Shown here: in pieces, positions 1-64,000 of the stretch
Layout: each line of letters opens with the position of its first letter
Position numbering within the stretch: position 1 is the stretch's first letter
Virus record (IMG/VR): IMGVR_UViG_3300047510_001668
Span: 64,001 to 128,000 of that record
Length of the DNA: 64,000 nucleotides
Reading direction: 5' to 3' (one strand)
Source of the DNA: a virus
Position numbers and translations under genes: made by a program
The notes under the pieces: model-generated
Databases searched by the model: none
What the model was told of the DNA's origin: nothing
The model's input: only the letters and a program-made list of their open reading frames with translations

Positions 1-408
1 GGCTGTTTGTTCTTCATTCACATTGAAGGTGTATACTGTGCCATTGATGCTGGCAGTGAATTTCACAGTGGAATCAATGGAAAGTTGTGAGCCCACGGTG
101 TTCACTTTGGGGACATCAATGTTTACATAGGCTTTGGCTGATGTTCTGGAACGTGGTGTGTACCCCAACATCTTGGCTAAAGAAATTACAGATGTTCTCT
201 TGATGGCTGTGTCAATGAACATTTCATTGGCTTGCATGTTGGCTAACACAGCATTGTAGTGTGTGTTGTATGCCAACACATCTAATAGTGTGTTTAATGC
301 AGAGCCCGTGAAATCATAATCAGTGAATTCTGTTTGTGCTGCCAGATATGTTCGTAAACTAGTTTTGATGTCTGCAAAATCCAGTTCGGTGACAATAAGT
401 TCTGCCAT
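1..408 (-). CDS. gp6: baseplate wedge protein gp6, N-terminal part (runs off window)
   Basis: My translation MAELIVTELDFADIKTSLRTYLAAQTEFTDYDFTGSALNTLLDVLAYNTHYN is the typical gp6 start; ATG overlaps gp25 stop (TAATG). Confidence 0.92.
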   Translation of the reverse strand, partial: MAELIVTELDFADIKTSLRTYLAAQTEFTDYDFTGSALNTLLDVLAYNTHYNAVLANMQANEMFIDTAIKRTSVISLAKMLGYTPRSRTSAKAYVNIDVPKVNTVGSQLSIDSTVKFTASINGTVYTFNVNEEQTA

Positions 409-809
409 TATCGTAATCTCTCTAAGGTGATGGACATAGATGTGGGTTGATTGATTCCAACTACTGAAAAGTATATGGACACTTCATATGAATTTGCATC
501 TTCATCTGGCTCCACAGTAACACTGTCCAATGCAATTCTGGGTTCAAAATTTCCTAAAGTGTATTCAATGGACTTCTGAATGGTTCTGGATGTGATGTAA
601 TCAATGGGTTCAAACAACAATGCTCTTAACGAGGACCCTAGGTCTGGATTGAATGGACGTTCACCAAAAGCTGTGTTGATGAGAGCTGTAACGCTTTGCT
701 TGACCGCATTATTATCAATCTTCTTCAGCACATCTCCTGTTTCAGGATGAGCCTCAAAAGAAAAATCCACATCTTTGTAAAGTTTATTGGGAGTAGATAG
801 AATGGGCAT
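408..809 (-). CDS. gp25: baseplate wedge subunit gp25
   Basis: YKDVDFSF..HP..GD, GERPFNPDLGS, EPRI motifs. Confidence 0.93.
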   Translation of the reverse strand: MPILSTPNKLYKDVDFSFEAHPETGDVLKKIDNNAVKQSVTALINTAFGERPFNPDLGSSLRALLFEPIDYITSRTIQKSIEYTLGNFEPRIALDSVTVEPDEDANSYEVSIYFSVVGINQPTSMSITLERLR

Positions 810-818
810 TTTTGATAA

Positions 819-826
819 TATTTATA
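819..826 (-). promoter_or_regulatory. T4-type late promoter TATAAATA
   Basis: Exact TATAAATA 10 bp upstream of gp25. Confidence 0.8.
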
Positions 827-830
827 TGGG

Positions 831-2630
831 TTATTGGATGAAATTAACTATGATATCCTTACATCTACGTCCATTTGATACTGCATATTCATGATTCCAG
901 AAGGTTCCGAAGGTTTTTCTACATCCCGTAGGATTGAATGACACATGGATCCAGGCAGCCACATAACCTCTACGTTGTTCATATTCCAATAGAAGCTGGT
1001 CAAACGTGAGATTATTTTTGATCCAGCTGGCAATGGCAGCGTAATCCTTAGGATTGGTAGAGGTGAATTGTAAATCTGCTGCTTGTCCAACCATGTGCTG
1101 AGAATTGGTGGCTCCGCCACGAGGTTTGAAATTTCTAAACCCAGATGAAACAATCATATCTCCATACTTGTCTTTGATGGGGTCCAACACATTTTCTGCC
1201 AATGCTTTTAGATTGCATGCAATTTCTTGCTTACTCAACACACGCTTGTCTACCGGACGTCCGAATGCCATGATACCTGTAACTTTACCTGGATGTGCTC
1301 GAGCCTTAGATGTCAAGTCCGCCACAGTGAAATGTTTAGATAGTTTATCAGATAATTGATAGTTGGCTTGTTGACCAAACACACCACATGTGGCGGTAAC
1401 TTGCACGGGACGAACAGGAACTTGTGTATCAAATTGTTCAGGAGACACGTCAGGTGGGAGAGCGTTGGCTTCTTCTTCAGTGATACGTCCTTCAGAAACC
1501 GCCTTGTTAATGGCATCTCGAACTGTTGCGCCATCACCATCATTGTCACTCAATGAGTCAAATTCTGTGGTTAAAGCATCTCTGCGACTCACACCAAAGA
1601 TGTATGGTAAATTCACTCTGGATATATCAATAGGATCAATGGTTGTTAAAGGAGCAAGAGGTGCACTAATAACAGGTCCTGACGTGATGATGGAAGTACC
1701 TGAAATGTTGGTGAATACATCAGAATGTAAAACCAAATCCAATTTAGAGGCCAGTTTCAATTCCTTACCTGCCTTGAGCTCTAAATCACCATGTGAATGT
1801 ATTTTCAAGTTGCCATCCACCTCAAAATTGCAATCATTCTTTATATACACATTGCAGGAACCTTCCACGGTGATGTTCGTGGATCCACGAATCAACACAT
1901 TGTTGTTTCGTAGGAGTATTTCATAGTTGTCACCCACAACTTTCTGTATCATGGTGCCATTATTGTCCACATCAACATAGGTACCTGCGGTGTGGTACAT
2001 GGTGATGCGTTCAGCGTTTGGTGTATCATCCACCTCAAACACATGACCTGATTCTGATTCATAGACATGGTTGTAAGGATATCTGGCAGCATATGAGGTT
2101 TCAGGTTGATTCCAACTTTCACCTCCCATGGCCACTTCCACGCCTGACACTAAATCCGCATCTTTCAATTGCACAACAGTATCATCAATGTTTTCATTTC
2201 TTGCCAATCTATTGGTGTCAGGCTCATTTTTTTCTAGATAACTAGCCCGAGGATATTCACCATTGGGATCCTTGAATCCATGTTTCGTGTCTTTTTGAAT
2301 TTTTTCTTGATATTCTTTTGAAGGAGCTCCACCCAATGTTCCCATGATGAAAGGTTCTTGACCTTCAGACCCATCTCGAAAGAATCCTATCACCCAGGTG
2401 CCAGGGACTGGTCCTGTAGGTGTGCTACCTACACCTGACATGGCAGCAGAGGTGATGGGTTGCATGGGATGAGCCCAAGGCAAATCTTCTACAGGAAGTT
2501 CTGACACATTGGGTGTATGATAGCCTACAATACGAACGCGACATCGACCCATCATCAATGGGTCATCACGGTCTTCCACCACACCTACCCACCAATAGAA
2601 TCCATTATCTCCATACACATTCTGTTGCAT
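831..2630 (-). CDS. gp5: baseplate hub/spike gp5 with C-terminal peptidase M15 domain
   Basis: N-terminal WWVGVVEDRDDPLMMGRCRVRI OB-fold, beta-helix repeats, C-terminal SSGFR..SQHMVGQAAD..WIHVSF. Confidence 0.9.
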   Translation of the reverse strand: MQQNVYGDNGFYWWVGVVEDRDDPLMMGRCRVRIVGYHTPNVSELPVEDLPWAHPMQPITSAAMSGVGSTPTGPVPGTWVIGFFRDGSEGQEPFIMGTLGGAPSKEYQEKIQKDTKHGFKDPNGEYPRASYLEKNEPDTNRLARNENIDDTVVQLKDADLVSGVEVAMGGESWNQPETSYAARYPYNHVYESESGHVFEVDDTPNAERITMYHTAGTYVDVDNNGTMIQKVVGDNYEILLRNNNVLIRGSTNITVEGSCNVYIKNDCNFEVDGNLKIHSHGDLELKAGKELKLASKLDLVLHSDVFTNISGTSIITSGPVISAPLAPLTTIDPIDISRVNLPYIFGVSRRDALTTEFDSLSDNDGDGATVRDAINKAVSEGRITEEEANALPPDVSPEQFDTQVPVRPVQVTATCGVFGQQANYQLSDKLSKHFTVADLTSKARAHPGKVTGIMAFGRPVDKRVLSKQEIACNLKALAENVLDPIKDKYGDMIVSSGFRNFKPRGGATNSQHMVGQAADLQFTSTNPKDYAAIASWIKNNLTFDQLLLEYEQRRGYVAAWIHVSFNPTGCRKTFGTFWNHEYAVSNGRRCKDIIVNFIQ

Positions 2631-3880
2631 TATTCTGGGCTCCTTCTATATGAATCTTTCATGATTTCCAATAGCATGATGTGTTGACCTAGAACAAATT
2701 CATGTCGAATATGTGTGATGAGATATTTTCCAGATAGTTGAGGATCCAATATATTAGACATGGATGTTCTATCATTTTTAGATATGGACTTAGGAATGTC
2801 ACACTTAATCACCTTGCCCACTTCAATGTCCGTTCTTCCATGCACTTCAATCACATACCGAGATGTTTGAGCTTCATACAACAAGCTGTTTCTCAATGGT
2901 GCCCACGTTTGATAATGTGGGTCTGTGTAATCATTCCACAGTTTCGTGTCCAAACTTTTCACTCTACGATAGTTGTTTGGGTCTTTAGGTGTGGCATCAC
3001 GAAACAATTGTGGTGTGTTTATACCTTCTAAATTGTTTTGCCCTTTGCGTGCTGTGGCATAATCAAAAGGCCATTCAATGTATTGTTTAGTGACCATGTC
3101 ATGTGTTATCAACTTGTTGGCGTAGTACCCAAAATCTTGTCCCTTCAACACATCAAAAAATCCTATTTTTGTAATATTCTTGATGAAGAAGTATTGTTCC
3201 AAGTCAGAGGAACTCAACGTAGTGGCTTTAGGTGACAACGTATAGGTTCCGTATAGCCTGTCTCGTTGATTTTTAATCAAGGCATCTATGCTCATGCAAT
3301 AGAAATTTTTATTGCTTTCAAAAAACAACGTGTTGGGAACTTCTCGATATCCCCCATTCGTCAGCCAGTTGATGGTTTTCAATGCTGTCCAGTGATTGGG
3401 AAGCACTGTGGCTTTAGTGGTGTGTTGTTCTATGTATAAATCTTTTTTCACATTCAGATGTTCATTGTAAATTTTTTCAATCAAATCACTTGTGGATCCT
3501 GAAAGGCGCGAAGTTAGATAGGTGGTGGAATCCAAGAATCCTTCCACGGCAATCAGATTGAACACATACTGTTCTTCATTATCACCTAGCTGTCGTTCTG
3601 AAATGGATGAGATGTAGAAATCTTTCTTGATGGAAGATGCCACAGGCATAGTGGGCGTTCGAAATGCCACAGTGATGAGCTCAGTTCCTATCACAGGTAG
3701 TGTGGTGATTAAACTGGCAGCATCAGTAATAACCATGTGCCCGGTCATGACATTGCTGAAAATGTCCTCATATATCACAGTTTGCAGCACAAATGCAGAA
3801 ATATCTAGTTGTTTACCTTTGGATGTCAGGATGATGGCATCTGTGACATATTCACCAACTTTATTCAGTGTTTCAGCCAT
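2630..3880 (-). CDS. putative baseplate hub protein (gp27-like)
   Basis: Between gp53 and gp5; IYEDIFS..G, VHGRTDIEVGKVI, SGKYLITHIRH hub-like motifs. Confidence 0.65.
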   Translation of the reverse strand: MAETLNKVGEYVTDAIILTSKGKQLDISAFVLQTVIYEDIFSNVMTGHMVITDAASLITTLPVIGTELITVAFRTPTMPVASSIKKDFYISSISERQLGDNEEQYVFNLIAVEGFLDSTTYLTSRLSGSTSDLIEKIYNEHLNVKKDLYIEQHTTKATVLPNHWTALKTINWLTNGGYREVPNTLFFESNKNFYCMSIDALIKNQRDRLYGTYTLSPKATTLSSSDLEQYFFIKNITKIGFFDVLKGQDFGYYANKLITHDMVTKQYIEWPFDYATARKGQNNLEGINTPQLFRDATPKDPNNYRRVKSLDTKLWNDYTDPHYQTWAPLRNSLLYEAQTSRYVIEVHGRTDIEVGKVIKCDIPKSISKNDRTSMSNILDPQLSGKYLITHIRHEFVLGQHIMLLEIMKDSYRRSPE

Positions 3881-4581
3881 TATAAACCTATCAGTCTATT
3901 GAATTCTCTTTCCACCGCGGTCACATAGACAGGAGGTAGAACTTTAATGTTTCTCTTGGCATCATTCTGTTCAATTTCATGTTCCAAGTTGGTTACAGAA
4001 ATGATGTTAGGGTTGCCCGCATCATAATCCACGATGTATTCCAGGTTTGTATCATAGTAATGATGCACTCTGTTGGTGGGTAACGTCACAGAGGAAATAG
4101 TCAATCCTGTGACTTCTGTGGTCAAGTTGTTCATGGTGGCAGATGTGGTCAATGGTTGAAATCCATTTTGTGACCTGATGTAGATGGTGTTGCCGCTCTT
4201 GGATGAAACTACAAATTTCCCACCTGTGCTGGATTGCAATTCATCATCTACTGTATAAGCAGCTCCACTGGGTACCGTGATGACCGTGTCATAGTTCATG
4301 TACACACGGTCCACCACCTTGTTGTCACGAACAGGCCATTCTTCTCTAGGGTCAATGATGTTGTTCACCATGAGAATCATCCAATGATTGAATGGTGTTC
4401 CATAGAACTTTTCTGACACCAGTTCTGGAGTTTCACCATCCAACACAATGTATTTTTCCAGGTACACAGAATTTTCATTGAATTTGTCGGACAAGGTGAC
4501 GCGACTGAATATGTCCCGCACCAACAGGAACTTTTCATTTTGAGTTAAAGATAGATATGGAAACTTTTGAAAATATGACAT
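3880..4581 (-). CDS. gp53: baseplate wedge subunit gp53
   Basis: MSYFQKFP, DGETPELVSEKFYG..HWMILMVNNIIDP..EWP, NDAKRNIKVL. Confidence 0.9.
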   Translation of the reverse strand: MSYFQKFPYLSLTQNEKFLLVRDIFSRVTLSDKFNENSVYLEKYIVLDGETPELVSEKFYGTPFNHWMILMVNNIIDPREEWPVRDNKVVDRVYMNYDTVITVPSGAAYTVDDELQSSTGGKFVVSSKSGNTIYIRSQNGFQPLTTSATMNNLTTEVTGLTISSVTLPTNRVHHYYDTNLEYIVDYDAGNPNIISVTNLEHEIEQNDAKRNIKVLPPVYVTAVEREFNRLIGL

Positions 4582-5750
4582 TAGTAACCTTGTTCAATAC
4601 GGTCAGCTGTAAGAATTTCCAATTCAGTGAATGAAAGTTGCAACGTCATTTCAGAAGGAGCTCCTGGGACTTCTCGGAATGTAGTGAAATCAGAACCACC
4701 ATACTCCACCTTCAAATCTGTTAGTGCGCAGTTGGAAATTTTAAACAGATGATTGTTTTCTTGGTTTCTGTAGAAGTATTGAATTTCAAATTCAGCAGGA
4801 TATCCTAGGAACACACCCCCAGTAGCTTGATTTCTAGTAGGGTGCATGTATTTCTTGAAAGTTTTAATGATTTTTTGTACTTCATTGTATTCAGCTTCAT
4901 CTTTAGGAAGAAACACATAACTGAATGTGAAGGTACGAAATCCCATGTTTTTAAACAATTGCACAGTGAATGGATTGATAGCCACGCCCAATGAAGAAGA
5001 AGCTAGTGCTTCCACATCACCTAATGCACCCAAAGGACCTTTGTTCACATTCTTCAAGAAATATCCTGCAGCTGCAGGACCTGCACCTTTAATGGCGTTC
5101 ATGGCAGAATCCATTAATCCTTCACCATTGTTGGACAGTGCAGAACGCAATCCACTAACTGCCTTTAATAAAGCATCGGATGCCAAAGCACCAATGTCAG
5201 CATCCTTCCAGAACGCTTTGTAGGATGCTGAAGGCTTATCATTCAAGTACAATGCCACAACATCTTTTAGATACACACGTTCACGATTCTCAGTGAGTGT
5301 TTCTATTCGGTCAGTTTGTGACAAGGCCAGGCCGGCGCCGCCACCTGCGACTGTTCCACCTGCTGTGACAAGTGTGGGTGCAGTTCCTCCAAAAGTCTTG
5401 GCAATTTTCTTCACAAAAGAAGAACCAGCCTGTGCACCACCAAAAACCAATCCAGTCTCAAAAGCAATTTTACCAGCTTCGACATTTCTATCAGGCCGAT
5501 GACTGTTAGACAGATTCACTTTAAAATTTCTAACAGTTTCATTTGCAGGAACATCACCTTGTCTTTTGGTGATGAAAAACATGGTGTAGTGAGGAAAGTC
5601 TAAATCTGTCTGACCAATTTCACTGGGGTAACGCATCACATTGAATGTTCTGTTTTCTTTTTGGAATGACACCCCTTGCGCTGTACGTAAATCTTGCACA
5701 GCAGCACGATTCTTAGGAACATCACTGGCGGAATTGGGAGGGTTAGGCAT
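4581..5750 (-). CDS. gp48: baseplate tail-tube cap gp48
   Basis: INPFTVQLFKNMGFRTFTFSYVFLPKD..E, YPAEFEI, CALTDLKVEY. Confidence 0.88.
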   Translation of the reverse strand: MPNPPNSASDVPKNRAAVQDLRTAQGVSFQKENRTFNVMRYPSEIGQTDLDFPHYTMFFITKRQGDVPANETVRNFKVNLSNSHRPDRNVEAGKIAFETGLVFGGAQAGSSFVKKIAKTFGGTAPTLVTAGGTVAGGGAGLALSQTDRIETLTENRERVYLKDVVALYLNDKPSASYKAFWKDADIGALASDALLKAVSGLRSALSNNGEGLMDSAMNAIKGAGPAAAGYFLKNVNKGPLGALGDVEALASSSLGVAINPFTVQLFKNMGFRTFTFSYVFLPKDEAEYNEVQKIIKTFKKYMHPTRNQATGGVFLGYPAEFEIQYFYRNQENNHLFKISNCALTDLKVEYGGSDFTTFREVPGAPSEMTLQLSFTELEILTADRIEQGY

Positions 5751-5777
5751 AAATATTCCTGGAAAATTTTACCTGAT

Positions 5778-5785
5778 TATTTATA
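5778..5785 (-). promoter_or_regulatory. late promoter TATAAATA for gp48-gp53 block
   Basis: Exact consensus; a divergent CATAAATA variant at 5748-5755 faces gp4. Confidence 0.75.
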
Positions 5786-6243
5786 TGGCCTACGTGAAAG
5801 ACACCTACAAAGGAAGATTCCTCCCCACGAAACCTCAGAAATACATCGGGGACACCTCCAACATCATCTACCGAAGCAGTTATGAATTGAAATTCATGAA
5901 ATGGTGTGACATGAATGGCTCTGTTAGACGTTGGGCCAGTGAGGAAATTGTCATCCCCTATCTCAGTCCTGCCGACGGTGAAATGCACCGATATTTCGTG
6001 GACTTTTTCATAGAAGTGGTCACCAAAGATGGTGGCATAAAGAAATATCTGGTGGAGGTGAAGCCCTATAGATACACTCAACCACCTGTGATACCTAAAA
6101 GAAAAACCCAACGCTTCATCTCGGAAGTGAAGCAATGGGGTGTGAACAATGCCAAGTGGGAGGCTGCAAAACGCTTTGCCAAGCAGAACAACATGGAGTT
6201 CATGTTGATTACCGAGAAGGATTTACAAACTTCGTATAAATAG
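5785..6243 (+). CDS. gp4: head completion nuclease gp4 (TnsA-like)
   Basis: YKGRF.P..PQKY.GD..NIIYRSSYE, WASEE, HRYFVDF, EVKP; start moved to MAYVKD. Confidence 0.9.
   Translation: MAYVKDTYKGRFLPTKPQKYIGDTSNIIYRSSYELKFMKWCDMNGSVRRWASEEIVIPYLSPADGEMHRYFVDFFIEVVTKDGGIKKYLVEVKPYRYTQPPVIPKRKTQRFISEVKQWGVNNAKWEAAKRFAKQNNMEFMLITEKDLQTSYK
6235..6242 (+). promoter_or_regulatory. late promoter TATAAATA
   Basis: Exact consensus overlapping gp4 stop, upstream of gp2. Confidence 0.8.
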
Positions 6244-6279
6244 TAGAGATATTTAAATCATTCCGGACATAGTGAATTT

Positions 6280-6894
6280 ATGTCCCTGTCAAGTAGTAGT
6301 CAAGCCCCTATTTCACCACTTATGCCTGCCAATCCTATCACCACATTACGAGAACGGGAAACTCCCACCAGTTCATTCCGATGGTATCAGGACATGATTC
6401 GGAAGCTGGGAGCATCCAACATCACCCCTCAGAAGGTGATGAAAAGTGATATTGGTGAACTGGTGACATCTGTGGTTTCTGGCAACATGTATCTGTTCAT
6501 GTACGACCCGAAAACAGCAGACAAATTGCCATTCTACGACACCCTGCCTGTGGTGGTGATGTTCAGAAAAGTACAAGATGGATTCTATGGGTTGAATCTT
6601 CATTATCTTCCACCCATGATGCGAATGAGATTGTTGGATAGAATGATGGAAGTGGTGAATGATGAGGCCATGGGAGAAAACACCAAAATGATGGTGACCT
6701 GGAAGTTGTTGAGTAACGTCAGTAGATATCCAGGTGCCAACGTGGCAGTGAAACGATATCTGTACAATCAAATCAGTTCCAGAATCATGAGAATCTATCC
6801 CAAAGACTGGCGGAAAACCATCATGTTGCCTATTGACAACTTTGAAAAAGCATCACGCAATCAAGTATTCAACGACTCACGGAGTAAGATGTAA
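6280..6894 (+). CDS. gp2: DNA end protector gp2
   Basis: GNMYLFMYDPKTADKLPFYD..P, GLNLHYLPP, W...MLP. Confidence 0.9.
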   Translation: MSLSSSSQAPISPLMPANPITTLRERETPTSSFRWYQDMIRKLGASNITPQKVMKSDIGELVTSVVSGNMYLFMYDPKTADKLPFYDTLPVVVMFRKVQDGFYGLNLHYLPPMMRMRLLDRMMEVVNDEAMGENTKMMVTWKLLSNVSRYPGANVAVKRYLYNQISSRIMRIYPKDWRKTIMLPIDNFEKASRNQVFNDSRSKM

Positions 6895-7784
6895 TGACCG
6901 TACAAATTCTTGGAAGAGCAGGAGTCCCATCACTGAATGATTTTCTAAGTTTTGTTAGATTGAACAATCTAGCCAGACAAGAAAGATTCTTTGCAGGCAT
7001 TGCCATGCCTGGCATCAGTGAAGGACCATATTTAAATAGTGACTTGCAAGTTTTGAACTTGTTGTGTGAACAGGCGTCATTACCTGGAAAAAACATCAAT
7101 GTCAGAACTTTGCGAGTGAATGGTATTAATGAATATCGCGCCGGTACCATTGATTACGGCGGAGAAAGCATCACACTGCAATTTCTAGTGGATGGAAATT
7201 ATCGTGTTCGAGACATTATGGAAAAATGGATGAATCGTTGTGTGAGCACAGACACCCCTTCCAGAAATGAAGTGGAGTTCTATAACAATTACATTGGCAC
7301 CATCACTCTGCATGCCTTGATGCCCGCAGGTATTCCAGGTGAAGCGTTGTTCAACTGGAGCCCCACACAAGCAGATGTTGGATTGAATTCGGCATTAAAC
7401 AACCTCAGAAGTAAAAATCGTGCATTAGGAGTTCTAGCCACTAAAGCCACACAACTAGGCATGAACAAGGTGAATGAAGCCGTCGCTCGTGCCAAGTCTG
7501 GATTAGCCAGAAATATTCCTCCTGAGGCATTGGAAGCATTTCGTGACACAGAAACCACTGTGTTTGGAGTGCAACTGCATGATTGTTGGCCTCGATCCAT
7601 GAATGTGATGCCATTAGGATATGATGCTGTGGGTGTGGCGCGACTCACCATGACATTCACTTATCGTCACTGGACTTCAGAAGTGAAAGGTGCAGACACA
7701 TTTGATGTTAATGCCACCAACGCCTTGAACAAAGGATTATCAAAGTTTATAAACAAAACCATAAAAAGAACACCCAACGAATAA
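6894..7784 (+). CDS. gp54: tail tube-fold protein (gp54/gp19-like initiator)
   Basis: LCEQASLPG, ITLQFLVD..Y.VR..MEKW, CWPRSM..MPL, TFTYRHW. Confidence 0.7.
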   Translation: MTVQILGRAGVPSLNDFLSFVRLNNLARQERFFAGIAMPGISEGPYLNSDLQVLNLLCEQASLPGKNINVRTLRVNGINEYRAGTIDYGGESITLQFLVDGNYRVRDIMEKWMNRCVSTDTPSRNEVEFYNNYIGTITLHALMPAGIPGEALFNWSPTQADVGLNSALNNLRSKNRALGVLATKATQLGMNKVNEAVARAKSGLARNIPPEALEAFRDTETTVFGVQLHDCWPRSMNVMPLGYDAVGVARLTMTFTYRHWTSEVKGADTFDVNATNALNKGLSKFINKTIKRTPNE

Positions 7785-7795
7785 GAGGTTGATAT

Positions 7796-8485
7796 ATGAT
7801 ACCACAAGTGAAAGTGCCAACTTTTTCCATTACATTGCCAGTATCCAAAGAAAAAGTTGATTTTAGACCATTTTTAGTTAAAGAAGAAAAAATTCTGTTA
7901 TTGGTGAAGGATTCCAAGGATCCCAAAGATGTGGCCAGAGCTATAGGTGATGTTGTGTCTAGCTGTACTTTTGACAAAATGAACATCCACAAATATTGTT
8001 TGGCTGATGTGCAATATGCCTTCATTCAGATTCGTGGCAAGTCCATCGGTGAGGATTTGGAGTTGAATTTGAAGTGTGGAGGATGTGATGGCGGCAACAG
8101 CTTCATTCTGTCCGTGAATGATTTTGATGTGTTGAACAAAGATGTGAACAATGACATCAACATGGGTGACATCACTGTTCGTATGAAATCTCCCACCATT
8201 GAGCATTACACCACGTTGCTGTTGAATGATGACATGGAAACTATTTTTTCTGTGATTTGTGGGTGTATTGAGAAAATCTACTCAGGTGAAGAAGTGTTCA
8301 TCAATGAACCTGGGTTTGAAAACCAAATTCAAGAATTCTTAGACAATCTTCCTTCAGAAGAATTTGATAAAATCAAACAGTATTTTAGCACCATGCCTAT
8401 GCTACACAAGAAAATAGAATTCACCTGTAAACATTGCAAAACAGGCAATGAATTTTTGATTGACGGGCTATCAAATTTTTTTTAG
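7796..8485 (+). CDS. gp26: baseplate hub assembly protein gp26
   Basis: PTFSITLPVSKEKVDFRPFLVKEEKILL, IRGKSIGE, C..C, DGLSNFF end. Confidence 0.88.
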   Translation: MIPQVKVPTFSITLPVSKEKVDFRPFLVKEEKILLLVKDSKDPKDVARAIGDVVSSCTFDKMNIHKYCLADVQYAFIQIRGKSIGEDLELNLKCGGCDGGNSFILSVNDFDVLNKDVNNDINMGDITVRMKSPTIEHYTTLLLNDDMETIFSVICGCIEKIYSGEEVFINEPGFENQIQEFLDNLPSEEFDKIKQYFSTMPMLHKKIEFTCKHCKTGNEFLIDGLSNFF

Positions 8486-8505
8486 TAACTCTTTCTCATG
8501 ATACC

Positions 8506-8646
8506 ATGGAGAATTTCTACAAAGTGAACTTCATTTTGATGCAGAACCATAAATATTCATTAACTGAGTTGGAAAACATGATGCCGTGGGAAAGAGAGAT
8601 ATACATTTCAATGTTGTTGAAGTATTTGGAAAAACAAAATAGCTAA
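8506..8646 (+). CDS. gp51: baseplate hub assembly catalyst gp51 (not in ORF track)
   Basis: My translation MENFYKVNFILMQNHKYSLTELENMMPWEREIYISMLLKYLEKQNS. Confidence 0.88.
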   Translation: MENFYKVNFILMQNHKYSLTELENMMPWEREIYISMLLKYLEKQNS

Positions 8647-8657
8647 CAGGAACTATC

Positions 8658-9845
8658 ATGCCTTCAGGTACCGCCAAATCACGTAAACGTCCCAACGTCA
8701 GTGAAGATACTTTGCGAGAAATCAAGCGTCTCCTCACAGGAGATGCAACTGACTCCTTCAAGCCTGCCACATTTGGTGAATCCTTGAAGTATAATTTTCT
8801 TGGTGTGACACCCCAAAAGGAAGAAAAGGCTGGGGGATTTGGTAAAGCCTTGATGGCAGAGGCACAGAGTCAGTTTCGTGGATTGTTTGGCATCAAAACC
8901 ACAAAAAAAGAACGAGAAGAAGAAGCTGCCATGATGGCAGCAGAAGCTGAAAGAAAAGAAGCTGAAGCCAAAAAGAAAGAGGCCCAAGAAGCCAAAGAAA
9001 GAAAGATGCGTGAAGATGAGGTGAAAGCTGCTAAAGGTTCAGCAAAAAATATTTTTGTTGTGGCCACCACCTTACGTGCTGTTTTGAGTGAAGTGAACAC
9101 CATTCGACGTGTGGTGGAAGGCAGCATGAAACGTGAGAAAGGCGGGAGATACCGTGACGCAGATACTGGTCGTTACACCACTGCCACTTCAGGCATAGAT
9201 GTTCCCACAGCAGCAGAAATAGATTCAGGTGATGAGCTTGTGGCTGCAAAACTAGAAGAATTGTCGGAAAACCAACAGGCAGGGACAGACATTGATGTGA
9301 ATCTTGGCGGGGGCCCTGGCAGCATTTTTCCTAGACTGTTTCCACAGAAACCTATCACAACTGGACCCACGGTGAAACCAGGGGCAACAACTGCACGTAA
9401 TGCTGGTGCTAAAATTTTGGGGCGTGAAGTGGCAGAACAAGGCAGCAAAACAGCATTAAAAAGTGTATTGAAGAAAGTACCTGTTGTGGGATTACTGGCA
9501 GGAGGTGCCTTTGCAGCCGGCCGCGCCATGCGCGGTGATTTAACTGGAGCTGGTATGGAATTGGCTTCAGGTACTGCCAGCATGATGCCTGGGGCTGGGA
9601 CTGCCGCTAGCCTAGGGATTGATGCCGCTTTGATGGCTCGGGACATGTCCAGAACAGCAAGCCTGGAATCCGGCAGTCAAGCTGCAACACAACCGGTCAC
9701 TGTGAACAATGTGGATGCATCTACAAATCCTGTGATTGCACCTCAATCCGGCACACCAGCAGGAACACAGTCCACGATATCTCTCCGTGATACACACGGA
9801 AGTCATTTAAGATTCCAAGAAAATAGATTAACTCGACCCATGTAA
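8658..9845 (+). CDS. putative tape-measure/gp29-like hub protein
   Basis: Follows gp26/51; Ala/Gly-rich helical, KKVPVVGLLAG..GDLTGAGMELASG motif. Confidence 0.5.
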   Translation: MPSGTAKSRKRPNVSEDTLREIKRLLTGDATDSFKPATFGESLKYNFLGVTPQKEEKAGGFGKALMAEAQSQFRGLFGIKTTKKEREEEAAMMAAEAERKEAEAKKKEAQEAKERKMREDEVKAAKGSAKNIFVVATTLRAVLSEVNTIRRVVEGSMKREKGGRYRDADTGRYTTATSGIDVPTAAEIDSGDELVAAKLEELSENQQAGTDIDVNLGGGPGSIFPRLFPQKPITTGPTVKPGATTARNAGAKILGREVAEQGSKTALKSVLKKVPVVGLLAGGAFAAGRAMRGDLTGAGMELASGTASMMPGAGTAASLGIDAALMARDMSRTASLESGSQAATQPVTVNNVDASTNPVIAPQSGTPAGTQSTISLRDTHGSHLRFQENRLTRPM

Positions 9846-9851
9846 AATAAA

Positions 9852-9874
9852 AAAGGGGCCTTTTGGGCCCCTTT
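9852..9874. terminator. bidirectional intrinsic terminator
   Basis: AAAGGGGCC-TTTTG-GGCCCCTTT between convergent genes. Confidence 0.85.
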
Positions 9875-9883
9875 CCTATTCGA

Positions 9884-10798
9884 TTAATCTTCAGCCAATT
9901 TACTGAAGTAACTCAAAGTGTCATCATCATCCTCATCAGGACCAGATGACTTGGGAGCTGCTGGCTTGGCAGCTCGTGGCATAGGAGCCTCTGCCACAGG
10001 TTCAGCTTCCATGCGACTCTCGGAAATCTTGTCGGCTGACACAGAGCTAGGACCACCCTTCAACACCATGTCCAGCTTCCGCTTCAACTCCTCGTAGCTC
10101 TTGAAGTTCTTGGCATCTGTGAAGTCAGTCAAAGAATGTTGCTGGTTCCAGATGGCTTCAATGGCGCTATCATCCTCGGCAATGGCTGACACAGGTTCAA
10201 ACTCTGACTTGTCATAGTTTCTGTATCCTTCCACATTGCGAATCTTCAACTTGAAGTTGGCACCCTTCCAGAAATCAAATGGATTGGTGGGATCCTCATC
10301 CTCAAACTGAGGTTGCATCACATCCTTAATCTTGTCGAAAATCTTCTTGCCATACTTGTACAAGAACACCTTGCCCTCGTTCTGAGGATTGGCTGAGTCC
10401 TTGATGACCAGAATGTTGCTGATGTACTGAAGCTTACGCTTCTGCTTGCGAGCAATTTCCTTGTTGCTCTCCACACCAGAGTTCCACAACTCGTTGTTCA
10501 ATTCTGACACAGGATCTGGAAGATTCAATGTGGTCAAGCTGTTCTCAATGTACCAACGACCTGAAGGACCTTGGAATCCATGATTCCAGATGCGTACCCA
10601 AGGAAGCTCTTCTCCCTTGGTGGGAGGCAGAAAGCGAATCACGGCATAGCCGTTGCCTGCCTTGTCAACTGCCGGACTCCAGAAACGGTCATCATCACGG
10701 CGTTCAGTTGTGGGCTTTGCAATCTTTTCCACCTCTTTCATGAGGTTATCGAAGTTGCCACGATTCTTGCGTAAATCTGATAGACTACTGAATGACAT
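9884..10798 (-). CDS. gp32: single-stranded DNA binding protein gp32
   Basis: DDRFW, GNGYAVIRFLP, WYIENSLTT, NPFDFWKGANFKLKIR, acidic tail; start MSFSSL after AGGAG. Confidence 0.96.
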   Translation of the reverse strand: MSFSSLSDLRKNRGNFDNLMKEVEKIAKPTTERRDDDRFWSPAVDKAGNGYAVIRFLPPTKGEELPWVRIWNHGFQGPSGRWYIENSLTTLNLPDPVSELNNELWNSGVESNKEIARKQKRKLQYISNILVIKDSANPQNEGKVFLYKYGKKIFDKIKDVMQPQFEDEDPTNPFDFWKGANFKLKIRNVEGYRNYDKSEFEPVSAIAEDDSAIEAIWNQQHSLTDFTDAKNFKSYEELKRKLDMVLKGGPSSVSADKISESRMEAEPVAEAPMPRAAKPAAPKSSGPDEDDDDTLSYFSKLAED

Positions 10799-10814
10799 TG
10801 TGTTTCTCCTTGTA

Positions 10815-10838
10815 TAACGGTGTATGTAACGGTGTATG
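10815..10838 (-). repeat. 2 x 12 bp tandem repeat in gp32 leader
   Basis: CATACACCGTTA twice immediately 5' of the RBS. Confidence 0.8.
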
Positions 10839-10863
10839 GAACGTGTGACCTGCCATGACAAAA

Positions 10864-11046
10864 CTACTCCTCATCAAAATCATTATCAACTACACGATTC
10901 TCTGAATAATAATCATCCTCATCTTCATCATCAAGCATGTCATAGATGGCATTACGATGCTTACCAAATTTGTCCTTGTCTATTTTCTTGGGACGTTTGA
11001 AATCACGATAATCATCCTCATTGTCCCAATCTCGCATTTTACTCAT
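10864..11046 (-). CDS. small acidic hypothetical protein
   Basis: 60 aa ORF coupled to gp59. Confidence 0.65.
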   Translation of the reverse strand: MSKMRDWDNEDDYRDFKRPKKIDKDKFGKHRNAIYDMLDDEDEDDYYSENRVVDNDFDEE

Positions 11047-11620
11047 AGAAAGCCTTGTGTGTAATCATTGAAAATTTATCCTTCTCCACTTTGATGAATG
11101 GTGAGTACTTGTGTATGGTTCGTGAAATGGAATTCCAAACTGGATCCAACACCAGCTGTTCATCCACCTCTGTAGTAAATTTATATAGTTTATTTAGAAT
11201 CACAAGTGTTTCCAGCCGACATCTTTTACCACAATATTCCCTGACAATCACAGGATGTCCTCGGGAACAATCCCAGGCATCTTCCAGAATGGCAACATTC
11301 ATGGCTAGATTCTTCACATCTTGTGTGTAGGTGTAGGTCAGACTTTCCTGAATTCTTTTCCATTCCATGTAGATTTCTGGACCTGTGTTCTCAAAGATGC
11401 CCCATTCATTACCATTCAGGAAATTGGCCACCAGATAGTTGATGAACTCATCCTGATTGTAATTGTACTGCTTCATCAACACTTCCAACTTCTTCTTGAA
11501 GCTGACCTTCACCCCTGCCTTGGGAGGCCGAGGTGTGATGCCACTTCGGATGTCATAGTTGTCAGTTGTGAAGTGGAGCCGCAAAGAGGTGTAAATCTTG
11601 TAGGCGTCAGAAACATTCAT
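11039..11620 (-). CDS. gp59: helicase loader gp59
   Basis: YKIYTSLRLHFT..NYD, NYLVANFL, LETLVIL; synteny with gp32/gp33. Confidence 0.88.
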   Translation of the reverse strand: MNVSDAYKIYTSLRLHFTTDNYDIRSGITPRPPKAGVKVSFKKKLEVLMKQYNYNQDEFINYLVANFLNGNEWGIFENTGPEIYMEWKRIQESLTYTYTQDVKNLAMNVAILEDAWDCSRGHPVIVREYCGKRCRLETLVILNKLYKFTTEVDEQLVLDPVWNSISRTIHKYSPFIKVEKDKFSMITHKAFYE

Positions 11621-11889
11621 ACAGGAAGTTTGGCAGTCTTTTTCAACAGGTTCATTTCTTCAGCTTCAGCCTGTATCTTGGCCTTCAAGGAACTGGTAAT
11701 CATGGTGGCCACAGCCACAGGTTCTATTCCTTTCTGTTCACAATACTCCAGCAACGCCTCGAAACATCCTATCTTACGTTTGATGGCTTCTTTTTCAATG
11801 TGTATAGAAAACTCTGTGGAACTGGTGAATTCTCGGGTGATGAGATATTCCACTGTGAGTATTTTGGAATCTTCTGGTTCAGCGGTCAT
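11617..11889 (-). CDS. gp33: late transcription coactivator gp33
   Basis: EFSIHIEKEA, EALLEYCE..IEP, LKAKIQAEAEEMNLL. Confidence 0.88.
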   Translation of the reverse strand: MTAEPEDSKILTVEYLITREFTSSTEFSIHIEKEAIKRKIGCFEALLEYCEQKGIEPVAVATMITSSLKAKIQAEAEEMNLLKKTAKLPV

Positions 11890-12374
11890 AATGGCTCATA
11901 AAAAATGTGATTGCCTATTTGTGTGATGGGCTTGGCGAATGTCCAACCAGGCTTCACAGATGTATTATGAAAATACATCGCATTCTTTAGTATAACAACA
12001 TGTGTGTTGTTTGTCAAGACCTCTTTGGCAATTTCATAGGACACTTGATACACGGTGCTGTCGAACGGAGCTTTTGGACCACAGGTCCAGGAGAATTGAC
12101 ATCCTCGGCTGTTCCGTTGATACACCACACCACAAATGGTTTTCGGGAACTGTTTATGTCGGACACGATTCATGGTCACTGTGGCAACTGCCAACTTGCC
12201 ACGGTAGGATTCCATGGGTGCCTCATAGAAAATGTTCTTGGCTAAGCATGTCAATTGCTTCTCATCCAGAACAACTTTTGAAATGGGTTTACGTTCCATC
12301 ACAGGAACTGGATGATAATCTCCCACCAACAACGCCAGCAACATCAACACAATCAAAAATGCATTTCTGAACAT
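11886..12374 (-). CDS. cell wall hydrolase (SleB/Hydrolase_2 family) with N-terminal signal
   Basis: CLAKNIFYEA..E..G..AVA.V.MNRV, FPKTICGVVYQ, QFSW, IGNHIFY. Confidence 0.9.
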   Translation of the reverse strand: MFRNAFLIVLMLLALLVGDYHPVPVMERKPISKVVLDEKQLTCLAKNIFYEAPMESYRGKLAVATVTMNRVRHKQFPKTICGVVYQRNSRGCQFSWTCGPKAPFDSTVYQVSYEIAKEVLTNNTHVVILKNAMYFHNTSVKPGWTFAKPITQIGNHIFYEPL

Positions 12375-12404
12375 AGAACCTCCCATGTGAAATGTACATA
12401 ACAA

Positions 12405-12660
12405 GGTGGGGGTTTTCTGTTCCCAGGGAACCCCCGAACCCGGCATGCTACTTAATTAAGCAGCTAATGCAAGAGGCGTATTATATGTGCCTGTTAATGT
12501 TTTTGCTCTGCTTACGGCAGTCGCCTATCGGGTAGCTCTCTCATCTAGTCCTTAACCTGTCGAAACCAGTCATCCCCGAAATGTTTGCTACTGAATGGAG
12601 ATGGAGGGAATCGAACCCTCGTCCAAGCTATGTTTCAATTTGAGCTGTTCTACTACCATC
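12405..12660 (-). ncRNA. ssrA: tmRNA, permuted two-piece gene
   Basis: T-arm/acceptor GGACGAGGGTTCGATTCCCTCCATCTCCA (ends 12596) lies upstream of GGGGATGACTGGTTTCGAC (starts 12577); G3-U70; tag GTYNTPLALAA* at 12491-12456; outer ends approximate. Confidence 0.9.
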
Positions 12661-12668
12661 CTACAGAA

Positions 12669-13397
12669 CTATTTATGAAACTCTTTGACAGTGATTTTGT
12701 TATCAGCATCAATTAATATAGCTGTCAGATTTTCCACCCAATCACCAGAATTTAAATAGTGAACACCTGCAATTTGTCTATCTTCTGGTTTGTGGATGTG
12801 ACCACAGATAACACCAGAGCAATTGTTTTGTCGTGCGAGATTTGCGGCACCTACTTCAAAGTCTGTGATGTAGTTGACTGCTGCTTTCACCCCATTCTTA
12901 ATATCTTTAGAAATGGAATAGTAAGGAAGTCCTCTCCATGCTCTCCACTTATTATACCAGGTATTCAATCGAAGTGCCAATTCATATCCACTTGCTCCAA
13001 TTTGTGCAATCCACTTCCATTTAGCAACAAATACGTCCAAGATGTCTCCGTGGAAGATGAAATACTTTTTGCCTTCACCGAGGTCAAGGATGTAATTTTC
13101 TTCCACTTGTAACTTGCCGAGATGCATATGCATGAATTCGTGTAAGAACTCATCGTGATTCCCACGTATCCACACCACAGGTATCTTTCTGGAAATGTCT
13201 AATACTTTAGATATCACCTTGGTATGCTTTGCTCTCCAACGAACGCCACGGGACAATGCCCATCCATCCACGAAGTCACCGTTGATAATCAAGATGTCGG
13301 TGTGATGTTCTTCCAGAAACTTCAAGAACTCCACTGCTTTGCAATCTTCTGTTCCTAAATGGACATCTGATACGATAATGGCTTTGTAGTGCTTCAT
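12669..13397 (-). CDS. LpxH-like (UDP-2,3-diacylglucosamine hydrolase family) metallophosphoesterase
   Basis: SDVHLG, NGDFVD, GNHD, FHGD, GHIH, NSGDW. Confidence 0.88.
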   Translation of the reverse strand: MKHYKAIIVSDVHLGTEDCKAVEFLKFLEEHHTDILIINGDFVDGWALSRGVRWRAKHTKVISKVLDISRKIPVVWIRGNHDEFLHEFMHMHLGKLQVEENYILDLGEGKKYFIFHGDILDVFVAKWKWIAQIGASGYELALRLNTWYNKWRAWRGLPYYSISKDIKNGVKAAVNYITDFEVGAANLARQNNCSGVICGHIHKPEDRQIAGVHYLNSGDWVENLTAILIDADNKITVKEFHK

Positions 13398-13398
13398 A

Positions 13399-14106
13399 TT
13401 AATTCCAGTAATTCACTTTCGCCTTCTCAAAGTGCTTAAGGTTGTTTCTATTCAAGAAGTTGACTATCATGTACCAAATCATTCCAAGATAACCTAGTTT
13501 CTTGAACCTGCGTTCATCTTGTCCAAAGTAATGGTCCACAATCATAAACTTCTTGGCATCATACTGTTTACTCAATATGTAATCTTCGGATGTATCATAT
13601 TTGTTTGGAAATCCACCAAGCTCATCAAACTTGTCTTTTCTGGTCAAAAAGAATGCTCCGATGGCAAATGGAGTTTTCTTGGTCATGATTTTGTTGATGA
13701 GATTGAAACACCAGAAGAAGAACGAGGCACGAAGATGTTCACCGTAATTCTTAATGTTGGCTGTTATCAAGTCCAAATTATATACCACCATCTTGTTTAC
13801 CGCATCATAGATGGTGAAGGGATGAAACAACCTCACATCAGCATCCAAAAACAGAATGTATGGAGTAGTTACCAACTTGGCACCGTTGTTTCTTCCTACA
13901 GATACCGGTCCTCCTGTAATCACTTCAATATTCAACACATCATCATACAATTTCACCACCGAGATAGTATTATCGGTACTATAGGCATCTGCGACAATGA
14001 TACGAGTGTTTCCGATACCCACTTGTTGTGACAAAGAATCAAGTAGATGTCCAATATATTTTTCTTCATTCTTGCAGGGGATGATGATGGTGACTAAATC
14101 TTTCAT
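13399..14106 (-). CDS. glycosyltransferase family 2
   Basis: IIIPCKNEE, DAYSTDNT, GRNNGA, FLDADV, SED. Confidence 0.92.
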   Translation of the reverse strand: MKDLVTIIIPCKNEEKYIGHLLDSLSQQVGIGNTRIIVADAYSTDNTISVVKLYDDVLNIEVITGGPVSVGRNNGAKLVTTPYILFLDADVRLFHPFTIYDAVNKMVVYNLDLITANIKNYGEHLRASFFFWCFNLINKIMTKKTPFAIGAFFLTRKDKFDELGGFPNKYDTSEDYILSKQYDAKKFMIVDHYFGQDERRFKKLGYLGMIWYMIVNFLNRNNLKHFEKAKVNYWN

Positions 14107-14765
14107 TTCATGACCTCGTACACATCTCGGTAGTAAAGTAGTTGTTCCACGTGATGGTCTCTTTTACTTTGAAACACTTGCATGAATCCATCGGATACTG
14201 CAATTAAAATGGTAAGTCGGTTCACAGGTATACCAGTGCGTTCTTCAAACATGATGGCGTAGGCTGTTGCTTGCATGAAGTAGTGTTGAATATGTTCCGC
14301 ATCTTTTTCACGCCGGGCTGTCTTGAAGTCTATGATATTTAGTTTCCCATCAAATTCTGCCACACAATCCACACGGCCGGCCAATCTTAAATGATGAGAC
14401 CACAGCGCCACTTCTTGTGCTCGAATGTTGTCAATTCTATCCAACACAGGATTGGCCACTTTGAACATTTCATAATCCCAAAGTGACAAATCACCCCCTG
14501 TCAGATTGTTTTGAAGATACTTTTCCGTGATGGTGTGAAATCTAGTACCCCAATTGGCAGCTTGCCGAGACACCTTGTTTGCTTCTTCTTCACCCACACG
14601 GGCTCGCCATTCTTGAATGCCTTTCTTGGTGTGTTCAGCCAACACCGTGGTGACAGATGGATAGAGCCTACCTTCAGGTGTCTGATAGGCTCTGGTTCCA
14701 TCTTCCTGGTTCACAGCAGAAATGGTTTCTATTGTTACTGGGTCATGTAGGAATGTTTTCATCAC
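14103..14765 (-). CDS. PD-(D/E)XK exonuclease
   Basis: YPSVTTVL, GTRFH, AGRVDC, IIDFKT, QATAYA. Confidence 0.9.
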   Translation of the reverse strand: MMKTFLHDPVTIETISAVNQEDGTRAYQTPEGRLYPSVTTVLAEHTKKGIQEWRARVGEEEANKVSRQAANWGTRFHTITEKYLQNNLTGGDLSLWDYEMFKVANPVLDRIDNIRAQEVALWSHHLRLAGRVDCVAEFDGKLNIIDFKTARREKDAEHIQHYFMQATAYAIMFEERTGIPVNRLTILIAVSDGFMQVFQSKRDHHVEQLLYYRDVYEVMK

Positions 14766-14768
14766 AAT

Positions 14769-14797
14769 AATATATCACACTGCTATAATTTTGTCAA
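14769..14797 (-). promoter_or_regulatory. sigma70-type early promoter
   Basis: TTGACA-17 bp-TATATT. Confidence 0.75.
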
Positions 14798-15549
14798 GCC
14801 ACAGCCATGTCCTCACACGCCATTCTGGCCAGGATGTATTCTTTCACCAAGGGTCCACGAACAATGTCCTCCACCCCAAATTCCACATGACGGAAGGAAG
14901 GCATGTGGTTGGCGATGGCCATGAACTTCTTCAATCCTGACATATCAGAACGTTTCTGTAAATCTGTTTGACGGAAATCACCACAGAAAATGATTTTGGT
15001 GTTTTGTCCCACACGGGTCATGATGCTGTTCAGTTCCATGTCATTCATGTTCTGAGCCTCGTCCACAATCACAATACAGTTGTCCAAGGTCAACCCACGA
15101 ACATAGGAAGTGACCATGAAATGAATCAAACTTTGTTCTTTCAGTTTGTTGTAGGCGCGTTCTCCAAATCTAGGGAACAAATCTGCGCAAATTTCTTGAT
15201 AGGGTTGTGAATACACTTCCACTTTTTCTTTTTCATTGCCAGGAAGAAATCCAATATCCCGAGATGGCACTGCTGAACGAACCACCACTACTCTTTTGTA
15301 ACCTGAATTTTCCAAAATCTCTTTGAAAGCGCTGTGCATGGCGATGTAGGTTTTTCCTGTCCCTGCCACTCCATGACATAGAATGGCTTTGTGTCCTTTA
15401 CGATAGTAGTTGAAAAAATTCTCCTGGTTTTCTGTGAGAGCCCAGATTTCTTTTAAATCTGAACCACGGACTTTGTGTTTGGATTCCTGATCCTCTTGAA
15501 GAATATAAGTTTGGGACGTGACCAACTTAAGGCGCTTTTTTCTGGACAT
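14794..15549 (-). CDS. phoH: PhoH family ATPase
   Basis: GVAGTGKT, RSAV, GFLPG, RGLT, DEAQN, TRVG, GDFRQTD; start at MSRKKR. Confidence 0.95.
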   Translation of the reverse strand: MSRKKRLKLVTSQTYILQEDQESKHKVRGSDLKEIWALTENQENFFNYYRKGHKAILCHGVAGTGKTYIAMHSAFKEILENSGYKRVVVVRSAVPSRDIGFLPGNEKEKVEVYSQPYQEICADLFPRFGERAYNKLKEQSLIHFMVTSYVRGLTLDNCIVIVDEAQNMNDMELNSIMTRVGQNTKIIFCGDFRQTDLQKRSDMSGLKKFMAIANHMPSFRHVEFGVEDIVRGPLVKEYILARMACEDMAVA

Positions 15550-15628
15550 AGAATGCTCGTTGGGTTGGGGGTAAAAAAATCCCGCCAAGGCCGAAGCCCG
15601 GACGGGATTTGAATAGGACGGAGAGTCC

Positions 15629-15895
15629 TTAGATGTAACTACTGTTGTTTTTAAGTGTGGAGCCTGGAGTTTTATCATGAATCTTTTGTAAGACCTCTCT
15701 GAATCCATTATCGGGTCGTCTAATTCCTAGACGAACAGGGTCACCGAGGGTTGGCGCAGTCAACATCACCTTCTTGACTGCCATTTCACCACAGTTAGAA
15801 CATGGGTCACCCTCCGGTTCGTGCATGGAAGAGATACTTACATTTCTTGTGAAATAGTGCTCACACTTCTCACATTGGTATTCATATGTTGGCAT
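15629..15895 (-). CDS. FmdB-family zinc-ribbon protein
   Basis: MPTYEYQCEKC...CSNCG. Confidence 0.85.
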   Translation of the reverse strand: MPTYEYQCEKCEHYFTRNVSISSMHEPEGDPCSNCGEMAVKKVMLTAPTLGDPVRLGIRRPDNGFREVLQKIHDKTPGSTLKNNSSYI

Positions 15896-15903
15896 ATTTT
15901 TAT

Positions 15904-16083
15904 TTATCTTTCGTAGTTTTCTGTGGCACGGTGAATGGCATCACGAACCCATTGTAGAAGCAAGGTGGCAGATTCATTTCCATGAACAATACGTTCAATA
16001 TTGTCCAATTCTTCATGAATGTCCACAATCAGGTATCGTATTCGGTTGTCTACTTCTTCATAATATTCTTCATGCTTTTCCAT
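15904..16083 (-). CDS. hypothetical protein, 59 aa (not in track)
   Basis: MEKHEEYYEEVDNR...; GGAG RBS; fills gap after ligase. Confidence 0.6.
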   Translation of the reverse strand: MEKHEEYYEEVDNRIRYLIVDIHEELDNIERIVHGNESATLLLQWVRDAIHRATENYER

Positions 16084-16091
16084 AACTCCTC

Positions 16092-17399
16092 CTACTTGAT
16101 ATCAATGGAAACATCTGCATCAGTTTTATCTTCACGAAGTTCAAGGAACACTGGCAGAAACAAGCTGGTTTGTCCAGTTTTTTTGTCCTGAATCTTGGCA
16201 TTGTACTTCACTGCCACCACCTTGCCCACCGTGTTCTCCTTGGTATATTTATCTCGTTGCTCGTCCGTGAAGCCAGAGCCCACGTTCACTTTCACCTCAC
16301 CATCAGCAGATGTCAGCACCAAGGCACCCAACTTGCCTACATTCTTGCCAGTTCCTTCCTGCCAACCCATACATAGCAAATCACATTCCAATTCTCCCTT
16401 GAATTTCACTTGATGCTTCACTCGCTTGTCTTCCCAAGGAGCATTGATGTCCTTCAGAATGATGCCTTCTTCACCCTTACTGAAATATTCCTGAAACAAC
16501 ACCTGGGCTTCATCTTCATTTTCCACCTTGATGTTGGCAATCAATGAGACACGATTAGGCATCTCCAGTGCCAATTCTTCAAGAACACCAAAACGTTTTT
16601 CGTAAGTTGTGGCGGAGAATCCCTTTTGAAAATCCGAAAAGGGAACAACATCCCAAATTGTGGCATGAACCATGTTGGCTTCTCGGTCCGAGATGGTGCC
16701 TTTCACTGCCTTGTTCAAGATGCCATTACCCTTCTGCCTATTCATGATTCCCATACCATCCATCACCACCAATTCACCATCAAACACCGCAGGATATGAA
16801 AGATGGTTAGCTAACGCCAAGAATTCCTGCTCCAGATGTCCAAGTAAATCAATCTGTTTACCGTTACGTGAACGAAACTCCACGCCACCATTTTTCACAA
16901 TGGCATTGAATCGCATCCCATCCAGCTTCAACTGCACATAGGCAGGATAGGACATCTTGGCCATCACCTTTTCATCAAAGCCGGATGCCAACATCACAGG
17001 ATAGGTGGGAATCAACCCAGGCCAAATCTTGTTCACCGTGGCATCAGACACTCCACAGCGTAAATCCTTTTCAATGATGCGTTCCACCACCTTGGCATCA
17101 TCGGCAGTGACACTTTCCAAAATGATTTTCAAATGACTGATGGCAGCATTACCTGTGACCACACGCTTGCTAATTTTATCTAAATTGTCTAAAGCACCCT
17201 CCAGCGCCATGGTACCTTTGGTGTGTTCTAGAGTTCTGTTGATGTAGGCAGGAATCTTTCGAATGTAAAATTGCGTGTAAGGATCCAAAGCCAGAAACAA
17301 CACACGCTGAAGCGTCAGGTTGTGTTCATTCTGCTTCAAGATGTGTTCCTTCTCCAAACGGCTTGAGGTGTTTGCTAAAGCACGAAAAATAGATTCCAT
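16092..17399 (-). CDS. gp30: ATP-dependent DNA ligase
   Basis: KLDGMR, FDGEL, EGIILK, GKLGAL, LFLPVF. Confidence 0.96.
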   Translation of the reverse strand: MESIFRALANTSSRLEKEHILKQNEHNLTLQRVLFLALDPYTQFYIRKIPAYINRTLEHTKGTMALEGALDNLDKISKRVVTGNAAISHLKIILESVTADDAKVVERIIEKDLRCGVSDATVNKIWPGLIPTYPVMLASGFDEKVMAKMSYPAYVQLKLDGMRFNAIVKNGGVEFRSRNGKQIDLLGHLEQEFLALANHLSYPAVFDGELVVMDGMGIMNRQKGNGILNKAVKGTISDREANMVHATIWDVVPFSDFQKGFSATTYEKRFGVLEELALEMPNRVSLIANIKVENEDEAQVLFQEYFSKGEEGIILKDINAPWEDKRVKHQVKFKGELECDLLCMGWQEGTGKNVGKLGALVLTSADGEVKVNVGSGFTDEQRDKYTKENTVGKVVAVKYNAKIQDKKTGQTSLFLPVFLELREDKTDADVSIDIK

Positions 17400-17421
17400 G
17401 ACTTCCTCCTGGTTATGCTAT

Positions 17422-17459
17422 AATATAGCAAAATCCCTCACTTTTGTCAAGTGAGGGAT
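17422..17459 (-). promoter_or_regulatory. early promoter with -35 inside terminator hairpin
   Basis: TTGACA-17-TATATT; stem ATCCCTCACTT/AAGTGAGGGAT then TTTG. Confidence 0.75.
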
Positions 17460-17469
17460 GAAAATCACA

Positions 17470-18489
17470 TCAACGAATGGTGTAATTTTCCAAACTGGTG
17501 TTCAATTGTCTGTTCACTTGTATGAATTGTGCCTTGTGAGTCATTTCAGACACGTTGTTGGCACCAATATAGGCACAAGTGGAACGAATTCCTCCCAAAA
17601 TGTCAGAAATGGTGTGTTCCACCAGGCCCTTGTACGGGATTTGCACCACTCTACCTTCAGAAGCACGATATTTCTTCACTTGATTGTGTCGCTGTTGGGC
17701 TGCATGACTGCTCATCCCGTAAAAAGTGACTTTTCCATCACGAATTTCCTGTTCCGACTCATCATGACCGGCAAAAATACTGCCGGCCATCACCATTTTG
17801 GCTCCCACAGCTAAAGCTTTTGAGAAATCTCCGGGAAAAACACATCCTCCATCACTTTGCACCCCACCTCCCACCTCTTCAGCGGCAGGAACACACTCCA
17901 TGAGGGCGGAAAATTGAGGATATCCCACACCTGCCACACGCCGAGTGGTGCAAACAGCGCCAGTCCCGATGCCAACCCGAGCCAAATCAGCTCCAGATGT
18001 GATGCAACGTTGAACTGCTTCAGGTGTCACCACGGTTCCTGCCATGATGAAGGCATCTGGAACACATTCTCTGACCTTTTCAATGAAATCATAGAAAGAA
18101 TTCATGTATCCATTAGCCACATCAATGACAATTTTCGGTGTGAAGTTGGAAATTCTGTCCTTCCAGGTACTAATAATGGCATCTGCTTGGTTCAATTCAC
18201 CATCATTCATGCCAATGGTGATGAACGCATGGCTGACATCCTGTTGATGTACCCAATCTGCCAAGGTGTGATGCTTGGTGATGGCAGTAAATGCACCGAA
18301 TTTCTTCAAGGCATGATGCATGCTGAACGTCCCCACACCATCCATGTTGGCAGCAATCACAGGAACGCCAGTGATGGATGCTCCCCAACGACCTGAAATT
18401 GTTGTGGACACATCCACCTGGCTTCTGGAAGTGATATCCGAGAAATGTGGAACTATCAACACATCATTGAAATCCAACTTCACCGACAT
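17470..18489 (-). CDS. guaC: GMP reductase
   Basis: LDFNDVLIVP..S...SRSQV, AANMD, IDVANGY, VGIGTGAVCTTR, FYGMSS, YRASEG. Confidence 0.93.
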   Translation of the reverse strand: MSVKLDFNDVLIVPHFSDITSRSQVDVSTTISGRWGASITGVPVIAANMDGVGTFSMHHALKKFGAFTAITKHHTLADWVHQQDVSHAFITIGMNDGELNQADAIISTWKDRISNFTPKIVIDVANGYMNSFYDFIEKVRECVPDAFIMAGTVVTPEAVQRCITSGADLARVGIGTGAVCTTRRVAGVGYPQFSALMECVPAAEEVGGGVQSDGGCVFPGDFSKALAVGAKMVMAGSIFAGHDESEQEIRDGKVTFYGMSSHAAQQRHNQVKKYRASEGRVVQIPYKGLVEHTISDILGGIRSTCAYIGANNVSEMTHKAQFIQVNRQLNTSLENYTIR

Positions 18490-18492
18490 GGA

Positions 18493-18753
18493 TTATGCCT
18501 TCTTGGCTACAGTTTCATACAAAGATTCAAAATCCTTGTGAAGCTCCACTTCCTCGCTGTAGTTACCCTTGTGATAGGTCTTAGCCAACTTGTTCAGCAC
18601 TTTGCGATTCAGTTGCAAGTCATCACATAGATCCTTCTTCACGTTCTTAATCAAGTCACGCTCTGCCTCCATGCGTGTCATGCTGGCAGAAATTTCTTTC
18701 AACCCGTCAAGCAGTTTCAGCTTATCTGCTGGGGTGGTGGGAAAGGGTGTCAT
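18493..18753 (-). CDS. dsbA: dsDNA-binding protein DsbA-like
   Basis: LIKNVKKDLCDDLQLNRKVLNKLAKTYHK..Y..E..FESLYETV resembles T4 DsbA. Confidence 0.75.
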   Translation of the reverse strand: MTPFPTTPADKLKLLDGLKEISASMTRMEAERDLIKNVKKDLCDDLQLNRKVLNKLAKTYHKGNYSEEVELHKDFESLYETVAKKA

Positions 18754-19237
18754 ACAATCTCCATGAATAAAAATGTTCACCTGGGTCTTTCTTTCGACTT
18801 TTCGGATAGGCCACATCTGAATGACCCAGGATGGGTTTATCTCGGCTATCCGGATACCTCATATTAATATAATTCTTCAGTAATGTCAAGGCCTGATACT
18901 GTTCTTCCGTATACGGTAAAAAATTTGTCCCTTGTAAGCAAACACCGATACTGAAAGTATTCCAATCGTTTATTCCATTCCACAAGGAACGTCCTGCGTG
19001 AAGTGCCACGTACTTCAAATCTTTCCATTGGTGTATTTCTCCATTTCGTGTAATGAAAAAATGATAGGCCAATCTTCTTCTTTGTAACACATAACGTGTG
19101 GCTTTGGCACTTAACCCAGCACCATCGTTATGTATCACAATGTAATTACGTGTGGTGTCACGTAATGTTTTACCCGGCAAGAAATTCTTTGTTACCAGTG
19201 GTGCTTGTAGTTGTAGTGCTAGTAGTAGTGTTAGCAT
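18722..19237 (-). CDS. N-acetylmuramoyl-L-alanine amidase (Amidase_2/AmpD-like)
   Basis: IVIHND, AYHF.I...GEI.Q, A.HAG, N..SIGVCL, GHSD, KKDPG. Confidence 0.88.
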   Translation of the reverse strand: MLTLLLALQLQAPLVTKNFLPGKTLRDTTRNYIVIHNDGAGLSAKATRYVLQRRRLAYHFFITRNGEIHQWKDLKYVALHAGRSLWNGINDWNTFSIGVCLQGTNFLPYTEEQYQALTLLKNYINMRYPDSRDKPILGHSDVAYPKSRKKDPGEHFYSWRLYDTLSHHPSR

Positions 19238-19427
19238 GGAGTTTCTCCTGGTCTGGTATGATGAACCATGCTATAAAATATCCCACCACAGCAGGAAACG
19301 GTGTCCAGATGGCAAGTACCCATAAGAACCGAATCAGTGTGACATCTGCATCCAACATTTCACTTAACCCAGCACAAACACCACCTAACTTACCTTCCTT
19401 GCTGATTCGATACCACCGTTTCTTCAT
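19170..19427 (-). CDS. pspC: PspC-domain membrane protein
   Basis: YR...GKLGGVCAGLSE..D.D.TLIR.LWV..Y.IAWFIIP. Confidence 0.9.
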   Translation of the reverse strand: MKKRWYRISKEGKLGGVCAGLSEMLDADVTLIRFLWVLAIWTPFPAVVGYFIAWFIIPDQEKLHANTTTSTTTTSTTGNKEFLAG

Positions 19428-20320
19428 ACTACCTCCAGATATTTGAAGTATGCCAGTTCCTTGGCTTTAGTTTCCAAATCCACATCTATATTTAGACCGA
19501 AATCATCAATTTTCACAAAGGCATAATCAGAATGAGCACGGGGATTGCCATTTACATTTTCATTCAAGTTTTTGCTTTCACTGTAATGAAACAATGGCGT
19601 GGTGTCCCAAGTGGATGCTGCCAAAGCAGCAGCTTCATCAGATGCCAATCCATCAGGGTGAAAGGTGTGATGGAAATAATCAAATGTGATGGGTGTCTTG
19701 ATTCGTGAATAGATGTGTTGATACAACTGATTCACAGAGAAGGAATTGGCCTTGTCATCATTCTCCACCACCAGACGTTGTTGTGTAGCACTGTTCAGGT
19801 TCTGAAATTGTTCACAGAACTTGTCAACCACATCCTGAGAATAGTTCATACCCACATGAATGTTCAAGGGATAGTAATGGCTCACGGGAATCCCCATCAT
19901 GGAAAACAACAGATTGTGATGATGTAGATTTTTGAGGCTACGTTTCACCACCTCAGGCTTGCTGGATGCCAGTTTCACAAAGTGGTCAGGATGAAAGCTC
20001 ACACGCATGCCACTTGCCATGATGACTTCACCTGCCTCACGCAATGCCAACAGGATGTGTTGGTAATCTGGTAAATCTGTTTCCTTGTATTCCTCGAACC
20101 AGGGAAAGATGTTGCTGCCAATTCGAAACACCCGAACATCATTCTGAACATTCCATTTCAGAATCTTCACCAGGTCCTGTGCATTCTGTAAAGTAAGCAA
20201 GGACGTCCGTTCCAGTTTCGTGTCCTGACGGAACGAAGCCTGACGTAACGTCCTGCCTGTGGTGATTTTCTGTTTGCCTAGTGTCAGATTGATACAGCAG
20301 TACCCAACTTGATGTGGCAT
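19424..20320 (-). CDS. uvsE: UV-damage endonuclease UvsE/UvdE
   Basis: GYCCIN, VFRIGS, RVSFHP, VENDD, FDYFHH, HYSES, PRAHSDY. Confidence 0.92.
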   Translation of the reverse strand: MPHQVGYCCINLTLGKQKITTGRTLRQASFRQDTKLERTSLLTLQNAQDLVKILKWNVQNDVRVFRIGSNIFPWFEEYKETDLPDYQHILLALREAGEVIMASGMRVSFHPDHFVKLASSKPEVVKRSLKNLHHHNLLFSMMGIPVSHYYPLNIHVGMNYSQDVVDKFCEQFQNLNSATQQRLVVENDDKANSFSVNQLYQHIYSRIKTPITFDYFHHTFHPDGLASDEAAALAASTWDTTPLFHYSESKNLNENVNGNPRAHSDYAFVKIDDFGLNIDVDLETKAKELAYFKYLEVV

Positions 20321-20345
20321 AACACCTCACTTGAAGTCATACTGT

Positions 20346-20374
20346 AATATGACACTTGTTACCAGAAAAGTCAA
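20346..20374 (-). promoter_or_regulatory. early promoter
   Basis: TTGACT-17-CATATT upstream of uvsE. Confidence 0.6.
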
Positions 20375-20377
20375 GTC

Positions 20378-20470
20378 CTACCGCTTTCTCCTGTTGGAAC
20401 GCACCTTGCGTTTCTTGCTACCAATTTTTCTACGACCACGGCGCGGACGATTCTTATGCGGGTGTGGCAT
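20378..20470 (-). CDS. 30-aa extremely basic peptide (not in track)
   Basis: MPHPHKNRPRRGRRKIGSKKRKVRSNRRKR; AAGGAG RBS at correct spacing. Confidence 0.7.
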   Translation of the reverse strand: MPHPHKNRPRRGRRKIGSKKRKVRSNRRKR

Positions 20471-20508
20471 AATTTACTCCTTGACGGGTGGCTTGTTCTT
20501 TAAGTGCC

Positions 20509-20778
20509 TCAACATGCTGTCCACTCAATTGGGTTGCCATCTTCATCCACTCTGGGAAATTCTGTTGAGTTATCTTCACTTCGTTTGGGTGTATCATATA
20601 ATCCTATCTCCTGTGATAATGCAGTTAATTCATTTGCTGATTTATATGTATCTGTGTTTGGTAATCCACTATATTCACACATTTTTTCTTGTTTTCCAAA
20701 AATTTTATCCCAATTATCATCAAACTGCTGTTTCTTCACATTCATGGGTCGGGGTGCATCTCCTTTGCCGTTCATCAT
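20509..20778 (-). CDS. hypothetical protein
   Basis: Coupled ORF in operon. Confidence 0.6.
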   Translation of the reverse strand: MMNGKGDAPRPMNVKKQQFDDNWDKIFGKQEKMCEYSGLPNTDTYKSANELTALSQEIGLYDTPKRSEDNSTEFPRVDEDGNPIEWTAC

Positions 20779-21017
20779 GCCCTCTTAATCATGTTGTTCC
20801 AACTGACATCAAAAATGAAATACAACAATGTCTTGCCGAAAAATTCAAATGCCGACACTCCTATACTTATACCAAGATTCTGTGTCACCACCAGGGTGAG
20901 AAGAAATGTGATGCTCACGGAATAGAAGCGATAGATTATCGCCTTGGCCAACAACACACGATTGCTCAAATAGCGTTGGCTCAGAAACAAACGAATGGTT
21001 GCCTTCAGCCTTCTCAT
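20775..21017 (-). CDS. DUF2061-like small membrane protein
   Basis: KAIIYRFYS..T..TL..T, K.LLYFIFD..W; ATGA overlap with purA stop. Confidence 0.7.
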   Translation of the reverse strand: MRRLKATIRLFLSQRYLSNRVLLAKAIIYRFYSVSITFLLTLVVTQNLGISIGVSAFEFFGKTLLYFIFDVSWNNMIKRA

Positions 21018-22042
21018 ACCTGCTCCGGACTGGTGGACCAGGTGATGGAATGCAATTCTGGACGATAATGCCATCGAATGGTGTCTTCCACAAATCTCTT
21101 GAATTGTGTTAGGGTGTCGAACAGATGGCGTGTGCCTCGAAACACCACACCAAACTTTCCCACCTGTTCCATGACATCCACTTTGTTGATGATGAGGTCT
21201 GTGACATCATTGATGTACATGGCTTGAATCACACCATCCAGATGCATCCAACGCACCTGACGCTTTCTGCCTGTAGTGGCACCAAACTCCTGGCCTGCTT
21301 CCTGAATCTTGTCCAGCACCTCCTGGTCACCTTTGTCATTGAATGTCTTGAATCCAGAATAGGTTTCATAGGCCTTCATCACACCATACACCTTTCTCCA
21401 GGTTCTGGGAGGGATGCCATTCAACGCCACGGCACCTGAGGTGCAATGTGAGCTGGTGACATAGGGATAATCACCCCAATCAATGTCAATCTGAAATCCC
21501 TGAGCTCCTTCACACAACACCGTCATCTCACGGTTGTCACCATGAAAATAGCTGTAGGTGTCAATCATGTCATAGGGAATGTCCCAGCTGTTGTATTTCA
21601 ACACCTCTTTGATTCTGGTGCCAGTTCTGCCATACTTGTCACGATAGGTGGGCCCAATCCCTTGTCGAGTGGTGCCAATCTTGGTGTCTGTGCCATCTTC
21701 CTGAAGGTGTTTGTCCTGAGTGACATGGCATCTGGCATCCACCATCATGGGAGCTGAGAATCCCAGCTTCTCCAGCATCTCCAGTTCCTCACGAAGCTTG
21801 GGAAGATGCACCACACAGCCAATGCCAATCACGCTGGGGATGTTGTAGAACACACCCACAGGCACCTGATGAGTCACCACCTTCTGCCCTTGGTGATAGA
21901 TGGTGTGGCCAGCGTTGGCGCCGCCATTGTATCGGAGCACCGCATCATAGTTGTTGTTCTTGGCCAACCAATGAGCCACTTTACCTTTGCCAGTGTCTCC
22001 TGCCTGGAGATCCACCACAATGTCTGCATGACGAATCATCAT
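21014..22042 (-). CDS. purA: adenylosuccinate synthetase, short (PurA/PurZ superfamily)
   Basis: GDTGKG, GGANAGHT, GTTRQGIGPTY, EGAQG, YPYVTSS, GATTGR, NKVD. Confidence 0.92.
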   Translation of the reverse strand: MMIRHADIVVDLQAGDTGKGKVAHWLAKNNNYDAVLRYNGGANAGHTIYHQGQKVVTHQVPVGVFYNIPSVIGIGCVVHLPKLREELEMLEKLGFSAPMMVDARCHVTQDKHLQEDGTDTKIGTTRQGIGPTYRDKYGRTGTRIKEVLKYNSWDIPYDMIDTYSYFHGDNREMTVLCEGAQGFQIDIDWGDYPYVTSSHCTSGAVALNGIPPRTWRKVYGVMKAYETYSGFKTFNDKGDQEVLDKIQEAGQEFGATTGRKRQVRWMHLDGVIQAMYINDVTDLIINKVDVMEQVGKFGVVFRGTRHLFDTLTQFKRFVEDTIRWHYRPELHSITWSTSPEQV

Positions 22043-22251
22043 CTACCTCGGTTCACGAAACGTGACAATGTATGAACAGCTTCTTTATTTTCTGGACGAA
22101 CAAACACCACTCTACCTGCCGTCTTGTGGTCATACACCATGGCACCCACATACTTCTGCACACCTGAACATGTCACACAGGTTTGTGTGTCAGGGAGCAC
22201 ATCCAAGCGAGATTGTGGGATACCAGACTTGCACCGAGCACATGTTCGCAT
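22039..22251 (-). CDS. TraR/DksA C4 zinc-finger protein
   Basis: CARCKSGIPQSRLDVLPDTQTCVTC. Confidence 0.75.
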   Translation of the reverse strand: MRTCARCKSGIPQSRLDVLPDTQTCVTCSGVQKYVGAMVYDHKTAGRVVFVRPENKEAVHTLSRFVNRGR

Positions 22252-22283
22252 ACATCCTCCTGAAAGGGTACAGGAGTAATATA

Positions 22284-23372
22284 CTATCTGGGAGGGGCGT
22301 TGTCAAGTTGTTCCAGATTTTTAGCGTTACCACCTAGCAGTTTGATGGGCATGATACCCACACGAACATCTGGATAGGATTTTTCATCCACTTCAAACTT
22401 TCTACCAGAACCAAAACGAGCACCCAGAATGGCCTTGTAGCTGCCAGTTTTGAAATGTGAAATGTCTGTGGAGAAGGATGAGGCGGCCGCCGAGAAGGAC
22501 AAAGCATGCACCTTGCCACGTGGTTGAAGAATGGGATTGCCTTGGGCAATCATGTTCACGTTGTCGGTGTTTCTGTTTCTGGCACTGAATTCTGGACCAT
22601 ACACCGCCTTGCCAATCAATTCATCATCCTGAATGCTCATGAAGAAGCGTTCTCGGGCATCCAGAATTCTTCCATGCACCTGTGCCAGCATACGCAGAAA
22701 CTTCAGCACCTCGGGATGTTCACTGATGGCACCTGGCATCTTGCCATCTGCCTCACGGCTGATACCAGAATACTGTTGGAAGCCACTGGCATCTGTTCCC
22801 AGCTTGTGAGACAGGAAATACACATTCTGAAATTTCTTTTTCTGTGGGTGGAAGGTGACCAGCGCCACGTCCGCTTTGGGTGTGCCTGCCACTTTGTTGG
22901 CACCATAGATGTTCTTCAGAATCTTTCCTCCGATGCTCACATCAATGGGAGATTCCATGTGGGCAATGTATTGATTGATGTCCTGCAACACCATGAGTTC
23001 TCCCCGTTCTGTGGCAGTGGGGGCATTCAACTTGTAGCTGACATCCAGATGATGCATGCGATGCAACAAGCCATGCACCTGTTCTCCAGCTGGTGCACTG
23101 CTGATGACACCCTTCATCTTGCCACCAAACTCAGGTGTTTTCTGAAGCTGGTTGAGCTTGATGCCTTGTGCCTGGTCCGTGACCAGTATCACCTGGTTCA
23201 AGGCTTTCACATCTCGCTTCATCACCAGGTGCACCACATGTTGTTGAGGCATCAGCACCACTTGTTGATGATCCATGGTGGTGAAGGGCTGATGATTCTG
23301 ATATTTCTTCAGAAACACATCCACTCGCCAATCATACTTGAACAGCTCCGTGGGGCGTAAGTCAGATGCCAT
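22284..23372 (-). CDS. hypothetical, possible PD-(D/E)XK nuclease
   Basis: TPKADV....SHK..FQQY pattern. Confidence 0.55.
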   Translation of the reverse strand: MASDLRPTELFKYDWRVDVFLKKYQNHQPFTTMDHQQVVLMPQQHVVHLVMKRDVKALNQVILVTDQAQGIKLNQLQKTPEFGGKMKGVISSAPAGEQVHGLLHRMHHLDVSYKLNAPTATERGELMVLQDINQYIAHMESPIDVSIGGKILKNIYGANKVAGTPKADVALVTFHPQKKKFQNVYFLSHKLGTDASGFQQYSGISREADGKMPGAISEHPEVLKFLRMLAQVHGRILDARERFFMSIQDDELIGKAVYGPEFSARNRNTDNVNMIAQGNPILQPRGKVHALSFSAAASSFSTDISHFKTGSYKAILGARFGSGRKFEVDEKSYPDVRVGIMPIKLLGGNAKNLEQLDNAPPR

Positions 23373-24004
23373 CAGCCATCACCCTGGATGATGTCATAGT
23401 AGAAACGATTGCTATCTTCCATGGTGTATTTGGGATGATTCTCCACACGATACACCTGATGATTAATCAAACGTTGCACCACCAGATCCTGTTTCACCGT
23501 GAAGCTGGGGTCAAAGAAACGCATTCTGTTGTTGGGTTGTATGGCGAAATGGCCGGAATCCAACTTCACGACATGACCACATTTATGATTGTCAGGGGTC
23601 TCGCTGTAGCCAAAACGCAGCTCGTTGTAATCTCCCTGAGCCCAATCCAGGGTGAACAGGTATTCTCCTGAATGTTTCTGATTGTCTCGGTCATAGTACA
23701 TGCAGGTCAAGCCGCTCAAGGCGGCAAACGTGGTGACAGCAATGTTGTAGCTGAAGTTGTTCCAGAGTTGCAACTGTGACAATTCTCGGTGTTCACATGG
23801 CTTCCAGCATAACGCACTCACAGGCACACCCCACCAGATGCCTCCATCTTCCATCAGGATGGTGAACAGGGTGGCTTCCCCGGGCCGGGAAATCACTCCA
23901 AAGGCAATGCAGGGGTGGAATTCCCCATGGCCATGTTCATGATTCTGAAGATATTCTGCCCGAACCAGGCAGCTTATCACGGGTATGTTGCAGTTCAGGT
24001 ACAT
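23372..24004 (-). CDS. conserved phage hypothetical protein
   Basis: MYLNCNIP..VRAEYL..GHGEF, LQLWNNFSY, AIQPNNR. Confidence 0.7.
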   Translation of the reverse strand: MYLNCNIPVISCLVRAEYLQNHEHGHGEFHPCIAFGVISRPGEATLFTILMEDGGIWWGVPVSALCWKPCEHRELSQLQLWNNFSYNIAVTTFAALSGLTCMYYDRDNQKHSGEYLFTLDWAQGDYNELRFGYSETPDNHKCGHVVKLDSGHFAIQPNNRMRFFDPSFTVKQDLVVQRLINHQVYRVENHPKYTMEDSNRFYYDIIQGDG

Positions 24005-24173
24005 GCAGCACCACCTCATCTCGGTGTATTCTGCCAGCAGTCCCCATGACCATCCTGGCATCATGCAATCCAAAACGTCGAGCCTCAGCCACCGTCTTGG
24101 CATACACTATCGTGGAATATTTATAGTGGGCAGTGAAGCAGGTGTAAACATAGCAGTTTCGTTGATTACGCAT
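23937..24173 (-). CDS. hypothetical protein
   Basis: ORF in operon orientation, start uncertain. Confidence 0.4.
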   Translation of the reverse strand: MRNQRNCYVYTCFTAHYKYSTIVYAKTVAEARRFGLHDARMVMGTAGRIHRDEVVLHVPELQHTRDKLPGSGRISSES

Positions 24174-24174
24174 A

Positions 24175-24354
24175 TCAGACCCCCAGGAAATAACGAACAG
24201 GAACAATGATAATCATGATGATGCTGACCCAGAGCATGGTGCAGATGCAGAACCAGATGATGGCGAGCATTCTGGGTGAAAGCTGAGGGACCTGAATGAA
24301 CATCATCAGAGTGAGAAACAGAACAATGATGGGCATGTGGAAAGGGGTTTTCAT
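24175..24354 (-). CDS. small membrane protein
   Basis: Two hydrophobic stretches. Confidence 0.55.
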   Translation of the reverse strand: MKTPFHMPIIVLFLTLMMFIQVPQLSPRMLAIIWFCICTMLWVSIIMIIIVPVRYFLGV

Positions 24355-24469
24355 GGAAAAATTGCGCAGAAAAAAATTTCTATTGGAGAATTTCAGAAAT
24401 GGAGCAGAATTCCATGGTTGGGATCCCAAGGGAACCAGCCTGGGAGGGGTTTATGTCGTCCTCATGATG

Positions 24470-24501
24470 AAACCCGACTAGAGATTTCCATAGTCGGGTT
24501 T
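24470..24501. terminator. hairpin, putative terminator
   Basis: AAACCCGACTA-10 nt-TAGTCGGGTTT perfect 11 bp stem. Confidence 0.6.
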
Positions 24502-24511
24502 TCAGGTGTTG

Positions 24512-24652
24512 CTATGTGACAGGGTGCTGACTGGCCAACACCTGGGCCAGTTCCAGCTCCAGCATCAGCTTCTGCTTCAGTAGGTGCTGCCTCTCCACTT
24601 CCAAACGCTGATATTTCTCTAGTTCCTTCTGTAGCATCTGTAGGGGTTGCAT
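24512..24652 (-). CDS. small coiled-coil protein
   Basis: MQPLQMLQKELEKYQ... Confidence 0.5.
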   Translation of the reverse strand: MQPLQMLQKELEKYQRLEVERQHLLKQKLMLELELAQVLASQHPVT

Positions 24653-24653
24653 G

Positions 24654-25496
24654 TCACACACCTCGGAGCAGAAGCACACGACCCATACGCTCCCAGTCAC
24701 CAGGGTGTGACTTGGCAAGAGAGCAGAGCTTCATCACGGTACGCAAGCTGTACTCACGAAGGTCATCACGGTGTTGCTTCAGGAAGTGCATGATAGCCAC
24801 ACCCACTGGAGCAGTCACACCCTCACGCTGGAACATCTTGCCAGCTGTGGCCACATGCTCCACCCAGAGATGAATGGCCTGACGGTCATGCAAGCGAAGA
24901 TCCAGGTACAGACTGCGAGACATCAGAGCCTCGAAATGCTTCACGTACTTGTTGGCACCCTGATCCACGTACTTCTGGAAATCCAGATTGCTGATGAAGA
25001 TGAAACTCCCATGGAAATCATACCACTGGGGCACGTCATCCTGACGTAGTGTGGCGGAATCCTTCAACCAGGACACACGCCGGACAGGGGAGCTGTCGCA
25101 GAGAGCCTTCAGGATGTTCAGGGCATCCTCGTCGGTGAAGATGCTGTCGGCGTCATCCAACACAATCACCGACCCGGGCTTCCGCATCCGGTAGCCCAGC
25201 TTGTACAGCTCCACCGCGCTGATGGCACCGCTCACCGACTCACGGCGTTCCTCAGGGATGCGCGACAGGGTCTGGTGCACGGTGAATGTCTTGCCCACAC
25301 CCGGGGCACCCGTCACCACCATGCTACGGATGTTGCTCTGGGTGGCACCCTGGGTCAACTTGCCCAACATCTCGAACCGATCCTTCAGGTCAGTCAACAC
25401 CTCGAGGTCGGTTCTGGCCTTCTTGGTCACCAACTTGGCGCGCTCGGCAAGCATGGCCTTGGACGGACGACCGCGACGCTTAATCTGGAGAGACAT
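24654..25496 (-). CDS. P-loop ATPase with N-terminal AT-hook-like motif
   Basis: RRGRPSK; GAPGVGKT; VIVLDDAD. Confidence 0.85.
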   Translation of the reverse strand: MSLQIKRRGRPSKAMLAERAKLVTKKARTDLEVLTDLKDRFEMLGKLTQGATQSNIRSMVVTGAPGVGKTFTVHQTLSRIPEERRESVSGAISAVELYKLGYRMRKPGSVIVLDDADSIFTDEDALNILKALCDSSPVRRVSWLKDSATLRQDDVPQWYDFHGSFIFISNLDFQKYVDQGANKYVKHFEALMSRSLYLDLRLHDRQAIHLWVEHVATAGKMFQREGVTAPVGVAIMHFLKQHRDDLREYSLRTVMKLCSLAKSHPGDWERMGRVLLLRGV

Positions 25497-25522
25497 ATTC
25501 ACCTTGTTTTGGAGTGTTTTGC

Positions 25523-25551
25523 AATTTAACGAAAAGTGGTCATGAAGTCAA
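25523..25551 (-). promoter_or_regulatory. early promoter
   Basis: TTGACT-17-TAAATT. Confidence 0.65.
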
Positions 25552-25579
25552 TAGCGACACCATCACGACACCGGTGTCA

Positions 25580-26281
25580 CTATGCCGCCCGAGTCAGCAC
25601 CGTGAACCCGGTCTGGTCTTTCTTGGCTTTTCCATTTGCCTTCAACCCCACCACCACCGCGCGGTCATCCAGGAATCGGAGATCCGTTTCTGTACCATCC
25701 ACCACCGTGACGCCGGCCCACTTCGCGGGCAGGGTGTCGAACACCACGGCCACGTTCATCACACCAGCCGACAGCACCTGCAACGCCTCCATCTCATTCA
25801 CCTCAGACCTGGAGAACGTGAGATGGTAGTTGGCTGGGATGCCTCGACGATTGGGAATCTTGGTGTAATCATAAAACTGCACCGTCGGGAACGCTTCCAT
25901 GATGTTGCTACGCCATGCACCATCGGCATACACGGCGATGGTCTCCCAGCGGATGTCGCTGGTGCCATTCAGTCGGAACACTGGCACCAACCCAGCCTTC
26001 TGGCTGGACCGAATGGCAGAGCGAATCTCCTTAAGGAGCTGATACATGAAGGCACCACGATCCTCGAAGAACCACTTGGTCTTGGCGATGCGCGCTGCCT
26101 GAACATTGCTGAACACCCCCATGCCCGACAGGTTCAGGCACGCTGAAGCGCACCCAGGTGACGCCATGGGGCAGACCTGATAGCCCGACAGAGTGGAAGG
26201 GGCCAGGTGCATGATGTAGGTCCGGTACCCCAGCTTCTCACCCTTCATGGTCTTGGTGTTGGCGATTCCCAGCAGTTTCAT
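25580..26281 (-). CDS. Gp88-like protein
   Basis: CP.AS.GC...CL, RLNGTSDI.WE, QFYDYTK, YHLTFSRSE, DLRFLD. Confidence 0.8.
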   Translation of the reverse strand: MKLLGIANTKTMKGEKLGYRTYIMHLAPSTLSGYQVCPMASPGCASACLNLSGMGVFSNVQAARIAKTKWFFEDRGAFMYQLLKEIRSAIRSSQKAGLVPVFRLNGTSDIRWETIAVYADGAWRSNIMEAFPTVQFYDYTKIPNRRGIPANYHLTFSRSEVNEMEALQVLSAGVMNVAVVFDTLPAKWAGVTVVDGTETDLRFLDDRAVVVGLKANGKAKKDQTGFTVLTRAA

Positions 26282-26307
26282 ACGTCTCCTTGAGTGTTAT
26301 GCTATGC

Positions 26308-26368
26308 AATTTAATGGTTTTTCACCACTTTGTCAAGCACCGCTAAGTTGTTACGCTGCAATCACTTA
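26308..26368 (-). promoter_or_regulatory. early promoter plus 25-bp palindrome (copy 1)
   Basis: TTGACA-17-TAAATT; TAAGT-TG-TTA-CGCTG-CAA-TC-ACTTA at 26344-26368. Confidence 0.75.
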
Positions 26369-26526
26369 GCTGACAGCATTTCCATCATATGCAGCTTGGC
26401 CAGGCGCTGCGCCCGGTATTTCTCCTTGGTCCACTTGTGATCCTTCCGCTTCTGCTTCACCCAGCGGTCATACTCTTCCTTGGCTTCCTTCATGGCGATG
26501 CGATATTCCACGGTGTCCGGTTGCAT
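26362..26526 (-). CDS. hypothetical 54 aa (not in track)
   Basis: MQPDTVEYRIAMKEAKEEY...; TAATG coupling. Confidence 0.6.
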   Translation of the reverse strand: MQPDTVEYRIAMKEAKEEYDRWVKQKRKDHKWTKEKYRAQRLAKLHMMEMLSAK

Positions 26527-26702
26527 TAGCTCTCCTGAATGTTGAGGTCCTTCGCGGTTTCCAGCAACTGCTCATCCGTCAGAGTCTCGGTCCATTCCTT
26601 CTGCATATCATAGTAGGTGTTCTCCAGATCCTCCTGGCTGACCAGATCCAGCAACCGCTGCGCCACCAGCTCTTCCAGTTCCACTCGCTGGTTCTCGTCC
26701 AT
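26526..26702 (-). CDS. hypothetical 58 aa (not in track)
   Basis: MDENQRVELEELVAQR... Confidence 0.6.
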   Translation of the reverse strand: MDENQRVELEELVAQRLLDLVSQEDLENTYYDMQKEWTETLTDEQLLETAKDLNIQES

Positions 26703-26703
26703 G

Positions 26704-26907
26704 TTAGAAATCCTCCTGAAGGTCTTCTGGATCCACGATACCTGCCTGAATCATTTCATCCCGAAGGTCATCCACAGCACACTCCAGGTCCCACAACTTC
26801 ACATAGTAGCCATCCGGCGTGTGAGTGCCCTTGCTGGCATAGAGCGCGCGCTCAAACTTCACCCAGGCCTCCGCCACCAGATCCATTTGCGTTTTCACTT
26901 TTGCCAT
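26704..26907 (-). CDS. hypothetical protein
   Basis: Packed early-gene ORF. Confidence 0.6.
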   Translation of the reverse strand: MAKVKTQMDLVAEAWVKFERALYASKGTHTPDGYYVKLWDLECAVDDLRDEMIQAGIVDPEDLQEDF

Positions 26908-26909
26908 TT

Positions 26910-27224
26910 TCAGAACTCCAGGTTGATGTAATCATCCTTGCCCACAATCTGCCAGTAGCACGTTCGCAGGTCATCCTCGTTCCACACCTTCGCCGGGAGA
27001 TTGCGAGAAGGCTCCCCTAGGTTGTCATCCAGGCTATCATAGTAGTGGAACACACCCTCCACGATACACTCCAAGGCAAAGTTGTTGCCCACCAGGGTGA
27101 AATCAGCATCGCCGAAGCTCACCTTCTGGAACCCATTCAGGTCCACGTACTGGGCCAGGTCATCGCTGAAGCCCAGCTGGGCATACACCTCGGAAACATC
27201 CAGGAACGTCACGGTCTTTTGCAT
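26910..27224 (-). CDS. hypothetical protein
   Basis: Start MQKTV after GGAG. Confidence 0.6.
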   Translation of the reverse strand: MQKTVTFLDVSEVYAQLGFSDDLAQYVDLNGFQKVSFGDADFTLVGNNFALECIVEGVFHYYDSLDDNLGEPSRNLPAKVWNEDDLRTCYWQIVGKDDYINLEF

Positions 27225-27225
27225 T

Positions 27226-27399
27226 TCACTTCTCCAGGTTGGAAGGATCATCATTCACCCACTGCATCCACGCCACCACCGTTTGCTTCGCGGTTCGCTT
27301 GTCCAGCAGAAAGTAATCCTGAAGCCAAGGAGCCGAGCCGAACATATTCACCTCGCCGGTCCGGCGGAGTGCATTCAGGAACAGGAAGTGCTCTTGCAT
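27226..27399 (-). CDS. conserved small phage protein, 57 aa (not in track)
   Basis: FLNALRRTGEVNMFGSAPWL motif; TAATG coupling. Confidence 0.7.
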   Translation of the reverse strand: MQEHFLFLNALRRTGEVNMFGSAPWLQDYFLLDKRTAKQTVVAWMQWVNDDPSNLEK

Positions 27400-27830
27400 T
27401 ATGCCAACCCCGCTTCAGCTGCACGCTGGGCCAGTTCCACGATGCTCTCCACGTGATCCAGACTCTGTGGGTTGCGTCGAAGGTCATAGTGCTCCCACTC
27501 ACGGGCAGAAGCATCCCAGACATAGGCATGCTCGCATCCTGAGCCATCGGCGTGACTGAGCATATCACTCAGGAAATCAAACTGCACAGCCGGCTCCTGG
27601 AACAGCTTCCACTCGCCATCGTTGCCACCCATATCACGCCCACCCGGCGTGAGTAGCGAGCTGATGTTGCCACGACCCAACAGCACCTGCACCTCGCCAT
27701 CGTGGGAGTAGTGATCCCGAAGCATCACACCCACATATTGCGGGTAGCCATCCCAGTGGCAATAGATGCCAGTATATCGCGTGGAGTCGGGGTTGTTGCT
27801 CTTACGGATGATGAAGGAACGTGTAGCCAT
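27399..27830 (-). CDS. conserved phage hypothetical (IYCHWDGYP family)
   Basis: MATRS..IYCHWDGYP..VG..L...Y, EHAYVW. Confidence 0.75.
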   Translation of the reverse strand: MATRSFIIRKSNNPDSTRYTGIYCHWDGYPQYVGVMLRDHYSHDGEVQVLLGRGNISSLLTPGGRDMGGNDGEWKLFQEPAVQFDFLSDMLSHADGSGCEHAYVWDASAREWEHYDLRRNPQSLDHVESIVELAQRAAEAGLA

Positions 27831-27860
27831 TTGTTTTTCTCTCTTGTTGAGTGTTCCAGC

Positions 27861-27917
27861 AATCTAACGTGGGACGCAGAAATGGTCAAGCAGGGATTTG
27901 TAACGGAATTGTAACGG
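27861..27917 (-). promoter_or_regulatory. early promoter with tandem GTTAC box
   Basis: TTGACC-17-TAGATT; CCGTTACAATTCCGTTAC 10 bp upstream of -35. Confidence 0.7.
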
Positions 27918-27948
27918 ATTCATTAAGGTTGAGAATCGTTCTCATCCG

Positions 27949-28173
27949 TTACCATTCATCCCTGAGCCTTGCCTGTTCATCCTCCCATTCCCATCGCGCG
28001 TCCCAATACTCCCGAGCTGTCAAGCCCGCCTGATTGCTGGGGCCGTGATAGAAGCCGCCTGAGAGTGATTGATCCTGCTTCACGAACTCTTGAACGTGAT
28101 CCTCCTGCCACCCCTCACTGCGATAGAACTCCTCTGCCGTTACCTTCGTGTCGAAATCGTCGAACCCATTCAT
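27949..28173 (-). CDS. hypothetical protein
   Basis: MNGFDDFDTKV... Confidence 0.55.
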   Translation of the reverse strand: MNGFDDFDTKVTAEEFYRSEGWQEDHVQEFVKQDQSLSGGFYHGPSNQAGLTAREYWDARWEWEDEQARLRDEW

Positions 28174-28174
28174 C

Positions 28175-28438
28175 TCACACCCCTCCCGTGACATACACAC
28201 GAAGATAATGTCTCCCTGAACTGAAAAACCCTGAACCCACCCACAACCCCTTGCCATTCACCCATGACTCTGTGACCTCTATGTTCGTCATCCCACCATC
28301 ATCTATCAATATCTGTTTCGCCTCATCCACGTGAATTCCACAGTTGATGTATGTGAACCGTTTCCGTCCATCCTTCATTGTTTCTGAATAACTCATTCCC
28401 ACTCCAAGTTCCTGACTGATTCTGTTCCTGAGTGTCAT
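28175..28438 (-). CDS. hypothetical protein
   Basis: Coupled ORF. Confidence 0.6.
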   Translation of the reverse strand: MTLRNRISQELGVGMSYSETMKDGRKRFTYINCGIHVDEAKQILIDDGGMTNIEVTESWVNGKGLWVGSGFFSSGRHYLRVYVTGGV

Positions 28439-28632
28439 TATTCCATCTCCTTCCAGTTGTTGTTCAAAAAGTCTTGCCGTGTCGTGAATCCCAGAGAATC
28501 ATCCAACCACTCATTATCATCACAGTCTGTTTGATGATAGAAAGTTCCCAAGTTCGTCTCCATCACGAACCCATTGTCTGTTTCATATTCATGTTTGATG
28601 ATGTAACTCTGTCCAAAATCGTTGTCTTTCAT
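28438..28632 (-). CDS. hypothetical protein
   Basis: First gene after promoter at 28662. Confidence 0.6.
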   Translation of the reverse strand: MKDNDFGQSYIIKHEYETDNGFVMETNLGTFYHQTDCDDNEWLDDSLGFTTRQDFLNNNWKEME

Positions 28633-28661
28633 TGTTTTTCTCTGTTGTTGAATGTATCATG

Positions 28662-28717
28662 AATCTAACATAGAAACAGAGAAAACACAAGAATGGAAAT
28701 GTAACGGATGTGTAACG
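28662..28717 (-). promoter_or_regulatory. early promoter with tandem GTTAC box
   Basis: TTGTGT-17-TAGATT; CGTTACACATCCGTTAC at same offset. Confidence 0.65.
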
Positions 28718-28753
28718 AAAAAGTTTGTGATGTGCATCACAATGTGACCTGGG

Positions 28754-28957
28754 TCACAGCCGAGCGCGCATCTCAGCGATACGGGCCCGGGTCACACGGC
28801 TGGGAGTCAACTGCTCCAGCAGATGTATTTGCTTCAGATAATAGGGACGCCAGGCTAAACGATCCGCCTCGGTCACCTTGTTGCCCGGCGCGTCAGGGCC
28901 ATGATCCCGTAGCCACTCACGCTGCTTACGCTGCTTCGTCGCTGCTGATGTTTTCAC
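28754..28957 (-). CDS. hypothetical basic protein
   Basis: GGAG RBS, first gene after promoter at 28983. Confidence 0.6.
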   Translation of the reverse strand: MKTSAATKQRKQREWLRDHGPDAPGNKVTEADRLAWRPYYLKQIHLLEQLTPSRVTRARIAEMRARL

Positions 28958-28982
28958 AGGGTCTCCTTGTAGTGTGTCCTGG

Positions 28983-29037
28983 AATATACTACCATTTCAG
29001 AGAAAACACAAGAATGGAAATGTAACGGAATTGTAAC
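28983..29037 (-). promoter_or_regulatory. early promoter with tandem GTTAC box; 32 bp direct repeat of 28677-28708
   Basis: TTGTGT-17-TATATT; 28998-29029 identical to 28677-28708. Confidence 0.7.
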
Positions 29038-29041
29038 AGAA

Positions 29042-29067
29042 AGTTATCAACATTTTTGTTGATAACT
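29042..29067. repeat. perfect inverted repeat
   Basis: AGTTATCAACA-TTTT-TGTTGATAACT. Confidence 0.85.
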
Positions 29068-29247
29068 CAGAAATTTGATATGGAAATCGTTGGAATTCCG
29101 TGACGCGCGGGAGTCCCCAGGCCCCAGGACAGCGCACCCAATAGCAAAAAAGCGCTGAGCGCTATTAGCGCTAGCCATCACCACCTCTGAACTCACCCCA
29201 TCTCACGCAATGCGCATGCACGTCACATGGCGCATGCACACACATGA

Positions 29248-29346
29248 CCCGCGATTTTTCTGCTGCTGGCCCGCGAAATTTCCCGCAACCCACCCGTGAA
29301 ACATCCCGCGTTTCCTCCCGCGTTCCTGCCCGCTAGAAATCCCGCC
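29248..29346. repeat. phased CCCG(C) array, iteron-like
   Basis: CCCG at 29248, 29270, 29282, 29293, 29305, 29317, 29329, 29341. Confidence 0.7.
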
Positions 29347-29518
29347 GTTTCATCTCCTGGAACAACTCCAGGGCAGCTTCCATGTCATCATCATTGCGCA
29401 GAGTGGTGGGATCCTGATAGCGTGCACCCATGGGCTTTTTCGGCAGCTTCTTCATCTTTTTCAGTAAAGATTGCAATTCCCGCTCTTGTTTTGATAGCTT
29501 TTTCTTTTCTTTTGTCAT
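29333..29518 (-). CDS. hypothetical basic protein
   Basis: MTKEKKKLSKQ...; start uncertain. Confidence 0.45.
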   Translation of the reverse strand: MTKEKKKLSKQERELQSLLKKMKKLPKKPMGARYQDPTTLRNDDDMEAALELFQEMKRRDF

Positions 29519-29534
29519 AGTTGTTTCCTGATTG

Positions 29535-29542
29535 TATAAATA
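29535..29542 (+). promoter_or_regulatory. late promoter TATAAATA
   Basis: Exact consensus facing the plus-strand block. Confidence 0.6.
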
Positions 29543-29603
29543 TGGTTGTTTCCTTCTCGTTCTACCACAACTGTTGCTCCTCATCCTCTTGTTGACTTTC
29601 TCT

Positions 29604-29732
29604 ATGCGACATGTTATCTTTTCTCTTATATATCTCCCTGTACTAGTTCTAGGCATACTGACCATATCTCTGGTGGCAGCTTGCCACACCATCGTCACCT
29701 ACATCTCCTCCATCTGGACACCTAAACCATGA
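29604..29732 (+). CDS. possible small membrane protein
   Basis: MRHVIFSLIYLPVLVLG...; ATGA overlap with next gene. Confidence 0.35.
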   Translation: MRHVIFSLIYLPVLVLGILTISLVAACHTIVTYISSIWTPKP

Positions 29733-30007
29733 AATTTCTACATTTAAAGCCCATCTCCCTGACCAACACAGCTGAACACCGTATCCATCAAAGAAAATGG
29801 TTGGCCGTGGTGATTCTGGTTGTGGGCGGTCTGTTGCTAGCTTCCAAAGCCCCTGTGCCCATGGCGTTCAGCTATTTTCTGTTGTTTTTTGGACACGCGG
29901 GCATGCTGCATCAGATGTACCTGAAGCGTGATGTGCCATTGTTTCTCATCAACATCATCTGGTGTGGCATTGATGTGCTGGGCATGGTGCGTTGGTGGGG
30001 TCATTGA
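29729..30007 (+). CDS. small membrane protein
   Basis: Three hydrophobic segments; TGATG coupling. Confidence 0.65.
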   Translation: MKFLHLKPISLTNTAEHRIHQRKWLAVVILVVGGLLLASKAPVPMAFSYFLLFFGHAGMLHQMYLKRDVPLFLINIIWCGIDVLGMVRWWGH

Positions 30008-30417
30008 TGCATCAGCTGGACATGAAACTGTGTGTGGATGTCTGCAGAATGCTGGCCAGAAGAAGTCGTGCCACGCGGGCCCAAGTGGGCTCGGTGTTGT
30101 GGCACCCTGGCAAGCGAACCATTGTGAGTCTGGGATACAATGGCACACCTGAAGGGGAGGACAACCTCATGGAAGCTGATGGCAGAACCCTGGACACCGT
30201 GGTGCATGCTGAAGAAAATGTTCTACGCAAAGTCCATTGGTGGACCGCCAGAAAATGCTATTTGTTTGTCACGCATGCGCCATGTCGCCGCTGTGCTCGG
30301 CGTATCATCAGCAAAGGTGTGAAAAAGGTGTACTATCTGGACAATTACGGGGAACCTTCGGGCGTGGCCTTGTTGAGAACCTCGGGTGTCCAGGTGATAC
30401 GATTGTTCAGCCAATGA
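30007..30417 (+). CDS. cd: dCMP deaminase family protein
   Basis: QVGSVL, GYNGTP, HAEEN, PCRRC. Confidence 0.88.
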   Translation: MHQLDMKLCVDVCRMLARRSRATRAQVGSVLWHPGKRTIVSLGYNGTPEGEDNLMEADGRTLDTVVHAEENVLRKVHWWTARKCYLFVTHAPCRRCARRIISKGVKKVYYLDNYGEPSGVALLRTSGVQVIRLFSQ

Positions 30418-30914
30418 TATTTGTCTACTGGACACCTGCTGGGGTGATGCTGTCCGACAAAACCTTCCGGGAACTACAACGATTACACCCCAAGTTGGAG
30501 CTGTTGCGTCAGTTCCGAACCATTCAGGATGCCCGTGTGTACTGTCAGAAGATGCGTTTTCAAGTGGTTCTGGATGAACAGCCAGAATGGACAGGCATCA
30601 CACCTGAAGGAAGAGAAAGAATGCGTGAGAAGAAAAGGGGGGAGAACAATCCCAACGCAGGGGGATTGTCACCTGAACACCGAAGAAAAATCAGTGAAAA
30701 CAAACGAAGAATGTATCAGCGAGATGGCAACCCCATGTGGAACCAAAGACATCGCCCCCGAGCCAGATTGCTGATTGGCATGGCCAACATTCGTCGCCGT
30801 GGCAGACGCTGGGCTGTGGATGACCAGGGGCGTGAACATTTCCTGGTGCCAGGTAGCACGCTGCCCCCGGGGTGGGCCTGGGGGCGCGCTCGGAACGTGA
30901 ATCATCATTTCTGA
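30414..30914 (+). CDS. NUMOD3-like DNA-binding protein
   Basis: KRGENNPN, SPEHRRKISE, GNPMWN motifs; no clear nuclease motif. Confidence 0.55.
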   Translation: MIFVYWTPAGVMLSDKTFRELQRLHPKLELLRQFRTIQDARVYCQKMRFQVVLDEQPEWTGITPEGRERMREKKRGENNPNAGGLSPEHRRKISENKRRMYQRDGNPMWNQRHRPRARLLIGMANIRRRGRRWAVDDQGREHFLVPGSTLPPGWAWGRARNVNHHF

Positions 30915-31363
30915 TATTTTCTGTTCACGCTGTCCTGTTCCATCACGGTTTTCACTCCATGACAGAATTTACATAATGTTTGCAGATTGTCAGGATGATT
31001 GTTTTCATGATTGCCATCCTTGTGATCCACATCCATCAAGGTGCGATAGATTTCATTCTTTCTGATGGCAGGCACCTGATGCCAATCCTCATCAGGATGT
31101 AGCATCTGGTGATGCCGTTCAGCCAGTTCTCGAACATCCTGTCCACAACATTCACAGATGTAGGCGCGATGGAAGCTGTAGGGTTTATCCAACACAGCCA
31201 ACCCACCATACTCCTTCAACATGGCACGATGGTCATCACACAACTCCTTGCCTGGACCATCCCAGAGCGTCCTGATGGCGCCACAGAAGGGTACTACACA
31301 GGTGTGTGCCTGGTCCGCCTGAATCATCACCACGGTTTTCATGGTTTCATGTAATTCACGCAT
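30905..31363 (-). CDS. HNH endonuclease
   Basis: CECCG...DVDHKDGNHENNHPDNLQTLCKFCH. Confidence 0.85.
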   Translation of the reverse strand: MRELHETMKTVVMIQADQAHTCVVPFCGAIRTLWDGPGKELCDDHRAMLKEYGGLAVLDKPYSFHRAYICECCGQDVRELAERHHQMLHPDEDWHQVPAIRKNEIYRTLMDVDHKDGNHENNHPDNLQTLCKFCHGVKTVMEQDSVNRKYQK

Positions 31364-31364
31364 G

Positions 31365-32558
31365 TTACACCAGATGATGAGTGTTGGGCCAGAACCCACT
31401 GGCCTTGGTTCTGGCAAAGCTCTTCATGGTGGCAAGGCTGGGTAATGACACCTTCAGATTGGCAGCACGAAGTGACTCCGTGAACAGCACCACGCTCATC
31501 AGGTAGTAATCAGTGCTCCAGGTGGTTCTCATGTGCTCGGACACATCTTCATCCGTGTCCACCCAATCATGGACAGCATCCTTGCACTTCACATACAAAC
31601 TGTCTGGGAAACTGCTCCACTTGGTGCCATGCTTCACGAAATCATGGTTGAACACCTCGCTGGCCCAATGATACACCTTGCGAACCTCCTGTTCTGTCCA
31701 ATGTGCGGTGTTGTCAATGGCATGCAGGCGGAAGAATTCCATCAGGATGTCCTGTTCATGCACCGTGATGGCACGCTTCTTCGCCACGCCTGAATGTTTC
31801 ATGTATTCAGCAAAACGAATCAACACATCCTCGGACTCGGTTTTCCATTCCGAGAAACGAGTCAAGGCACCTGGGAGATGTCTATCCATTTTGAATTCCT
31901 GTGTGAAGAACATATCATGTGCCTCCACCACATTCTGTATCAAGGCATGCTTCTTGGCATCCGAGCTGGTGTCATGATTGATACGATGATTGATGACATA
32001 CAACCGATGCCAATCCGCCTCGGAAATCTTTTGAGCATTATTGTTGATGCTTAGAAACAGAGTGCGAACCTGGTCGCTTCCCAGGTCCTCCAGCTTGCCT
32101 GAGAACGTGGCCACAGGCACCTGTTGGGTGTCTGGCAACTGAAACACCTGTGTGTAAATCACCCACAAAGAAATCACGGTGTGCTGACCATCCACCACCA
32201 CGTACTTCTGGTGCGTGTCGCTCCAGAACACACGTGCAGGCTGCACCTGCAGGCTGTCAAAGTTCATGAGAATTCTGGAAACATGGCTGAGATCCAGCTC
32301 TCGCTGAAGATGTCCCAGAAACATCAATTCATTCAGGGAAACACTTTTCGCCTGAACCATGTTCATGCTGTTCAGGGAGGTGATGTGGTGGCCAGCGGCT
32401 TTCACAGTTTCACGGAGCCAGAGCTGGGATTGAGCGGGGGAAAATGTTTCCTGCACCGCTTCTGTCAGGCGCTCCTCACAGGTTTGAGGATGCATGGCGT
32501 CAATGTACGCCTTGGTGAGCTTCTCATTCTTTTGAGAAGCATACAACGGGTTCTTCAT
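31365..32558 (-). CDS. ParB/Srx-like (DGQH) domain protein
   Basis: QRELD..HV..I..NFD, YVVVDGQHT, LF..IN. Confidence 0.65.
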   Translation of the reverse strand: MKNPLYASQKNEKLTKAYIDAMHPQTCEERLTEAVQETFSPAQSQLWLRETVKAAGHHITSLNSMNMVQAKSVSLNELMFLGHLQRELDLSHVSRILMNFDSLQVQPARVFWSDTHQKYVVVDGQHTVISLWVIYTQVFQLPDTQQVPVATFSGKLEDLGSDQVRTLFLSINNNAQKISEADWHRLYVINHRINHDTSSDAKKHALIQNVVEAHDMFFTQEFKMDRHLPGALTRFSEWKTESEDVLIRFAEYMKHSGVAKKRAITVHEQDILMEFFRLHAIDNTAHWTEQEVRKVYHWASEVFNHDFVKHGTKWSSFPDSLYVKCKDAVHDWVDTDEDVSEHMRTTWSTDYYLMSVVLFTESLRAANLKVSLPSLATMKSFARTKASGFWPNTHHLV

Positions 32559-32655
32559 ATGTATTCTCCTTCTTACTCCTGATTATGGCTCAGGCGAGTG
32601 CCACACATGTTATGGTAGTCATGGTCTACTTGACCTCACATGAGGTCCATTCTGG

Positions 32656-32684
32656 AGTATACACACATCTCAACAACATGTCAA
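32656..32684 (-). promoter_or_regulatory. early promoter
   Basis: TTGACA-17-TATACT. Confidence 0.7.
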
Positions 32685-32905
32685 GCATGTGTTTCACCAT
32701 TTACTTTTTCAATGATTCCTTTTGTGCTTTTCGACATTTCATGCAATAGCTGTTTTCCTTTTTCAACAGCTTCTGACACCAGAAACTCAGGCACTTGTAT
32801 TTGGAATTCATGCATCCAGGTGAACGTTCCGGCTTCCAGGCCCAGCTCATGAGGTGTACTCCTTGATTCGGCGTTGAAATTCTCGGTCACGCTTGTGAGC
32901 ACCAT
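32681..32905 (-). CDS. hypothetical protein
   Basis: Operon orientation. Confidence 0.5.
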   Translation of the reverse strand: MVLTSVTENFNAESRSTPHELGLEAGTFTWMHEFQIQVPEFLVSEAVEKGKQLLHEMSKSTKGIIEKVNGETHA

Positions 32906-33029
32906 TTCGATTAGGTTCCACCATTCGCAGATGGTCAGTCAAACCACCCACAGCGTCACCATTCTTTCGAATAGGCTCCCAGCTCTGAAACTCCTCGTAC
33001 TCCTCGTCCAGATAGTCCCACTTGCTCAT
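32847..33029 (-). CDS. hypothetical protein
   Basis: MSKWDYLDEEYEEF...; ATGA coupling. Confidence 0.5.
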   Translation of the reverse strand: MSKWDYLDEEYEEFQSWEPIRKNGDAVGGLTDHLRMVEPNRNGAHKRDREFQRRIKEYTS

Positions 33030-33109
33030 TGAATCACCTTGTCTAGGATGAATATGATAACCACAGAAATCAGAAACATCTTGGCACCAAACCATACAGG
33101 CCATGTCAT
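33026..33109 (-). CDS. 27-aa single-TM microprotein (not in track)
   Basis: MTWPVWFGAKMFLISVVIIFILDKVIQ; ATGA overlaps both sides. Confidence 0.5.
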   Translation of the reverse strand: MTWPVWFGAKMFLISVVIIFILDKVIQ

Positions 33110-33228
33110 GAAATGTCTCGCTCCTCATCTTTCTTGATGAGATAGTAGCTGATTTGAGCATACAATGCACTAAACAATACAAAGATTGCGCCCACACAGA
33201 CCAGAACAACACCAATCTTGAATAGCAT
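33106..33228 (-). CDS. 40-aa single-TM microprotein (not in track)
   Basis: MLFKIGVVLVCVGAIFVLFSALYAQISYYLIKKDEERDIS. Confidence 0.55.
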   Translation of the reverse strand: MLFKIGVVLVCVGAIFVLFSALYAQISYYLIKKDEERDIS

Positions 33229-33229
33229 A

Positions 33230-33331
33230 TCAGACCCGCTTCCAAATCAAGTAAATCATGATGGTGAATCCAATGGCAGCGGACACCCACCCTGCGTTCC
33301 CACGGCTCAACCAAACACCAATGGCTTCCAT
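33230..33331 (-). CDS. 33-aa single-TM microprotein (not in track)
   Basis: MEAIGVWLSRGNAGWVSAAIGFTIMIYLIWKRV; TGATG coupling. Confidence 0.55.
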   Translation of the reverse strand: MEAIGVWLSRGNAGWVSAAIGFTIMIYLIWKRV

Positions 33332-33585
33332 CAGAACCCCCAGGTCTTCACAGCCTGACGCATATGCTGTTGCTGTGGCGTGTGAGAAATGGTGACCCAG
33401 GCATCGGCGATGCTCGCCTCCACAATGTCATGAGCATACACACTACCCATCTCCGTGACATAGCCTTCCACTGCTGCCAGGCGAGTGTTACCACGTGCAT
33501 TGTCCACCAGAGTGGCATACCAACCGTTCGCCAGCTTCACACGCGTTCCCTTCTTCAGGTCATTGGTCTTAACCAAGCTCGACAT
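33331..33585 (-). CDS. hypothetical protein
   Basis: MSSLVKTNDLKKGTRV...; GGAG RBS. Confidence 0.65.
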   Translation of the reverse strand: MSSLVKTNDLKKGTRVKLANGWYATLVDNARGNTRLAAVEGYVTEMGSVYAHDIVEASIADAWVTISHTPQQQHMRQAVKTWGF

Positions 33586-33775
33586 CTGTAGTCTCCTTTT
33601 GTGGATATAAAGTTTCCCAACAATCTCGACACATCTGGCCTGCACCTTCAATGTAATACAATCGTTGCTGAATGTCAAGTGTTTTTGGTGTACCAGTTAA
33701 TTCTTTACAACTAATACACCGCTCATACAACTCCTCCTTGTGTATTTGGCGTTGAATGAACATTCCATCCGTCAT
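33569..33775 (-). CDS. small Cys-rich hypothetical
   Basis: CISC...YYIEGAGQMCRDC. Confidence 0.6.
   Translation of the reverse strand: MTDGMFIQRQIHKEELYERCISCKELTGTPKTLDIQQRLYYIEGAGQMCRDCWETLYPQKETTDVELG
33650..33678 (-). promoter_or_regulatory. early promoter
   Basis: TTGACA-17-TACATT. Confidence 0.6.
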
Positions 33776-33999
33776 ACCAAATACCCCGCGGAGTGCTTGC
33801 ACTTTCTCCGATAGGTAAACCCAGGGCAATCGCATACCACTCTCCCATTATTATGAATTTCCACAATGTATTTTCCCACATGCTTCTTCTTCACCTGCGA
33901 CTTCACTTGAACAGGACGAATCCAATCAATGTCATCCAATGTGGTACCCTCAGGAACCACGGTCCAGGTGGGCATCACAATGGTCTTGCCACCCAACAC
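33772..33999 (-). CDS. SWIM zinc-finger protein
   Basis: CDCPGFTYRRKCKH. Confidence 0.8.
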   Translation of the reverse strand: MLGGKTIVMPTWTVVPEGTTLDDIDWIRPVQVKSQVKKKHVGKYIVEIHNNGRVVCDCPGFTYRRKCKHSAGYLV

Positions 34000-34172
34000 A
34001 GCAATGGCAGGATTGTGAATGCTGGTGATGCCATCACCTGCTGTCCTTCATAATGAGCCAGCGCCTGAACCTCATAGAAATCATTCTCACACTCAGGCGT
34101 GCAAAACTCCTGATCCTCGTCAATCCATTCACCGCAGATGCAAAGCTTGGGATCCATCAGGTCGGGATTCAT
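33975..34172 (-). CDS. small zinc-binding hypothetical
   Basis: CICG...FCTPEC. Confidence 0.5.
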   Translation of the reverse strand: MNPDLMDPKLCICGEWIDEDQEFCTPECENDFYEVQALAHYEGQQVMASPAFTILPLLCWVARPL

Positions 34173-34199
34173 ACATCCTCACGTTGAAGTTATACATGA

Positions 34200-34262
34200 A
34201 ATATAACAAAAAAGGGGACCTTTGTCAAGTCCCCTTCTAAGTGCTTGAAAATCAACAACTTA
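34200..34262 (-). promoter_or_regulatory. terminator + early promoter + 25-bp palindrome (copy 2)
   Basis: AAGGGGAC..GTCCCCTTTTTT hairpin around TTGACA-17-TATATT; TAAGT-GC-TTG-AAAAT-CAA-CA-ACTTA at 34238-34262. Confidence 0.78.
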
Positions 34263-35030
34263 CAGTGGTATAGACGCCGCTGTCAAGAAGATGCGATAGT
34301 TATCAGAACTATGGTCTTTGGCATCACCTGTAATAGTGTTGATAAGACTCCGAGGACTTGCCAATCCCAACAACTTTAATGGATTAAAGGTGCGTTCATA
34401 ATTCAATGTGGCAACACCTTTATCATTAATATGATGCATGGTGCCGCAATGATAGAACATAGGAGCAAAAGGAATCTTGGTGACAATATCACCATCATTC
34501 ACCCAACGATGATGTTCAAATGGCAAGGTATTGAAAAAGTTCACAAACTTTCTGTTACCTACCCGAGGACTACCATAGGTGAATAATGCTGTAGGAGTAG
34601 GTGTTAAATCATACGTGGCAAACCGATAGGCCATGATGGTGGCCATGGCAGCACCTAAGCTATGTCCTGTGAACCACACATTCTTTTCTGTTTTCTTCAC
34701 ATCCACACCACGTGTCAGAATGGGAGCCCACACCTTATCCACATAATGATTGAATCCAATATGAATTTTACCTACACGTGCATCCGTCTTGGAAATACTT
34801 AAATCTGCCTTGATGTCGGCAATTTGCTTCACTTCTGTACCACGGCATGCCACAATCATGTCTGTATCATTTTCCAACACAAAGGCGTCAGATCCTTTGT
34901 ATCCATAATACATGACATCATAACCTTTCATTCCAAATACAGTGCGAACAGCTTCAGGTTTGTTGTAGACATAGTTGCTGAGTTGAGCAAAAAATGCACT
35001 TTGTTCGATTAGATTCATCTTTTTTATCAT
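34260..35030 (-). CDS. class 3 lipase (alpha/beta hydrolase)
   Basis: ACRGTE, IHIGF, TGHSLGAA, TYGSPRVG, DIVTKIP, H. Confidence 0.93.
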   Translation of the reverse strand: MIKKMNLIEQSAFFAQLSNYVYNKPEAVRTVFGMKGYDVMYYGYKGSDAFVLENDTDMIVACRGTEVKQIADIKADLSISKTDARVGKIHIGFNHYVDKVWAPILTRGVDVKKTEKNVWFTGHSLGAAMATIMAYRFATYDLTPTPTALFTYGSPRVGNRKFVNFFNTLPFEHHRWVNDGDIVTKIPFAPMFYHCGTMHHINDKGVATLNYERTFNPLKLLGLASPRSLINTITGDAKDHSSDNYRIFLTAASIPL

Positions 35031-36370
35031 AGCGTCATCCTTGATCCTACGAGTAGGAAGTTTAAAGGTTTTTGATTTTGTACCATCATCACACGATGAG
35101 CAATGGTGGCGCCGAAACGTTTTGTGACTTTGTAATCTAATGAATTACCCACCATCATGCTAGTGGCTTTGTTGGTGACTAATTTGGTCATGTCACTATA
35201 TGATACAGGACTTGCCATCACAAAGAATTGTGGTGATAGCACCATGCGTTCATTCAATGTGATGGGGGGATGCATCCAGAAGCCTACCAGACTTGTGGCA
35301 TAGCTGGTGCCACCATCAGGCATGAACAAGGCAATCATACCGCCACTGATGCCTGCCACACCCCAACGAGGGCTTGGCTTTACATATGTATATCCCACCA
35401 AGGTCATCTTGGTGCCTTTCAAATAGGCTGCTGTGGCAGAATGGCTGCTGATGCTTGACAACTTACCTTTTTTGAAATTCATTTTGGTGTAACTGCCTGA
35501 TACAGCAGCTTGATCCAATGTGGTCCAGATGATGGCTGTACCACCATAACTCTTGTCGCCTGCCAAACTGCTTTGTGACACACCCACTGTGAATAATGCT
35601 GTCAAACTACCATCAGGGTTCTGTCCTGCTGTCAAGTCTGATGCCACCATGATGGGATTCACAGCCTCGGATTTCTTTTTCTCTTCCTTCTTTTCTTCTT
35701 TTTTCTCTTCGGACTTTTCTTCAGACTTGCTTTCAGACTTGCTTTCTTCTGATTTGCTTTCTGATTTAGTTTCTGAGGAAGATTCTGACTTGGCTTCGGT
35801 CTTGGTTTCTGTGGGCTTGGATTCACTACTACTGGAGCTGGCAGGTGCTGGTTCTGATGAGGAACTGCTAGGAGCAGGAGTAGAGCTGCTGCTGGATGGA
35901 GCAGGTGTTGCTGGAGCTGGGGGAGGAGGTGTGCTTGTGGCTGCTGATGTGGCAGCCGAGCCCGCAGCACTGCTTGCTGCTGAACTGGCTGCACTACTGG
36001 CTGCTGATGATGCAGCGGCACTGGCAGCTGATGATGCGGCGGCAGTAGCGGCGGCCGTGGCAGCTTGTGTTGCCACTGTGGTAGTGGTTTGTGTCACCAC
36101 AGGATTGTTCGCAACAGGACAAGGCACAGTGGCAGTAACCTGTGCCACCCATGCCTGTAGTTCTCCTGCTTGTGCCTGTTGTGCCGTGAATACTTTAGAT
36201 GCTCCACGATACATCACCATGACACCCACATTACTCAAAGGAAATGTAGCTGTTTGTACTGTATTAGTACACGGATCCACCCAAGTTTGTACCACAACTT
36301 GGGCCTTACCACAGCTTGTGGCTGTGAACAACAGAACAGCTAATGCCGTAGCAAGATATCTCATTTTCAT
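35027..36370 (-). CDS. secreted protein with Ala/Ser/Pro/Glu/Lys linker and beta-rich C-terminal domain
   Basis: Signal peptide, low-complexity 35640-36090, amphipathic beta strands. Confidence 0.75.
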   Translation of the reverse strand: MKMRYLATALAVLLFTATSCGKAQVVVQTWVDPCTNTVQTATFPLSNVGVMVMYRGASKVFTAQQAQAGELQAWVAQVTATVPCPVANNPVVTQTTTTVATQAATAAATAAASSAASAAASSAASSAASSAASSAAGSAATSAATSTPPPPAPATPAPSSSSSTPAPSSSSSEPAPASSSSSESKPTETKTEAKSESSSETKSESKSEESKSESKSEEKSEEKKEEKKEEKKKSEAVNPIMVASDLTAGQNPDGSLTALFTVGVSQSSLAGDKSYGGTAIIWTTLDQAAVSGSYTKMNFKKGKLSSISSHSATAAYLKGTKMTLVGYTYVKPSPRWGVAGISGGMIALFMPDGGTSYATSLVGFWMHPPITLNERMVLSPQFFVMASPVSYSDMTKLVTNKATSMMVGNSLDYKVTKRFGATIAHRVMMVQNQKPLNFLLVGSRMTL

Positions 36371-36978
36371 GGCAACTTACGAAGTTTGTTTACACTATCC
36401 AATGGTACTTTGTGCATTTCAAATGACTTGGAACGTTCTGGAACATTGGGAAACACATAGGCTTCGGTTAGATTTTTGTAACGAATCACCTTCCAACAAT
36501 GTGTGGGAACTGCCACCCGGGTGATTTTGAATGCTTCACCGACACATCCTGCCTTTACGATGACTGAATCATTTTCTACTGCAAGAATTCTAGTCCATTC
36601 TTCCAAGTTCTTCCATTGACCACGATTCAATCCGGGATATTGTGGCGCCATGTTGGTGAAGTAGAAACTTTCTGCCATATGTTTTTCATTGCACCGTGCA
36701 TCTGCTGCAGGTGAAATGTGTCCACGGTCAAATCCTGTTTTGACATAATCATCATCCACATCACTGTCTTTTTTCACTTGTGGGTCTGGTAGGAACTTGT
36801 CTGTTCTTTTTGTTGGATTCTTACATTCCAACTTGCTACGAGTAACCACCCACTCCACAAGAACAGGATATTTCTTGCTCTTGGAAAACACAGATTCATA
36901 GTTGCCATGCTTCACACGAACGGTATCTTGTGCTTCTACAGATGTTGCCAATAGGAACAACAATAGGAATTTTTTCAT
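36367..36978 (-). CDS. secreted DNA/RNA non-specific endonuclease (NucA/EndoG family)
   Basis: Signal peptide; DRGHISP, FYFTNMAPQ..LNRGQWKNLE, VPTHCWK. Confidence 0.93.
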   Translation of the reverse strand: MKKFLLLFLLATSVEAQDTVRVKHGNYESVFSKSKKYPVLVEWVVTRSKLECKNPTKRTDKFLPDPQVKKDSDVDDDYVKTGFDRGHISPAADARCNEKHMAESFYFTNMAPQYPGLNRGQWKNLEEWTRILAVENDSVIVKAGCVGEAFKITRVAVPTHCWKVIRYKNLTEAYVFPNVPERSKSFEMHKVPLDSVNKLRKLP

Positions 36979-36984
36979 GATGAA

Positions 36985-37695
36985 TTAGTTTGCGAAGATT
37001 TTTTTACGAATCATTCTGGTGATGATTTTTGCTGATGCATCTTCCAATGCCTTCTTGGTGCTGGTGCCAATGGTGCTTTGATTGAATTTCACTTCTCCGA
37101 AGTTGTCATCATTCATCAATGTCAACTCACGAACAGTGGTGGCCACACCTAGTCCTGAACCTGTGAAGTATTCACCTGTTTCAGCATCCACAAACTTCAC
37201 TTGAAGTCCCAAACGGGTGACCATCTTGTTCTTCACACCATCCTTCAGATTCACTGTTTCATCTTCTGACACAGAGAAATCATAGACTTCAATGTAGGCG
37301 AAGTATCGTGCCAACTTAATCTTGCCACGACCATCCAGTTTGTTTTCTGTGATGCCTGATTGTGATGCTTGAAATTGCTTCACCATTCTGTTTTTGATTT
37401 CCGTCTTGTCTTCCGTGAAGGTGAACCGATTGGTTTCTTCCAGAAATTCCACCACGATGTTGGTGACACCCAGACCCACACGCTTGTCCTTCAGCTCTGG
37501 ATACATGGCGTACACTTCTTCACTGATACCCAAGCTTAACAATTGGATGGGAACTTTTGGTCCTTCATAATCCATCAAGGCATTGATGTCAGTTTTTTGT
37601 TCAAATGATGCACGATATTCTTCCGTCTTGGTGGTGCCAACTACTTGTGCTGAAAGTAGTGTTGGAACTAGTAGCAATGTGAGTAATTTTTTCAT
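36985..37695 (-). CDS. CsgG/HfaB-like outer-membrane protein
   Basis: Signal peptide; LG.TNIVVEFLEETNRF, EVYDFS, LQVKFVDAETGE...G.G.A. Confidence 0.75.
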   Translation of the reverse strand: MKKLLTLLLVPTLLSAQVVGTTKTEEYRASFEQKTDINALMDYEGPKVPIQLLSLGISEEVYAMYPELKDKRVGLGVTNIVVEFLEETNRFTFTEDKTEIKNRMVKQFQASQSGITENKLDGRGKIKLARYFAYIEVYDFSVSEDETVNLKDGVKNKMVTRLGLQVKFVDAETGEYFTGSGLGVATTVRELTLMNDDNFGEVKFNQSTIGTSTKKALEDASAKIITRMIRKKIFAN

Positions 37696-37703
37696 TGGAT
37701 ATC

Positions 37704-38576
37704 CTAAAATTGAAATTGTGTTCCCACCATGAATATAACTGGATTACTTTTTTTGTATCCTACTGATTCGCCAAATTTGTCAAGTGTGGTGTTCAATCTG
37801 ATGTTGGTGTTCAATACAAATCGTTTTGTGATTTTCCAATCCACAGATGTTCCGTAATACACATCTAAATTGAAATCACTGAAATATGCAATATTGGTTA
37901 TACCATTTTTGTAAACCTTGTGTATATCGCTAAGTGCAAATATCTGTGGTGAGATGTTCACCTTGTCTGTTTTGAAGGTGTAGGTGTACATCAGCATGGC
38001 TCTGGTTACTACTTGACTGGATGCTGGATTCATGGGATAGATGTTCTTCACCCAGTTTCCTTGTTCATCCACTATATATTCCCCTTGCCATGCACCCTCA
38101 TATTCTCCCCAAAAAGTCTTGGACACATTCACAGTAGCACCAAATGTACCAAATGTTTTTGTTGGAAACAATTCTATCACGGAAAGTGTGATGTTCTTTT
38201 GAAAATCAAAATCCGTGGAAACAAATGCTTGGAGCGTGGAGGTTACATGATTGGTGTTTCTGGTAATTCCATAACCAGCACCATAATAATCCCAAGCAGG
38301 ATTTAGTGATGTTAGGAAGGATTGACTCCATGCTCCAGACAATGAAGATTTGTTGTATCCTAGATTCAAAGTTGTAGACACCTGTTCACCAACGATGCTT
38401 ACAGATAGATTGGAGGATGACAACACATCTTTTTGAAAATCCACATACGATTGCACTACACCAATACCATTCCACGCAGAACTTGCTTCAAACAATTCTT
38501 TGGGTGATAGTTTTACTGTATCAGCTTGTGCCATCAACAATGACGGAACCAAAAACAACCATAATAATTTTTTCAT
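37704..38576 (-). CDS. secreted beta-barrel-like outer-membrane protein
   Basis: Signal peptide; alternating aromatic strands; C-terminal GTQFQF. Confidence 0.65.
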   Translation of the reverse strand: MKKLLWLFLVPSLLMAQADTVKLSPKELFEASSAWNGIGVVQSYVDFQKDVLSSSNLSVSIVGEQVSTTLNLGYNKSSLSGAWSQSFLTSLNPAWDYYGAGYGITRNTNHVTSTLQAFVSTDFDFQKNITLSVIELFPTKTFGTFGATVNVSKTFWGEYEGAWQGEYIVDEQGNWVKNIYPMNPASSQVVTRAMLMYTYTFKTDKVNISPQIFALSDIHKVYKNGITNIAYFSDFNLDVYYGTSVDWKITKRFVLNTNIRLNTTLDKFGESVGYKKSNPVIFMVGTQFQF

Positions 38577-38875
38577 TATTCTTCCCCTTCACCAGCCTTT
38601 GCTTGCTTGACTGCTGTTGGTGAGAACTTTTCCAATCCTGCGATACCGAATGAACCTAATGTGATGACCATGAATGAATTGTATACGAATTCATGAATTT
38701 CCAATGGAATACCCATAACACCTGTTACAAGGTCCACCAAAGAATACAAGGTCATCACTGCAAATGATAGGAAACCAATTACTGTCTTTTCGTTATATTC
38801 ATTGTTATCTTGGAAGATTTGTGAAAACTTTGATAACAATCCTTTTTGAATTTGTTTTGCGTCCATGTTAGCCAC
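38576..38875 (-). CDS. small 2-TM protein (holin-like)
   Basis: Two hydrophobic helices, GSFGIAGLEKF. Confidence 0.6.
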   Translation of the reverse strand: MANMDAKQIQKGLLSKFSQIFQDNNEYNEKTVIGFLSFAVMTLYSLVDLVTGVMGIPLEIHEFVYNSFMVITLGSFGIAGLEKFSPTAVKQAKAGEGEE

Positions 38876-39275
38876 CTAGTGTGTTGGAGAATGATTGACC
38901 ATCTTCTTCATCCATCTTTTGTACTAACATCTTGTCCTTGTCGGTGTCTGAGAACCAGTAGTCAATAATCTTACCGTATGAACCGATGAAGGCACCGAGC
39001 ATAAGAAGGAGAAGTTCCTTCCATTCTCCGTCAATTGCTGTTTGATTGTATACTGCCATGGTGATACCTGCCACAATCATCATGAATGTGATGAGAACAA
39101 TTGCCGTGATGTTCCAACGGCGTGTCATCATCTTGAACAACATTTCTTGGAACTTGCTTTCTTGTGCTGCTGATTTTTCTGTTGGTGTAGTCATTGGTGT
39201 TTCCTCAATAGGGAGTGCATCTAGAACCGAAACTTCAGTTTCTTCAGATGTTGTAATTTCTTCTTCATTTCGCAT
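38868..39275 (-). CDS. 2-TM membrane protein
   Basis: Two helices, GAFIGSYGKIIDYWF. Confidence 0.65.
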   Translation of the reverse strand: MRNEEEITTSEETEVSVLDALPIEETPMTTPTEKSAAQESKFQEMLFKMMTRRWNITAIVLITFMMIVAGITMAVYNQTAIDGEWKELLLLMLGAFIGSYGKIIDYWFSDTDKDKMLVQKMDEEDGQSFSNTLGG

Positions 39276-39406
39276 AATTCAATCTCCTTGTTAGTGTAAT
39301 CGGATTCATAATAAAAGAATCCCCAGCCTGGATAGACAGGTTCTTTTTTTGCCATCCGTTCTACACGTTCTCCGTAATCCTTAACTTCTTCGGGAGTCAT
39401 GATGGC

Positions 39407-39682
39407 TTACCAAAGAGGTTCTTTCTTCAAGTGGTCATCTTTCTTGGGAGCTGGCTTGGCAGGAGCTGCTGCGCCGCCACCTGAACCGCCACCCTTCACC
39501 GTGTTGTTGTTTTCCAGATTGATGACCACAGGTGCCACTGCGGGTGCAGGAGCTGGAGCTGCTGCTTCATCACCACCCATCAATTGCTTACCAATGACAC
39601 CTGCAATGGCTGTCACGATGATGGTTACCAACCCGATAATGGCGTTCTTCAATCCACCGCCACCTTGTGCTTCGTCTGACAT
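39407..39682 (-). CDS. single-TM protein with Pro/Ala linker
   Basis: TM then APAPAPAVAP, GGSGGG. Confidence 0.65.
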   Translation of the reverse strand: MSDEAQGGGGLKNAIIGLVTIIVTAIAGVIGKQLMGGDEAAAPAPAPAVAPVVINLENNNTVKGGGSGGGAAAPAKPAPKKDDHLKKEPLW

Positions 39683-39691
39683 GATTACCTC

Positions 39692-40069
39692 CTAATGTTT
39701 AATGATAACGGGCACCTTGGTCATGTTGCCATTAGTGTCCATAAGGGTTAAATCGTAGGAACCATTGGCAATCTTGGTGTAGTCCAATGTTTTCTCTACG
39801 GTGCTGCCACCTGCTGTGAAGCCATGATTATCTACCATCTCACCTTTGATGTTCACCAATTGAAGCGTGTACATGGCTCCTGGTGTGACATCCAATGTTA
39901 CTTTTACTTTATCACTTACTGTCATTGATGAAAGACTTACAATTTTTGTTGAAGCTGATTCACGACCCAGATAGGTTTCATCAATGAATTTTGGGTTGGT
40001 GATGTAATTCGTATCAAAACATCCTACACAAAGAATAACAATTACTGAGTACTGGATGAGTTTTTTCAT
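39692..40069 (-). CDS. lipoprotein with Ig/T9SS-CTD-like fold
   Basis: VGC lipobox; YTLQLVNIKGEMV, NGSYDLTL. Confidence 0.65.
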   Translation of the reverse strand: MKKLIQYSVIVILCVGCFDTNYITNPKFIDETYLGRESASTKIVSLSSMTVSDKVKVTLDVTPGAMYTLQLVNIKGEMVDNHGFTAGGSTVEKTLDYTKIANGSYDLTLMDTNGNMTKVPVIIKH

Positions 40070-42105
40070 GGATTCCGGAAGAAGTTTGCACCAATGAGCT
40101 TGATGACGGTGGTGTTGAGATTGACGCCTACTTGATTTCCTTTGTCATCAGCAGCATCCATGGTGGGACGAATTAGAACAGAAGTGTTCAGATCCACACC
40201 TGGTTGCAATGCTGAGAAATGTAACTTGAAAGGTACAAGGTTTTGTCCTGTCATGGTGTTTTTCAACTCACGGTCAAGAGCACCAAATCTAACAACATTA
40301 CCCATGGGATGAACAAATGACACCCAGCTTGGTGTGTTGATGTCCATTTTTTCAAACTTCACTTTTGTTGCATCATATTCCACTTCAAATTGCAATCCTG
40401 TCAACTTCAATGTCTTGGTGTCCACAGTGAATGGGATGGCAATGGTGTTGCCTGTCACCACAACATTGTTCAACTGCACATCTATGCTTTGTCCGCTAGG
40501 AACTATTAGATTACCCCATTCGTAGATAGCTGCTTGTTGTTCTGTGACCAATGAAGAATGTGATAGATTCACATCACCCTTCAATGCGTAACGAAGGTCA
40601 AGGGTTTGTTCACTTGTAGTGGTTCGTGCGTGAACGTATCCTGATGTTTTATTACTGAACTTTGCATTGATGCGAAGTGCGTAATCTACATTTTGATTAT
40701 TGACATTTCTAATATTATTATTGAATACTGATGTGCCATTTGTTACTTTGGTGAAACTTGACGCAATCTTATAGAATGCCCAACTTGCATCACTTGACAT
40801 AAAGGTGACAGGTCCGTTATACACATCAAGAATATTCATCCACTTCACAGATGAAGGTGTGACCCCTGCTGGGAATTCACGCATATCCACATAGAATCTG
40901 GATTGACCTGCACCATATCCGTTCAAATTGATGATGGCATATTCCACTTCACCTGGAATGATATCAATAGTTTTGCCTGTCATCAAATCATTCCAATTGG
41001 TCAATGGTGTGTTGTCGTAATCTGCACCGTGGAACAATGGAATACTGATACTACAATTTGCTGCACAACCTGCTGGTGGTGCCATAATGGTATCCAATCC
41101 AGTTACGGCGTTGAATAACACTTGAACATCCCCACCATCAAATACACCATCGTTATTGACATCTGCTGCCCAATACTTCATACCCTTGTTGATGTTGTTG
41201 TTCTTGAATGTCTTATCAAGATTTTGGGTAATCCATTCTTGTTGTGCTGCTGTAAAGTCAGAGATAGTGGTTGCTGCCAAACTTAGTGGTGCTAAACTAT
41301 CTGCTGGTAATACCAATCGGAACTTGTATGGTGAGTTCACTTGCAGTTGTTGTGCAAAAGCAAATTGCCCATTACCACCCACCGCTGCATTAGCAACTTC
41401 TGTGGGTTGTGCCAATGTATCGGTAATAGACAACCGCATCAAATTTTTCAATCCTGCGGTAGTATTTGCACTATGTTTTACTTCACCGACAATCAAGTTG
41501 TTTGCGTTAGGTGCTAAATCAATCCACACACCTTTTGCCCCAACATTTTCTGTATTAGTCATGGTTTGACCATTCACATCATACCCAACAGCAAAGTTCA
41601 TGTATACGGAATCGTATGGGAACCCTGCGTCCGTCTTGGTGATTCTGAAACGGAGTTTGATGTAAGTCGCGTGTTCCATGTTGGCGGCACTGGACACATT
41701 CACTTGGATACGATTGATGGCATGATACGGAACTGTAGTTTGATTACAGGTGTATTGTGCGTATTGATAGTTGGTCCAACCATTTGTTGTGGTATTTTGT
41801 GTTGTTCTGTTGAACTTACAATTTGGATAATAGTAGTTGGTGTAGGTGAAGTTTGCAGCTTGTGGAATACCTGCACCTGGCTGTACATCTAATAATGTGA
41901 TGGCATCCTTTTGATGCTGGAAATCAAAGAACACAGAACGAATGGTAGTGAAGTTGGGGTTCAACTTCACTTCCAAAGAAATTGTATCGTTTTTAGCGAT
42001 AGCACCACCATTAACATTTGTATTAATAGTATTACTGCCCCACCATAGGGCAGGTTGAGCCTGTAGTGCAATTGGCACCAACAGGAGTGCTAGAAATCTG
42101 TACAT
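40066..42105 (-). CDS. large secreted protein with cohesin-like and dockerin-like modules
   Basis: Signal peptide; AADVNNDGVFDGGD; IPFTV..LTGLQFEVEYDATKVKF; similar N-terminal module. Confidence 0.7.
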   Translation of the reverse strand: MYRFLALLLVPIALQAQPALWWGSNTINTNVNGGAIAKNDTISLEVKLNPNFTTIRSVFFDFQHQKDAITLLDVQPGAGIPQAANFTYTNYYYPNCKFNRTTQNTTTNGWTNYQYAQYTCNQTTVPYHAINRIQVNVSSAANMEHATYIKLRFRITKTDAGFPYDSVYMNFAVGYDVNGQTMTNTENVGAKGVWIDLAPNANNLIVGEVKHSANTTAGLKNLMRLSITDTLAQPTEVANAAVGGNGQFAFAQQLQVNSPYKFRLVLPADSLAPLSLAATTISDFTAAQQEWITQNLDKTFKNNNINKGMKYWAADVNNDGVFDGGDVQVLFNAVTGLDTIMAPPAGCAANCSISIPLFHGADYDNTPLTNWNDLMTGKTIDIIPGEVEYAIINLNGYGAGQSRFYVDMREFPAGVTPSSVKWMNILDVYNGPVTFMSSDASWAFYKIASSFTKVTNGTSVFNNNIRNVNNQNVDYALRINAKFSNKTSGYVHARTTTSEQTLDLRYALKGDVNLSHSSLVTEQQAAIYEWGNLIVPSGQSIDVQLNNVVVTGNTIAIPFTVDTKTLKLTGLQFEVEYDATKVKFEKMDINTPSWVSFVHPMGNVVRFGALDRELKNTMTGQNLVPFKLHFSALQPGVDLNTSVLIRPTMDAADDKGNQVGVNLNTTVIKLIGANFFRNP

Positions 42106-42106
42106 A

Positions 42107-42589
42107 TTACTCCGTGAGTTTAGTGATGAGGGCAATGCTGGACTTCTTCAATGCATTGCTTAAGCTCGTTTGATTGAACTTGCCGCCATTATCAATGATT
42201 AATGTTGACATGGACACTTCACTGGAACTTTCCTCCACAACAACTTCCTTCACTTTTTTGCCGTTCATCATCAGAGTACCCTTCATACGAATCACCACTG
42301 CCTCATCCCGCTTCTGAATGATGGACACGTTCTTCTTGGTGGTGAGCACATCCAGAAAGATGATTTCCACCTTCAACTTCAAAGGGGCTTCTTCAGTCAA
42401 TTCATATTCTTGTTCTAATAGGGCTTCTTCCAAGATGTTCTTCACGCCGAATTCCAAATTACGATTGCCAGCTACTGGACCAATCATCACCTTGTTTTCT
42501 ACTTTTTCCACACTGATTTTCTTTTCTGCGTTCAAAGGCATGATGGTCATCATGCTGTTCATAACGATACCCAGAATCATGGATATCAT
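42107..42589 (-). CDS. secreted alpha/beta protein (CsgG/FlgT-like fold possible)
   Basis: Hydrophobic N-terminus; LEFGVKNILEEALLEQEY, FNQTSLSNALKK shared with 36985 gene ending. Confidence 0.6.
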   Translation of the reverse strand: MISMILGIVMNSMMTIMPLNAEKKISVEKVENKVMIGPVAGNRNLEFGVKNILEEALLEQEYELTEEAPLKLKVEIIFLDVLTTKKNVSIIQKRDEAVVIRMKGTLMMNGKKVKEVVVEESSSEVSMSTLIIDNGGKFNQTSLSNALKKSSIALITKLTE

Positions 42590-42611
42590 TGCTAGTCTCC
42601 GGAATAGGGAA

Positions 42612-42651
42612 ACCCCGTGATTTCTACGTCATAATGTAAAAATCACGGGGT
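42612..42651. terminator. long hairpin in operon leader
   Basis: ACCCCGTGATTT...AAATCACGGGGT 12 bp stem. Confidence 0.6.
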
Positions 42652-42669
42652 CGTCAGTTGTACTACAGT

Positions 42670-42677
42670 TATTTATA
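42670..42677 (-). promoter_or_regulatory. late promoter TATAAATA heading the secreted-protein operon
   Basis: Exact consensus. Confidence 0.8.
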
Positions 42678-43160
42678 TTAAATATATTGAGACACCAACA
42701 CTTCCTTCAATCTGTCTGCTGCAACTGATGCTGCGAACGCATTTGGCTTGATTTGAGGGGTCATTTGACACACACCCTTGATGTAGCCCATGGCCTGTTG
42801 AACCACAGCATTGCTGCCATGTTCTTCACCAGGATTGATGTCAAGATGAATTTCTACTTGACGATCCACCAGCACCTCTGCCAGTTTCAGATACAGCTCA
42901 GACACCTTGTACACCTCAGTCATCAGACGCACCACAGGACGATCCTGCCGTTGGTCAAAGTCCTGCTCTGTTTGCACCTCACCAAATATCTTGCAGCCGT
43001 GACACCCATCCAGGTGCACCACAACTGCCAATGTGTAATCCGCCATCCAACGCCCATTCTTCATATACCGTTCTGAGTCTGCGCCGAGATACACCCTGGT
43101 CTCTGGGCTTTGTTGGCGGATGTATTCCATCACCTTGTCATAATCAAGTGGATTTCTCAT
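42678..43160 (-). CDS. RNase H-like YkuK family (DUF458)
   Basis: VYLGADS, RLMTEV, VEIHLDIN, SN.VV..AMGYIKG, IKPNAFAAS.AAD. Confidence 0.85.
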   Translation of the reverse strand: MRNPLDYDKVMEYIRQQSPETRVYLGADSERYMKNGRWMADYTLAVVVHLDGCHGCKIFGEVQTEQDFDQRQDRPVVRLMTEVYKVSELYLKLAEVLVDRQVEIHLDINPGEEHGSNAVVQQAMGYIKGVCQMTPQIKPNAFAASVAADRLKEVLVSQYI

Positions 43161-43162
43161 AA

Positions 43163-43264
43163 TTACTGGGTTACAAGTTCACGTTCTGTCTCTCCGAACC
43201 TTCTGCGATACACTGTCTTGCCACCATCGGGTGATTCATAAATCCATACTTCCTGTTCTGTCAT
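43163..43264 (-). CDS. 33-aa conserved phage peptide (not in track)
   Basis: MTEQEVWIYESPDGGKTVYRR; AGGAGG RBS. Confidence 0.7.
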   Translation of the reverse strand: MTEQEVWIYESPDGGKTVYRRRFGETERELVTQ

Positions 43265-43280
43265 ACATCCTCCTGAGTGA

Positions 43281-43352
43281 CGGGCCCACTAGGACTCGAA
43301 CCTAGAACGACGGTTTTGGAGACCGCTGTGTTACCAATTACACCATGAACCC
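43281..43352 (-). tRNA. tRNA-Trp(CCA)
   Basis: Cloverleaf, loop CT-CCA-AA. Confidence 0.92.
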
Positions 43353-43353
43353 A

Positions 43354-43428
43354 AGGGCGAGGCGGGATTCGAACCCGCGGTTTTAGAGTTTTGCAGACTC
43401 TTGCATTGGGCCACTCTGCCACCCGCCC
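43354..43428 (-). tRNA. tRNA-Cys(GCA)
   Basis: Cloverleaf, U73. Confidence 0.92.
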
Positions 43429-43434
43429 GTATGC

Positions 43435-43587
43435 TTATCTATATTGCTCTGTGGCCATGGCTTTCTGAATGTCTCCTCCTTGTAGAGGATCCTCAGATGA
43501 TGAGCGGGTCAAGGTGAAGGCAAAAATTAAAAAAATCACCAAAGCAATAAATGAAATGATGTTAGGTAAGTTATCTTTGTTTTCCAT
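43435..43587 (-). CDS. small single-TM protein
   Basis: MENKDNLPNIISFIALV...; AGGAGG RBS. Confidence 0.6.
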   Translation of the reverse strand: MENKDNLPNIISFIALVIFLIFAFTLTRSSSEDPLQGGDIQKAMATEQYR

Positions 43588-43604
43588 ACATCCTCCTGTA
43601 GAAG

Positions 43605-43677
43605 TCGAGGAGACAGGACTCGAACCTGCGACATCCTGCTCCCAAAGCAGGCACTCTACCAACTGAGCTACTCCTCG
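43605..43677 (-). tRNA. tRNA-Pro(TGG)
   Basis: Cloverleaf. Confidence 0.92.
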
Positions 43678-43685
43678 ATGATTGT

Positions 43686-43713
43686 AATATACAACATTTC
43701 TTTCATTTGTCAA
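43686..43713 (-). promoter_or_regulatory. early promoter inside tRNA cluster
   Basis: TTGACA-16-TATATT. Confidence 0.6.
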
Positions 43714-43716
43714 GCA

Positions 43717-43790
43717 CGCGCCTGAAAGGATTCGAACCTATAACCTTCTGATCCGTAGTCAGATGCTCTATCCAGTTGAGCTACAAGCGC
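43717..43790 (-). tRNA. tRNA-Arg(ACG)
   Basis: Cloverleaf. Confidence 0.92.
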
Positions 43791-43794
43791 CTGA

Positions 43795-43867
<73 letters not shown>

Positions 43868-43869
43868 AG

Positions 43870-43944
43870 GGTGACTGACGGGATTCGAACCCGCGACCCT
43901 CGGAACCACAATCCGATGCTCTAACCAGCTGAGCTACAATCACC
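43870..43944 (-). tRNA. tRNA-His(GTG)
   Basis: Cloverleaf with encoded G-1:C73. Confidence 0.93.
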
Positions 43945-43945
43945 A

Positions 43946-44022
43946 TGGAGTCCTTGGCGAGACTTGAACTCACAACCCGCTCCTTAGGACGGAGCCGCTC
44001 TATCCAGTTGAGCTACAAGGAC
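43946..44022 (-). tRNA. tRNA-Arg(CCT)
   Basis: Cloverleaf, CCA encoded. Confidence 0.9.
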
Positions 44023-44023
44023 A

Positions 44024-44113
44024 CGGACAGAGAGGGATTCGAACCCTCGGTACAGCTTTTGACCGTACGGCGGTTTAGCAAACCGCTGCCTTAAGCCTCT
44101 CGGCCATCTGTCC
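44024..44113 (-). tRNA. tRNA-Ser(GCT)
   Basis: Long variable arm. Confidence 0.92.
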
Positions 44114-44115
44114 AA

Positions 44116-44189
44116 CGCTCCTGGAGGGACTCGAACCCCCAACCCACTGAGTAGAAATCAGTTGCGCTATCCAATTACGCCACAAGAGC
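44116..44189 (-). tRNA. tRNA-Arg(TCT)
   Basis: Cloverleaf. Confidence 0.9.
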
Positions 44190-44192
44190 AAG

Positions 44193-44266
44193 TACACCAG
44201 GCTAGAGTTGAACTAGCGACCCCCGGTGTATCAGACCGGTGCTCTAACCAGCTGAGCTACTGGTGT
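44193..44266 (-). tRNA. tRNA-Ile(GAT)
   Basis: Cloverleaf. Confidence 0.9.
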
Positions 44267-44269
44267 GTA

Positions 44270-44353
44270 TGGGAGTGGAAGGATTCGAACCTACTAGGCC
44301 TATTGGCGACAGATTTACAGTCTGTTGTAGTCCTCCAGCTCTACAGCACTCCC
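44270..44353 (-). tRNA. tRNA-Tyr(GTA)
   Basis: Long variable arm, atypical D arm. Confidence 0.88.
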
Positions 44354-44533
44354 CTACTTCAGTTCCTCTACTTCTATCATGATGTTGCCACGTGCACCTA
44401 CAGAAGGCCAAAAAGCAATATCAAATTTATTGAAATCCAATTTTCCTAATGCTTCTTCCACACTAGTGACGGCTTCTTTTCTTGTGGTGTACTTACCTGG
44501 GACTGGAATGCCGTTATACTTTACAATGAACAT
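44354..44533 (-). CDS. hypothetical protein between tRNAs
   Basis: MFIVKYNGIP...; AAGGAG RBS. Confidence 0.6.
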   Translation of the reverse strand: MFIVKYNGIPVPGKYTTRKEAVTSVEEALGKLDFNKFDIAFWPSVGARGNIMIEVEELK

Positions 44534-44548
44534 GATGTCTCCTTGTGA

Positions 44549-44622
44549 TAGCTGAGGCCGGACTTGAACCGGCGACCCCGGCATTATGAGTGCCGTGCTC
44601 TAACCAGCTGAGCTACCCAGCC
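44549..44622 (-). tRNA. tRNA-Met(CAT), elongator type
   Basis: Paired 1-72, no initiator GGG/CCC anticodon stem; Ile2 not excluded. Confidence 0.82.
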
Positions 44623-44624
44623 AA

Positions 44625-44698
44625 CGGAATCGACGGGACTCGAACCCGCAACCCCCGCAGTGACAGTGCGGTGCGCTAACCGATTGCGCCACGACTCC
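44625..44698 (-). tRNA. tRNA-Asp(GTC)
   Basis: Cloverleaf. Confidence 0.92.
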
Positions 44699-44701
44699 AA
44701 G

Positions 44702-44773
44702 CTCCTCGGGCTGGACTCGAACCAGCAACCCTTCGATTAACAGTCGAATGCTCCACCGTTGAGCTACCGAGGA
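44702..44773 (-). tRNA. tRNA-Asn(GTT)
   Basis: Cloverleaf. Confidence 0.92.
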
Positions 44774-44774
44774 A

Positions 44775-44850
44775 TGGTGCCAAGAGACAGAATCGAACTG
44801 CCGACACGTGGTTCTTCAGACCACTGCTCTACCAACTGAGCTATCTTGGC
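44775..44850 (-). tRNA. tRNA-Phe(GAA)
   Basis: Cloverleaf, CCA encoded. Confidence 0.93.
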
Positions 44851-44856
44851 GTACAG

Positions 44857-44929
44857 AGCGAGCGATGGGGTTCGAACCCACGACATCAACGTTGGCAACG
44901 TTGCGCTCTACCAGCTGAGCTACGCTCGC
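44857..44929 (-). tRNA. tRNA-Gly(GCC)
   Basis: Cloverleaf. Confidence 0.92.
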
Positions 44930-44939
44930 AAACTACAAA

Positions 44940-45011
44940 TGCCCCGACTAGGACTCGAACCTAGAACCTGGTGATTAAGAGTCACATGCTCTACCATTGA
45001 GCTATCGAGGC
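44940..45011 (-). tRNA. tRNA-Lys(CTT)
   Basis: Cloverleaf; first 10 nt overlap HNH gene end. Confidence 0.88.
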
Positions 45012-45391
45012 GTTCTATAAGTTCTAGCAGATTTTCTTTTTCCTGTATTCTTAAAAGTTTTCTTTAGTGAGTGACAATTAGGACAGAGAACTCTTAAATT
45101 TTCACGTAAATTATTATAAGCATCACCATCAATATGGTCAACATCTAATGGTACAGTATTTGTATATGGATTTACATCACCCCAACCACATTCTGAACAT
45201 TGATGTTTTGCTTCTTCTAATAAAAATCTACGCATCCAGACAGGAACAGAAATACCACCTTTTCTTATAAAGTTTTTACCTTCTAACCATGTAGATATTG
45301 AACTCTTGTATTGAAATGCTTGTTGACATTTACCATCACAAAAAGTATTTCTACCTGGTATCTCTTTACTACAGTTTTTACAAGTTTTCAT
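45002..45391 (-). mobile_element. free-standing HNH homing endonuclease gene 1
   Basis: CSECG..LDVDHIDGDAYNNLRENLRVLCPNCH; AT-rich; own late promoter 45409-45416. Confidence 0.88.
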
Positions 45392-45423
45392 ACGACCTCC
45401 TATATATGTATTTATAAGGTCGT
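45392..45423 (-). promoter_or_regulatory. late promoter inside RBS-sequestering hairpin
   Basis: ACGACCT-TATAAATA-CATATATAGG-AGGTCGT-ATG. Confidence 0.8.
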
Positions 45424-45431
45424 GAACTTAG

Positions 45432-45504
45432 AGCTAGCAGTCGGAATCGAACCGACGACATCCTCATTACAAGTGAGGTGCTCTGCCAACTGAGCTATGC
45501 TAGC
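45432..45504 (-). tRNA. tRNA-Thr(TGT)
   Basis: Cloverleaf. Confidence 0.92.
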
Positions 45505-45517
45505 AAACATACAACAG

Positions 45518-45590
45518 AGCGAGCGATGGGACTCGAACCCACAACAACCTGCTTGGAAGGCAGGGACTCTAGCCATTGAGCTACGCTCGC
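45518..45590 (-). tRNA. tRNA-Gly(TCC)
   Basis: Cloverleaf. Confidence 0.92.
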
Positions 45591-45593
45591 AAG

Positions 45594-45667
45594 TCCGCCG
45601 GGAGGGACTTGAACCCCCACATCTTTCGCATATAAGGCGACTGCCTTCACCATTTGGCTACCGGCGG
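45594..45667 (-). tRNA. tRNA-Ile(TAT)
   Basis: Acceptor CCGCCGG/CCGGCGG, A73, loop CT-TAT-AT. Confidence 0.8.
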
Positions 45668-45671
45668 ATGA

Positions 45672-45745
45672 TGCACCCCCTGGGATTCGAACCCAGCCCT
45701 AAAAGATTAAAAGTCTCTTGTGCTAACCGCTGACACTAGGGGTGC
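45672..45745 (-). tRNA. tRNA-Lys(TTT)
   Basis: Cloverleaf. Confidence 0.9.
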
Positions 45746-45753
45746 TTGTGACA

Positions 45754-45836
45754 TGCTCCGGGCGAGACTCGAACTCGCAAGACCTTTCGGTCGGGGGATT
45801 TTAAGTCCCCTGTGTATACCATTTCACCACCAGAGC
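45754..45836 (-). tRNA. tRNA-Leu(TAA)
   Basis: Long variable arm. Confidence 0.92.
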
Positions 45837-45839
45837 TTA

Positions 45840-45922
45840 TGCATTCAGAGGGGGTCGAACCCACACGCCTTGTCGGCGCCAGATCCTAAGTCTGGTGCGT
45901 CTGCCAATTCCGCCATGAATGC
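45840..45922 (-). tRNA. tRNA-Leu(TAG)
   Basis: Long variable arm. Confidence 0.92.
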
Positions 45923-45932
45923 ATTTCAGTTA

Positions 45933-46310
45933 TCAATCAGCAACCTCTTCTATCTCAACAGGTCCGTAAAACACAATTTCACAATCTGAACATTCCCAGC
46001 CTGCCTCTTCCGGATAGAATGTTGCGGATTCTAGAAGTTTCTGTTCCTTCTTGGACAAATCTTCCACACCCACTCTGTCTGTCCAACACCCATCATTTAA
46101 ATTATGATCCATTCTGCTGTATTCATCTGACACCAAAGTGTCACCTTCTGTCCAGCCATTCTCACGTGGGTCTTCCTCCACCCAAACCTCACCCCAACGA
46201 TACCAGGTGTTTTCTTCAAAGTAGATGCGTTTACCATTGCCTAGCACCTTCTCCCAAACGCATTGTTCACACACATCCTTTTTATCAACATTGGAAATTT
46301 TAAATGACAT
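45933..46310 (-). CDS. acidic hypothetical protein
   Basis: GAGG RBS; ORF between tRNAs. Confidence 0.65.
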   Translation of the reverse strand: MSFKISNVDKKDVCEQCVWEKVLGNGKRIYFEENTWYRWGEVWVEEDPRENGWTEGDTLVSDEYSRMDHNLNDGCWTDRVGVEDLSKKEQKLLESATFYPEEAGWECSDCEIVFYGPVEIEEVAD

Positions 46311-46331
46311 AATCACCTCATGATGAAGAAG

Positions 46332-46416
46332 CGGACAGGGAGGGATTCGAACCCCCGGAACCTTTCAGTTCTTCGGTTTTCAAGACCGATGCAATAAACC
46401 GCTCTACCACCTGTCC
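46332..46416 (-). tRNA. tRNA-Ser(TGA)
   Basis: Long variable arm. Confidence 0.92.
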
Positions 46417-46423
46417 AATAACA

Positions 46424-46557
46424 ACCTCAGGCGTCCCTGAGGTGAACACTTGTAGTCCTGCGGCAAAGTACAATAGAAGCTGTCTAGAAGATTTCTATTC
46501 ACATATAGCCTAGCGGAACCTTTCGGTAATAACTATATTTCATATACCTACAAGTAT
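46424..46557 (-). ncRNA. candidate structured RNA A
   Basis: Nested stems, GAAA tetraloop, terminal 8 bp hairpin. Confidence 0.5.
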
Positions 46558-46561
46558 TCTA

Positions 46562-46644
46562 TGCTCCCGGTGAGACTCGAACTCACAAGCCTGTGAAGGC
46601 AGAGGTTTTTGAGACCTCCGTGTATACCATTCCACCACAAGAGC
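46562..46644 (-). tRNA. tRNA-Leu(CAA)
   Basis: Long variable arm. Confidence 0.92.
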
Positions 46645-46703
46645 AGGTGTGATGCCAGTTAACATTATGGATTCTCGCAGACCACTGGCACCACAAGCGA
46701 GAA

Positions 46704-46776
46704 TGGGTAGTGAGGGACTCGAACCCCCGACAGCCTGCGTGTAAAGCAGGTGCTCTACCAGCTGAGCTAACCACCC
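46704..46776 (-). tRNA. tRNA-Val(TAC)
   Basis: Cloverleaf; first 10 nt overlap HNH gene end. Confidence 0.92.
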
Positions 46777-47168
46777 CTTTTATATCTACCTAAGTATCCG
46801 TTTCTTTTAGTATTTTTTGTGTTTCTTGAAACCCAGGTATCTGTTTGTGTGTGACAATTAGGACACAACAATCTTAAATTTTCTATTTTATTGTTATCTG
46901 AATTACCATCAATGTGGTCTAATTGCAGTGTCAATTCTTTCCCATTATGAAATGGCATCTGACCACATATTACACAAACATCACCTAAAGTTTCTTTCAG
47001 ATACTTTTTTAAAGCACCCACATTAGAACAAACCCCTTCTAATATTTTTGGAATTGAAATAGTTTTGTATTTAAATTCTCCTTGGCACTTATTACTGCAA
47101 TACTTGCCTGTTTTTTGTGATGGGAAAAAGTGTATCTCCTTTTCACAATTTAAACATTTACCTACCAT
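46767..47168 (-). mobile_element. free-standing HNH homing endonuclease gene 2
   Basis: CVICG..LQLDHIDGNSDNNKIENLRLLCPNCH; AT-rich; TATAAATA at 47197-47204 in hairpin loop. Confidence 0.88.
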
Positions 47169-47219
47169 CTTTTCTCCTTGTTAGACCTTACAATTTATTT
47201 ATACGGTCTAAGTTTTTCA

Positions 47220-47292
47220 TGGACCTGAACGGGATCGAACCGATGACCTCCTGAATGCAAATCAGGCGCTCTCCCAGCTGAGCTACAGGCCC
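47220..47292 (-). tRNA. tRNA-Ala(TGC)
   Basis: Cloverleaf, G3-U70. Confidence 0.93.
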
Positions 47293-47297
47293 GAGGT

Positions 47298-47388
47298 GAC
47301 GTTGAAGTGGGCGGACTCACCCGCTTTCCTAGTTGAGATAGGCGACCGATTTGCTCAACATTGTCGGCCCTCTAACCACTTGAACGTC
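47298..47388 (-). ncRNA. candidate structured RNA B (4-way junction, kissing loops)
   Basis: 13 bp closing stem, three internal hairpins, GTTGAG/CTCAAC loop complementarity. Confidence 0.6.
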
Positions 47389-47395
47389 TAACTTG

Positions 47396-47578
47396 TTACT
47401 TGGCAGCTTCACCTTCTACTGCTGGCTTTACTTCTGCTGACTTGATTGAATCAGTATCAATCTTGGTTGAGTCAACAACTGCTGCACTGTCAACTGCAAC
47501 TTCACCTTGAACTGCTTCTTCCTTTGCTGCACATGCACCAAGGAACAACACACCGACCAACATGAATAACTTGCTCAT
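47396..47578 (-). CDS. small lipoprotein
   Basis: LGAC lipobox; AAGGAG RBS. Confidence 0.8.
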   Translation of the reverse strand: MSKLFMLVGVLFLGACAAKEEAVQGEVAVDSAAVVDSTKIDTDSIKSAEVKPAVEGEAAK

Positions 47579-47623
47579 ACATTCTCCTTATGAATTGTGG
47601 AATTGCACTGCTATCGCACTGCA

Positions 47624-47694
47624 TTGCCCCACTACGACTCGAACGTAGATTCGCGGATCCAAAGTCCGCTGTCCTGCCATTGGACGATAGGGCA
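47624..47694 (-). tRNA. tRNA-Gln(TTG)
   Basis: Cloverleaf, U1-A72. Confidence 0.92.
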
Positions 47695-47698
47695 ATAG

Positions 47699-47770
47699 TA
47701 CCGCGTATGGGAATCGAACCCATCTTACCAGAGTGAAAGTCTAGCGTCCTAACCGATAGACGAACGCGGC
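47699..47770 (-). tRNA. tRNA-Glu(TTC)
   Basis: Cloverleaf. Confidence 0.92.
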
Positions 47771-47807
47771 ATGAACACATCAGTTATCAATCAACACCTA
47801 CTCTTGA

Positions 47808-47870
47808 AATATAACACCCTGGGACTCGTTTGTCAAGCCCCAGGGTAAGTCCTTCCAAATCAACAACTTA
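47808..47870 (-). promoter_or_regulatory. tRNA-operon promoter plus 25-bp palindrome (copy 3)
   Basis: TTGACA-17-TATATT within CCCTGGG/CCCAGGG hairpin; TAAGT-CC-TTC-CAAAT-CAA-CA-ACTTA at 47846-47870. Confidence 0.78.
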
Positions 47871-48368
47871 CACTTTCTTGGGCTTTTTCTTTTTCTTTGT
47901 TTCTGTGACTTCAGGTAATGTAATCTTGGCACCTAATTGTGTCAATACTTCTCGCATATTTGGGTAAATCTGAAGCAGTGTTTGGTCCTTGATGTGGACC
48001 ATGACATTGGCTTCTTTCCAGTGCATGCCTTCTAACATTTGCACCCAAAGTGTTTCTTTTTTGTGGCTTGCAATCTTTTCCATGCTACCACCAGATTGAA
48101 AATTTTTAATTCTTCGAAATTCTGCTCTGACATCCGTGTTGGCAAACCCATCTGGCAAAGTGGTGTCTGGCTTGTAGGTGTCTGGCATGCCAATGGGCAA
48201 CCCATGCAACTTTTCAGCTTCCAGTACTGCCATTCGCATCAAAGGGGCAAACGTGGTGTCAATCTTGGCCACTTGTTTGGTCCTGTCCACTTGTTCTTCC
48301 AAAGTGGCACCTTGAGCAATCCAATCCAATTTTTCATTCAATAACATGTTAACGTGTAAATTCTTCAT
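47868..48368 (-). CDS. conserved T4-like hypothetical protein
   Basis: LP.G.P..Y.P, EFRRI..F..GG, KETLWVQMLEGMH..EA. Confidence 0.7.
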   Translation of the reverse strand: MKNLHVNMLLNEKLDWIAQGATLEEQVDRTKQVAKIDTTFAPLMRMAVLEAEKLHGLPIGMPDTYKPDTTLPDGFANTDVRAEFRRIKNFQSGGSMEKIASHKKETLWVQMLEGMHWKEANVMVHIKDQTLLQIYPNMREVLTQLGAKITLPEVTETKKKKKPKKV

Positions 48369-48369
48369 A

Positions 48370-49257
48370 TCAAAACTCCGTGATGTGCTCCATGAGATTC
48401 TTCATCTTGTGTGCGATGAAGTAGTTCAGCAGTTGAGACTTGTCTCGTACATCCTTTTGCTGAGTGTAGTTATTTATAATGTTTTCCACAATGTCCTGAG
48501 GAATCATTCGGAGATCCACCATTTGCATGTTGCGCTTGATGGCTGCCTCATGTGGTGTGCCATCCCAATGTGTGACATCCAGCTTCTTCCATTGCTCCAG
48601 ATCCTTCTTTCGAATAGGCTTCTGACGACCACCAGTCACGAACACATCATCAGGTGACATGAAGTTGGGGACACCATCTCCCTTGTCGCCCATCAAGATA
48701 TGTTCCATGACAATCTCATCAATTGTTTCTGTGGCCTTCACCCACTTCTTGTGAATGGGGCTGTACTGCTTCACATTCTTGTAACGCTGAAGTTGTGTGA
48801 AGTCATGGTCACCAGACAGAATCAACACTGGCTGAGGCTCTGCCTCCAACCCTTGTTGCACCAAATCATGTTCCTGACTCCACAACACTAACGAAGCAAT
48901 GATGTCATCAGCCTCAGCTGTGTCCACTTCCACCACGGCATACGGGAAGCTCTCAGCTATTTCTGATTTGATTTGATTCAATGCCTCGAAAATGGCATGC
49001 CAATCAAAGCCAGAATCATCACGGGCCTTCTTTCTGTTGGCCTTGTAATGGGGGAACATCTTCTTGCGCCAGTATTTCTTGTTGTCACAGGCAATCACAA
49101 GCTGACCAAACTCCTTGCCAAACTTGTTCTTGTAGGACCTGAGAGCATTCACAATCATGTGGCGAATCAATGGCGTGCTGATTTCTGCATCAGTTCTGCC
49201 ACGAAGCTCTGCCATCAGAGTGCTAATTGCCGTCTGTGAATAATCCACGATAATCAT
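48370..49257 (-). CDS. rnh: T4-type RNase H / 5' exonuclease
   Basis: IIVDYSQ, WRKKMFPHYKANR, EADDIIA, SGDHDF.QL, GDKGDGVPN; TATAAATA at 48471-48478. Confidence 0.95.
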   Translation of the reverse strand: MIIVDYSQTAISTLMAELRGRTDAEISTPLIRHMIVNALRSYKNKFGKEFGQLVIACDNKKYWRKKMFPHYKANRKKARDDSGFDWHAIFEALNQIKSEIAESFPYAVVEVDTAEADDIIASLVLWSQEHDLVQQGLEAEPQPVLILSGDHDFTQLQRYKNVKQYSPIHKKWVKATETIDEIVMEHILMGDKGDGVPNFMSPDDVFVTGGRQKPIRKKDLEQWKKLDVTHWDGTPHEAAIKRNMQMVDLRMIPQDIVENIINNYTQQKDVRDKSQLLNYFIAHKMKNLMEHITEF

Positions 49258-49258
49258 G

Positions 49259-49552
49259 TCATACCCCTATGTATTTCTTGCAATCATCATTGGGATCCCG
49301 ATGACATAGATGCAAGATGTTTGGAATCAATTGTCCTTGACGTTCCAACTTCACACATTCATCACATAAAACATAATTGATATGTGTGTATTTGTCAATA
49401 TCTAGATATTCAGGACGACAAGTGGATGCAATGTTCTCCACACCAGCATCCACTTGTTCCTGATAGTATCTGGCACAACATTCTGGTATGTTGCTATGAA
49501 CACCAAAATGATAGTGAAAATTATGGCATTTCATCCAATCCCTGGAAGTCAC
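49259..49552 (-). CDS. Cys/His-rich hypothetical
   Basis: G.HSNIP.CC..YY, YVLCD.C. Confidence 0.6.
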   Translation of the reverse strand: MTSRDWMKCHNFHYHFGVHSNIPECCARYYQEQVDAGVENIASTCRPEYLDIDKYTHINYVLCDECVKLERQGQLIPNILHLCHRDPNDDCKKYIGV

Positions 49553-49790
49553 CAGGATTCCATGCCATGTTCTTGAATTGTCCTTCCTGAATCATGTCCT
49601 CGAACGTCTTGAACATGGCATTGAAACGAGCATTATACAGCTCCTTCATGCCAATCAGGATGTTCATGTACTTATCCTGGTCTTCTGCTTCCATGTTGGT
49701 CTCACTAATCATCGTGGCAATCAAATCTAAATCATCAGTGATTTGCCAGCACTTCATGATGTGTTGTTCCAAATCAAATCTATCTGTCAT
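49521..49790 (-). CDS. hypothetical protein
   Basis: DRFDLEQHIMKCW. Confidence 0.65.
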   Translation of the reverse strand: MTDRFDLEQHIMKCWQITDDLDLIATMISETNMEAEDQDKYMNILIGMKELYNARFNAMFKTFEDMIQEGQFKNMAWNPGDFQGLDEMP

Positions 49791-50890
49791 CAGTCAATCC
49801 TCACAATGAGTAGGTCAGTGGATGTACGTCCCTTCAACACCTTGCACTTCGCCTTGATGCCATCAAACCAATTCACAGTTTGATTCTTTCGGAGCTTCAT
49901 CACCTCAGCCAACTGCTCTTCAGGCTTACGGAGAATCTTCTCACAGGTCACCTTGAAGCCGTAAATCTTGGGACCCTTCACATACAAGCTGTCCTTCACC
50001 TCAGCCTCGTAGTAGCCCAGCCGACGCTTCTTGGTGTCGTACACCCAGACCATGTTGGCACCAATGATGTCCACAGGATTACAGGACTTGATACCCTCAT
50101 GCTCCGCCTTGAAACGAATCTTGCTGGCCATCTTCTTCTTGTCCAAAGGCTTCTTCTTCCTGATACGGAGAGACTTCACCTTGGTTTGTTGCTGTGAAAT
50201 TCTATCCATGACAGCATCAAAGGCATCAATAATCTTTTTGAAATTTCTCTTGCCCACATAGGCATATCCTTCCACCAGCTGCTCATCCTCGCCATTATAC
50301 GCAGAATACCACTCGGCAAGATGCTTACGAAGATATTGCTGAACCAACTTGAGCTGCGGGGCCTTGAAATTCTTGGTCAAGATGAATCCTGCCATGTCAT
50401 CAGCCTCAGGCACCTCTCCATCAAAGGCTTCATCCATCTTGCCATCCAACTCAGCCAACACGGTGCTGACCTGAGCACGAATTCTGTCCTGAATGTTCGG
50501 CTTGTTGGTGTTCACATGAGTGGTAGAGGGTGCCTTCGTCTGCTTCTTCACAAGGGCAAAGCTCATCACATAATCACGAATACGCTGTGAATCATTGCTA
50601 TTCAAAGGAAATCCTTGAAGTGCCATGCGAGCCAAAGCACAGATGGTGGTGTTCATGCTTCCCAGATTGCGCCAGGCTTGAATGTCCTGTTTGGCTGTTG
50701 CAGGACGCATCTCACGAAGCCATTGCTCCATGTACTTGGAATAATCCTTGTCTGAGGCACAATAGTTATGCCAATTCAGACCACGAAGCATTTCGGAATT
50801 GTAATTCTTCACCACACCATCCCACGTAGGTTCCTCGGCAATCAAAGAGGACTCGGATGCCGGAGGAAGAACCAGATGAAGATTAGCCAT
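49790..50890 (-). CDS. conserved T4-like hypothetical protein
   Basis: Start MANLH after GAGG; IIGA..VWVYDTK.RRLG.Y. Confidence 0.7.
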   Translation of the reverse strand: MANLHLVLPPASESSLIAEEPTWDGVVKNYNSEMLRGLNWHNYCASDKDYSKYMEQWLREMRPATAKQDIQAWRNLGSMNTTICALARMALQGFPLNSNDSQRIRDYVMSFALVKKQTKAPSTTHVNTNKPNIQDRIRAQVSTVLAELDGKMDEAFDGEVPEADDMAGFILTKNFKAPQLKLVQQYLRKHLAEWYSAYNGEDEQLVEGYAYVGKRNFKKIIDAFDAVMDRISQQQTKVKSLRIRKKKPLDKKKMASKIRFKAEHEGIKSCNPVDIIGANMVWVYDTKKRRLGYYEAEVKDSLYVKGPKIYGFKVTCEKILRKPEEQLAEVMKLRKNQTVNWFDGIKAKCKVLKGRTSTDLLIVRID

Positions 50891-51155
50891 TGCTATACAC
50901 CTCTTGGTCAAGGAGAGAAATCTTGCTGATGCTGTCCCAACGGAACGAACGCCAGGCCTGTTTCTCCATGTCCCAGACCGGGCAAGCATCAGGACTATAC
51001 TTGCGCTGAGACTCCTTGACTTCCTGAGCTGGAAGAAACTGCTCAGCCAACGTACACTTCATGTCACGAACAGTGCCATCCGCCTTGGCGAAAGTCACCG
51101 TGACCACTGACTGCCGAAGAAGATTGCGAATGCCTTCCTTGGTGATGCCATCCAT
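50883..51155 (-). CDS. SH3/WYL-like beta-barrel protein
   Basis: VTVTFAKADGTVR.M.CTL, VWDMEKQAWRSFR. Confidence 0.8.
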   Translation of the reverse strand: MDGITKEGIRNLLRQSVVTVTFAKADGTVRDMKCTLAEQFLPAQEVKESQRKYSPDACPVWDMEKQAWRSFRWDSISKISLLDQEVYSNG

Positions 51156-51184
51156 ACAGCCTCCATGTGTTAGAGTATGTATGA

Positions 51185-51245
51185 AATATAATGATTTTAT
51201 ATCTATTTGTCAAGTCCCGCTAAGTGCTTGTATTTCAATCACTTA
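51185..51245 (-). promoter_or_regulatory. early promoter plus 25-bp palindrome (copy 4)
   Basis: TTGACA-17-TATATT; TAAGT-GC-TTG-TATTT-CAA-TC-ACTTA at 51221-51245. Confidence 0.78.
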
Positions 51246-52123
51246 CGCTTCGGGGTTTTCACTATTTTGAACCAACTGCCAGGATTCCAATCCATTTCCA
51301 TGTCTGTGACATTTTCCACTTTTGTGGCGGGTTCAGACTTGGATAATGATTCAGCAAAGTTCTTGGTGGGAGGCATCACCATGACAGGTGTTTCTTTTTT
51401 CATGGAAAGATTGGCGGCAATCACCAACAAGATGGCCAATGGATCAAATACAAATATCAACATCAAGGTCAACAACCGAATGGCTTTGTCCAACGTGGTG
51501 GCATCATCGGTACCATACACCAGTTGTGCCACATACTTGATGGGACCCACTTCAGTTTCCAGCTTGCGTTGCCCCACGTTCAATTCTGATTTCTGTTTTT
51601 GCAATTCTTGAATTTTCTTGTTGCTTTCTGTGATGGTGGCAGTTGCAGCTGTGCGTTCACGGCGTTGGCTGTTACGAATCTGTACGGCACGTTCCACACG
51701 ATTCACATCTCCCACCAGGTTGTTCACGGCAGCATCCATCTGTTGTAATGCCTGGCGTGCAGATGCCACATTGTCACGTTCCATCACAATCTGTTCATCC
51801 AACAACGTGATTTGTTCTGTGTTGGCATCCAAGCCTTGTGTGCCTTCCACATGGGCCCGAGTCAGATAACCAAAGATGCCTACACTGGTGATGAGACTCA
51901 ACACCATCACGGCCACGATGAAATACATTCTCATCAGGATGTTGGTGTTGTTCCAGAATCGGTAGATCCAGCTGGCAGACACCAACTTGCCCATCTCCAA
52001 GGCAGCACCCATCAATCCTACTGCCACAGGGGCACCTGGGAAAATGGCAATCAACCCCGCAATGGAAAACCACGCGGCGATGGTGCTGATGAATAGTGCT
52101 GAAAAGAGAGTGATAAGGGTCAT
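51239..52123 (-). CDS. membrane-anchored coiled-coil protein
   Basis: 3 TM, long coiled coil, FVFDPLAILL TM. Confidence 0.75.
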   Translation of the reverse strand: MTLITLFSALFISTIAAWFSIAGLIAIFPGAPVAVGLMGAALEMGKLVSASWIYRFWNNTNILMRMYFIVAVMVLSLITSVGIFGYLTRAHVEGTQGLDANTEQITLLDEQIVMERDNVASARQALQQMDAAVNNLVGDVNRVERAVQIRNSQRRERTAATATITESNKKIQELQKQKSELNVGQRKLETEVGPIKYVAQLVYGTDDATTLDKAIRLLTLMLIFVFDPLAILLVIAANLSMKKETPVMVMPPTKNFAESLSKSEPATKVENVTDMEMDWNPGSWFKIVKTPKRK

Positions 52124-52515
52124 AGTTTCACGTGTTTTCGGTGAACTTTACACATGATCCAATCATTATAGAATTTATCTGGGTGTTCTAGCACACCATA
52201 TTGGAACTGGAGTTTTGCTTCAAGATAATTGCACTGTCCTTTGTTTCCACACAGATGAAGTATCTCACGTTGGAAAGCTCCTGGTCCATGGGTAGCAACA
52301 TCGTGAAGAAGCTCTTTGTTGCTTCCGTAGTAGTCTCGCCAGTCTGACTCCACTCGAACTCGCTTTCGTTTTCCTTTAACAGATTTTCGTCGAGCAAAGC
52401 TGAATAGTTTCTTTCCAATGTACTGGCGTCCTGTTTGAAGGTTGGTGATTCGATACACGAATCCAATGATGTTGTCAGGCACTTCAGTAAATTCTTTGTC
52501 TTGGTGCATCCACAT
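52120..52515 (-). CDS. GIY-YIG family nuclease
   Basis: GFVYRITN...RQYIGKK, DYYGS, REILHLC. Confidence 0.8.
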   Translation of the reverse strand: MWMHQDKEFTEVPDNIIGFVYRITNLQTGRQYIGKKLFSFARRKSVKGKRKRVRVESDWRDYYGSNKELLHDVATHGPGAFQREILHLCGNKGQCNYLEAKLQFQYGVLEHPDKFYNDWIMCKVHRKHVKL

Positions 52516-52543
52516 AGTTAAATCCTCAATGAGACTTAACTAT

Positions 52544-52825
52544 TTATTCTCCTAGTATGAACGAGAAAGGATGATTTTTCGTGGTGTCAATGCTCATACC
52601 TACGTATTTACCTACCAGATTGCCTATAACATACACAGGAATCACCGCCCAATTGCCTTTCAACAACTCATCCAACGACCAGAACATGGATGCCAATGAA
52701 GCCAACCCCATCCACACGCTGTTCAACAGCAACTTGGGAATGTTATCTTCATAGGTGTATCGAATTTCCAATACTTTCAAAATGTTGAACACAATTTGTG
52801 AAAAGAAGATGGCCACCCAAATCAT
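52544..52825 (-). CDS. small membrane protein
   Basis: Three hydrophobic segments. Confidence 0.65.
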   Translation of the reverse strand: MIWVAIFFSQIVFNILKVLEIRYTYEDNIPKLLLNSVWMGLASLASMFWSLDELLKGNWAVIPVYVIGNLVGKYVGMSIDTTKNHPFSFILGE

Positions 52826-52983
52826 TCTTCATCCTCATCATTGATTTCATATCCATAATCTTCATCATCTTCCATGGTCTCACCACAGAAGGGACAATAT
52901 TCCACCCGATAATGGTCATCATCCATGTCATGACGGATGGTGAATTCTGCTTCACAAGATGTACATACTATAATTTTATGCAT
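52822..52983 (-). CDS. zinc-ribbon acidic protein
   Basis: CTSCEAEF...CPFCG. Confidence 0.7.
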   Translation of the reverse strand: MHKIIVCTSCEAEFTIRHDMDDDHYRVEYCPFCGETMEDDEDYGYEINDEDEE

Positions 52984-54139
52984 CGTATTCCACCGTGAGT
53001 TTGTCAATGTCTTTACGTTCTGCCATCACGTAATAGTAATAGGGCAGACGATGATTGCCCAGCACTTGTATCGTCAATCCGTTCACATTGTTCACCACCA
53101 AGGTTTGATCCATGTTGGTGGGTGTGAGATGTACGGTTATGGTTTTTTCATCCACCAATCCTGACCAGTAATCAGGTAATGGAATAGTTCCTTCAGAAGT
53201 TTTGCCACGAACATACACACCTGCTTCAGGTCCTTCAAGACAAGCATAACGTAAACGTTTTCCTTCTTTGGTAGGATGTTTTATATCAAACGCTTTTAAT
53301 GTTGCAGTGGTAAGATATTGTCCTACCGCCAAATTTCCTGTTATAATTGCGGCACCTGTGATGGTGGTGGGTCCATTAATGGCCGTGACACCTGTGATGG
53401 TGGTGGCGCCTGTGATGGCTGTGGCGCCGGTGATGGTGGTTGGTCCAGCTGTCATCAATGCAGTTTGCATATAAGCAGAGGACACACCACCTGAGGCCAC
53501 AACATCAGGAGCTTGCACCATGTTGGTGGCAATCAATTTAGCCGCAATGTTGTTCCCTTTGGAGAAGGTACCGCCTGGTCCTGATACTGCACCTTCTTCA
53601 GGAATCAAACTCAATGTTTCCAACACGCTATACACAGAACTGGGTATGACATCTTGACCTGCTCCCGTGGCACCAAGTGCTAGTGCTGCTCGAGGAACAT
53701 CCACAGAAACTCCTGTGGTGATGTTCATGGTTCTCTCACCTAACACTGGAATGTTGACCGTGACAGGTACCACTACTGGTATTGGTACTGTGTCGGTGAT
53801 ACCATCCGCATCCAATGAGAGGTCCATCTCCTTCAGTTGCTCTAGTTGATATTGTGTTTCTGCCACCTTTTCTTTGGCTTCAGCAATGGTTTTTTGTGCT
53901 TGTGCCACAGTATTGACAGCTGAAGCCACCTCAAATTTCAATTTTCTTTCAACTTTCAATTTAGTTAAATCTAGAATAACTGAAGGTATAGCAGGTAATC
54001 TTATGGCTTCATCCAAAGCGTTTGTGGCTTTGTTCAGCAATTCTTCTGCGGCATCCACTTCACGCTGTGTTTTATCTGCACGTGCTGTGGCTTCGGCTAC
54101 CTCGCGTTTAGCATTGGCTAAATCTTGTCTGGCTGACAT
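52976..54139 (-). CDS. fibre/spike-like protein with beta-helix repeats and chaperone-like C-terminus
   Basis: TITGATAITG repeats; KAFDIKHP..LRYACLEGPE.GVYVRG, LPDYW..LV. Confidence 0.6.
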   Translation of the reverse strand: MSARQDLANAKREVAEATARADKTQREVDAAEELLNKATNALDEAIRLPAIPSVILDLTKLKVERKLKFEVASAVNTVAQAQKTIAEAKEKVAETQYQLEQLKEMDLSLDADGITDTVPIPVVVPVTVNIPVLGERTMNITTGVSVDVPRAALALGATGAGQDVIPSSVYSVLETLSLIPEEGAVSGPGGTFSKGNNIAAKLIATNMVQAPDVVASGGVSSAYMQTALMTAGPTTITGATAITGATTITGVTAINGPTTITGAAIITGNLAVGQYLTTATLKAFDIKHPTKEGKRLRYACLEGPEAGVYVRGKTSEGTIPLPDYWSGLVDEKTITVHLTPTNMDQTLVVNNVNGLTIQVLGNHRLPYYYYVMAERKDIDKLTVEYDA

Positions 54140-54140
54140 G

Positions 54141-54458
54141 TTATCCTCGTATTACTCGGTTCAACTTGCTTTCAATTTTAGATTTTTCATTCACACCGAA
54201 AGCAAATTCACGTTTCTTTCCCTGCTTATATATCAATAACATGGGAACAGCTTTTGCGCCAGTGAAGTCTTTCACTTCAGGTACTTCATCAATGTCCACC
54301 TTGTAGAAGGGGACTGGCGATGTTTCAGCCAGTTCCCCAATTACAGGTAACATCTGTTGACAAGGCACACACCATGTGGCATATAAATCCACCACCACAA
54401 CATCATGTTCTGTGATAGCCTGTTCCAATTCAGCAATGGTGTGTAGACTTTTCATCAT
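54141..54458 (-). CDS. thioredoxin
   Basis: LYATWCVPC. Confidence 0.9.
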   Translation of the reverse strand: MMKSLHTIAELEQAITEHDVVVVDLYATWCVPCQQMLPVIGELAETSPVPFYKVDIDEVPEVKDFTGAKAVPMLLIYKQGKKREFAFGVNEKSKIESKLNRVIRG

Positions 54459-56314
54459 GACACTTCACAACCATTGGCTGAACAGGCAGCTTCACCTTGA
54501 AGGTTGGTTTCATCATTCATTTCTCGCACATCATCCAGATTGATGTTGTGTAGTGTCTTGACAGCTTCTTCATAGGTCACGGCATCAACATCTTCAAATG
54601 GTGCTTGGATGTAGGTGTGGTCGCTGTAAGGCAACACGGACAATGCTGTGAAGTTGTCACGATTCTCCCACATCCAGGCTCCCACTTCATCCCACTCACC
54701 TGGCTTGATGGTGACTGTGGTGGATACATTGTTCTTGTTGGCACCCTTACGATGTCCAGGCTTCACCCATTCCTTCCACACCTTTGATACGCGCTTCAAT
54801 AAATCAAGTGCTGTTTCTTGACGAGTGACAGCTCCTGCAGGTGCCTGTTGTGGCACTTCAATCACAGCCTGAATGTTTGGCTTGAAATATTCATCCGTGA
54901 CCAGTTCAGGATGATTGTTCACCAGATAGTTGTAGATGCTTTCATTCTTACCCACACGAATTCTACGAATGTAGAAATCATTGTGCCAGGCGTGAATGCC
55001 TGAGGAGGTTCCCAACACCAATGAACTGGTGCCTTCAGGCTTCACTGTGGTGCAACGTGCTGCTGGGTTCGTACCAATTAAAGCTGCTACACGTTGATTC
55101 TCTTCCTTCACCAGGTTGGCTGCTTCCTTCATGTCCAATTTCAATACGCCACCCGATGCAATCCCCGTCATTGAAACGCCAATCAAGGCTTCCTTCTCCG
55201 TGGTTCTCTTCCATACATCCCTCAAATAATGAAAGTTGGTGTAACTGGCTTGTAGTGTGCCAATGAATGCTGCCGCCTTGGCACGTGCATTTAAATCTTC
55301 TTGTGATTCCACATCACCCGCATGAATGGTGGTCAAGTTACAGAATTGGAAGGGACGAAGTGAAATTTCTGCACAAGGATTCATGCCCCAATCCTTATCA
55401 TTGGTGAAGAAGAAGCCAGGTTCACCTGAGCCTGAAGCCTCAATCTTCTTCCACAACTCCATGAATGTTTCTTCTTCCACCTTGGACCGAACAATCACGG
55501 CTGAGTTGTTGGCACGACCACGTTGTGAATTTTGTTCCCACCAGTTGCCGAACTTACAGGTCAGCATGTCATCATCATCAATGTCAAACAATGAAATCAT
55601 GGCTGACCGACGAATGCCACCTGCCAACACAGCATCAGCAATGTAGCACAGAATGTCATGCACTTCCAAAGAGGTGAGTTGTTCACCATTGTGCTTTCTG
55701 TCCAGAATCTTCTGAACATTGTGGAGGCAATCCTTCAATGGTTCAGGACCAGGTGCCTTGCCACCTGATGTGATGAGAGGCGCACCCTTCTCACGAACAT
55801 CAGAGAAATCATACACAGGCATGGCCTTGCCCTTCATGTATGCAGTCATCAACACCTTGACAGCATCTGCCCATCCTTCAATGCTATCTCCTACAAGATA
55901 GCGACGATTCTTCACAGGCTTGTTGATTTCAGGAAGTTTTTCCACGTGATGTTGTTGCACAGAATATCCCACACCTGTACCTGACAACAACAGGAACATT
56001 ACTTCACTGAAGGCATCCACGTGATCCACAGGTAGGAAACAACAATTATACAAACGAGCATTGTTGATGGCAATAGGCTTCCCAGCAAACTGCAAACTGC
56101 GCATGGAAGGGAGAATCTTCTTGTCATAGACAAATTGATAGGCATCAGTGATGTCTTGTGCCAGATGAGGATACTTCTCCAGATGCATCTGCTTGTTTCT
56201 GTCAACTAGTTCCTTCCAGTTTTCACGACGACCAAGCTCAGGGATGAACTTGGCATATTTCATGAACACGGTGATGTCACTTAAAATCTTGGCGGGCAAT
56301 TCCATCTTACTCAT
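54455..56314 (-). CDS. nrdJ: class II (B12-dependent) monomeric ribonucleotide reductase
   Basis: YNCCF, GTGVGYS, IRRSAMI, NPCAEI, FCNLT, TVKPEGT; no beta subunit nearby. Confidence 0.92.
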   Translation of the reverse strand: MSKMELPAKILSDITVFMKYAKFIPELGRRENWKELVDRNKQMHLEKYPHLAQDITDAYQFVYDKKILPSMRSLQFAGKPIAINNARLYNCCFLPVDHVDAFSEVMFLLLSGTGVGYSVQQHHVEKLPEINKPVKNRRYLVGDSIEGWADAVKVLMTAYMKGKAMPVYDFSDVREKGAPLITSGGKAPGPEPLKDCLHNVQKILDRKHNGEQLTSLEVHDILCYIADAVLAGGIRRSAMISLFDIDDDDMLTCKFGNWWEQNSQRGRANNSAVIVRSKVEEETFMELWKKIEASGSGEPGFFFTNDKDWGMNPCAEISLRPFQFCNLTTIHAGDVESQEDLNARAKAAAFIGTLQASYTNFHYLRDVWKRTTEKEALIGVSMTGIASGGVLKLDMKEAANLVKEENQRVAALIGTNPAARCTTVKPEGTSSLVLGTSSGIHAWHNDFYIRRIRVGKNESIYNYLVNNHPELVTDEYFKPNIQAVIEVPQQAPAGAVTRQETALDLLKRVSKVWKEWVKPGHRKGANKNNVSTTVTIKPGEWDEVGAWMWENRDNFTALSVLPYSDHTYIQAPFEDVDAVTYEEAVKTLHNINLDDVREMNDETNLQGEAACSANGCEVS

Positions 56315-56709
56315 TGGGCGGGTTCCTGGAGCTGTAATGCTCGGTGAATGTTGGGTGGGAAATAGGTATCAGGCTTTAGAATCTTACCATCATCTCGACG
56401 AACAACTTTACCTTCCACAGTCTTGCTCATGTTCGAGGCGGTGATTTCTTGCCATACAGGACCCATAGGAATTCCTAATGAGTTGCATAGACCGAGAATC
56501 ACCCAAATTAAATCGCCACAAGCATCTGCTGTTTCTACTATGTCCTGGTTTTCAAATCCTTGTTCTAGTTCTTCCATCTCCTCTCGAATAAGATTCAAGT
56601 ACAGGACAGCTTGTTTGTAATTATCGGTGAAACTGGGTCTATCTTTCACTTCTTGACCACAGGCTTCCATGAAAATTCTTACGTTACTTTGCATCGGTTT
56701 CAGTCTCAT
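56311..56709 (-). CDS. MazG-like/PRA-PH nucleotide pyrophosphohydrolase
   Basis: LIREE..EL, DACGDL, SNMSK, DGKILKP. Confidence 0.88.
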   Translation of the reverse strand: MRLKPMQSNVRIFMEACGQEVKDRPSFTDNYKQAVLYLNLIREEMEELEQGFENQDIVETADACGDLIWVILGLCNSLGIPMGPVWQEITASNMSKTVEGKVVRRDDGKILKPDTYFPPNIHRALQLQEPAQ

Positions 56710-57385
56710 TATGTGAAAAGTTATTTATCAATGGGAAAATTTCAGAGATGACCTTGGCGCACTCCAAGGCAATAATTCGGTGTTCCTTCTGTGTTGCCTT
56801 GTCGGAACGTATATCTATATAGTGAATCCAACTTCTCAAGGTGCCGTTCATGTACATACGGGACGTGGTAAGGCCTTCAGGAAGCACAGCACGTGCCACT
56901 TCTTTGGCAATACCGTTATTGATGGCCCAACTATAGGCAAACTTGGATTGACGAATCACATCTTGTTGAATGCGAACCCATTCCTTTTGCAGTTCCAGGT
57001 CCTGGGTTTCAATGCTGTTCTGCCGATTCTTCTGGTCTTGAAGGCGGGCCTCACGATATTCAAATGACAAATCTTTCACAGGGTCAGCATATCGTTGACT
57101 GAATTCCTGAAAGCTGAAACTCCGATGCCGAAGAATCTGCCGAGCAATGTCTCGGGTGGTTTCAATCTCCAAACAAATGTTCACCATCTCGAAGGGACTC
57201 CAGTGCTTCCACTTCACAAGATAGCTGATGAGCTTGTCTGCCGTTTCGGTGTTGTACTGATTGCTGGGATTGCTGACCCGAGCACAAAATGCCACCAGGT
57301 CATTCATCTCTGCCACGTTGTCCATGTCATCGGCACACGCAATGGTGTGCGAAATCAAACGTACTTTCATTAACAATTTCTCCAT
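56684..57385 (-). CDS. thyX: FAD-dependent thymidylate synthase
   Basis: HWSPFE, RHRSFSFQEFSQRY, EVARAVLP, QKEHR. Confidence 0.95.
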   Translation of the reverse strand: MEKLLMKVRLISHTIACADDMDNVAEMNDLVAFCARVSNPSNQYNTETADKLISYLVKWKHWSPFEMVNICLEIETTRDIARQILRHRSFSFQEFSQRYADPVKDLSFEYREARLQDQKNRQNSIETQDLELQKEWVRIQQDVIRQSKFAYSWAINNGIAKEVARAVLPEGLTTSRMYMNGTLRSWIHYIDIRSDKATQKEHRIIALECAKVISEIFPLINNFSHNETETDAK

Positions 57386-58383
57386 TCTGTAAATTTCAAT
57401 TGCGCCATGAGTCCTTGGTATGTATGCTCACGAATGATGTGTTGAACATCCTTTCCAGCTTCCACAAACTCATTGATGTCTTTTTCATGATACCCACAAG
57501 GCCAAATGACCACTTGGTAATTAAGTTTGATGTACTTCTCGACAATTCTACACACCTCAATGTTTCGTGGTTGATTATCAAACACAATGGTGATGAGTTC
57601 TTTCGGCAGATTCAAAGTTTCAATTTTACTGAACCCTGTGCCTGCACATGCCAAAGAATTATTTAGAAATAAACTATCTATGGGCCCTTCCACAATGGTG
57701 ATGGGACGAGTCCTATCAATGGTGTTGATACCAAACATCAATGGAGCATCTTCTTGCAACTTAATCATGATGTATCGAAGTGATTCACCACGAAGACCTC
57801 GCATTGTCACTCCCGTGAGTTCACCGGCTTCATCATAAAACGGGAGCAACAACCGAGGTTCTTCAGTACGAATAGTATCATATTCAGGAGCAATCTTCTT
57901 GATGTCCTTCACTGAAGGAATATAATACAATTCTTGATATTTGTCAACTGGAATCTTTCTGGACACACAATATCTCACTGCCTCGTTGTCCACATCACAT
58001 TTGTCCAACCGAACAGCCACCTGATCCAACAGGGACTTGGGTTTAAATACAGGAGCTTCAAATGTCAGGAATTCTTCGGCATCTTTATGTGCCTTGGGTC
58101 CGTTCTCACCTTTGCTGTAGCGTTCAAACACATATTGCTGATAGGTATGAGCATCAAAGTTTTTCAGGAATGTCCCGAAATGTTGGCTGGCATCACAGTT
58201 ATGGCACTTGTAGTACATATCATTCTTCTGCCGATAGAAATAGCCACGTGCCTTTTTCTTGTTGGTCTTGGAATCACCGCAGATGATGCAACGACAATTC
58301 CACAAGTCTGCCTTTTTCTTGGCAAACAAGGGAAGTCTGTGACCAATCATGTTCAGATATTTTGTGTCAATAAAATAGGACAT
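57370..58383 (-). CDS. gp61: DNA primase gp61
   Basis: CRCIICGDS, YKCHNC, VEGPIDS, FDNQPRN, KDIN. Confidence 0.95.
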   Translation of the reverse strand: MSYFIDTKYLNMIGHRLPLFAKKKADLWNCRCIICGDSKTNKKKARGYFYRQKNDMYYKCHNCDASQHFGTFLKNFDAHTYQQYVFERYSKGENGPKAHKDAEEFLTFEAPVFKPKSLLDQVAVRLDKCDVDNEAVRYCVSRKIPVDKYQELYYIPSVKDIKKIAPEYDTIRTEEPRLLLPFYDEAGELTGVTMRGLRGESLRYIMIKLQEDAPLMFGINTIDRTRPITIVEGPIDSLFLNNSLACAGTGFSKIETLNLPKELITIVFDNQPRNIEVCRIVEKYIKLNYQVVIWPCGYHEKDINEFVEAGKDVQHIIREHTYQGLMAQLKFTEWRNC

Positions 58384-58403
58384 CGTGTTTCCTCCTGTCT
58401 TGG

Positions 58404-58432
58404 AAGATACACGATGACACCATATTTGTCAA
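58404..58432 (-). promoter_or_regulatory. early promoter for primase block
   Basis: TTGACA-17-TATCTT. Confidence 0.65.
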
Positions 58433-58444
58433 GTTTTATTGGTG

Positions 58445-58933
58445 TTACTTCAGAAATTCACCCAGGATTTCATGAGAGATGGCACCCAACACCACACTAC
58501 CGCCCATGATGAGCCATTTCCATCGTTCCAGGTCCACCACTCTCTTTTCCAGTTCAGTCTGTTGTTCTGACATGGCTTTGGTTTCTTCTGTGATGCATTT
58601 CTTGATTTCAGAAGTGCCATAGGTCATGGCAGTCATCAATCGTTGTTCTGTTTCTGTCAGGTCATCGGACATCTCACGACTGACCGTGGTGATACGGGAA
58701 TGCAACTCTTTGATATCACCTTGGATTTCCTGCCGGCGTCTTTCCACCAATGAGAACAACTCCTCGTCTATGTCATCCTGTTTGGACAACCGTTCTTCAT
58801 GAACAGCCAACATCTTGGCAATGTTGTTGGACACATCACCCATTTTTTCAATGGCAGCATCCAAGCGTGAAAAGAGCGATGCCATTCTGTTGACATCACT
58901 CTTTAACACTGCCACTTCTGTTTCCAGATTCAT
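58445..58933 (-). CDS. coiled-coil protein with C-terminal TM
   Basis: MLAVHEERL, LERWKWLIMGG. Confidence 0.7.
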   Translation of the reverse strand: MNLETEVAVLKSDVNRMASLFSRLDAAIEKMGDVSNNIAKMLAVHEERLSKQDDIDEELFSLVERRRQEIQGDIKELHSRITTVSREMSDDLTETEQRLMTAMTYGTSEIKKCITEETKAMSEQQTELEKRVVDLERWKWLIMGGSVVLGAISHEILGEFLK

Positions 58934-58936
58934 CTA

Positions 58937-59173
58937 TTACTTGGTCTTCTTGACCTTACCGCCATACTTCTTTTTCACCTTCTTCACTTCTTTTTGCACT
59001 TCGGCTACGGCGGCCATGGCATCTTTCATGTCCACTTTGCCATCATTGTTCACATCAGCCACATCTTTGGCCTTTTCTGTCATGGCTTTCAAGGTGATGG
59101 GAGCATCTTCTTCACGGAAGATGAACCAGTAGGCACCTACCAAAACGGCTGCGAGTAGTACAATCCAAATCAT
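58937..59173 (-). CDS. single-TM protein with EF-hand/dockerin-like loop
   Basis: N-terminal TM; ADVNNDGKVDMKD. Confidence 0.7.
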   Translation of the reverse strand: MIWIVLLAAVLVGAYWFIFREEDAPITLKAMTEKAKDVADVNNDGKVDMKDAMAAVAEVQKEVKKVKKKYGGKVKKTK

Positions 59174-59223
59174 ATGTTATCTCCTTGTTTTATCTTTTTC
59201 GCTCCCGGCGAATACTATGATGT

Positions 59224-59376
59224 TCACTTCTTTTTCTTCTTTTTCATCACCGGCTTTCTACGAAACATCTTGAACTTCATCACGGGATCATACTTGGCAA
59301 TGGCGCCACTTCCCATGTTGTTGGCTGGAACTTCTTCTTGCACTTCAGCTTCAACAAATTCTTTGAACTTTTTCAT
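59224..59376 (-). CDS. 50-aa internal-protein-like peptide (not in track)
   Basis: MKKFKEFVEAEVQEEVPANNMGSGAIA...KKKKKK; T4 IP-type capsid targeting start. Confidence 0.7.
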   Translation of the reverse strand: MKKFKEFVEAEVQEEVPANNMGSGAIAKYDPVMKFKMFRRKPVMKKKKKK

Positions 59377-59753
59377 ATCTTTCTCAACTTGTTGATGACA
59401 TTGACATCCAACTCAATGTCAGTTTCGTTTATTTGTTTGCTTATTTGAAAACGTTCAGGTAGATAATTCAAATACACCAGAAACGTTTTGATTTCAGGCC
59501 AGAACTCCATTTCAAACTTCAAAAACAACATGGGAACCAGAGCAACACCAAACACATTGTGTAACAAAATCAAATGGTTCAACACCAAACGTTCACTCAA
59601 TGTTCCGGATTTCTTGTACCGTTTCAACAATCGTTTGATGTACTTGAAACGCTTCAAGTCTCCATCAAATTCTTTGATGCTGGTGCAAGAAGGATTGTTA
59701 TAATGTTGTGCTGCATATAATAAAAATGTATCCTGCGTCAAATCAATAGGCAT
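59373..59753 (-). CDS. conserved T4-like hypothetical protein
   Basis: FLLYAAQHYNNP.C....EF..DLKRFKYIKRLL, RLVLNH. Confidence 0.8.
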   Translation of the reverse strand: MPIDLTQDTFLLYAAQHYNNPSCTSIKEFDGDLKRFKYIKRLLKRYKKSGTLSERLVLNHLILLHNVFGVALVPMLFLKFEMEFWPEIKTFLVYLNYLPERFQISKQINETDIELDVNVINKLRKI

Positions 59754-59756
59754 AGT

Positions 59757-60209
59757 TTAGAAATTTACGGCTGCTGAGCCTCCAATAACCCACCAGTCGC
59801 TGTTGTACCAAAGAAGAATAAGTGTTTGTCCCATTTCTGTGAATACGGCACTTGTTACACCTTTGATGTTTGATGTGATGGATGATGTGCCGCCTGCAGA
59901 TGTACACAGGATGAATTTGATTTGACCTGTGTATGTGCCATCAACAATGGATAGAGCATTCACACCACCTGTATTACTTATAAGGGTAAACAATGATGTT
60001 GCATTGATGGTGCCAGCATTGGCAATCACTTGTGGGCTTTCAACATCCAGTGCCAACAATCCTCCAAATTGTATCAAGGTGCTTGGAAGATTGGCTAATA
60101 ATGTGGACATGCTAAGTTTCTTATCTGTGTTGGATTGCACCAGATAGAGCACGTCCGCCGGATTGACGGACGCGGCTGCGGTCAAATCAGTTACTTTGCT
60201 ATCAGCCAT
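59757..60209 (-). CDS. virion structural protein (beta-rich)
   Basis: KVTDLTAA, DGTYTGQIK, LLWYNSDW. Confidence 0.6.
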   Translation of the reverse strand: MADSKVTDLTAAASVNPADVLYLVQSNTDKKLSMSTLLANLPSTLIQFGGLLALDVESPQVIANAGTINATSLFTLISNTGGVNALSIVDGTYTGQIKFILCTSAGGTSSITSNIKGVTSAVFTEMGQTLILLWYNSDWWVIGGSAAVNF

Positions 60210-60215
60210 GATTTA

Positions 60216-61052
60216 TTATACTGAAGGTGAAGGTGTTACTGAAGGTGTTACTGAAGGTGTCACACTGATTGAAGGTGTCACGCTAGGTGTTACTGAAGGC
60301 GTGACTGAAGGTGTGACTGAAGGTGTTGGTGATTCTGGGAAATAGGTGTCATCGGCAGCGTCATCTGTAATATCAGCAAGAGCCACCAATGTCTCATAAC
60401 GCTTTCTTTCCACCACACCATTCACTTGGAATGTCAAGTTGGCTGCCCCGCCACTGCCAAGAAGAGCATCTGTTACTGTGATGGTGTCATTGTCCGCATG
60501 TCCTGCACCTGTTTGCACAATTTCAATGGAAGCTGCACCAGCAGCTGATACTGTGATACGGAACATGTGTCCTGTGCCAGAACCTGATGTGGTTCCTTCC
60601 ACAAGATAGATGCCTGCCTTACGTGCTGCATCAGCAGCACCAATGGTATCCACAGCAGCAATGGCACCAGTCTTTACAGATTGACGATGTGTCCATCCTA
60701 TTTGTGCTGGACCGTCTGTGTCTAACATTTCAAACTTGTCAACACCAAACACAGTCTTAGTGTCTGTTCCATTGGAAAAGCCGTAACGTAAGAACTTTGG
60801 CTTTTCACTTAAGGTGTAGTTAGTGCCACCGCCTACTATAGAAATGCTATCACCTGCACGTGCAGCAATCACAGTACATGCTGTGTTGGATGCAATTGCT
60901 GTGATGACAAATTCTTGGCTTCCTGCTAGTAGAAAATCACCCACACGTGCTTCTGTGGTGAAAGCTGTACCTGTTCCGGTGACAGCACCACCTGTGGTGA
61001 TGGCTACAGTTCCTGTTGACGTTTTATCGTCTTTAATACCCCAACCTGACAT
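60216..61052 (-). CDS. virion structural protein with PSVT tail
   Basis: MSGWG start, TVFGVD, RYETLVA; C-terminal PSVT repeats (12-bp units ~60220-60330). Confidence 0.65.
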   Translation of the reverse strand: MSGWGIKDDKTSTGTVAITTGGAVTGTGTAFTTEARVGDFLLAGSQEFVITAIASNTACTVIAARAGDSISIVGGGTNYTLSEKPKFLRYGFSNGTDTKTVFGVDKFEMLDTDGPAQIGWTHRQSVKTGAIAAVDTIGAADAARKAGIYLVEGTTSGSGTGHMFRITVSAAGAASIEIVQTGAGHADNDTITVTDALLGSGGAANLTFQVNGVVERKRYETLVALADITDDAADDTYFPESPTPSVTPSVTPSVTPSVTPSISVTPSVTPSVTPSPSV

Positions 61053-61054
61053 GG

Positions 61055-61639
61055 TTATTCTCCTGAATTATAGAGTTGTTCGACTGTATTGAAAAATTCT
61101 TTAACGTTTTCTTTGGGAAGGTCTGCGACGCTGGACACATTGAAAGTTTTCAATGTTTCTAGAAATGCCTTTTCGTATGATTCAGAAGTCACAACAGGTT
61201 GAACCTGTTCTTCCATTCTTCCCTTCAAGTTGTCACGGCGGCGACGAAGTTCCGTCTTGGCGCGTGATGCCAAACGCTTTTCAGCAGGAGAAATCTTTCC
61301 ACCGGCTTTTTTCTTTCTTTCAGCACTTCTGGCAAGGGTGTCCAACATACCTTCTGGTGTACGTTTCAAATCCATTTCTTCTTCAGCAATAGGATTGAAT
61401 TCTTCGAATTTCTTCATGGCAACTCTCTGACGTAAAAGGCGATACATTTGTGGGTCATCGAAAACTAGGTTCATGATTTTTTGTGTGAAATCATAGAACA
61501 CGCGTCGTTGATTAAGTGGTAGAAAAGCGTCTGTGTCAACACCATGTAATGCCATGTTCAACCATGGCAGATATTGCACAGGCATCATTCCCATACGAAC
61601 CAATTGTTCAATTTGTTTGCTGCGTTCGTCTGAGTGCAT
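61055..61639 (-). CDS. late hypothetical protein
   Basis: Start moved to MHSDE after late promoter and AGGTGG RBS. Confidence 0.6.
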   Translation of the reverse strand: MHSDERSKQIEQLVRMGMMPVQYLPWLNMALHGVDTDAFLPLNQRRVFYDFTQKIMNLVFDDPQMYRLLRQRVAMKKFEEFNPIAEEEMDLKRTPEGMLDTLARSAERKKKAGGKISPAEKRLASRAKTELRRRRDNLKGRMEEQVQPVVTSESYEKAFLETLKTFNVSSVADLPKENVKEFFNTVEQLYNSGE

Positions 61640-61665
61640 AATCACCACCTGAAAACGTTCTATAG

Positions 61666-61673
61666 TATTTATA
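61666..61673 (-). promoter_or_regulatory. late promoter TATAAATA
   Basis: Exact consensus. Confidence 0.75.
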
Positions 61674-61736
61674 ATTACTTCAGGCTCGCTTTCAACATCC
61701 AGGCTGAATTTCAAGAGTTCCTGAGTGTTCCTTCTG

Positions 61737-63257
61737 TTAGCAGTTCCATTTTCTGAGAGCTTTATTGATACGAGAGTTCGGGTCATTAGCGGTCTTGGCT
61801 GAAGTCAACCGCTTCTTCATCCCTCCCATTCTGGCACAGAAACTCTTTCTCCGTTTGGCGGCTTTGCTTCCCTTCTTCAATTTGGAAGGCTTGGTGGTCA
61901 CAGCCATGGACAACTTGCTACCAGGGTTGGCACGACGATAGGAGGCGATACCTTTTCTGTTCAATCCACCTTCTGGGTCCTTGCCTTCCTTTCTTTGCCA
62001 AGCTGGTGCGGCTTCATCCAAAGACAATTCTTCATCTGACAAATCCACCAAGGCTTGACGTAGTTTTTCAATCATGCCTGAGTTACGAACCACTTTGAAC
62101 ACCATGTTCTGCAATCCAAATTCACCTGTGGATGATAATCCTGACTTACGCATTCCTGCAATCTTTTCCAACACCAATTTAATCATGTCCACGTTCTTAC
62201 CGGCAATGGCTTCTTGTGCTTCTTTGATGAGACTATCAGCCATGTCACCAATTTCTTTGTGTTCAAATGAAGGGGCTGACATTCTGGGTTCCACCAACCA
62301 GCTGTTGGATTGCAAACTGTATTGTCCTGTTGCCACAAGGTGTTCATTGCTGCCTTGTGCATACACTTCCACAGGATATCCCTTGATGCGAATGTTATGG
62401 CGACGATTGAATTCATCCTTCTTGGCACGAAGCAACTTTTCCACCAGGGTGACATCATGGTATCCGCCAAGACGAACTATCACGTGCAGGTCGAAATCAC
62501 TGAACTTGGTCCAGTTGTAGTTGGCGTTGGATCCTGTCAAGATGATGTCTGTGACTTCCAGATCCACACCCCAAGTTTCCATGAAAGACCTGGCCACCTT
62601 CAACAAGGCTTCACGAACATCAGGCTTCAACACCATGCCATCCCAAGCGGCGGGATTCAATTCAGCATGATAGATGACCGTTTCCTGTTCAATGTTCATG
62701 AATTCTTTCAAGGTGGCCATCTTCTTCTTCAACACAGGAATGTCGGCATTTTCCTGGCCTGGGGTCACTGCCAACATCTTCTTGGTGAGTTCTGGACTGC
62801 CCCATTCATTGTCTTTACCTAGTTCTTCATTTGTTGAGCGCCAACCGCCGCCTTTGCCGCGATACCACTTGGCAGCCCAGCCATTGGCATAGGCACTGGG
62901 GTACACATCAAACTTGGAGCGAGCCAATGCTTTTGCTCGAGCCCAAAGTTTGGGGTTGGTGGGCTTGTTCTTTTCTTGTAGGATTTCTTCTTTCATAGTT
63001 TTCACCATGATGGGTTTGTTGCCTTGACCAGGCTGGTCTTTACCAGGACGACCTGCTGCAGCTTGTGCAGCACGCTTTCTTCTCACGGCAGATTTGATTT
63101 CATCTTTGCTCATGCTAGCTGCTTTAGCAGCAGGCACACACTTGGCATATCCTTTCTTCTTGCCTGAAGTGCCACAGGGCTCATAACTGCCATCTTTTTT
63201 CTTCTTGGCGATGTTCACCCATTTTTCTCGGAACCAGTTACGTAAATCTTCATTCAT
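61737..63257 (-). CDS. multi-domain internal head protein containing a Pol-beta-type nucleotidyltransferase
   Basis: LTGSNANYNW..SDFDLH; internal MATLKEF; basic flanking modules. Confidence 0.75.
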   Translation of the reverse strand: MNEDLRNWFREKWVNIAKKKKDGSYEPCGTSGKKKGYAKCVPAAKAASMSKDEIKSAVRRKRAAQAAAGRPGKDQPGQGNKPIMVKTMKEEILQEKNKPTNPKLWARAKALARSKFDVYPSAYANGWAAKWYRGKGGGWRSTNEELGKDNEWGSPELTKKMLAVTPGQENADIPVLKKKMATLKEFMNIEQETVIYHAELNPAAWDGMVLKPDVREALLKVARSFMETWGVDLEVTDIILTGSNANYNWTKFSDFDLHVIVRLGGYHDVTLVEKLLRAKKDEFNRRHNIRIKGYPVEVYAQGSNEHLVATGQYSLQSNSWLVEPRMSAPSFEHKEIGDMADSLIKEAQEAIAGKNVDMIKLVLEKIAGMRKSGLSSTGEFGLQNMVFKVVRNSGMIEKLRQALVDLSDEELSLDEAAPAWQRKEGKDPEGGLNRKGIASYRRANPGSKLSMAVTTKPSKLKKGSKAAKRRKSFCARMGGMKKRLTSAKTANDPNSRINKALRKWNC

Positions 63258-63583
63258 CAGTAGGTTCTCTTGGATTGAGGAAGTTCTTTACGAATCAATG
63301 ATTTCTTATATATCTTGGCACGTTGCTTAACTAAACGTTCCACAGCAGACTTCTGCGTGTTGGATAATGAGGATTTACGTTTCACACCCACCAACTTATA
63401 CACTTTTCGAAGTGCTTCTTTGTTTAAACGTTTTTGAAAACGCTTGGCACTGGCATTGATTTTTGCTGTAATCTTTTTTCTACGTTCCAATTTCCAACGA
63501 TACTTTTTCATGGTACGTTGTTTCTTGAACCGCCCTTGTGGTGTCAATGCTTCCACCACCAGAAATTCTTTTAGTGTAATCAC
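63257..63583 (-). CDS. basic internal-protein-like
   Basis: MITLKEFLVVEA capsid-targeting-like start; Lys/Arg-rich. Confidence 0.7.
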   Translation of the reverse strand: MITLKEFLVVEALTPQGRFKKQRTMKKYRWKLERRKKITAKINASAKRFQKRLNKEALRKVYKLVGVKRKSSLSNTQKSAVERLVKQRAKIYKKSLIRKELPQSKRTY

Positions 63584-64000
63584 TTCAGAACAACTCCCCC
63601 AATCACCACACCTGCCACTACACCTACTACAAATGAAGTCTTACGGCTTGGTAATTTGATGCCAAACATTTTGTTGGGATTCTTGGGAGCAGGAGGAATG
63701 TTGTTCACAACAGTTTGGAGACTATCACCACGGAGTAAGGCAAGTTTCAATGCGTCATCTTTCTTTAGTATGGCAGTTTCTAATTCTTGTATTTGATTAC
63801 CTTGTGTTGTGATAGTTGTTTCTTGTTTTGTAATGATGGAATCTTTTAATGGAAGTATCTGTCTGGCAAGTTGTAGTGTGTCGGTGATAGTCTCCGTTAA
63901 CAATTGTGCTCGATCCATTAAATTCAATGTTTCATTTTTCAATTCTGTAGCTTGTCTGCTGTACACGCTGGCACGACTTTGTGCTGCACGAGCTTCATTG
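63580..64000 (-). CDS. coiled-coil protein with C-terminal TM (spanin-like?), 5' part outside window
   Basis: Frame stays open to window edge; Pro-rich then hydrophobic C-terminus. Confidence 0.55.
   Translation of the reverse strand, partial: NEARAAQSRASVYSRQATELKNETLNLMDRAQLLTETITDTLQLARQILPLKDSIITKQETTITTQGNQIQELETAILKKDDALKLALLRGDSLQTVVNNIPPAPKNPNKMFGIKLPSRKTSFVVGVVAGVVIGGVVLK

Follow-up and report, generated by a model that had tools for sequence, protein, structure and literature searches.

Conserved slippery site at the end of a T4-type gp26 gene and a probable -1 frameshift into a gp51-like extension

The stretch of DNA analysed here, called the window throughout, comprises 64,000 nucleotides (positions 64,001 to 128,000) of the IMG/VR record IMGVR_UViG_3300047510_001668, an uncultured virus of 177,878 bp that is about 99% complete. 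T4-type genes for the baseplate and for replication are found in the window (Table 1). Within its plus-strand group of genes, a gp26-like gene follows a gene for a tail-tube-fold protein; in phages Mosig and phiM9, the homolog at this position bears the annotation baseplate tail tube initiator, gp54. A gp51-like open reading frame (ORF) sits in the -1 frame relative to gp26, and the gene for a 395-aa protein comes next. The gp4-like head completion protein of the same group (5641-6243, plus strand) has a strong match to PF08722, the TnsA-like endonuclease N-terminal domain (E 8e-21).

Table 1. Genes and sequence features of the gp26 locus, of the second gp26-like gene of the same genome and of the T4 counterparts (window coordinates unless another sequence is named)
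Feature	Coordinates	Strand	Matches and remarks
gp25, gp5, phrog_350 tail protein, gp53, gp48		minus	
gp4-like, gp2-like, gp54-like, gp26, gp51-like ORF, 395-aa protein		plus	
gp32, gp59		minus	after the 395-aa protein gene
Upstream neighbour, tail-tube-fold protein (gp54-like tube initiator)	6894..7784	plus	phrog_45 'tail tube', E 8e-28
gp26-like gene, zero frame, short product of 229 aa	7796..8485	plus	PF12322, phrog_150
Slippery heptamer T_TTT_TTT (X_XXY_YYZ) in the gp26 zero frame	8476..8482	plus	inside the T8 run 8476-8483
Zero-frame stop TAG	8483..8485	plus	abuts the heptamer
-1 frame extension, 54 codons plus stop TAA (8644-8646)	8482..8646	plus	phrog_634, phrog_150
46-aa ORF likely to be gene-called as 'gp51'	8506..8646	plus	starts at ATG 8506
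Downstream neighbour, 395-aa protein	8658..9845	plus	charged coiled-coil-like stretch, Gly-rich hydrophobic segment
Second PF12322 gene, 251 aa (outside the window)	G000:C1:9628-10383	minus	PF12322, E 2e-17
Second gp26-like gene with gp51-like extension	G000:C1:9441-10383 (L092:1293-2235; L173)	minus	
T4 gene 26	115802-116428	minus	
T4 gene 51	116479-117228	plus	

The gp26-like gene is read in phase 2 and closes with the codons AAT (8474), TTT (8477), TTT (8480) and TAG (8483). A preliminary description of this DNA, made from the sequence alone, had placed this ending over a run of eight T residues, and direct reading of the frames confirmed the coordinates. The -1 frame (phase 1) is closed by a TGA at 8461-8463 and is then open from 8464 to its stop at 8644-8646, with no ATG, GTG or TTG between 8464 and the ATG at 8506. 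The conceptual product of a -1 slip at the run reads ...SNFF, LVTLSHDT and M(8506)ENFYK, so that the 229 residues of the short product would be followed by 54 further residues, giving a conceptual long product of 283 aa. Both the frame that remains open from the run into gp51 and the fusion peptide FFLVTLSHDT-MENFY, as given in the preliminary description, were reproduced exactly.

The T8 run at the gp26 stop is the sole T8 or A8 run on either strand of the 64-kb window. Runs of eight or more T or A are strongly depleted in the window (1 against 6.2 +/- 3.4 in dinucleotide shuffles). The run was also considered as the tail of an intrinsic terminator, and this candidate was rejected, as no stem lies immediately 5' of T8 and only a weak hairpin occurs at 8432-8450. 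That terminator-like hairpin (plus strand; 6 pairs, a loop of 7, then AATTTTTGAT) falls within the zinc-ribbon coding region of gp26, 26 nt 5' of the heptamer.

Comparison with T4 relates both parts of the locus to known tail genes. The window gp26 matches the Pfam family PF12322 (T4_baseplate) with an E-value of 2.4e-50 and 171.7 bits (cut-off 24.5), covering positions 2-218 of 219, and T4 gp26 (208 aa; E 9e-64) and T4 gp51 (249 aa; E 4e-52) are both full-length matches to this common family. On the 282-position profile of phrog_150, T4 gp51 occupies positions 13-280 and T4 gp26 positions 14-235; the window gp26 occupies positions 7-232, and the window -1 ORF occupies positions 230-278, contiguous with the gp26 match. 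The -1 ORF also matches phrog_634 (E 4.7e-24), and database homologs carry PF28602. Moreover, the conceptual 283-aa fusion aligned with T4 gp51 in one BLASTP segment that runs over the junction (23-280 against 16-246, E 3e-7). Therefore, T4 has two paralogs where the window has one gene with a -1 extension, and T4 gp51 is, as these alignments read, a gp26 paralog that carries the same extension in frame. T4 gp26 itself terminates three residues beyond its own FF.

The T4 pair thus resembles the window in having a short gp26 and a long gp51 that continues, without a change of frame, into the domain found in the -1 frame of the window. However, the T4 genes are two divergently transcribed paralogs, for which recoding is neither needed nor possible, whereas the window combines one gene with a -1 ORF, and the second PF12322 gene of its genome belongs to another subfamily with its own +1 extension. 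The T4-type in-frame gp51 occurs in 1375 phage records. T4 gp26 and gp51 are hub assembly chaperones (Leiman et al. 2010, PMC3004832), and gp51 is needed for hub assembly but is not in the particle (PMC3004832).

We compared 80 IMG/VR loci with a gp26 alignment and four isolate genomes (cyanophages S-MbCM7 and S-8S53, Pelagibacter phage Mosig and Methylophilales phage Melnitz), which gave 84 unique gp26 genes including that of the window; the gp26 proteins of the comparative loci share 32-62% identity with the window gp26. The in-phase heptamer NNT TTT TTN is present in 84/84 unique loci. Its first Phe codon is TTT in every one of them, while the share of TTT elsewhere in these genes is 75%, and the wobble base before this TTT is invariably T, against 64.5% at such sites elsewhere. 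The residue just before FF varies (S, N, D, A or H), and FF at the C-terminus is invariant in 27 diverse gp26 proteins. The naive probability of such an invariant heptamer is 3e-27, a value that is overstated because the loci are related. The second Phe codon, the last of the heptamer, is TTC in 66 loci, TTT in 16 and TTA in 2. TTC is enriched here, even though TTT is preferred elsewhere, because the first -1 codon, which begins on the final heptamer base, is usually CGN (Arg in 62/82 loci). In the zero frame, the stop follows the heptamer directly in 11 loci and after one codon in 69, together 80/84 loci.

Beyond the heptamer, the -1 frame is open in every locus, with a conserved extension of about 55-65 aa, and an alignment of 31 diverse junctions is gap-free from the heptamer through the extension. 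Variation in the -1 frame shows a three-base periodicity that starts at the first codon after the slip: over the first 8 post-slip codons, the entropies by codon position are 1.15/0.77/1.49, the third position being the most variable. A His at +6 is found in 81/82 loci and a Leu at +9 in 77/82. The preliminary description had taken the residues upstream of ATG 8506 for conserved gp51 sequence and had proposed an alignment of gp26-gp51 junctions across T4-like genomes; the coding constraint upstream of this ATG is evident from these positions and from the periodicity, and slippery run and -1 phase are kept throughout the 84 loci of this marine group. Judged from the alignment, the junction is unlike a non-coding spacer between two independent genes.

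These data bear on a rival explanation, in which two separate proteins are made and the extension is a free 46-aa gp51 peptide translated from ATG 8506 by termination-reinitiation or leaderless-like coupling, with no fusion. The ATG is just 20 nt past the gp26 stop, GenBank annotators call a separate CDS in relatives, and in 40/84 loci the first -1-frame ATG is found just beyond the stop, three codons from the slip. However, no SD-like motif occurs within 25 nt upstream of ATG 8506, as the preliminary description had remarked, although such a motif is present for 8/11 neighbouring genes. The position of the first -1-frame ATG is also scattered among the loci, from codon 1 to codon 19, and in 26/84 of them it lies at codon 18-19, inside the conserved domain. 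Met 8506 of the window aligns with the conserved Leu at +9, and S-MbCM7 has no usable -1 start, its extension ORF being unannotated. An independent start of gp51, which the preliminary description had set against a fusion, is thus not conserved among the 84 marine-group loci. In addition, the separate peptide accounts neither for the constraint on the eight residues before 8506 nor for the invariant synonymous T and TTT, the fixed spacing and the in-frame architecture of T4 gp51. We therefore consider two separate proteins an unlikely arrangement in the window, and on this comparison ORF 8506-8646 is probably not a gene of its own.

More distant phages are less uniform. The site is kept as T_TTT_TTY in Aeromonas phage PX29, Stenotrophomonas phage Mendera and Ralstonia phage RSP15, and the phiM9 junction reads T_TTT_TTG; in Mendera, phiM9 and RSP15, the heptamer is accompanied by a TGATG overlap. 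Vibrio phage D532 (OZ196211) has no heptamer but a TAATG overlap of stop and ATG, and from its sequence may make the extension as a separate peptide. Given these overlaps, together with the ATG near the stop in 40/84 loci, separate translation is possible in some phages. Therefore, the short and long pair may be expressed by frameshift, by coupling or by two genes as in T4, depending on the lineage.

It could also be argued that one in-frame gene was split by a homopolymer error or by a recent frameshift mutation, as homopolymer runs are error-prone and two metagenomic sequences (P0121 and P0122) are in-frame fusions with the junction FF|R/L as predicted. Both of these in-frame forms are singletons, however, and the same split in the same phase recurs across many samples, in 84 unique loci, and is also seen in the genomes of isolates (Mosig, Melnitz, the cyanophages and PX29). 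Moreover, independent assemblies of the nearest relatives encode a 229-aa protein ending at the same FF (P0001, 96% identical, with 15 member sequences; P0002, 92%). Because of this conservation and of the near-identical independent assemblies, assembly error is excluded, and artefact or decay as a whole has, in our estimate, a negligible probability. In three other metagenomic sequences (P0124, P0146 and P0172), the gp51-type extension ORF continues in frame into a downstream protein that contains an acidic DxDxDG-like stretch and hydrophobic segments; these are short contigs, for which gene-call artefacts are possible.

The sequence evidence points to a gp26 gene that very probably makes both a 229-aa and a 283-aa protein through a ribosomal -1 slip on the T run. 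Most ribosomes on gp26 would stop at TAG 8483 and release the short form. A minority would slip back one base with two tRNA-Phe on TTT (8477) and TTT (8480), both of which would re-pair perfectly with TTT/TTT after the tandem slip. The next codon of the slipped ribosomes would be TTA, starting at 8482, and -1 translation would run on to 8646, yielding a long form that consists of gp26 and the gp51 C-terminal domain. The abutting zero-frame stop may aid the slip. Site, phase, conservation and -1 coding from the heptamer on are established, as is the collinearity with T4 gp51; the slippage itself and its efficiency are what we infer from them.

The slip would apparently proceed with no conserved RNA stimulator. 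RNAalifold predicted 0 pairs downstream of the heptamer on the 31 diverse junctions, and the RNA of the window folds no better than its shuffles (z -0.44). In the 24 nt before the heptamer, neither the window nor its nearest relatives have an SD-like motif. GGAGG or GAGG is found 8-17 nt upstream of the heptamer in 68/84 homologs, where it may merely reflect Glu-Gly codons. An upstream SD-like stimulator was rejected for this absence and this confounding, and an unstimulated -1 tandem slip is the most economical reading. The G/GT frameshift of lambda is reported to work without a conserved RNA stimulator. In contrast, the -1 frameshift of E. coli dnaX takes place at A_AAA_AAG with an upstream SD and a downstream hairpin. 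The window resembles dnaX in the bacterial-type -1 tandem slip that its homopolymeric heptamer would support, and the GGAGG/GAGG of the 68/84 homologs, about 9-10 nt before the heptamer, is a dnaX-like upstream motif. However, the window has no SD-like element upstream and no conserved downstream hairpin, and its shifted product would be the longer one, whereas that of dnaX is the shorter one.

The same two proteins could arise in another way, if RNA polymerase stuttered on T8 and added one U. A one-base insertion gives exactly the -1 frame, the run is the only one of its kind in 64 kb, and 8 T is near the slippage length for bacterial and phage polymerases. Yet 66/84 homologs have only T6 (TTTTTTC) with the arrangement unchanged, T6 being too short for efficient polymerase slippage, and the conserved item is the in-phase heptamer rather than the length of the run. 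Since most relatives have only T6, transcriptional slippage cannot, by this comparison, be the conserved mechanism, although it could contribute in the window phage; as an explanation of the locus, we judge it very unlikely.

A second gp26-like gene in the same genome, outside the window, also argues against polymerase slippage. This gene ends AAC TTT TTT TGG CCT GAC and, after a few more codons, stops; its extension resembles the gp51 domain and is encoded in the +1 frame. When fused conceptually, the window gene (by -1) and the second gene (by +1) give proteins that align over the junction with an E-value of 5e-4. Among 75 unique IMG/VR loci related to the second gene, the +1 frame is open in all, the -1 frame meets a stop within three codons in 68, and a 15-base motif is identical in 58. 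The T run is broken in two of these loci (TTC TTT TGG), which nevertheless keep the ribosomal-type core TTT TGG, pointing to the ribosome, which would slip by +1 on UUU_U while UGG occupies the A site, and not to a stuttering polymerase. The second gene therefore looks like a case of conserved +1 programmed frameshifting in a sister chaperone family, as far as sequence can tell. Members of the subfamily occur in named phages, for example in Flavobacterium phage immuto, Microcystis phage Mel-JY01 and several jumbo phages.

The products of the -1 slip proposed for the window gene can be viewed in light of the predicted fold of gp26. The AlphaFold2 model of the window gp26 has a pLDDT of 89; its N-terminal domain (about residues 1-94) adopts a tail-assembly-chaperone (TAC) fold, and its C-terminal half contains a CxxC...CxxC zinc-ribbon-like element. 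Foldseek returned nothing significant for the gp26 model against the PDB (probability 0.35), and a profile search against PDB sequences returned nothing relevant. An exhaustive VIA-align search of 48,161 PDB representatives with the window gp26 model ranked 3fgx first (Z 7.8) on residues 1-94, followed by 2ob9, the HK97 tail assembly chaperone (Z 7.0), 3klu, YqbN (Z 6.4), and 5ir0 (Z 5.2). When the in-frame relative P0121, which shares 29% identity with window gp26, was modelled as well (pLDDT 86), the same three chains took the first three places and 5ir0 came fifth. With both models, the top three TACs scored Z 6.4-7.8 with 82-85 residues aligned, and all TAC matches lay at Z 5.0-7.8 on residues 1-95, a range that the tool rates as middling. 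The literature assigns 2OB9, 3KLU and 3FGX to the phage tail assembly chaperones (PMC9603447) and identifies 5IR0 as the TAC of the satellite PLE1 (PMC12987554). Thus, four solved TACs (HK97 gp13, Rbstp2171, YqbN and PLE ORF19) head two independent searches with predicted models, which is hard to credit to chance despite the modest Z scores. In the P0121 model, the extension begins with a linker modelled at low confidence and ends in a long C-terminal helix modelled with confidence.

The TAC fold of the gp26 N-domain, established at the level of the predicted model, supports the analogy with lambda G/GT, and with it the earlier proposal that gp26 and gp51 are the G/GT equivalents. Xu, Hendrix and Duda reportedly found in 2004 (Mol Cell) that a -1 frameshift is conserved in the tail assembly chaperone genes of long-tailed phages. 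Like the window, lambda G/GT has an X_XXY_YYZ heptamer that ends a chaperone gene, a startless extension ORF and a common N-terminus for both products; in both systems, no obligatory RNA stimulator is apparent and the gene lies in the tail module after a gene for a tube-fold protein. HK97 gp13 likewise shares the TAC fold with the modelled N-domain of the window gp26. On the other hand, sequence similarity between lambda gpG and the window gp26 is undetectable. At 229 aa, the window protein exceeds gpG in size, and it contains a second alpha/beta domain as well as the zinc-ribbon-like element. Its extension is short (54 aa, mainly one long helix), and the stop abuts the heptamer. Furthermore, its downstream neighbour has no tape-measure match, and the role of the T4 counterpart is described as hub assembly.

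By this analogy, the short and long forms of gp26 are probably non-structural G/GT-type tail assembly chaperones that act in the assembly of hub, tape measure and tube initiation, the identity of the clients being what we infer from sequence. The client would be bound by the TAC-fold domain common to both forms, and the rare long form would connect it to a partner by means of its extension. Taken together, we hold with good confidence that the best explanation of the locus is a -1 slip that yields short and long G/GT-type tail assembly chaperones, the counterparts of T4 gp26 and gp51.

The gene order invoked in the preliminary description, with gp26 and gp51 between a tube-like and a tape-measure-like gene, is borne out on its upstream side only. 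In lambda-type loci the position lies between the tube gene and the tape measure gene; here, the tube fold is seen upstream (the phrog_45 match in Table 1), whereas the downstream gene is without a tape-measure match. The 8658-9845 product has no match in Pfam and no similarity to T4 gp29 (E 0.37), and no T4 gp29 homolog was found anywhere in the genome. For its residues 246-348, the only matches are to internal segments of large PHROG families, and its Atlas matches are unnamed viral clusters, one with a Gly-zipper. With neither Pfam nor T4 gp29 matches and with unnamed Atlas clusters only, an identification of ORF 8658-9845 as the tape measure found no support; it is possible that its product is a hub or tape-measure-like protein. 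A better tape-measure candidate adjoins the second gp26-like gene: directly after that pair lies a gene for a protein of 634 aa. PhageMin_Tail (tape measure) clusters are among the Atlas neighbours of this protein, which is, by this similarity, a probable tape measure.

We found no report of a gp26-gp51 frameshift in the open-access full-text literature, although an older or paywalled report is possible. Nine GenBank records that we examined show either two separate CDS or an unannotated extension. To our knowledge, the T4 superfamily is the one major group of long-tailed phages for which a tail-chaperone frameshift has not been described. If gp26 and gp51 of this superfamily are true homologs of G/GT, tail-chaperone frameshifting would extend to it, and a mechanism could be assigned to the long-unexplained 'catalytic' gp51 of T4. 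In T4, the reference phage for contractile tails, the roles of gp26 and gp51 are still unclear. If most T4-like phages use one gene and a -1 slip, and if the shared domain has the chaperone fold, gp26 and gp51 would become directly testable as G/GT equivalents, and frameshifting in tail chaperones would be common among long-tailed phages. In the window phage, the second TAC-like gene next to the likely tape measure, with its conserved +1 shift (core UUU_UGG), would serve the same purpose. In addition, hundreds of annotations of cyanophages, pelagiphages and other phages would need a ribosomal_slippage CDS, those affected being the ones in which a tiny stand-alone 'gp51' is listed or gp51 is left unannotated.

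As to the origin of the two arrangements, we lean slightly towards the view that gp26/gp51 of the T4 superfamily are true homologs of G/GT, that one frameshifting gene is ancestral and that the T4 paralog pair is a derived, hard-wired form. A role of gp51 as a chaperone of the tape measure has already been proposed by at least one annotator: in MN709128.1 (Acinetobacter phage vB_AbaM_Berthold), the homolog of T4 gp51 is annotated as 'tape measure protein assembly chaperone'.

What the first reader, a model, noticed from the sequence alone, without database searches (positions are those of the whole stretch)
12405..12660. Phage-encoded circularly permuted (two-piece) tmRNA with an unusual tag
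Seen: on the minus strand the T-arm plus acceptor 3' half (CATCTCC-A) comes first, then an 18-nt spacer (12578-12595), then the 5' half GGGGATG; the halves pair with G3-U70. The tag reads GTYNTPLALAA*. CCA is not encoded. Knowledge: permuted tmRNAs are known from alphaproteobacteria, marine cyanobacteria and some betaproteobacteria; tags end in ALAA for ClpXP. Inference: the phage supplies its own ribosome rescue RNA, possibly an independent permutation event.
Basis: partly seen in the sequence, partly recalled or inferred. Interest (0 to 1): 0.78.

Follow-up and report, generated by a model that had tools for sequence, protein, structure and literature searches.

The report
Two-piece tmRNA in T4-like phage
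An uncultured T4-like phage carries a genuine, circularly permuted ribosome-rescue RNA (tmRNA) from a branch so far seen only in viruses; because phage two-piece tmRNAs are already published, it is a well-supported new member of a known kind rather than a new kind.

Summary
On the minus strand, a T-arm and 3' acceptor strand (CATCTCC-A) are followed by an 18-nt spacer (12595-12578), then GGGGATG, a D-loop analogue, PK1, a tag frame GTYNTPLALAA-stop (12491-12456), helix P5 and a 3' pseudoknot. ARAGORN and Rfam (RF04321, 112.7 bits) both call a permuted tmRNA.

The window lies in a 178-kb, ~99% complete T4-like virus record with 29 tRNA genes and no SmpB, SspB, CCA-adding enzyme or psbA.

At least 40 IMG/VR contigs carry the same RNA at the same locus (PhoH-orf220-tmRNA-hydrolase-gp32). 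They show compensatory changes in the helices, an invariant G3-U70 pair, codon-like variation in the tag, and an invariant ATAAATA late-promoter-type box.

Phage two-piece tmRNAs are already published (Buchholz 2022; the tmRNA database 2025). A missing CCA is common. The tag is a clade-wide variant.

An independent permutation is neither shown nor excluded. Covariance-model scores and a shared PK1 string link the clade to beta-type viral tmRNAs, but AU tests cannot reject other placements.

Verdict: real, very probably functional, modest novelty.

The parts
12670..12677 (-). cATAAATA box, a candidate T4-type late promoter; transcription would start near 12660-12664
   Evidence: ATAAATA is invariant in all 24 aligned relatives whatever the upstream gene. 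It lies at a fixed 63-66 nt from the acceptor strand in further clade members. The motif occurs 17 times in the window against 5.2 expected, with 0 of 100 shuffles reaching 17. It sits 10-40 nt upstream of ORF starts, including the tail-tube cap gene. No sigma-70-type promoter was found.
12596..12663 (-). Acceptor piece: 5' leader, 3' strands of the P2 helices, T-arm (12620-12604), 3' acceptor strand CATCTCC (12603-12597), discriminator A (12596); CCA not encoded
   Evidence: Rfam alignment; direct reading; compensatory changes in the T-arm and P2 helices, and G3-U70 in 24 of 24 sequences.
12578..12595 (-). 18-nt intervening spacer, to be excised from the precursor
   Evidence: Direct reading. 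The spacer varies in length and sequence (5-98 nt) among relatives while the flanking strands stay conserved.
12531..12577 (-). Start of the coding piece: 5' acceptor strand GGGGATG (12577-12571), D-loop analogue ACTGGTTTCGA (12570-12560), 5' strands of the P2 helices (12559-12531)
   Evidence: Rfam alignment; covariation. The D-loop analogue is identical to that of beta and cyano two-piece tmRNAs.
12502..12530 (-). PK1 region, including the clade-invariant string AGGCGACTGCCGTAAGCAGAGCA
   Evidence: Hairpin in the Rfam model, with one compensatory CG-to-GC pair. The exact string is found in 55 IMG/VR contigs. The second pseudoknot stem was not defined.
12456..12491 (-). Tag reading frame: GGC resume codon through TAA, encoding GTYNTPLALAA*
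   Evidence: ARAGORN. UA at positions -5/-4 before the resume codon, as in E. coli tmRNA (direct reading plus my own knowledge). Variation among relatives is synonymous or conservative.
12447..12464 (-). Helix P5 (GCUGCUU/AAGUAGC) enclosing the stop codon
   Evidence: 82% of cells paired, with a compensatory CG/UA pair in 8 and 6 sequences.
12408..12443 (-). 3' H-type pseudoknot: CCGGG pairs with CCUGG, and GGGGGUU with AACCCCC; the loop carries GGGAACAGAA, and the second stem may double as a terminator
   Evidence: Stem 1 is 96.7% paired and nearly invariant; stem 2 varies with some compensation. The GG(C/G)AACAGAA motif recurs in alpha and beta two-piece tmRNAs. A T-run follows the hairpin in most relatives.

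Best explanation
This is a functional two-piece tmRNA gene (ssrA) that has been inherited for a long time within one lineage of uncultured T4-like myophages. The gene is probably transcribed from a T4-type late promoter box as a single precursor. Host tRNA-processing enzymes would cut at the 5' side of G1 (RNase P) and remove the 18-nt spacer from the 3' side of the discriminator. The host CCA-adding enzyme would then complete the acceptor end, as it must for the phage's 29 CCA-less tRNAs. The two pieces stay paired through the acceptor stem and the P2 helices. Host AlaRS would charge the RNA through G3-U70 and A73, and host SmpB would deliver it to stalled ribosomes. Translation would resume at GGC and add (A)GTYNTPLALAA, whose LAA end is a ClpXP-type degradation signal. 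The likely benefit is to keep ribosomes free, and to recycle truncated proteins, late in infection when translation demand peaks and host RNAs decay. What is shown: the sequence anatomy, covariation, codon-level conservation of the tag, synteny, and the absence of phage SmpB and CCA enzyme. What is inferred: promoter use, processing, charging, tagging and the benefit to the phage.
For: ARAGORN and Rfam both call the RNA. The structure is supported by covariation: 90.9% of cells paired against 40-63% in slid controls, 14 pairs with double changes, and an invariant G3-U70; P5 is also supported. Tag codons vary synonymously or conservatively. At least 40 IMG/VR contigs carry the same RNA type. 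Synteny (ligase-PhoH-orf220-tmRNA-hydrolase-orf90-orf193-gp32) holds while gp32 identity falls from 99% to 67%, which indicates long vertical inheritance under selection. The ATAAATA box is invariant and the motif is enriched in the window upstream of late-type genes. The phage has no SmpB, SspB or CCA-adding enzyme, and none of its 29 tRNA genes encodes CCA. Two-piece tmRNA function and phage carriage are published (PMC9004378; PMC11915505).
Against: There is no expression, processing, charging or tagging data, and the host is unknown. One P2 sub-helix is only 71% paired in my register, and the second stem of PK1 was not defined. Two clade members (L022, L064) have copies truncated inside the tag frame, so the RNA can be lost. 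The window's own 3' hairpin lacks the clean T-run seen in relatives. The late-promoter reading rests on motif identity and enrichment only.
Confidence: 0.8

Rival explanations
1. This is the first reader's idea: the virus-only clade is a fourth, independent circular permutation of a tmRNA gene that arose in or for this phage lineage, rather than descent from one of the three bacterial two-piece lineages.
For: The clade is strongly monophyletic (100/100; 97/97 with added members), contains only viral contigs, and sits on a long stem. No bacterial locus resembles it beyond the tRNA-like domain. Its beta-model score (97.7 bits) is far below that of chromosomal beta tmRNAs (165-296 bits). AU tests reject no placement.
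Against: The layout is the same as in known two-piece forms: a short acceptor piece first, then the spacer, PK1, the tag, P5 and a single 3' pseudoknot carrying GG(C/G)AACAGAA. Its beta-model score is well above the cross-lineage level (alpha 40-53 bits, cyano 59 bits). There is a graded series of viral tmRNAs with the identical 23-nt PK1 string, an encoded CCA, AND-type tags and beta scores of 98-130 bits, followed by viral beta-like ones at 130-160 bits. No one-piece relative was found among 55 contigs carrying the PK1 string.
Confidence: 0.12
2. The RNA is not mainly a rescue factor. Instead it acts as a modulator or decoy that titrates host SmpB or AlaRS, or replaces the host tag, so as to redirect or block host trans-translation, for example against defences that cleave mRNA or tRNA.
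For: The phage encodes no SmpB and so must compete for the host's. A TLD-only phage tmRNA (DS6A) has been reported to inhibit host tmRNA (PMC4131195; PMC11915505). The tag differs from the AND-type tags of related viral tmRNAs.
Against: The full tag frame, resume-codon context, P5 with its stop codon, and both pseudoknots are conserved, and the tag shows codon-like substitution patterns. A decoy would not need any of these. The C-terminal LALAA keeps the classical degradation signal.
Confidence: 0.06
3. The element is a non-functional relic: either a fragment of host ssrA captured at an integration site, or host DNA mis-assembled into the viral contig.
For: tmRNA genes are common integration sites, and prophages can carry fragments of them (PMC9004378; PMC4131195).
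Against: Both halves and all domains are present. The same locus is found in dozens of independent viral contigs between phage genes. Covariation and tag conservation are clear. No bacterial genome locus matches it. The record is a lytic-type T4-like genome.
Confidence: 0.02

Closest known systems
Betaproteobacterial two-piece tmRNA (Rfam RF01850; Dechloromonas, Thauera, Azonexus, Gallionellaceae) and beta-like viral tmRNAs in IMG/VR
   Same: Same gene order and architecture. Canonical T-loop GGTTCGAnTCC and identical D-loop analogue ACTGGTTTCGAC. Similar PK1, and a 3' pseudoknot with the GGCAACAGAA-type loop. It passes the family's gathering score over the full model length. The ML tree joins it weakly to this group (53/75).
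   Different: It scores 97.7 bits against 165-296 for chromosomal members. CCA is not encoded. The spacer is short. The tag is GTYNTPLALAA with a Gly resume codon rather than an AND-type tag. It has a late-promoter box, and it is found only in viral contigs.
tmRNA of Stenotrophomonas phages Mendera, Moby, YB07 and Marzo (annotated ssrA)
   Same: This is the best match among 50,697 deposited phage genomes: 80.5% identity over 43% of the RNA, covering the tRNA-like domain through PK1. It is permuted (PMC9004378 Table S1) and carried by a large ~160-kb phage.
   Different: There is no similarity in the tag or the 3' part. Related bacterial copies (Stenotrophomonas L173, L176) encode CCA and fall in another part of the tree.
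Two-piece tmRNAs of Methylophilales phage Melnitz and Pelagibacter phage HTVC008M
   Same: The carrier phages are the nearest cultured relatives (gp32 55-57% identical). Both have permuted tmRNAs. HTVC008M's tag ANFNEYALAA resembles the clade's basal tag ANFNQAYALAA.
   Different: They are alpha-type: a reduced T-loop (GGGGGCAGTACCC), an encoded CCA, and no significant sequence similarity. Melnitz is reported to have a glutamine riboswitch and an early promoter (PMC9004378); no riboswitch is found here and the promoter box is of the late type.
Cyanobacterial two-piece tmRNA (RF01851) and cyanophage copies (S-CAM3, S-CBWM1)
   Same: Canonical T-loop and D-loop analogue, CCA usually not encoded, short spacers.
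   Different: Only the tRNA-like domain matches the cyano model (50.6 bits, below the cut-off of 70). The phage has no psbA. Sister placement appears in one ML tree only, at 62/37 support.
One-piece phage tmRNAs (mycobacteriophage Bxz1 group, Bacillus phage G)
   Same: A phage-encoded ssrA with no phage SmpB reported; presumed to support translation in large phages rich in tRNA genes (PMC4131195).
   Different: Those have the standard, non-permuted gene order.

Membership tests
tmRNA (any form) | tRNA-Ala-like domain: 7-bp acceptor stem with G3-U70, discriminator A73 and a T-arm | tested here: met
   7/7 pairing with G3-U70 and A73. All of these are invariant in 24 of 24 relatives, with compensatory changes in the T-arm and acceptor stem.
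tmRNA (any form) | Tag reading frame without a start codon, ending in a hydrophobic (A/L/V)AA degradation signal, with the stop codon in helix P5 | tested here: met
   GTYNTPLALAA*. Synonymous or conservative codon variation. P5 covariation.
tmRNA (any form) | Pseudoknot PK1 upstream of the tag and at least one pseudoknot downstream | tested here: inconclusive
   The PK1 hairpin is present with one compensatory pair, but the second stem was not defined. The 3' H-type pseudoknot is well conserved, though its first stem hardly varies.
tmRNA (any form) | Alanylation, SmpB binding and trans-translation activity | not testable with these tools
   No SmpB gene in the phage, and the host is unknown. 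This needs biochemistry.
Permuted (two-piece) tmRNA, RF04321 | Acceptor piece encoded upstream of the coding piece, joined by an intervening sequence; score above the gathering cut-off | tested here: met
   The order was read directly. ARAGORN flags it as permuted. RF04321 scores 112.7 bits against a cut-off of 47, over the full model.
Permuted (two-piece) tmRNA, RF04321 | Precursor cleaved into two RNAs held together by base pairing | not testable with these tools
   Needs northern blots, RNA-seq or end mapping.
beta_tmRNA, RF01850 | Score in the range of true members and monophyly with betaproteobacterial two-piece tmRNAs | tested here: inconclusive
   97.7 bits exceeds the cut-off of 84 and the cross-lineage levels (40-59 bits), but true members score 165-296 bits. 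The ML grouping has only 53/75 support, and AU tests do not reject alternatives.
alpha_tmRNA, RF01849 | Reduced T-loop (GGGGGCnGTACCC type) and a score in the range of true members | tested here: not met
   The window has the canonical T-loop GGGTTCGATTCCC. Its 63.2 bits equals the cross-hit of a true beta tmRNA (Thauera, 65.4 bits), while true alpha members score 200-317 bits.
cyano_tmRNA, RF01851 | Score above the gathering cut-off over the full model | tested here: not met
   50.6 bits against a cut-off of 70, matching model positions 52-124 only.

The most novel reading that the evidence does not exclude
The virus-only clade may be a separate, fourth origin of tmRNA gene permutation. More broadly, large phages may be the reservoir and vehicle that spread two-piece tmRNA genes between bacterial phyla. 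In one ML tree the cyanobacterial lineage sits inside a grade of viral tmRNAs that share the PK1 string, but only with weak support.
Probability: 0.12. Interest if true: 0.7.

Novelty: new member of a known kind. Interest (0 to 1): 0.35.

Why it matters
It adds a well-documented case showing that large T4-like phages with big tRNA sets also carry their own ribosome-rescue RNA. It also defines a coherent phage lineage in which that RNA is a stable, syntenic gene that is probably expressed late and depends fully on host SmpB, AlaRS, RNase P and the CCA-adding enzyme. The clade is a natural series of two-piece tmRNAs with variable spacers, CCA present or absent, and varied tags, which makes it useful for studying processing and tag evolution. 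It may also help predict hosts. It does not change the current picture of tmRNA biology, because phage-borne permuted tmRNAs are already described.

Tried and rejected
1. Glutamine riboswitch as in Melnitz: none found in 12200-12900, even at E up to 10.

2. Sigma-70 promoter: none found.

3. Cyanophage reading: no psbA in the 99% complete genome or in five partial relatives, and the cyano model matches only the tRNA-like domain.

4. Alpha-type origin shared with the nearest cultured phages: Melnitz and HTVC008M tmRNAs have a reduced T-loop and no similarity to this RNA.

5. The quick ML tree was discarded, because the AU run found a better-scoring constrained tree.

6. Careful trees, with and without intermediates, still left the deep placement unresolved.

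7. Search for one-piece relatives through the PK1 string: ARAGORN called 24 of the 30 new contigs permuted and missed 6; of the misses I read only L271 through by eye, and it is of the window's type. No one-piece form turned up.

8. Phage-encoded partners: no SmpB, SspB or CCA-adding enzyme.

9. Sharkady & Williams 2004 (PMC516066), which defines the lineage features, is not held in the library.

10. The host could not be identified.

Full report
**Observation.** The T-arm is at 12620-12604 and the 3' acceptor strand CATCTCC at 12603-12597. The discriminator A at 12596 is followed by TTC rather than CCA. An 18-nt spacer occupies 12595-12578, followed by GGGGATG at 12577-12571 and the D-loop analogue ACTGGTTTCGA. 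The two acceptor strands pair 7/7 with G3-U70. ARAGORN calls a permuted tmRNA at 12365-12685(-) with the tag GTYNTPLALAA*. Rfam 15 gives RF04321 tmRNA_permuted at 112.7 bits (cut-off 47) and RF01850 beta_tmRNA at 97.7 bits (cut-off 84), each over the full model.

**Context.** The window is bases 64001-128000 of a 177,878-bp IMG/VR virus record that CheckV rates 99% complete.
- Its genes are T4-like: gp5 OB domain, tail-tube cap, gp32, PhoH, DNA ligase and RNR.
- It has 29 tRNA genes in one array.
- gp32 is only 55-57% identical to the best cultured matches: Melnitz of OM43, S-CAM8 of Synechococcus, and HTVC008M of SAR11.
- The genome has no psbA, SmpB, SspB or CCA-adding enzyme.
- None of the 29 tRNA genes encodes a real 3' CCA. 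The tmRNA's missing CCA therefore matches the phage's own tRNA style and implies use of the host enzyme.

**What is already known.** Buchholz et al. 2022 (PMC9004378) described a two-piece tmRNA in phage Melnitz. They counted 53 unique permuted tmRNAs among 18,146 phage genomes, 50 of them from marine or aquatic phages, including S-CAM3, S-CBWM1, the Caulobacter CcrSC group and Stenotrophomonas phage Mendera. The 2025 tmRNA database paper (PMC11915505) lists 79 unique phage tmRNAs and still speaks of three main bacterial permuted clades. The class is therefore known.

**Relatives.**
- A pattern for the permuted tRNA-like domain found 60 viral and 120 or more bacterial loci.
- About 33 of the viral loci align with the window's RNA over 270-340 nt at 70-97% identity. 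No bacterial locus matches beyond the tRNA-like domain.
- A second scan with the clade's invariant 23-nt PK1 string found 55 viral contigs, 30 of them new. ARAGORN of the 30 permuted; L271, one of the six misses, is clearly of the window's type when read by eye, and no one-piece form turned up.
- Among deposited phage genomes the best match covers only 43% of the RNA, in the Mendera group at 80.5% identity (a stricter search found nothing).
- The locus is syntenic throughout the clade: ligase, PhoH, orf220, (GT2 and metallophosphatase in the closest relatives), tmRNA, a variable insert, SleB-like hydrolase, orf90, orf193, gp32. Over this set gp32 identity falls from 99% to 67%. This points to old, vertical inheritance within one phage lineage.

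**Evidence that the RNA is functional.**
- On a 24-sequence alignment, my structure, taken from the Rfam alignment plus a proposed 3' pseudoknot, has 90.9% standard pairs against 40-63% in slid controls. Fourteen pairs change on both sides, and G3-U70 is present in 24 of 24 sequences.
- Helix P5, which encloses the stop codon, has a compensatory CG/UA pair.
- Tag codons vary synonymously (AAT/AAC, CTT/CTC, TTA/CTC, CCT/CCA, GCT/GCC/GCG) or conservatively (T/A, Y/F).
- The tag is conserved as G(T/A)YN(T/A)PLALAA in the sub-clade. Deeper members carry GTFNSPLALAA...SYALAA and ANFNQAYALAA. A Gly resume codon is also the rule in Bacillus subtilis (my own knowledge), so the tag is a variant rather than an anomaly.

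**Expression.**
- ATAAATA, the core of the T4 late-promoter consensus TATAAATA (established knowledge), is invariant 13 nt before the conserved GGATGGTAGTAG in all 24 sequences, whatever gene lies upstream.
- It keeps a 63-66 nt distance from the acceptor strand in further clade members. It is absent from the CCA-encoding intermediates.
- The motif occurs 17 times in the window against 5.2 expected, mostly 10-40 nt upstream of ORF starts, including the tail-tube cap gene.
- An earlier scan note also read the copy at 42670 as a late promoter.
- No sigma-70 promoter and no glutamine riboswitch were found, in contrast to Melnitz.
- Late expression is an inference.

**Which lineage.** Model scores are calibrated as follows.

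| Sequence set | beta model (RF01850) | alpha model (RF01849) | cyano model (RF01851) |
|---|---|---|---|
| True beta tmRNAs | 165-296 bits | Thauera 65.4 bits | not run |
| True alpha tmRNAs | 40-53 bits | 200-317 bits | not run |
| True cyano tmRNA (Synechococcus) | 59 bits | not run | not run |
| Window | 97.7 bits | 63.2 bits | 50.6 bits, tRNA-like domain only |
| Window's clade | 89-100 bits | 58-60 bits for L041, L053 and L018, whose best model this is | not run |

- Viral tmRNAs that share the exact PK1 string but have CCA, long spacers and AND-type tags score 98-130 bits on the beta model. Other viral beta-like tmRNAs score 130-160 bits. This is a graded series leading to the beta type.
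- The alpha hallmark, a reduced T-loop, is absent.
- The trees do not settle the matter. A quick tree proved unreliable.
- Careful trees give four strong groups: alpha, cyano, the window's clade (100/100; 97/97 with new members), and a paraphyletic beta group. The window's clade joins beta only at 53/75, or sits next to cyano at 62/37 once intermediates are added.
- AU tests reject none of the placements, with p from 0.32 to 0.49.
- I conclude that descent from, or common origin with, beta-like viral tmRNAs is the more likely reading, and that an independent permutation is not excluded.

**Mechanism.** The proposed steps are:
1. A late transcript starts near 12660-12664.
2. Host RNase P cuts 5' of G1.
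3. Host 3' processing removes the spacer, and the host enzyme adds CCA.
4. AlaRS charges the RNA through G3-U70 and A73.
5. Host SmpB delivers it to stalled ribosomes.
6. Translation resumes at GGC, adding (A)GTYNTPLALAA.
7. The tagged protein is degraded by a ClpXP-type protease through the LAA end.

The anatomy and conservation are shown; every biochemical step is inferred from established tmRNA biology. The decoy, relic and contamination readings fit the conserved tag frame, pseudoknots and synteny poorly.

**Verdict.** This is a real and very probably functional phage tmRNA, and a new member of a known kind. The added value is the definition of a virus-only, syntenic clade with a late-promoter box, and an honest open question about its origin.

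Noticed in passing
window 43279-47770 (-): An array of 29 tRNA genes. None has an encoded 3' CCA, and the phage has no CCA-adding enzyme, so all of them depend on the host enzyme. ATAAATA boxes at 45409 and 47196 precede small ORFs inside the array.
   Followed up: partly
window, 17 sites (e.g. 5778-5784 -, 6236-6242 +, 24118-24124 -, 42670-42676 -): ATAAATA (10 of the 17 as TATAAATA) is three times over-represented and lies 10-40 nt upstream of ORF starts, as expected for T4-type late promoters.
   Followed up: partly
L022:10808-11111 and L064:3224-3527: Two clade members have a tmRNA that diverges inside the tag frame after ...NAPL. The ALAA-stop, P5 and 3' pseudoknot are not found downstream, so these copies are truncated or replaced. 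In L022, two ORFs (157 and 499 aa) follow.
   Followed up: partly
relatives L060, L048, L023, L018, L041, L016, L065 (between the tmRNA and the SleB-like hydrolase): An insert of 0 to about 3.5 kb lies directly downstream of the tmRNA in many relatives but is absent from the window. Conversely, the GT2 plus metallophosphatase pair upstream (window 12669-14106) is present only in the closest relatives (L060, L040). The tmRNA flanks therefore look like a hotspot for gene gain and loss.
   Followed up: no
L173, L176, L191 (Stenotrophomonas) and L181, L193 (Roseateles): Genomes of genera that I expect to have a one-piece tmRNA (my own knowledge, not checked here) carry an additional permuted tmRNA scoring 110 and 85 bits on the beta model. 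These are probably prophage-borne, since Stenotrophomonas phages of the Mendera group carry such a gene.
   Followed up: partly
L201, L213, L224 (genomes G130, G047, G083, order Burkholderiales): Three loci have a permuted-looking acceptor arrangement (7/7 pairing, G3-U70, D-loop analogue) but only 35-50 bits on the beta model. They form their own long-branched group (100*, branch length 1.34). They may be another divergent permuted type or regex artefacts.
   Followed up: no
L075 (MAG labelled Chitinophaga) and L124 (MAG labelled Sphingobacterium): Their permuted tmRNAs fall inside the picocyanobacterial clade, so the contigs are probably mis-binned cyanobacterial DNA.
   Followed up: no
G000:C1:148654-149028 (-), outside the window: A 197-aa ORF matches the ClpP protease family (32.2 bits, E 8.7e-9). 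It could be a prohead-type protease or an auxiliary ClpP-like enzyme. Any link to tag-dependent degradation is speculation.
   Followed up: no
L260 (Melnitz MZ577097.1, about 46013-46345): Melnitz's alpha-type tmRNA has a spacer of about 150 nt. It is preceded by TTGACA-N17-TATAAAT, a sigma-70-type promoter whose -10 element also reads TATAAATA.
   Followed up: no
alpha (L240, L251, L256), beta (L200) and window 12408-12443: The loop motif GG(C/G)AACAGAA of the 3' pseudoknot recurs in alpha, beta and this viral clade, so it appears to be a conserved element across two-piece tmRNAs.
   Followed up: no

Follow-up and report, generated by a model that had tools for sequence, protein, structure and literature searches.

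What is the 91-nt structured sequence that lies directly in front of a tRNA-Ala gene in the tRNA cluster of an uncultured T4-like phage, and what might it do there? The sequence (the element) occupies positions 47298-47388 on the minus strand of the window, i.e. of the whole 64,000-nt stretch of DNA that we analysed, which is part of a virus record of 177,878 bp that is 99% complete. According to ARAGORN and Rfam, the phage has 29 tRNA genes covering all 20 amino acids, plus a permuted tmRNA. The tRNA cluster is surrounded by genes for a T4-type RNase H and for HNH homing endonucleases, and the nearest cultured phages, all below 50% identity in RNase H, are Stenotrophomonas phage DLP6, Methylophilales phage Melnitz and cyanophages.

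The cluster has some further features of its own. Two HNH genes (46767-47168 and 45002-45391, both minus strand; Pfam HNH/HNH_3, PHROG HNH endonuclease) lie between tRNA genes; in many relatives tRNA-Val directly follows tRNA-Ala, in place of the HNH insertion. The 59-nt spacer after tRNA-Val (46645-46703, minus strand) can form a 12-bp hairpin with a 24-nt loop (z = -2.1). The permuted, two-piece tmRNA (12365-12726, minus strand) scores 112.7 bits with the Rfam model tmRNA_permuted and 97.7 bits with beta_tmRNA, encodes the tag GTYNTPLALAA, and may hint at a host that uses a two-piece tmRNA, probably a proteobacterium living in freshwater.

We analysed the architecture of the element. The sequence-only reading had listed an imperfect closing stem, three hairpins, an AAA linker and two complementary loops, all placed 5 nt before tRNA-Ala. 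Each of these was found base for base on the minus strand, with tRNA-Ala(UGC) starting at 47292 (Table 1). One of the 13 positions of the closing stem is a C.C mismatch, and GUUGAG in the loop of hairpin 1 is complementary to CUCAAC in the loop of hairpin 2 over 6 nt. The linkers of the junction are tRNA-like in length: hairpin 3 adjoins the closing stem directly (0 nt), a single nucleotide joins hairpins 1 and 2, and three nucleotides precede hairpin 3. The four-way junction is also the fold predicted by RNAfold, at -31 kcal/mol. The folding z-score, however, is only -2.4, with 4 of 200 shuffled sequences folding equally well; this modest value makes folding energy alone weak evidence, and the strong evidence for the structure is comparative.

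Table 1. Features of the element and its transcript (positions in the window), and the members of the four lineages
Feature	Position	Strand	Remarks
Putative sigma70-like promoter, TTGACA-17-TATATT with TG	47808-47836	minus	upstream of tRNA-Glu; consensus match only
Closing stem, 5' strand GACGUUCAAGUGG	47388-47376	minus	pairs with 3' strand CCACUUCAACGUC
Junction strand J1/2, UUAGAG	47370-47375	minus	6 nt in the window
Hairpin 1, GGCCGA/UCGGUC	47344-47369	minus	6 bp, 14-nt loop CAAUGUUGAGCAAA
Loop-loop strand a, GUUGAG	47354-47359	minus	within the loop of hairpin 1
Single G		minus	joins hairpins 1 and 2
Hairpin 2, CCUA-UCUCAAC-UAGG	47328-47342	minus	4-bp stem, 7-nt loop
Loop-loop strand b, CUCAAC	47332-47337	minus	within the loop of hairpin 2
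Junction strand J2/3, AAA	47325-47327	minus	invariant
Hairpin 3, GCGGG-UGAG-UCCGC	47311-47324	minus	no linker to the closing stem
Closing stem, 3' strand CCACUUCAACGUC	47310-47298	minus	
Spacer ACCUC	47293-47297	minus	5 nt, element to tRNA-Ala
tRNA-Ala(UGC)	47220-47292	minus	always the next gene downstream of the element
Lineage A			window, L037, L039-41, L088, L028/L097
Lineage B			L056-58
Lineage C			L044-46, L096
Lineage D			L059-62

An exact 16-mer scan, together with a search with the neighbouring RNase H, found the element in 15 IMG/VR contigs, and a degenerate pattern found ~16 further metagenome contigs of the same clade. Altogether, ~30 viral and metagenome contigs carry homologues, and all of them belong to one clade of freshwater T4-like phages. 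The family sample thus comprises only four deep lineages, A to D, in which the element RNA is 91-117 nt long. Its position is always directly 5' of tRNA-Ala, at a distance of 3-6 nt in all lineages, and in all of them the spacer mostly ends in UAC. The tRNA-Ala gene is 100% identical in all element-positive lineages with the exception of L096, which has a 63%-identical allele. The tRNA cluster is a mosaic, with L096 pairing the element with a divergent tRNA-Ala allele, and the alleles of element-negative relatives are 63-79% identical. Beyond the clade, degenerate scans of IMG/VR, JGI metagenomes and 185,579 prokaryotic genomes yielded only chance matches without the structure; L092, L094, L103, L106, L108 and the Nostoc MAG contig L110 matched the pattern and were rejected since the structure is absent. 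The cultured-phage collection holds no close relative (best RNase H identity 48%; no hit in Melnitz). In its own genome the element is single-copy, with no paralogue found.

In some close relatives (L047-L055 and L077) the Glu-Gln-(ORF)-Ala order is the same and the element is missing, indicating that it is dispensable, i.e. accessory. At the element's site L047 has a plain GC-rich UUCG hairpin, and in L052 and L053 the ORF and tRNA-Ala have no structure in between. On the RNase H tree, one change can separate presence of the element from its absence. The ORF in question encodes 60 amino acids (47396-47578, minus strand) with a lipoprotein signal (…LFLGAC…) and lies between tRNA-Gln and the element; it may be a lipoprotein of the superinfection-exclusion type, and relatives have equivalents of it whether or not they carry the element. 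In most lineages the element lies 5-50 nt past the stop codon of this ORF. In L039-L041, however, the ORF has been deleted and the element kept; the two are independent modules. A variant of the element (L102:1891-1941 and L105:7940-7990, both minus strand) has the core and tRNA-Ala intact and has lost closing-stem complementarity: on the 3' side of the stem, a GCGCGUGC-type sequence with no upstream complement has taken the place of 12 nt.

Collecting homologues and looking for covariation was one of the checks proposed with the sequence-only reading, and covariation was indeed found, for the helices as well as for the loop-loop pairing. In the core alignment 96.9% of cells pair, as compared with 20-37% after shifting the partners by 1-3 columns, and none of 500 shuffles reached the observed covariation score. 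Hairpin 1 has compensatory changes in 4 of its 6 pairs (GGCCGA/UCGGUC, GUGUGA/UCACAC, UUCAA/UUGAA). The loop-loop helix changes from GUUGAG/CUCAAC in lineage A to GAUGAG/CUCAUC in lineages B-D; one of its six pairs (14-39) changes on both sides, being AU in four rows and UA in two, and this covariation represents a single evolutionary event. The stem of hairpin 2 is invariant across lineages, and covariation speaks neither for nor against it; its loop has 7 nt in lineage A and 6 nt in lineages B-D. Hairpin 3 has a conserved base (GCGG/CCGC), with variable length (5-8 bp) and a variable loop (4-7 nt).

The closing stem is the most changeable helix in sequence, and its pairing is kept. Lineages A-D have four unrelated sequences here, 12-18 bp long, each of them self-complementary, and all 12 of the 12 inner positions show two to four pair types (in a pair table registered by script from MFE folds; MAFFT misaligned these columns). 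Cognate flanks pair with -17 to -28 kcal/mol, most non-cognate combinations with -7 to -16 kcal/mol. Counted from the junction, the stem is irregular at pair 7-9 in each lineage, with C.C, U.U or a bulged U, G.U, A.A, or a bulged A. There are also G.U pairs in every lineage, which on the opposite strand would be A.C mismatches; they fit only a minus-strand transcript, and the structure is thus one of RNA from the transcribed strand. A DNA inverted repeat or MITE was rejected on the same grounds, and because the element is single-copy.

Conservation of the unpaired nucleotides follows a different pattern. The core (YAAUGNUGAGCAAAU, G, GCCUA(U)CUCANCUAGG, AAA, GCGG) is almost invariant, as is the 14-nt loop of hairpin 1, while the DNA of the RNase H gene has diverged to ~80% identity. 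The joining strand J1/2 is A/U-rich and variable among relatives (6-18 nt), with a constant GG end. The contrast is sharpest between lineages B and D, where RNase H proteins are identical and the core is nearly identical, and the closing stems and joining strands are completely different. This indicates selection on the core itself, the periphery being selected only for pairing. As a control we used another spacer of the cluster, between tRNA-Leu(CAA) and tRNA-Ser(UGA) (46417-46560, minus strand), which folds strongly (z = -3.5) into a multibranch structure closed by a 15-bp stem, and has a 3' hairpin. No homologue of this spacer was found in any related locus, so conservation is specific to the element and not general to spacers of the cluster. 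We are highly confident that the element is a genuine functional structured RNA.

The suggestion that the RNA is new was borne out by Rfam 15, whose 4227 models include hammerhead, twister, twister-sister, pistol, hatchet, hairpin and HDV-like ribozymes, all riboswitches, pRNA, YrlA and tmRNA. No model matched the element at the gathering score, none matched it at E ≤ 10 in a 500-nt region, and none matched it at E ≤ 5 in four loci representing lineages A-D. Detectable membership of the tRNA, tmRNA, small self-cleaving ribozyme, riboswitch, pRNA and YrlA families is thus excluded. As had also been noted from the letters, neither a T-loop nor the hammerhead CUGANGA core is present, and the element is called neither by ARAGORN nor by the tRNA and ribozyme models of Rfam.

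The element nevertheless shares several features with tRNA: a four-way junction, a last hairpin that, like a T-arm, directly adjoins the terminal stem at its 3' strand, a single nucleotide between arms 2 and 3, and a location in a tRNA array. In contrast to a tRNA, its terminal stem has 12-18 bp instead of the 7 bp of the acceptor, and it lacks a T-loop of the GTTCRANYC type, the G18/G19 motif of the D-loop and a constant 7-nt anticodon loop. A tRNA or tRNA-Sec-like identity was rejected, as ARAGORN made no call, RF00005 gave no hit at E ≤ 10, and the size of the hairpin 2 loop is not constant.

Several other identities were considered and rejected. The core of a hammerhead, in which CUGANGA and GAAA strands surround a three-way junction, is absent; the UGAUGAG of lineages B-D lies in the covarying helix and reads UGUUGAG in lineage A, and there was no Rfam hit. 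The HDV fold is a nested double pseudoknot with the helix order P1-P2-P3-P3'-P1'-P4-P4'-P2'. In the element the order is C-H1(Ka)-H1'-H2(Kb)-H2'-H3-H3'-C', the location is the 5' leader of tRNA-Ala, and Rfam gave no hit, which speaks against an HDV-like or theta ribozyme. Some YrlA RNAs are phage-encoded, and the element shares with them a long terminal stem with an irregularity and a tRNA-like multi-helix module; it differs from them in having no T-arm. A Y RNA/Ro system was rejected, as the TROVE domain of Ro (PF05731) is absent from this 178-kb, 99%-complete genome, where the controls were positive, and the YrlA model hit only true tRNAs and never the element. For a T-box-like interaction with the tRNA, the complementarity between GCAAA in the hairpin 1 loop and UUUGC in the anticodon loop of tRNA-Ala amounts to only 5 nt and falls partly within the loop-loop helix, and there is no conserved UGGN with which the 3' end of the tRNA could pair. 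A small ORF starting at a GUG in hairpin 3 (47195-47320) continues across the tRNA-Ala gene, and its start would lie in a variable hairpin. We also considered, as a target in trans, a 16-nt sequence (ACAATGGTGAGCAAAT) that nearly repeats the hairpin 1 loop and lies ~4.4 kb upstream of RNase H on the opposite strand. It occurs only in lineages B and D, near-copies being located at L056:1541-1556, L059:1553-1568 and L081:643-658 (all minus strand). Its absence from the window means that it is probably not a conserved target.

How is the element expressed? A sigma70-like promoter upstream of tRNA-Glu (Table 1) is the probable start of its transcript, as judged from the match to the consensus, and no terminator-like sites were found between this promoter and the element. 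The element is thus most likely part of an early tRNA precursor with the order Glu, Gln, 60-aa lipoprotein ORF, element, Ala, consistent with its earlier placing inside the tRNA transcript. The promoter region (47808-47847, minus strand) lies within a GC-rich hairpin of 14 bp, which was also scored as terminator-like by the scanner; this hairpin may be the terminator of the upstream DUF6433 gene, overlapping the tRNA promoter. Cleavage by RNase P is an established step in the processing of tRNA precursors. For an element in the tRNA transcript, the RNase P cut at tRNA-Ala +1 would set its 3' end, which in every lineage is predicted to fall 3-6 nt beyond the closing stem.

The closest analogues of the element are the stable RNAs C and D of T4 (species 1 and 2 RNA), which are encoded in the tRNA cluster, are processed from a tRNA precursor and have no assigned role (PMC3014915). 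Like the element, T4 rnaC has a closing stem and three hairpins. It keeps, however, a true T-arm (GGUUCGAAUCC), which the element does not have, and no loop-loop complementarity of the kind seen in the element has been reported for rnaC or rnaD. Topology and context are thus common to the two, without detectable homology: a search of T4 positions 69500-73500 with our model R1, with filters off, gave no hit better than E = 3 and none on rnaC or rnaD, and homology to these RNAs was rejected. By analogy, the element may be read as a new member of the same kind of phage RNA; it belongs to a previously undescribed family of small structured RNAs, new and non-homologous to RNAs C and D.

We tentatively favour the explanation that the element is a stable small RNA, made from an early tRNA precursor, which receives its 3' end from RNase P and whose invariant core binds a factor in trans. 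Its transcript, starting at an early, host-type promoter, would also contain tRNA-Glu, tRNA-Gln and tRNA-Ala. RNase P, acting as it does on tRNA precursors in general, would free the 3' side, and host endonucleases with subsequent trimming in the A/U-rich upstream flank would free the 5' side. In the folded RNA, the closing stem is expected to stack end-to-end on hairpin 3, with hairpins 1 and 2 lying side by side and locked by the 6-bp loop-loop helix. This lock may produce a compact, nuclease-resistant RNA that persists in the cell, as T4 RNA C and RNA D do. The functional surface would then be the unpaired core (YAAUGNUGAGCAAAU ... GCCUA(U)CUCANCUAGGAAAGCGG), with the closing stem and hairpin 3 serving as a replaceable scaffold. 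Most likely, the core would bind a host or phage factor, the RNA acting as a sequestering or decoy RNA. A role in host takeover or counter-defence would fit the invariant core, the replaceable scaffold, the presumed early expression and the accessory distribution.

Covariation, conservation of the core, a promoter with no terminator behind it and the precedent of T4 RNAs C and D all count for this explanation. Counting against it are the element-negative relatives, the loss of the stem in L102 and L105, the constant 3-6 nt gap to tRNA-Ala, the modest z-score, the origin of the loop-loop covariation in a single event, and hairpin 2, on which covariation is silent.

The constant gap is one argument for a rather unlikely alternative, in which the element acts in cis on the precursor that contains it. 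After the RNase P cut it might form the 3' end of the fragment upstream, with the lipoprotein mRNA and tRNA-Gln, and shield it from 3' exonucleases; or it might control how efficiently, or in what order, the 5' end of tRNA-Ala is matured, or provide an entry site for RNase III or RNase E at the imperfect closing stem. Such a role would be consistent with a location that is the same even in front of the different tRNA-Ala allele of L096, with the usual short distance from the stop codon of the lipoprotein ORF, with the plain hairpin that takes the element's site in element-negative L047, and with the closing-stem irregularity that every lineage has kept. However, a stabiliser or a cleavage site could do without an invariant 14-nt loop and without a covarying loop-loop helix. 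In addition, the element has been kept where the ORF was deleted (L039-L041), and L052 and L053 do with nothing structured between ORF and tRNA-Ala.

It is also rather improbable that a new functional RNA class (ribozyme or aptamer) has its active centre in the invariant core locked by the pseudoknot, or that the loops build a pRNA-like, RNA-only oligomer. The first of these, taken by itself as a new small ribozyme or an aptamer whose active site or binding pocket is formed by the kissing hairpins and the junction, we consider unlikely. Invariant unpaired nucleotides combined with covarying stems and a pseudoknot are the typical signature of such RNAs. Phages do place ribozymes beside tRNAs: theta ribozymes, which are HDV-like and come from gut phages, are small structured RNAs directly beside phage tRNA genes (PMC10879173). 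They sit, however, in 3' trailers of tRNAs and have a nested double-pseudoknot fold, in contrast to the element, which lies in a 5' leader and has another helix order. Moreover, the helix ends, where a processing ribozyme must cut, are not conserved in sequence, and in the closing stem, which is variable, no candidate for a conserved cleavage site was seen.

As an aptamer, the element resembles those for purines and lysine, which have a closing P1, a multi-helix junction, adjacent hairpins with loop-loop pairing and conserved nucleotides in junction and loops. Unlike these, it has no match in Rfam, lacks an expression platform and is not followed by a metabolic gene. Indeed, we found no terminator-like or RBS-occluding structure, and tRNA-Ala begins after 5 nt, so that the next base pairs are those of the tRNA itself. 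The narrow phyletic range would be unusual for a riboswitch, and the lack of any Rfam ribozyme or riboswitch match in the four lineages (E ≤ 5-10) weighs against both forms of the proposal.

The second possibility, pairing of the complementary loops between molecules to give dimers or rings, appears distinctly unlikely. Covariation is blind to the difference between intra- and intermolecular pairing, and the link of one nucleotide between hairpins 1 and 2 would strain an intramolecular kiss; on the other hand, the 4-nt linkers on either side of GUUGAG, by our estimate, make such a kiss sterically plausible. The kissing loops of ROOL and GOLLD were first read as tertiary contacts and proved to be intermolecular (PMC12286853). 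In design the element recalls the pRNA of phi29 (RF00044), with its long imperfect 5'/3' helix, multi-helix junction and two complementary, covarying loops. The pRNA, however, which forms a ring on the phage portal, has a three-way junction and a 4-bp intermolecular loop pairing, as compared with the four-way junction and 6 bp of the element; phage type and context differ as well, no link of the element to packaging was seen, and the Rfam pRNA model does not match it. Furthermore, T4-like packaging motors need no RNA.

The weakest proposal, that of a decayed tRNA gene or neutral relic with a cloverleaf-like fold, could account for the tRNA-like size, the location in a tRNA cluster and the tRNA-like junction linkers, but is highly improbable and already largely refuted by covariation, as three helices are maintained by compensatory changes, the core has stayed almost invariant against ~80% identity in RNase H DNA, and no similarity to tRNA models was seen at E ≤ 10.

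To our knowledge, the stable non-tRNA RNAs of the T4 tRNA cluster have no known role after fifty years. The present analysis adds an unrelated small RNA, which is kept at the corresponding site by a distant, uncultured branch of T4-like phages. The signature of this RNA is clearer than usual, with invariant loops, covarying stems and a pseudoknot backed by covariation, and at 91-117 nt the RNA can feasibly be transcribed in vitro, making it a tractable model in which to ask whether such RNAs are counter-defence decoys, sponges for host factors, processing devices or assembly units. Many orphan RNA motifs of narrow distribution are known, and as it stands the element is a well-supported one of these. 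If its core were catalytic, ligand-binding or self-assembling, it would represent a new class of RNA.
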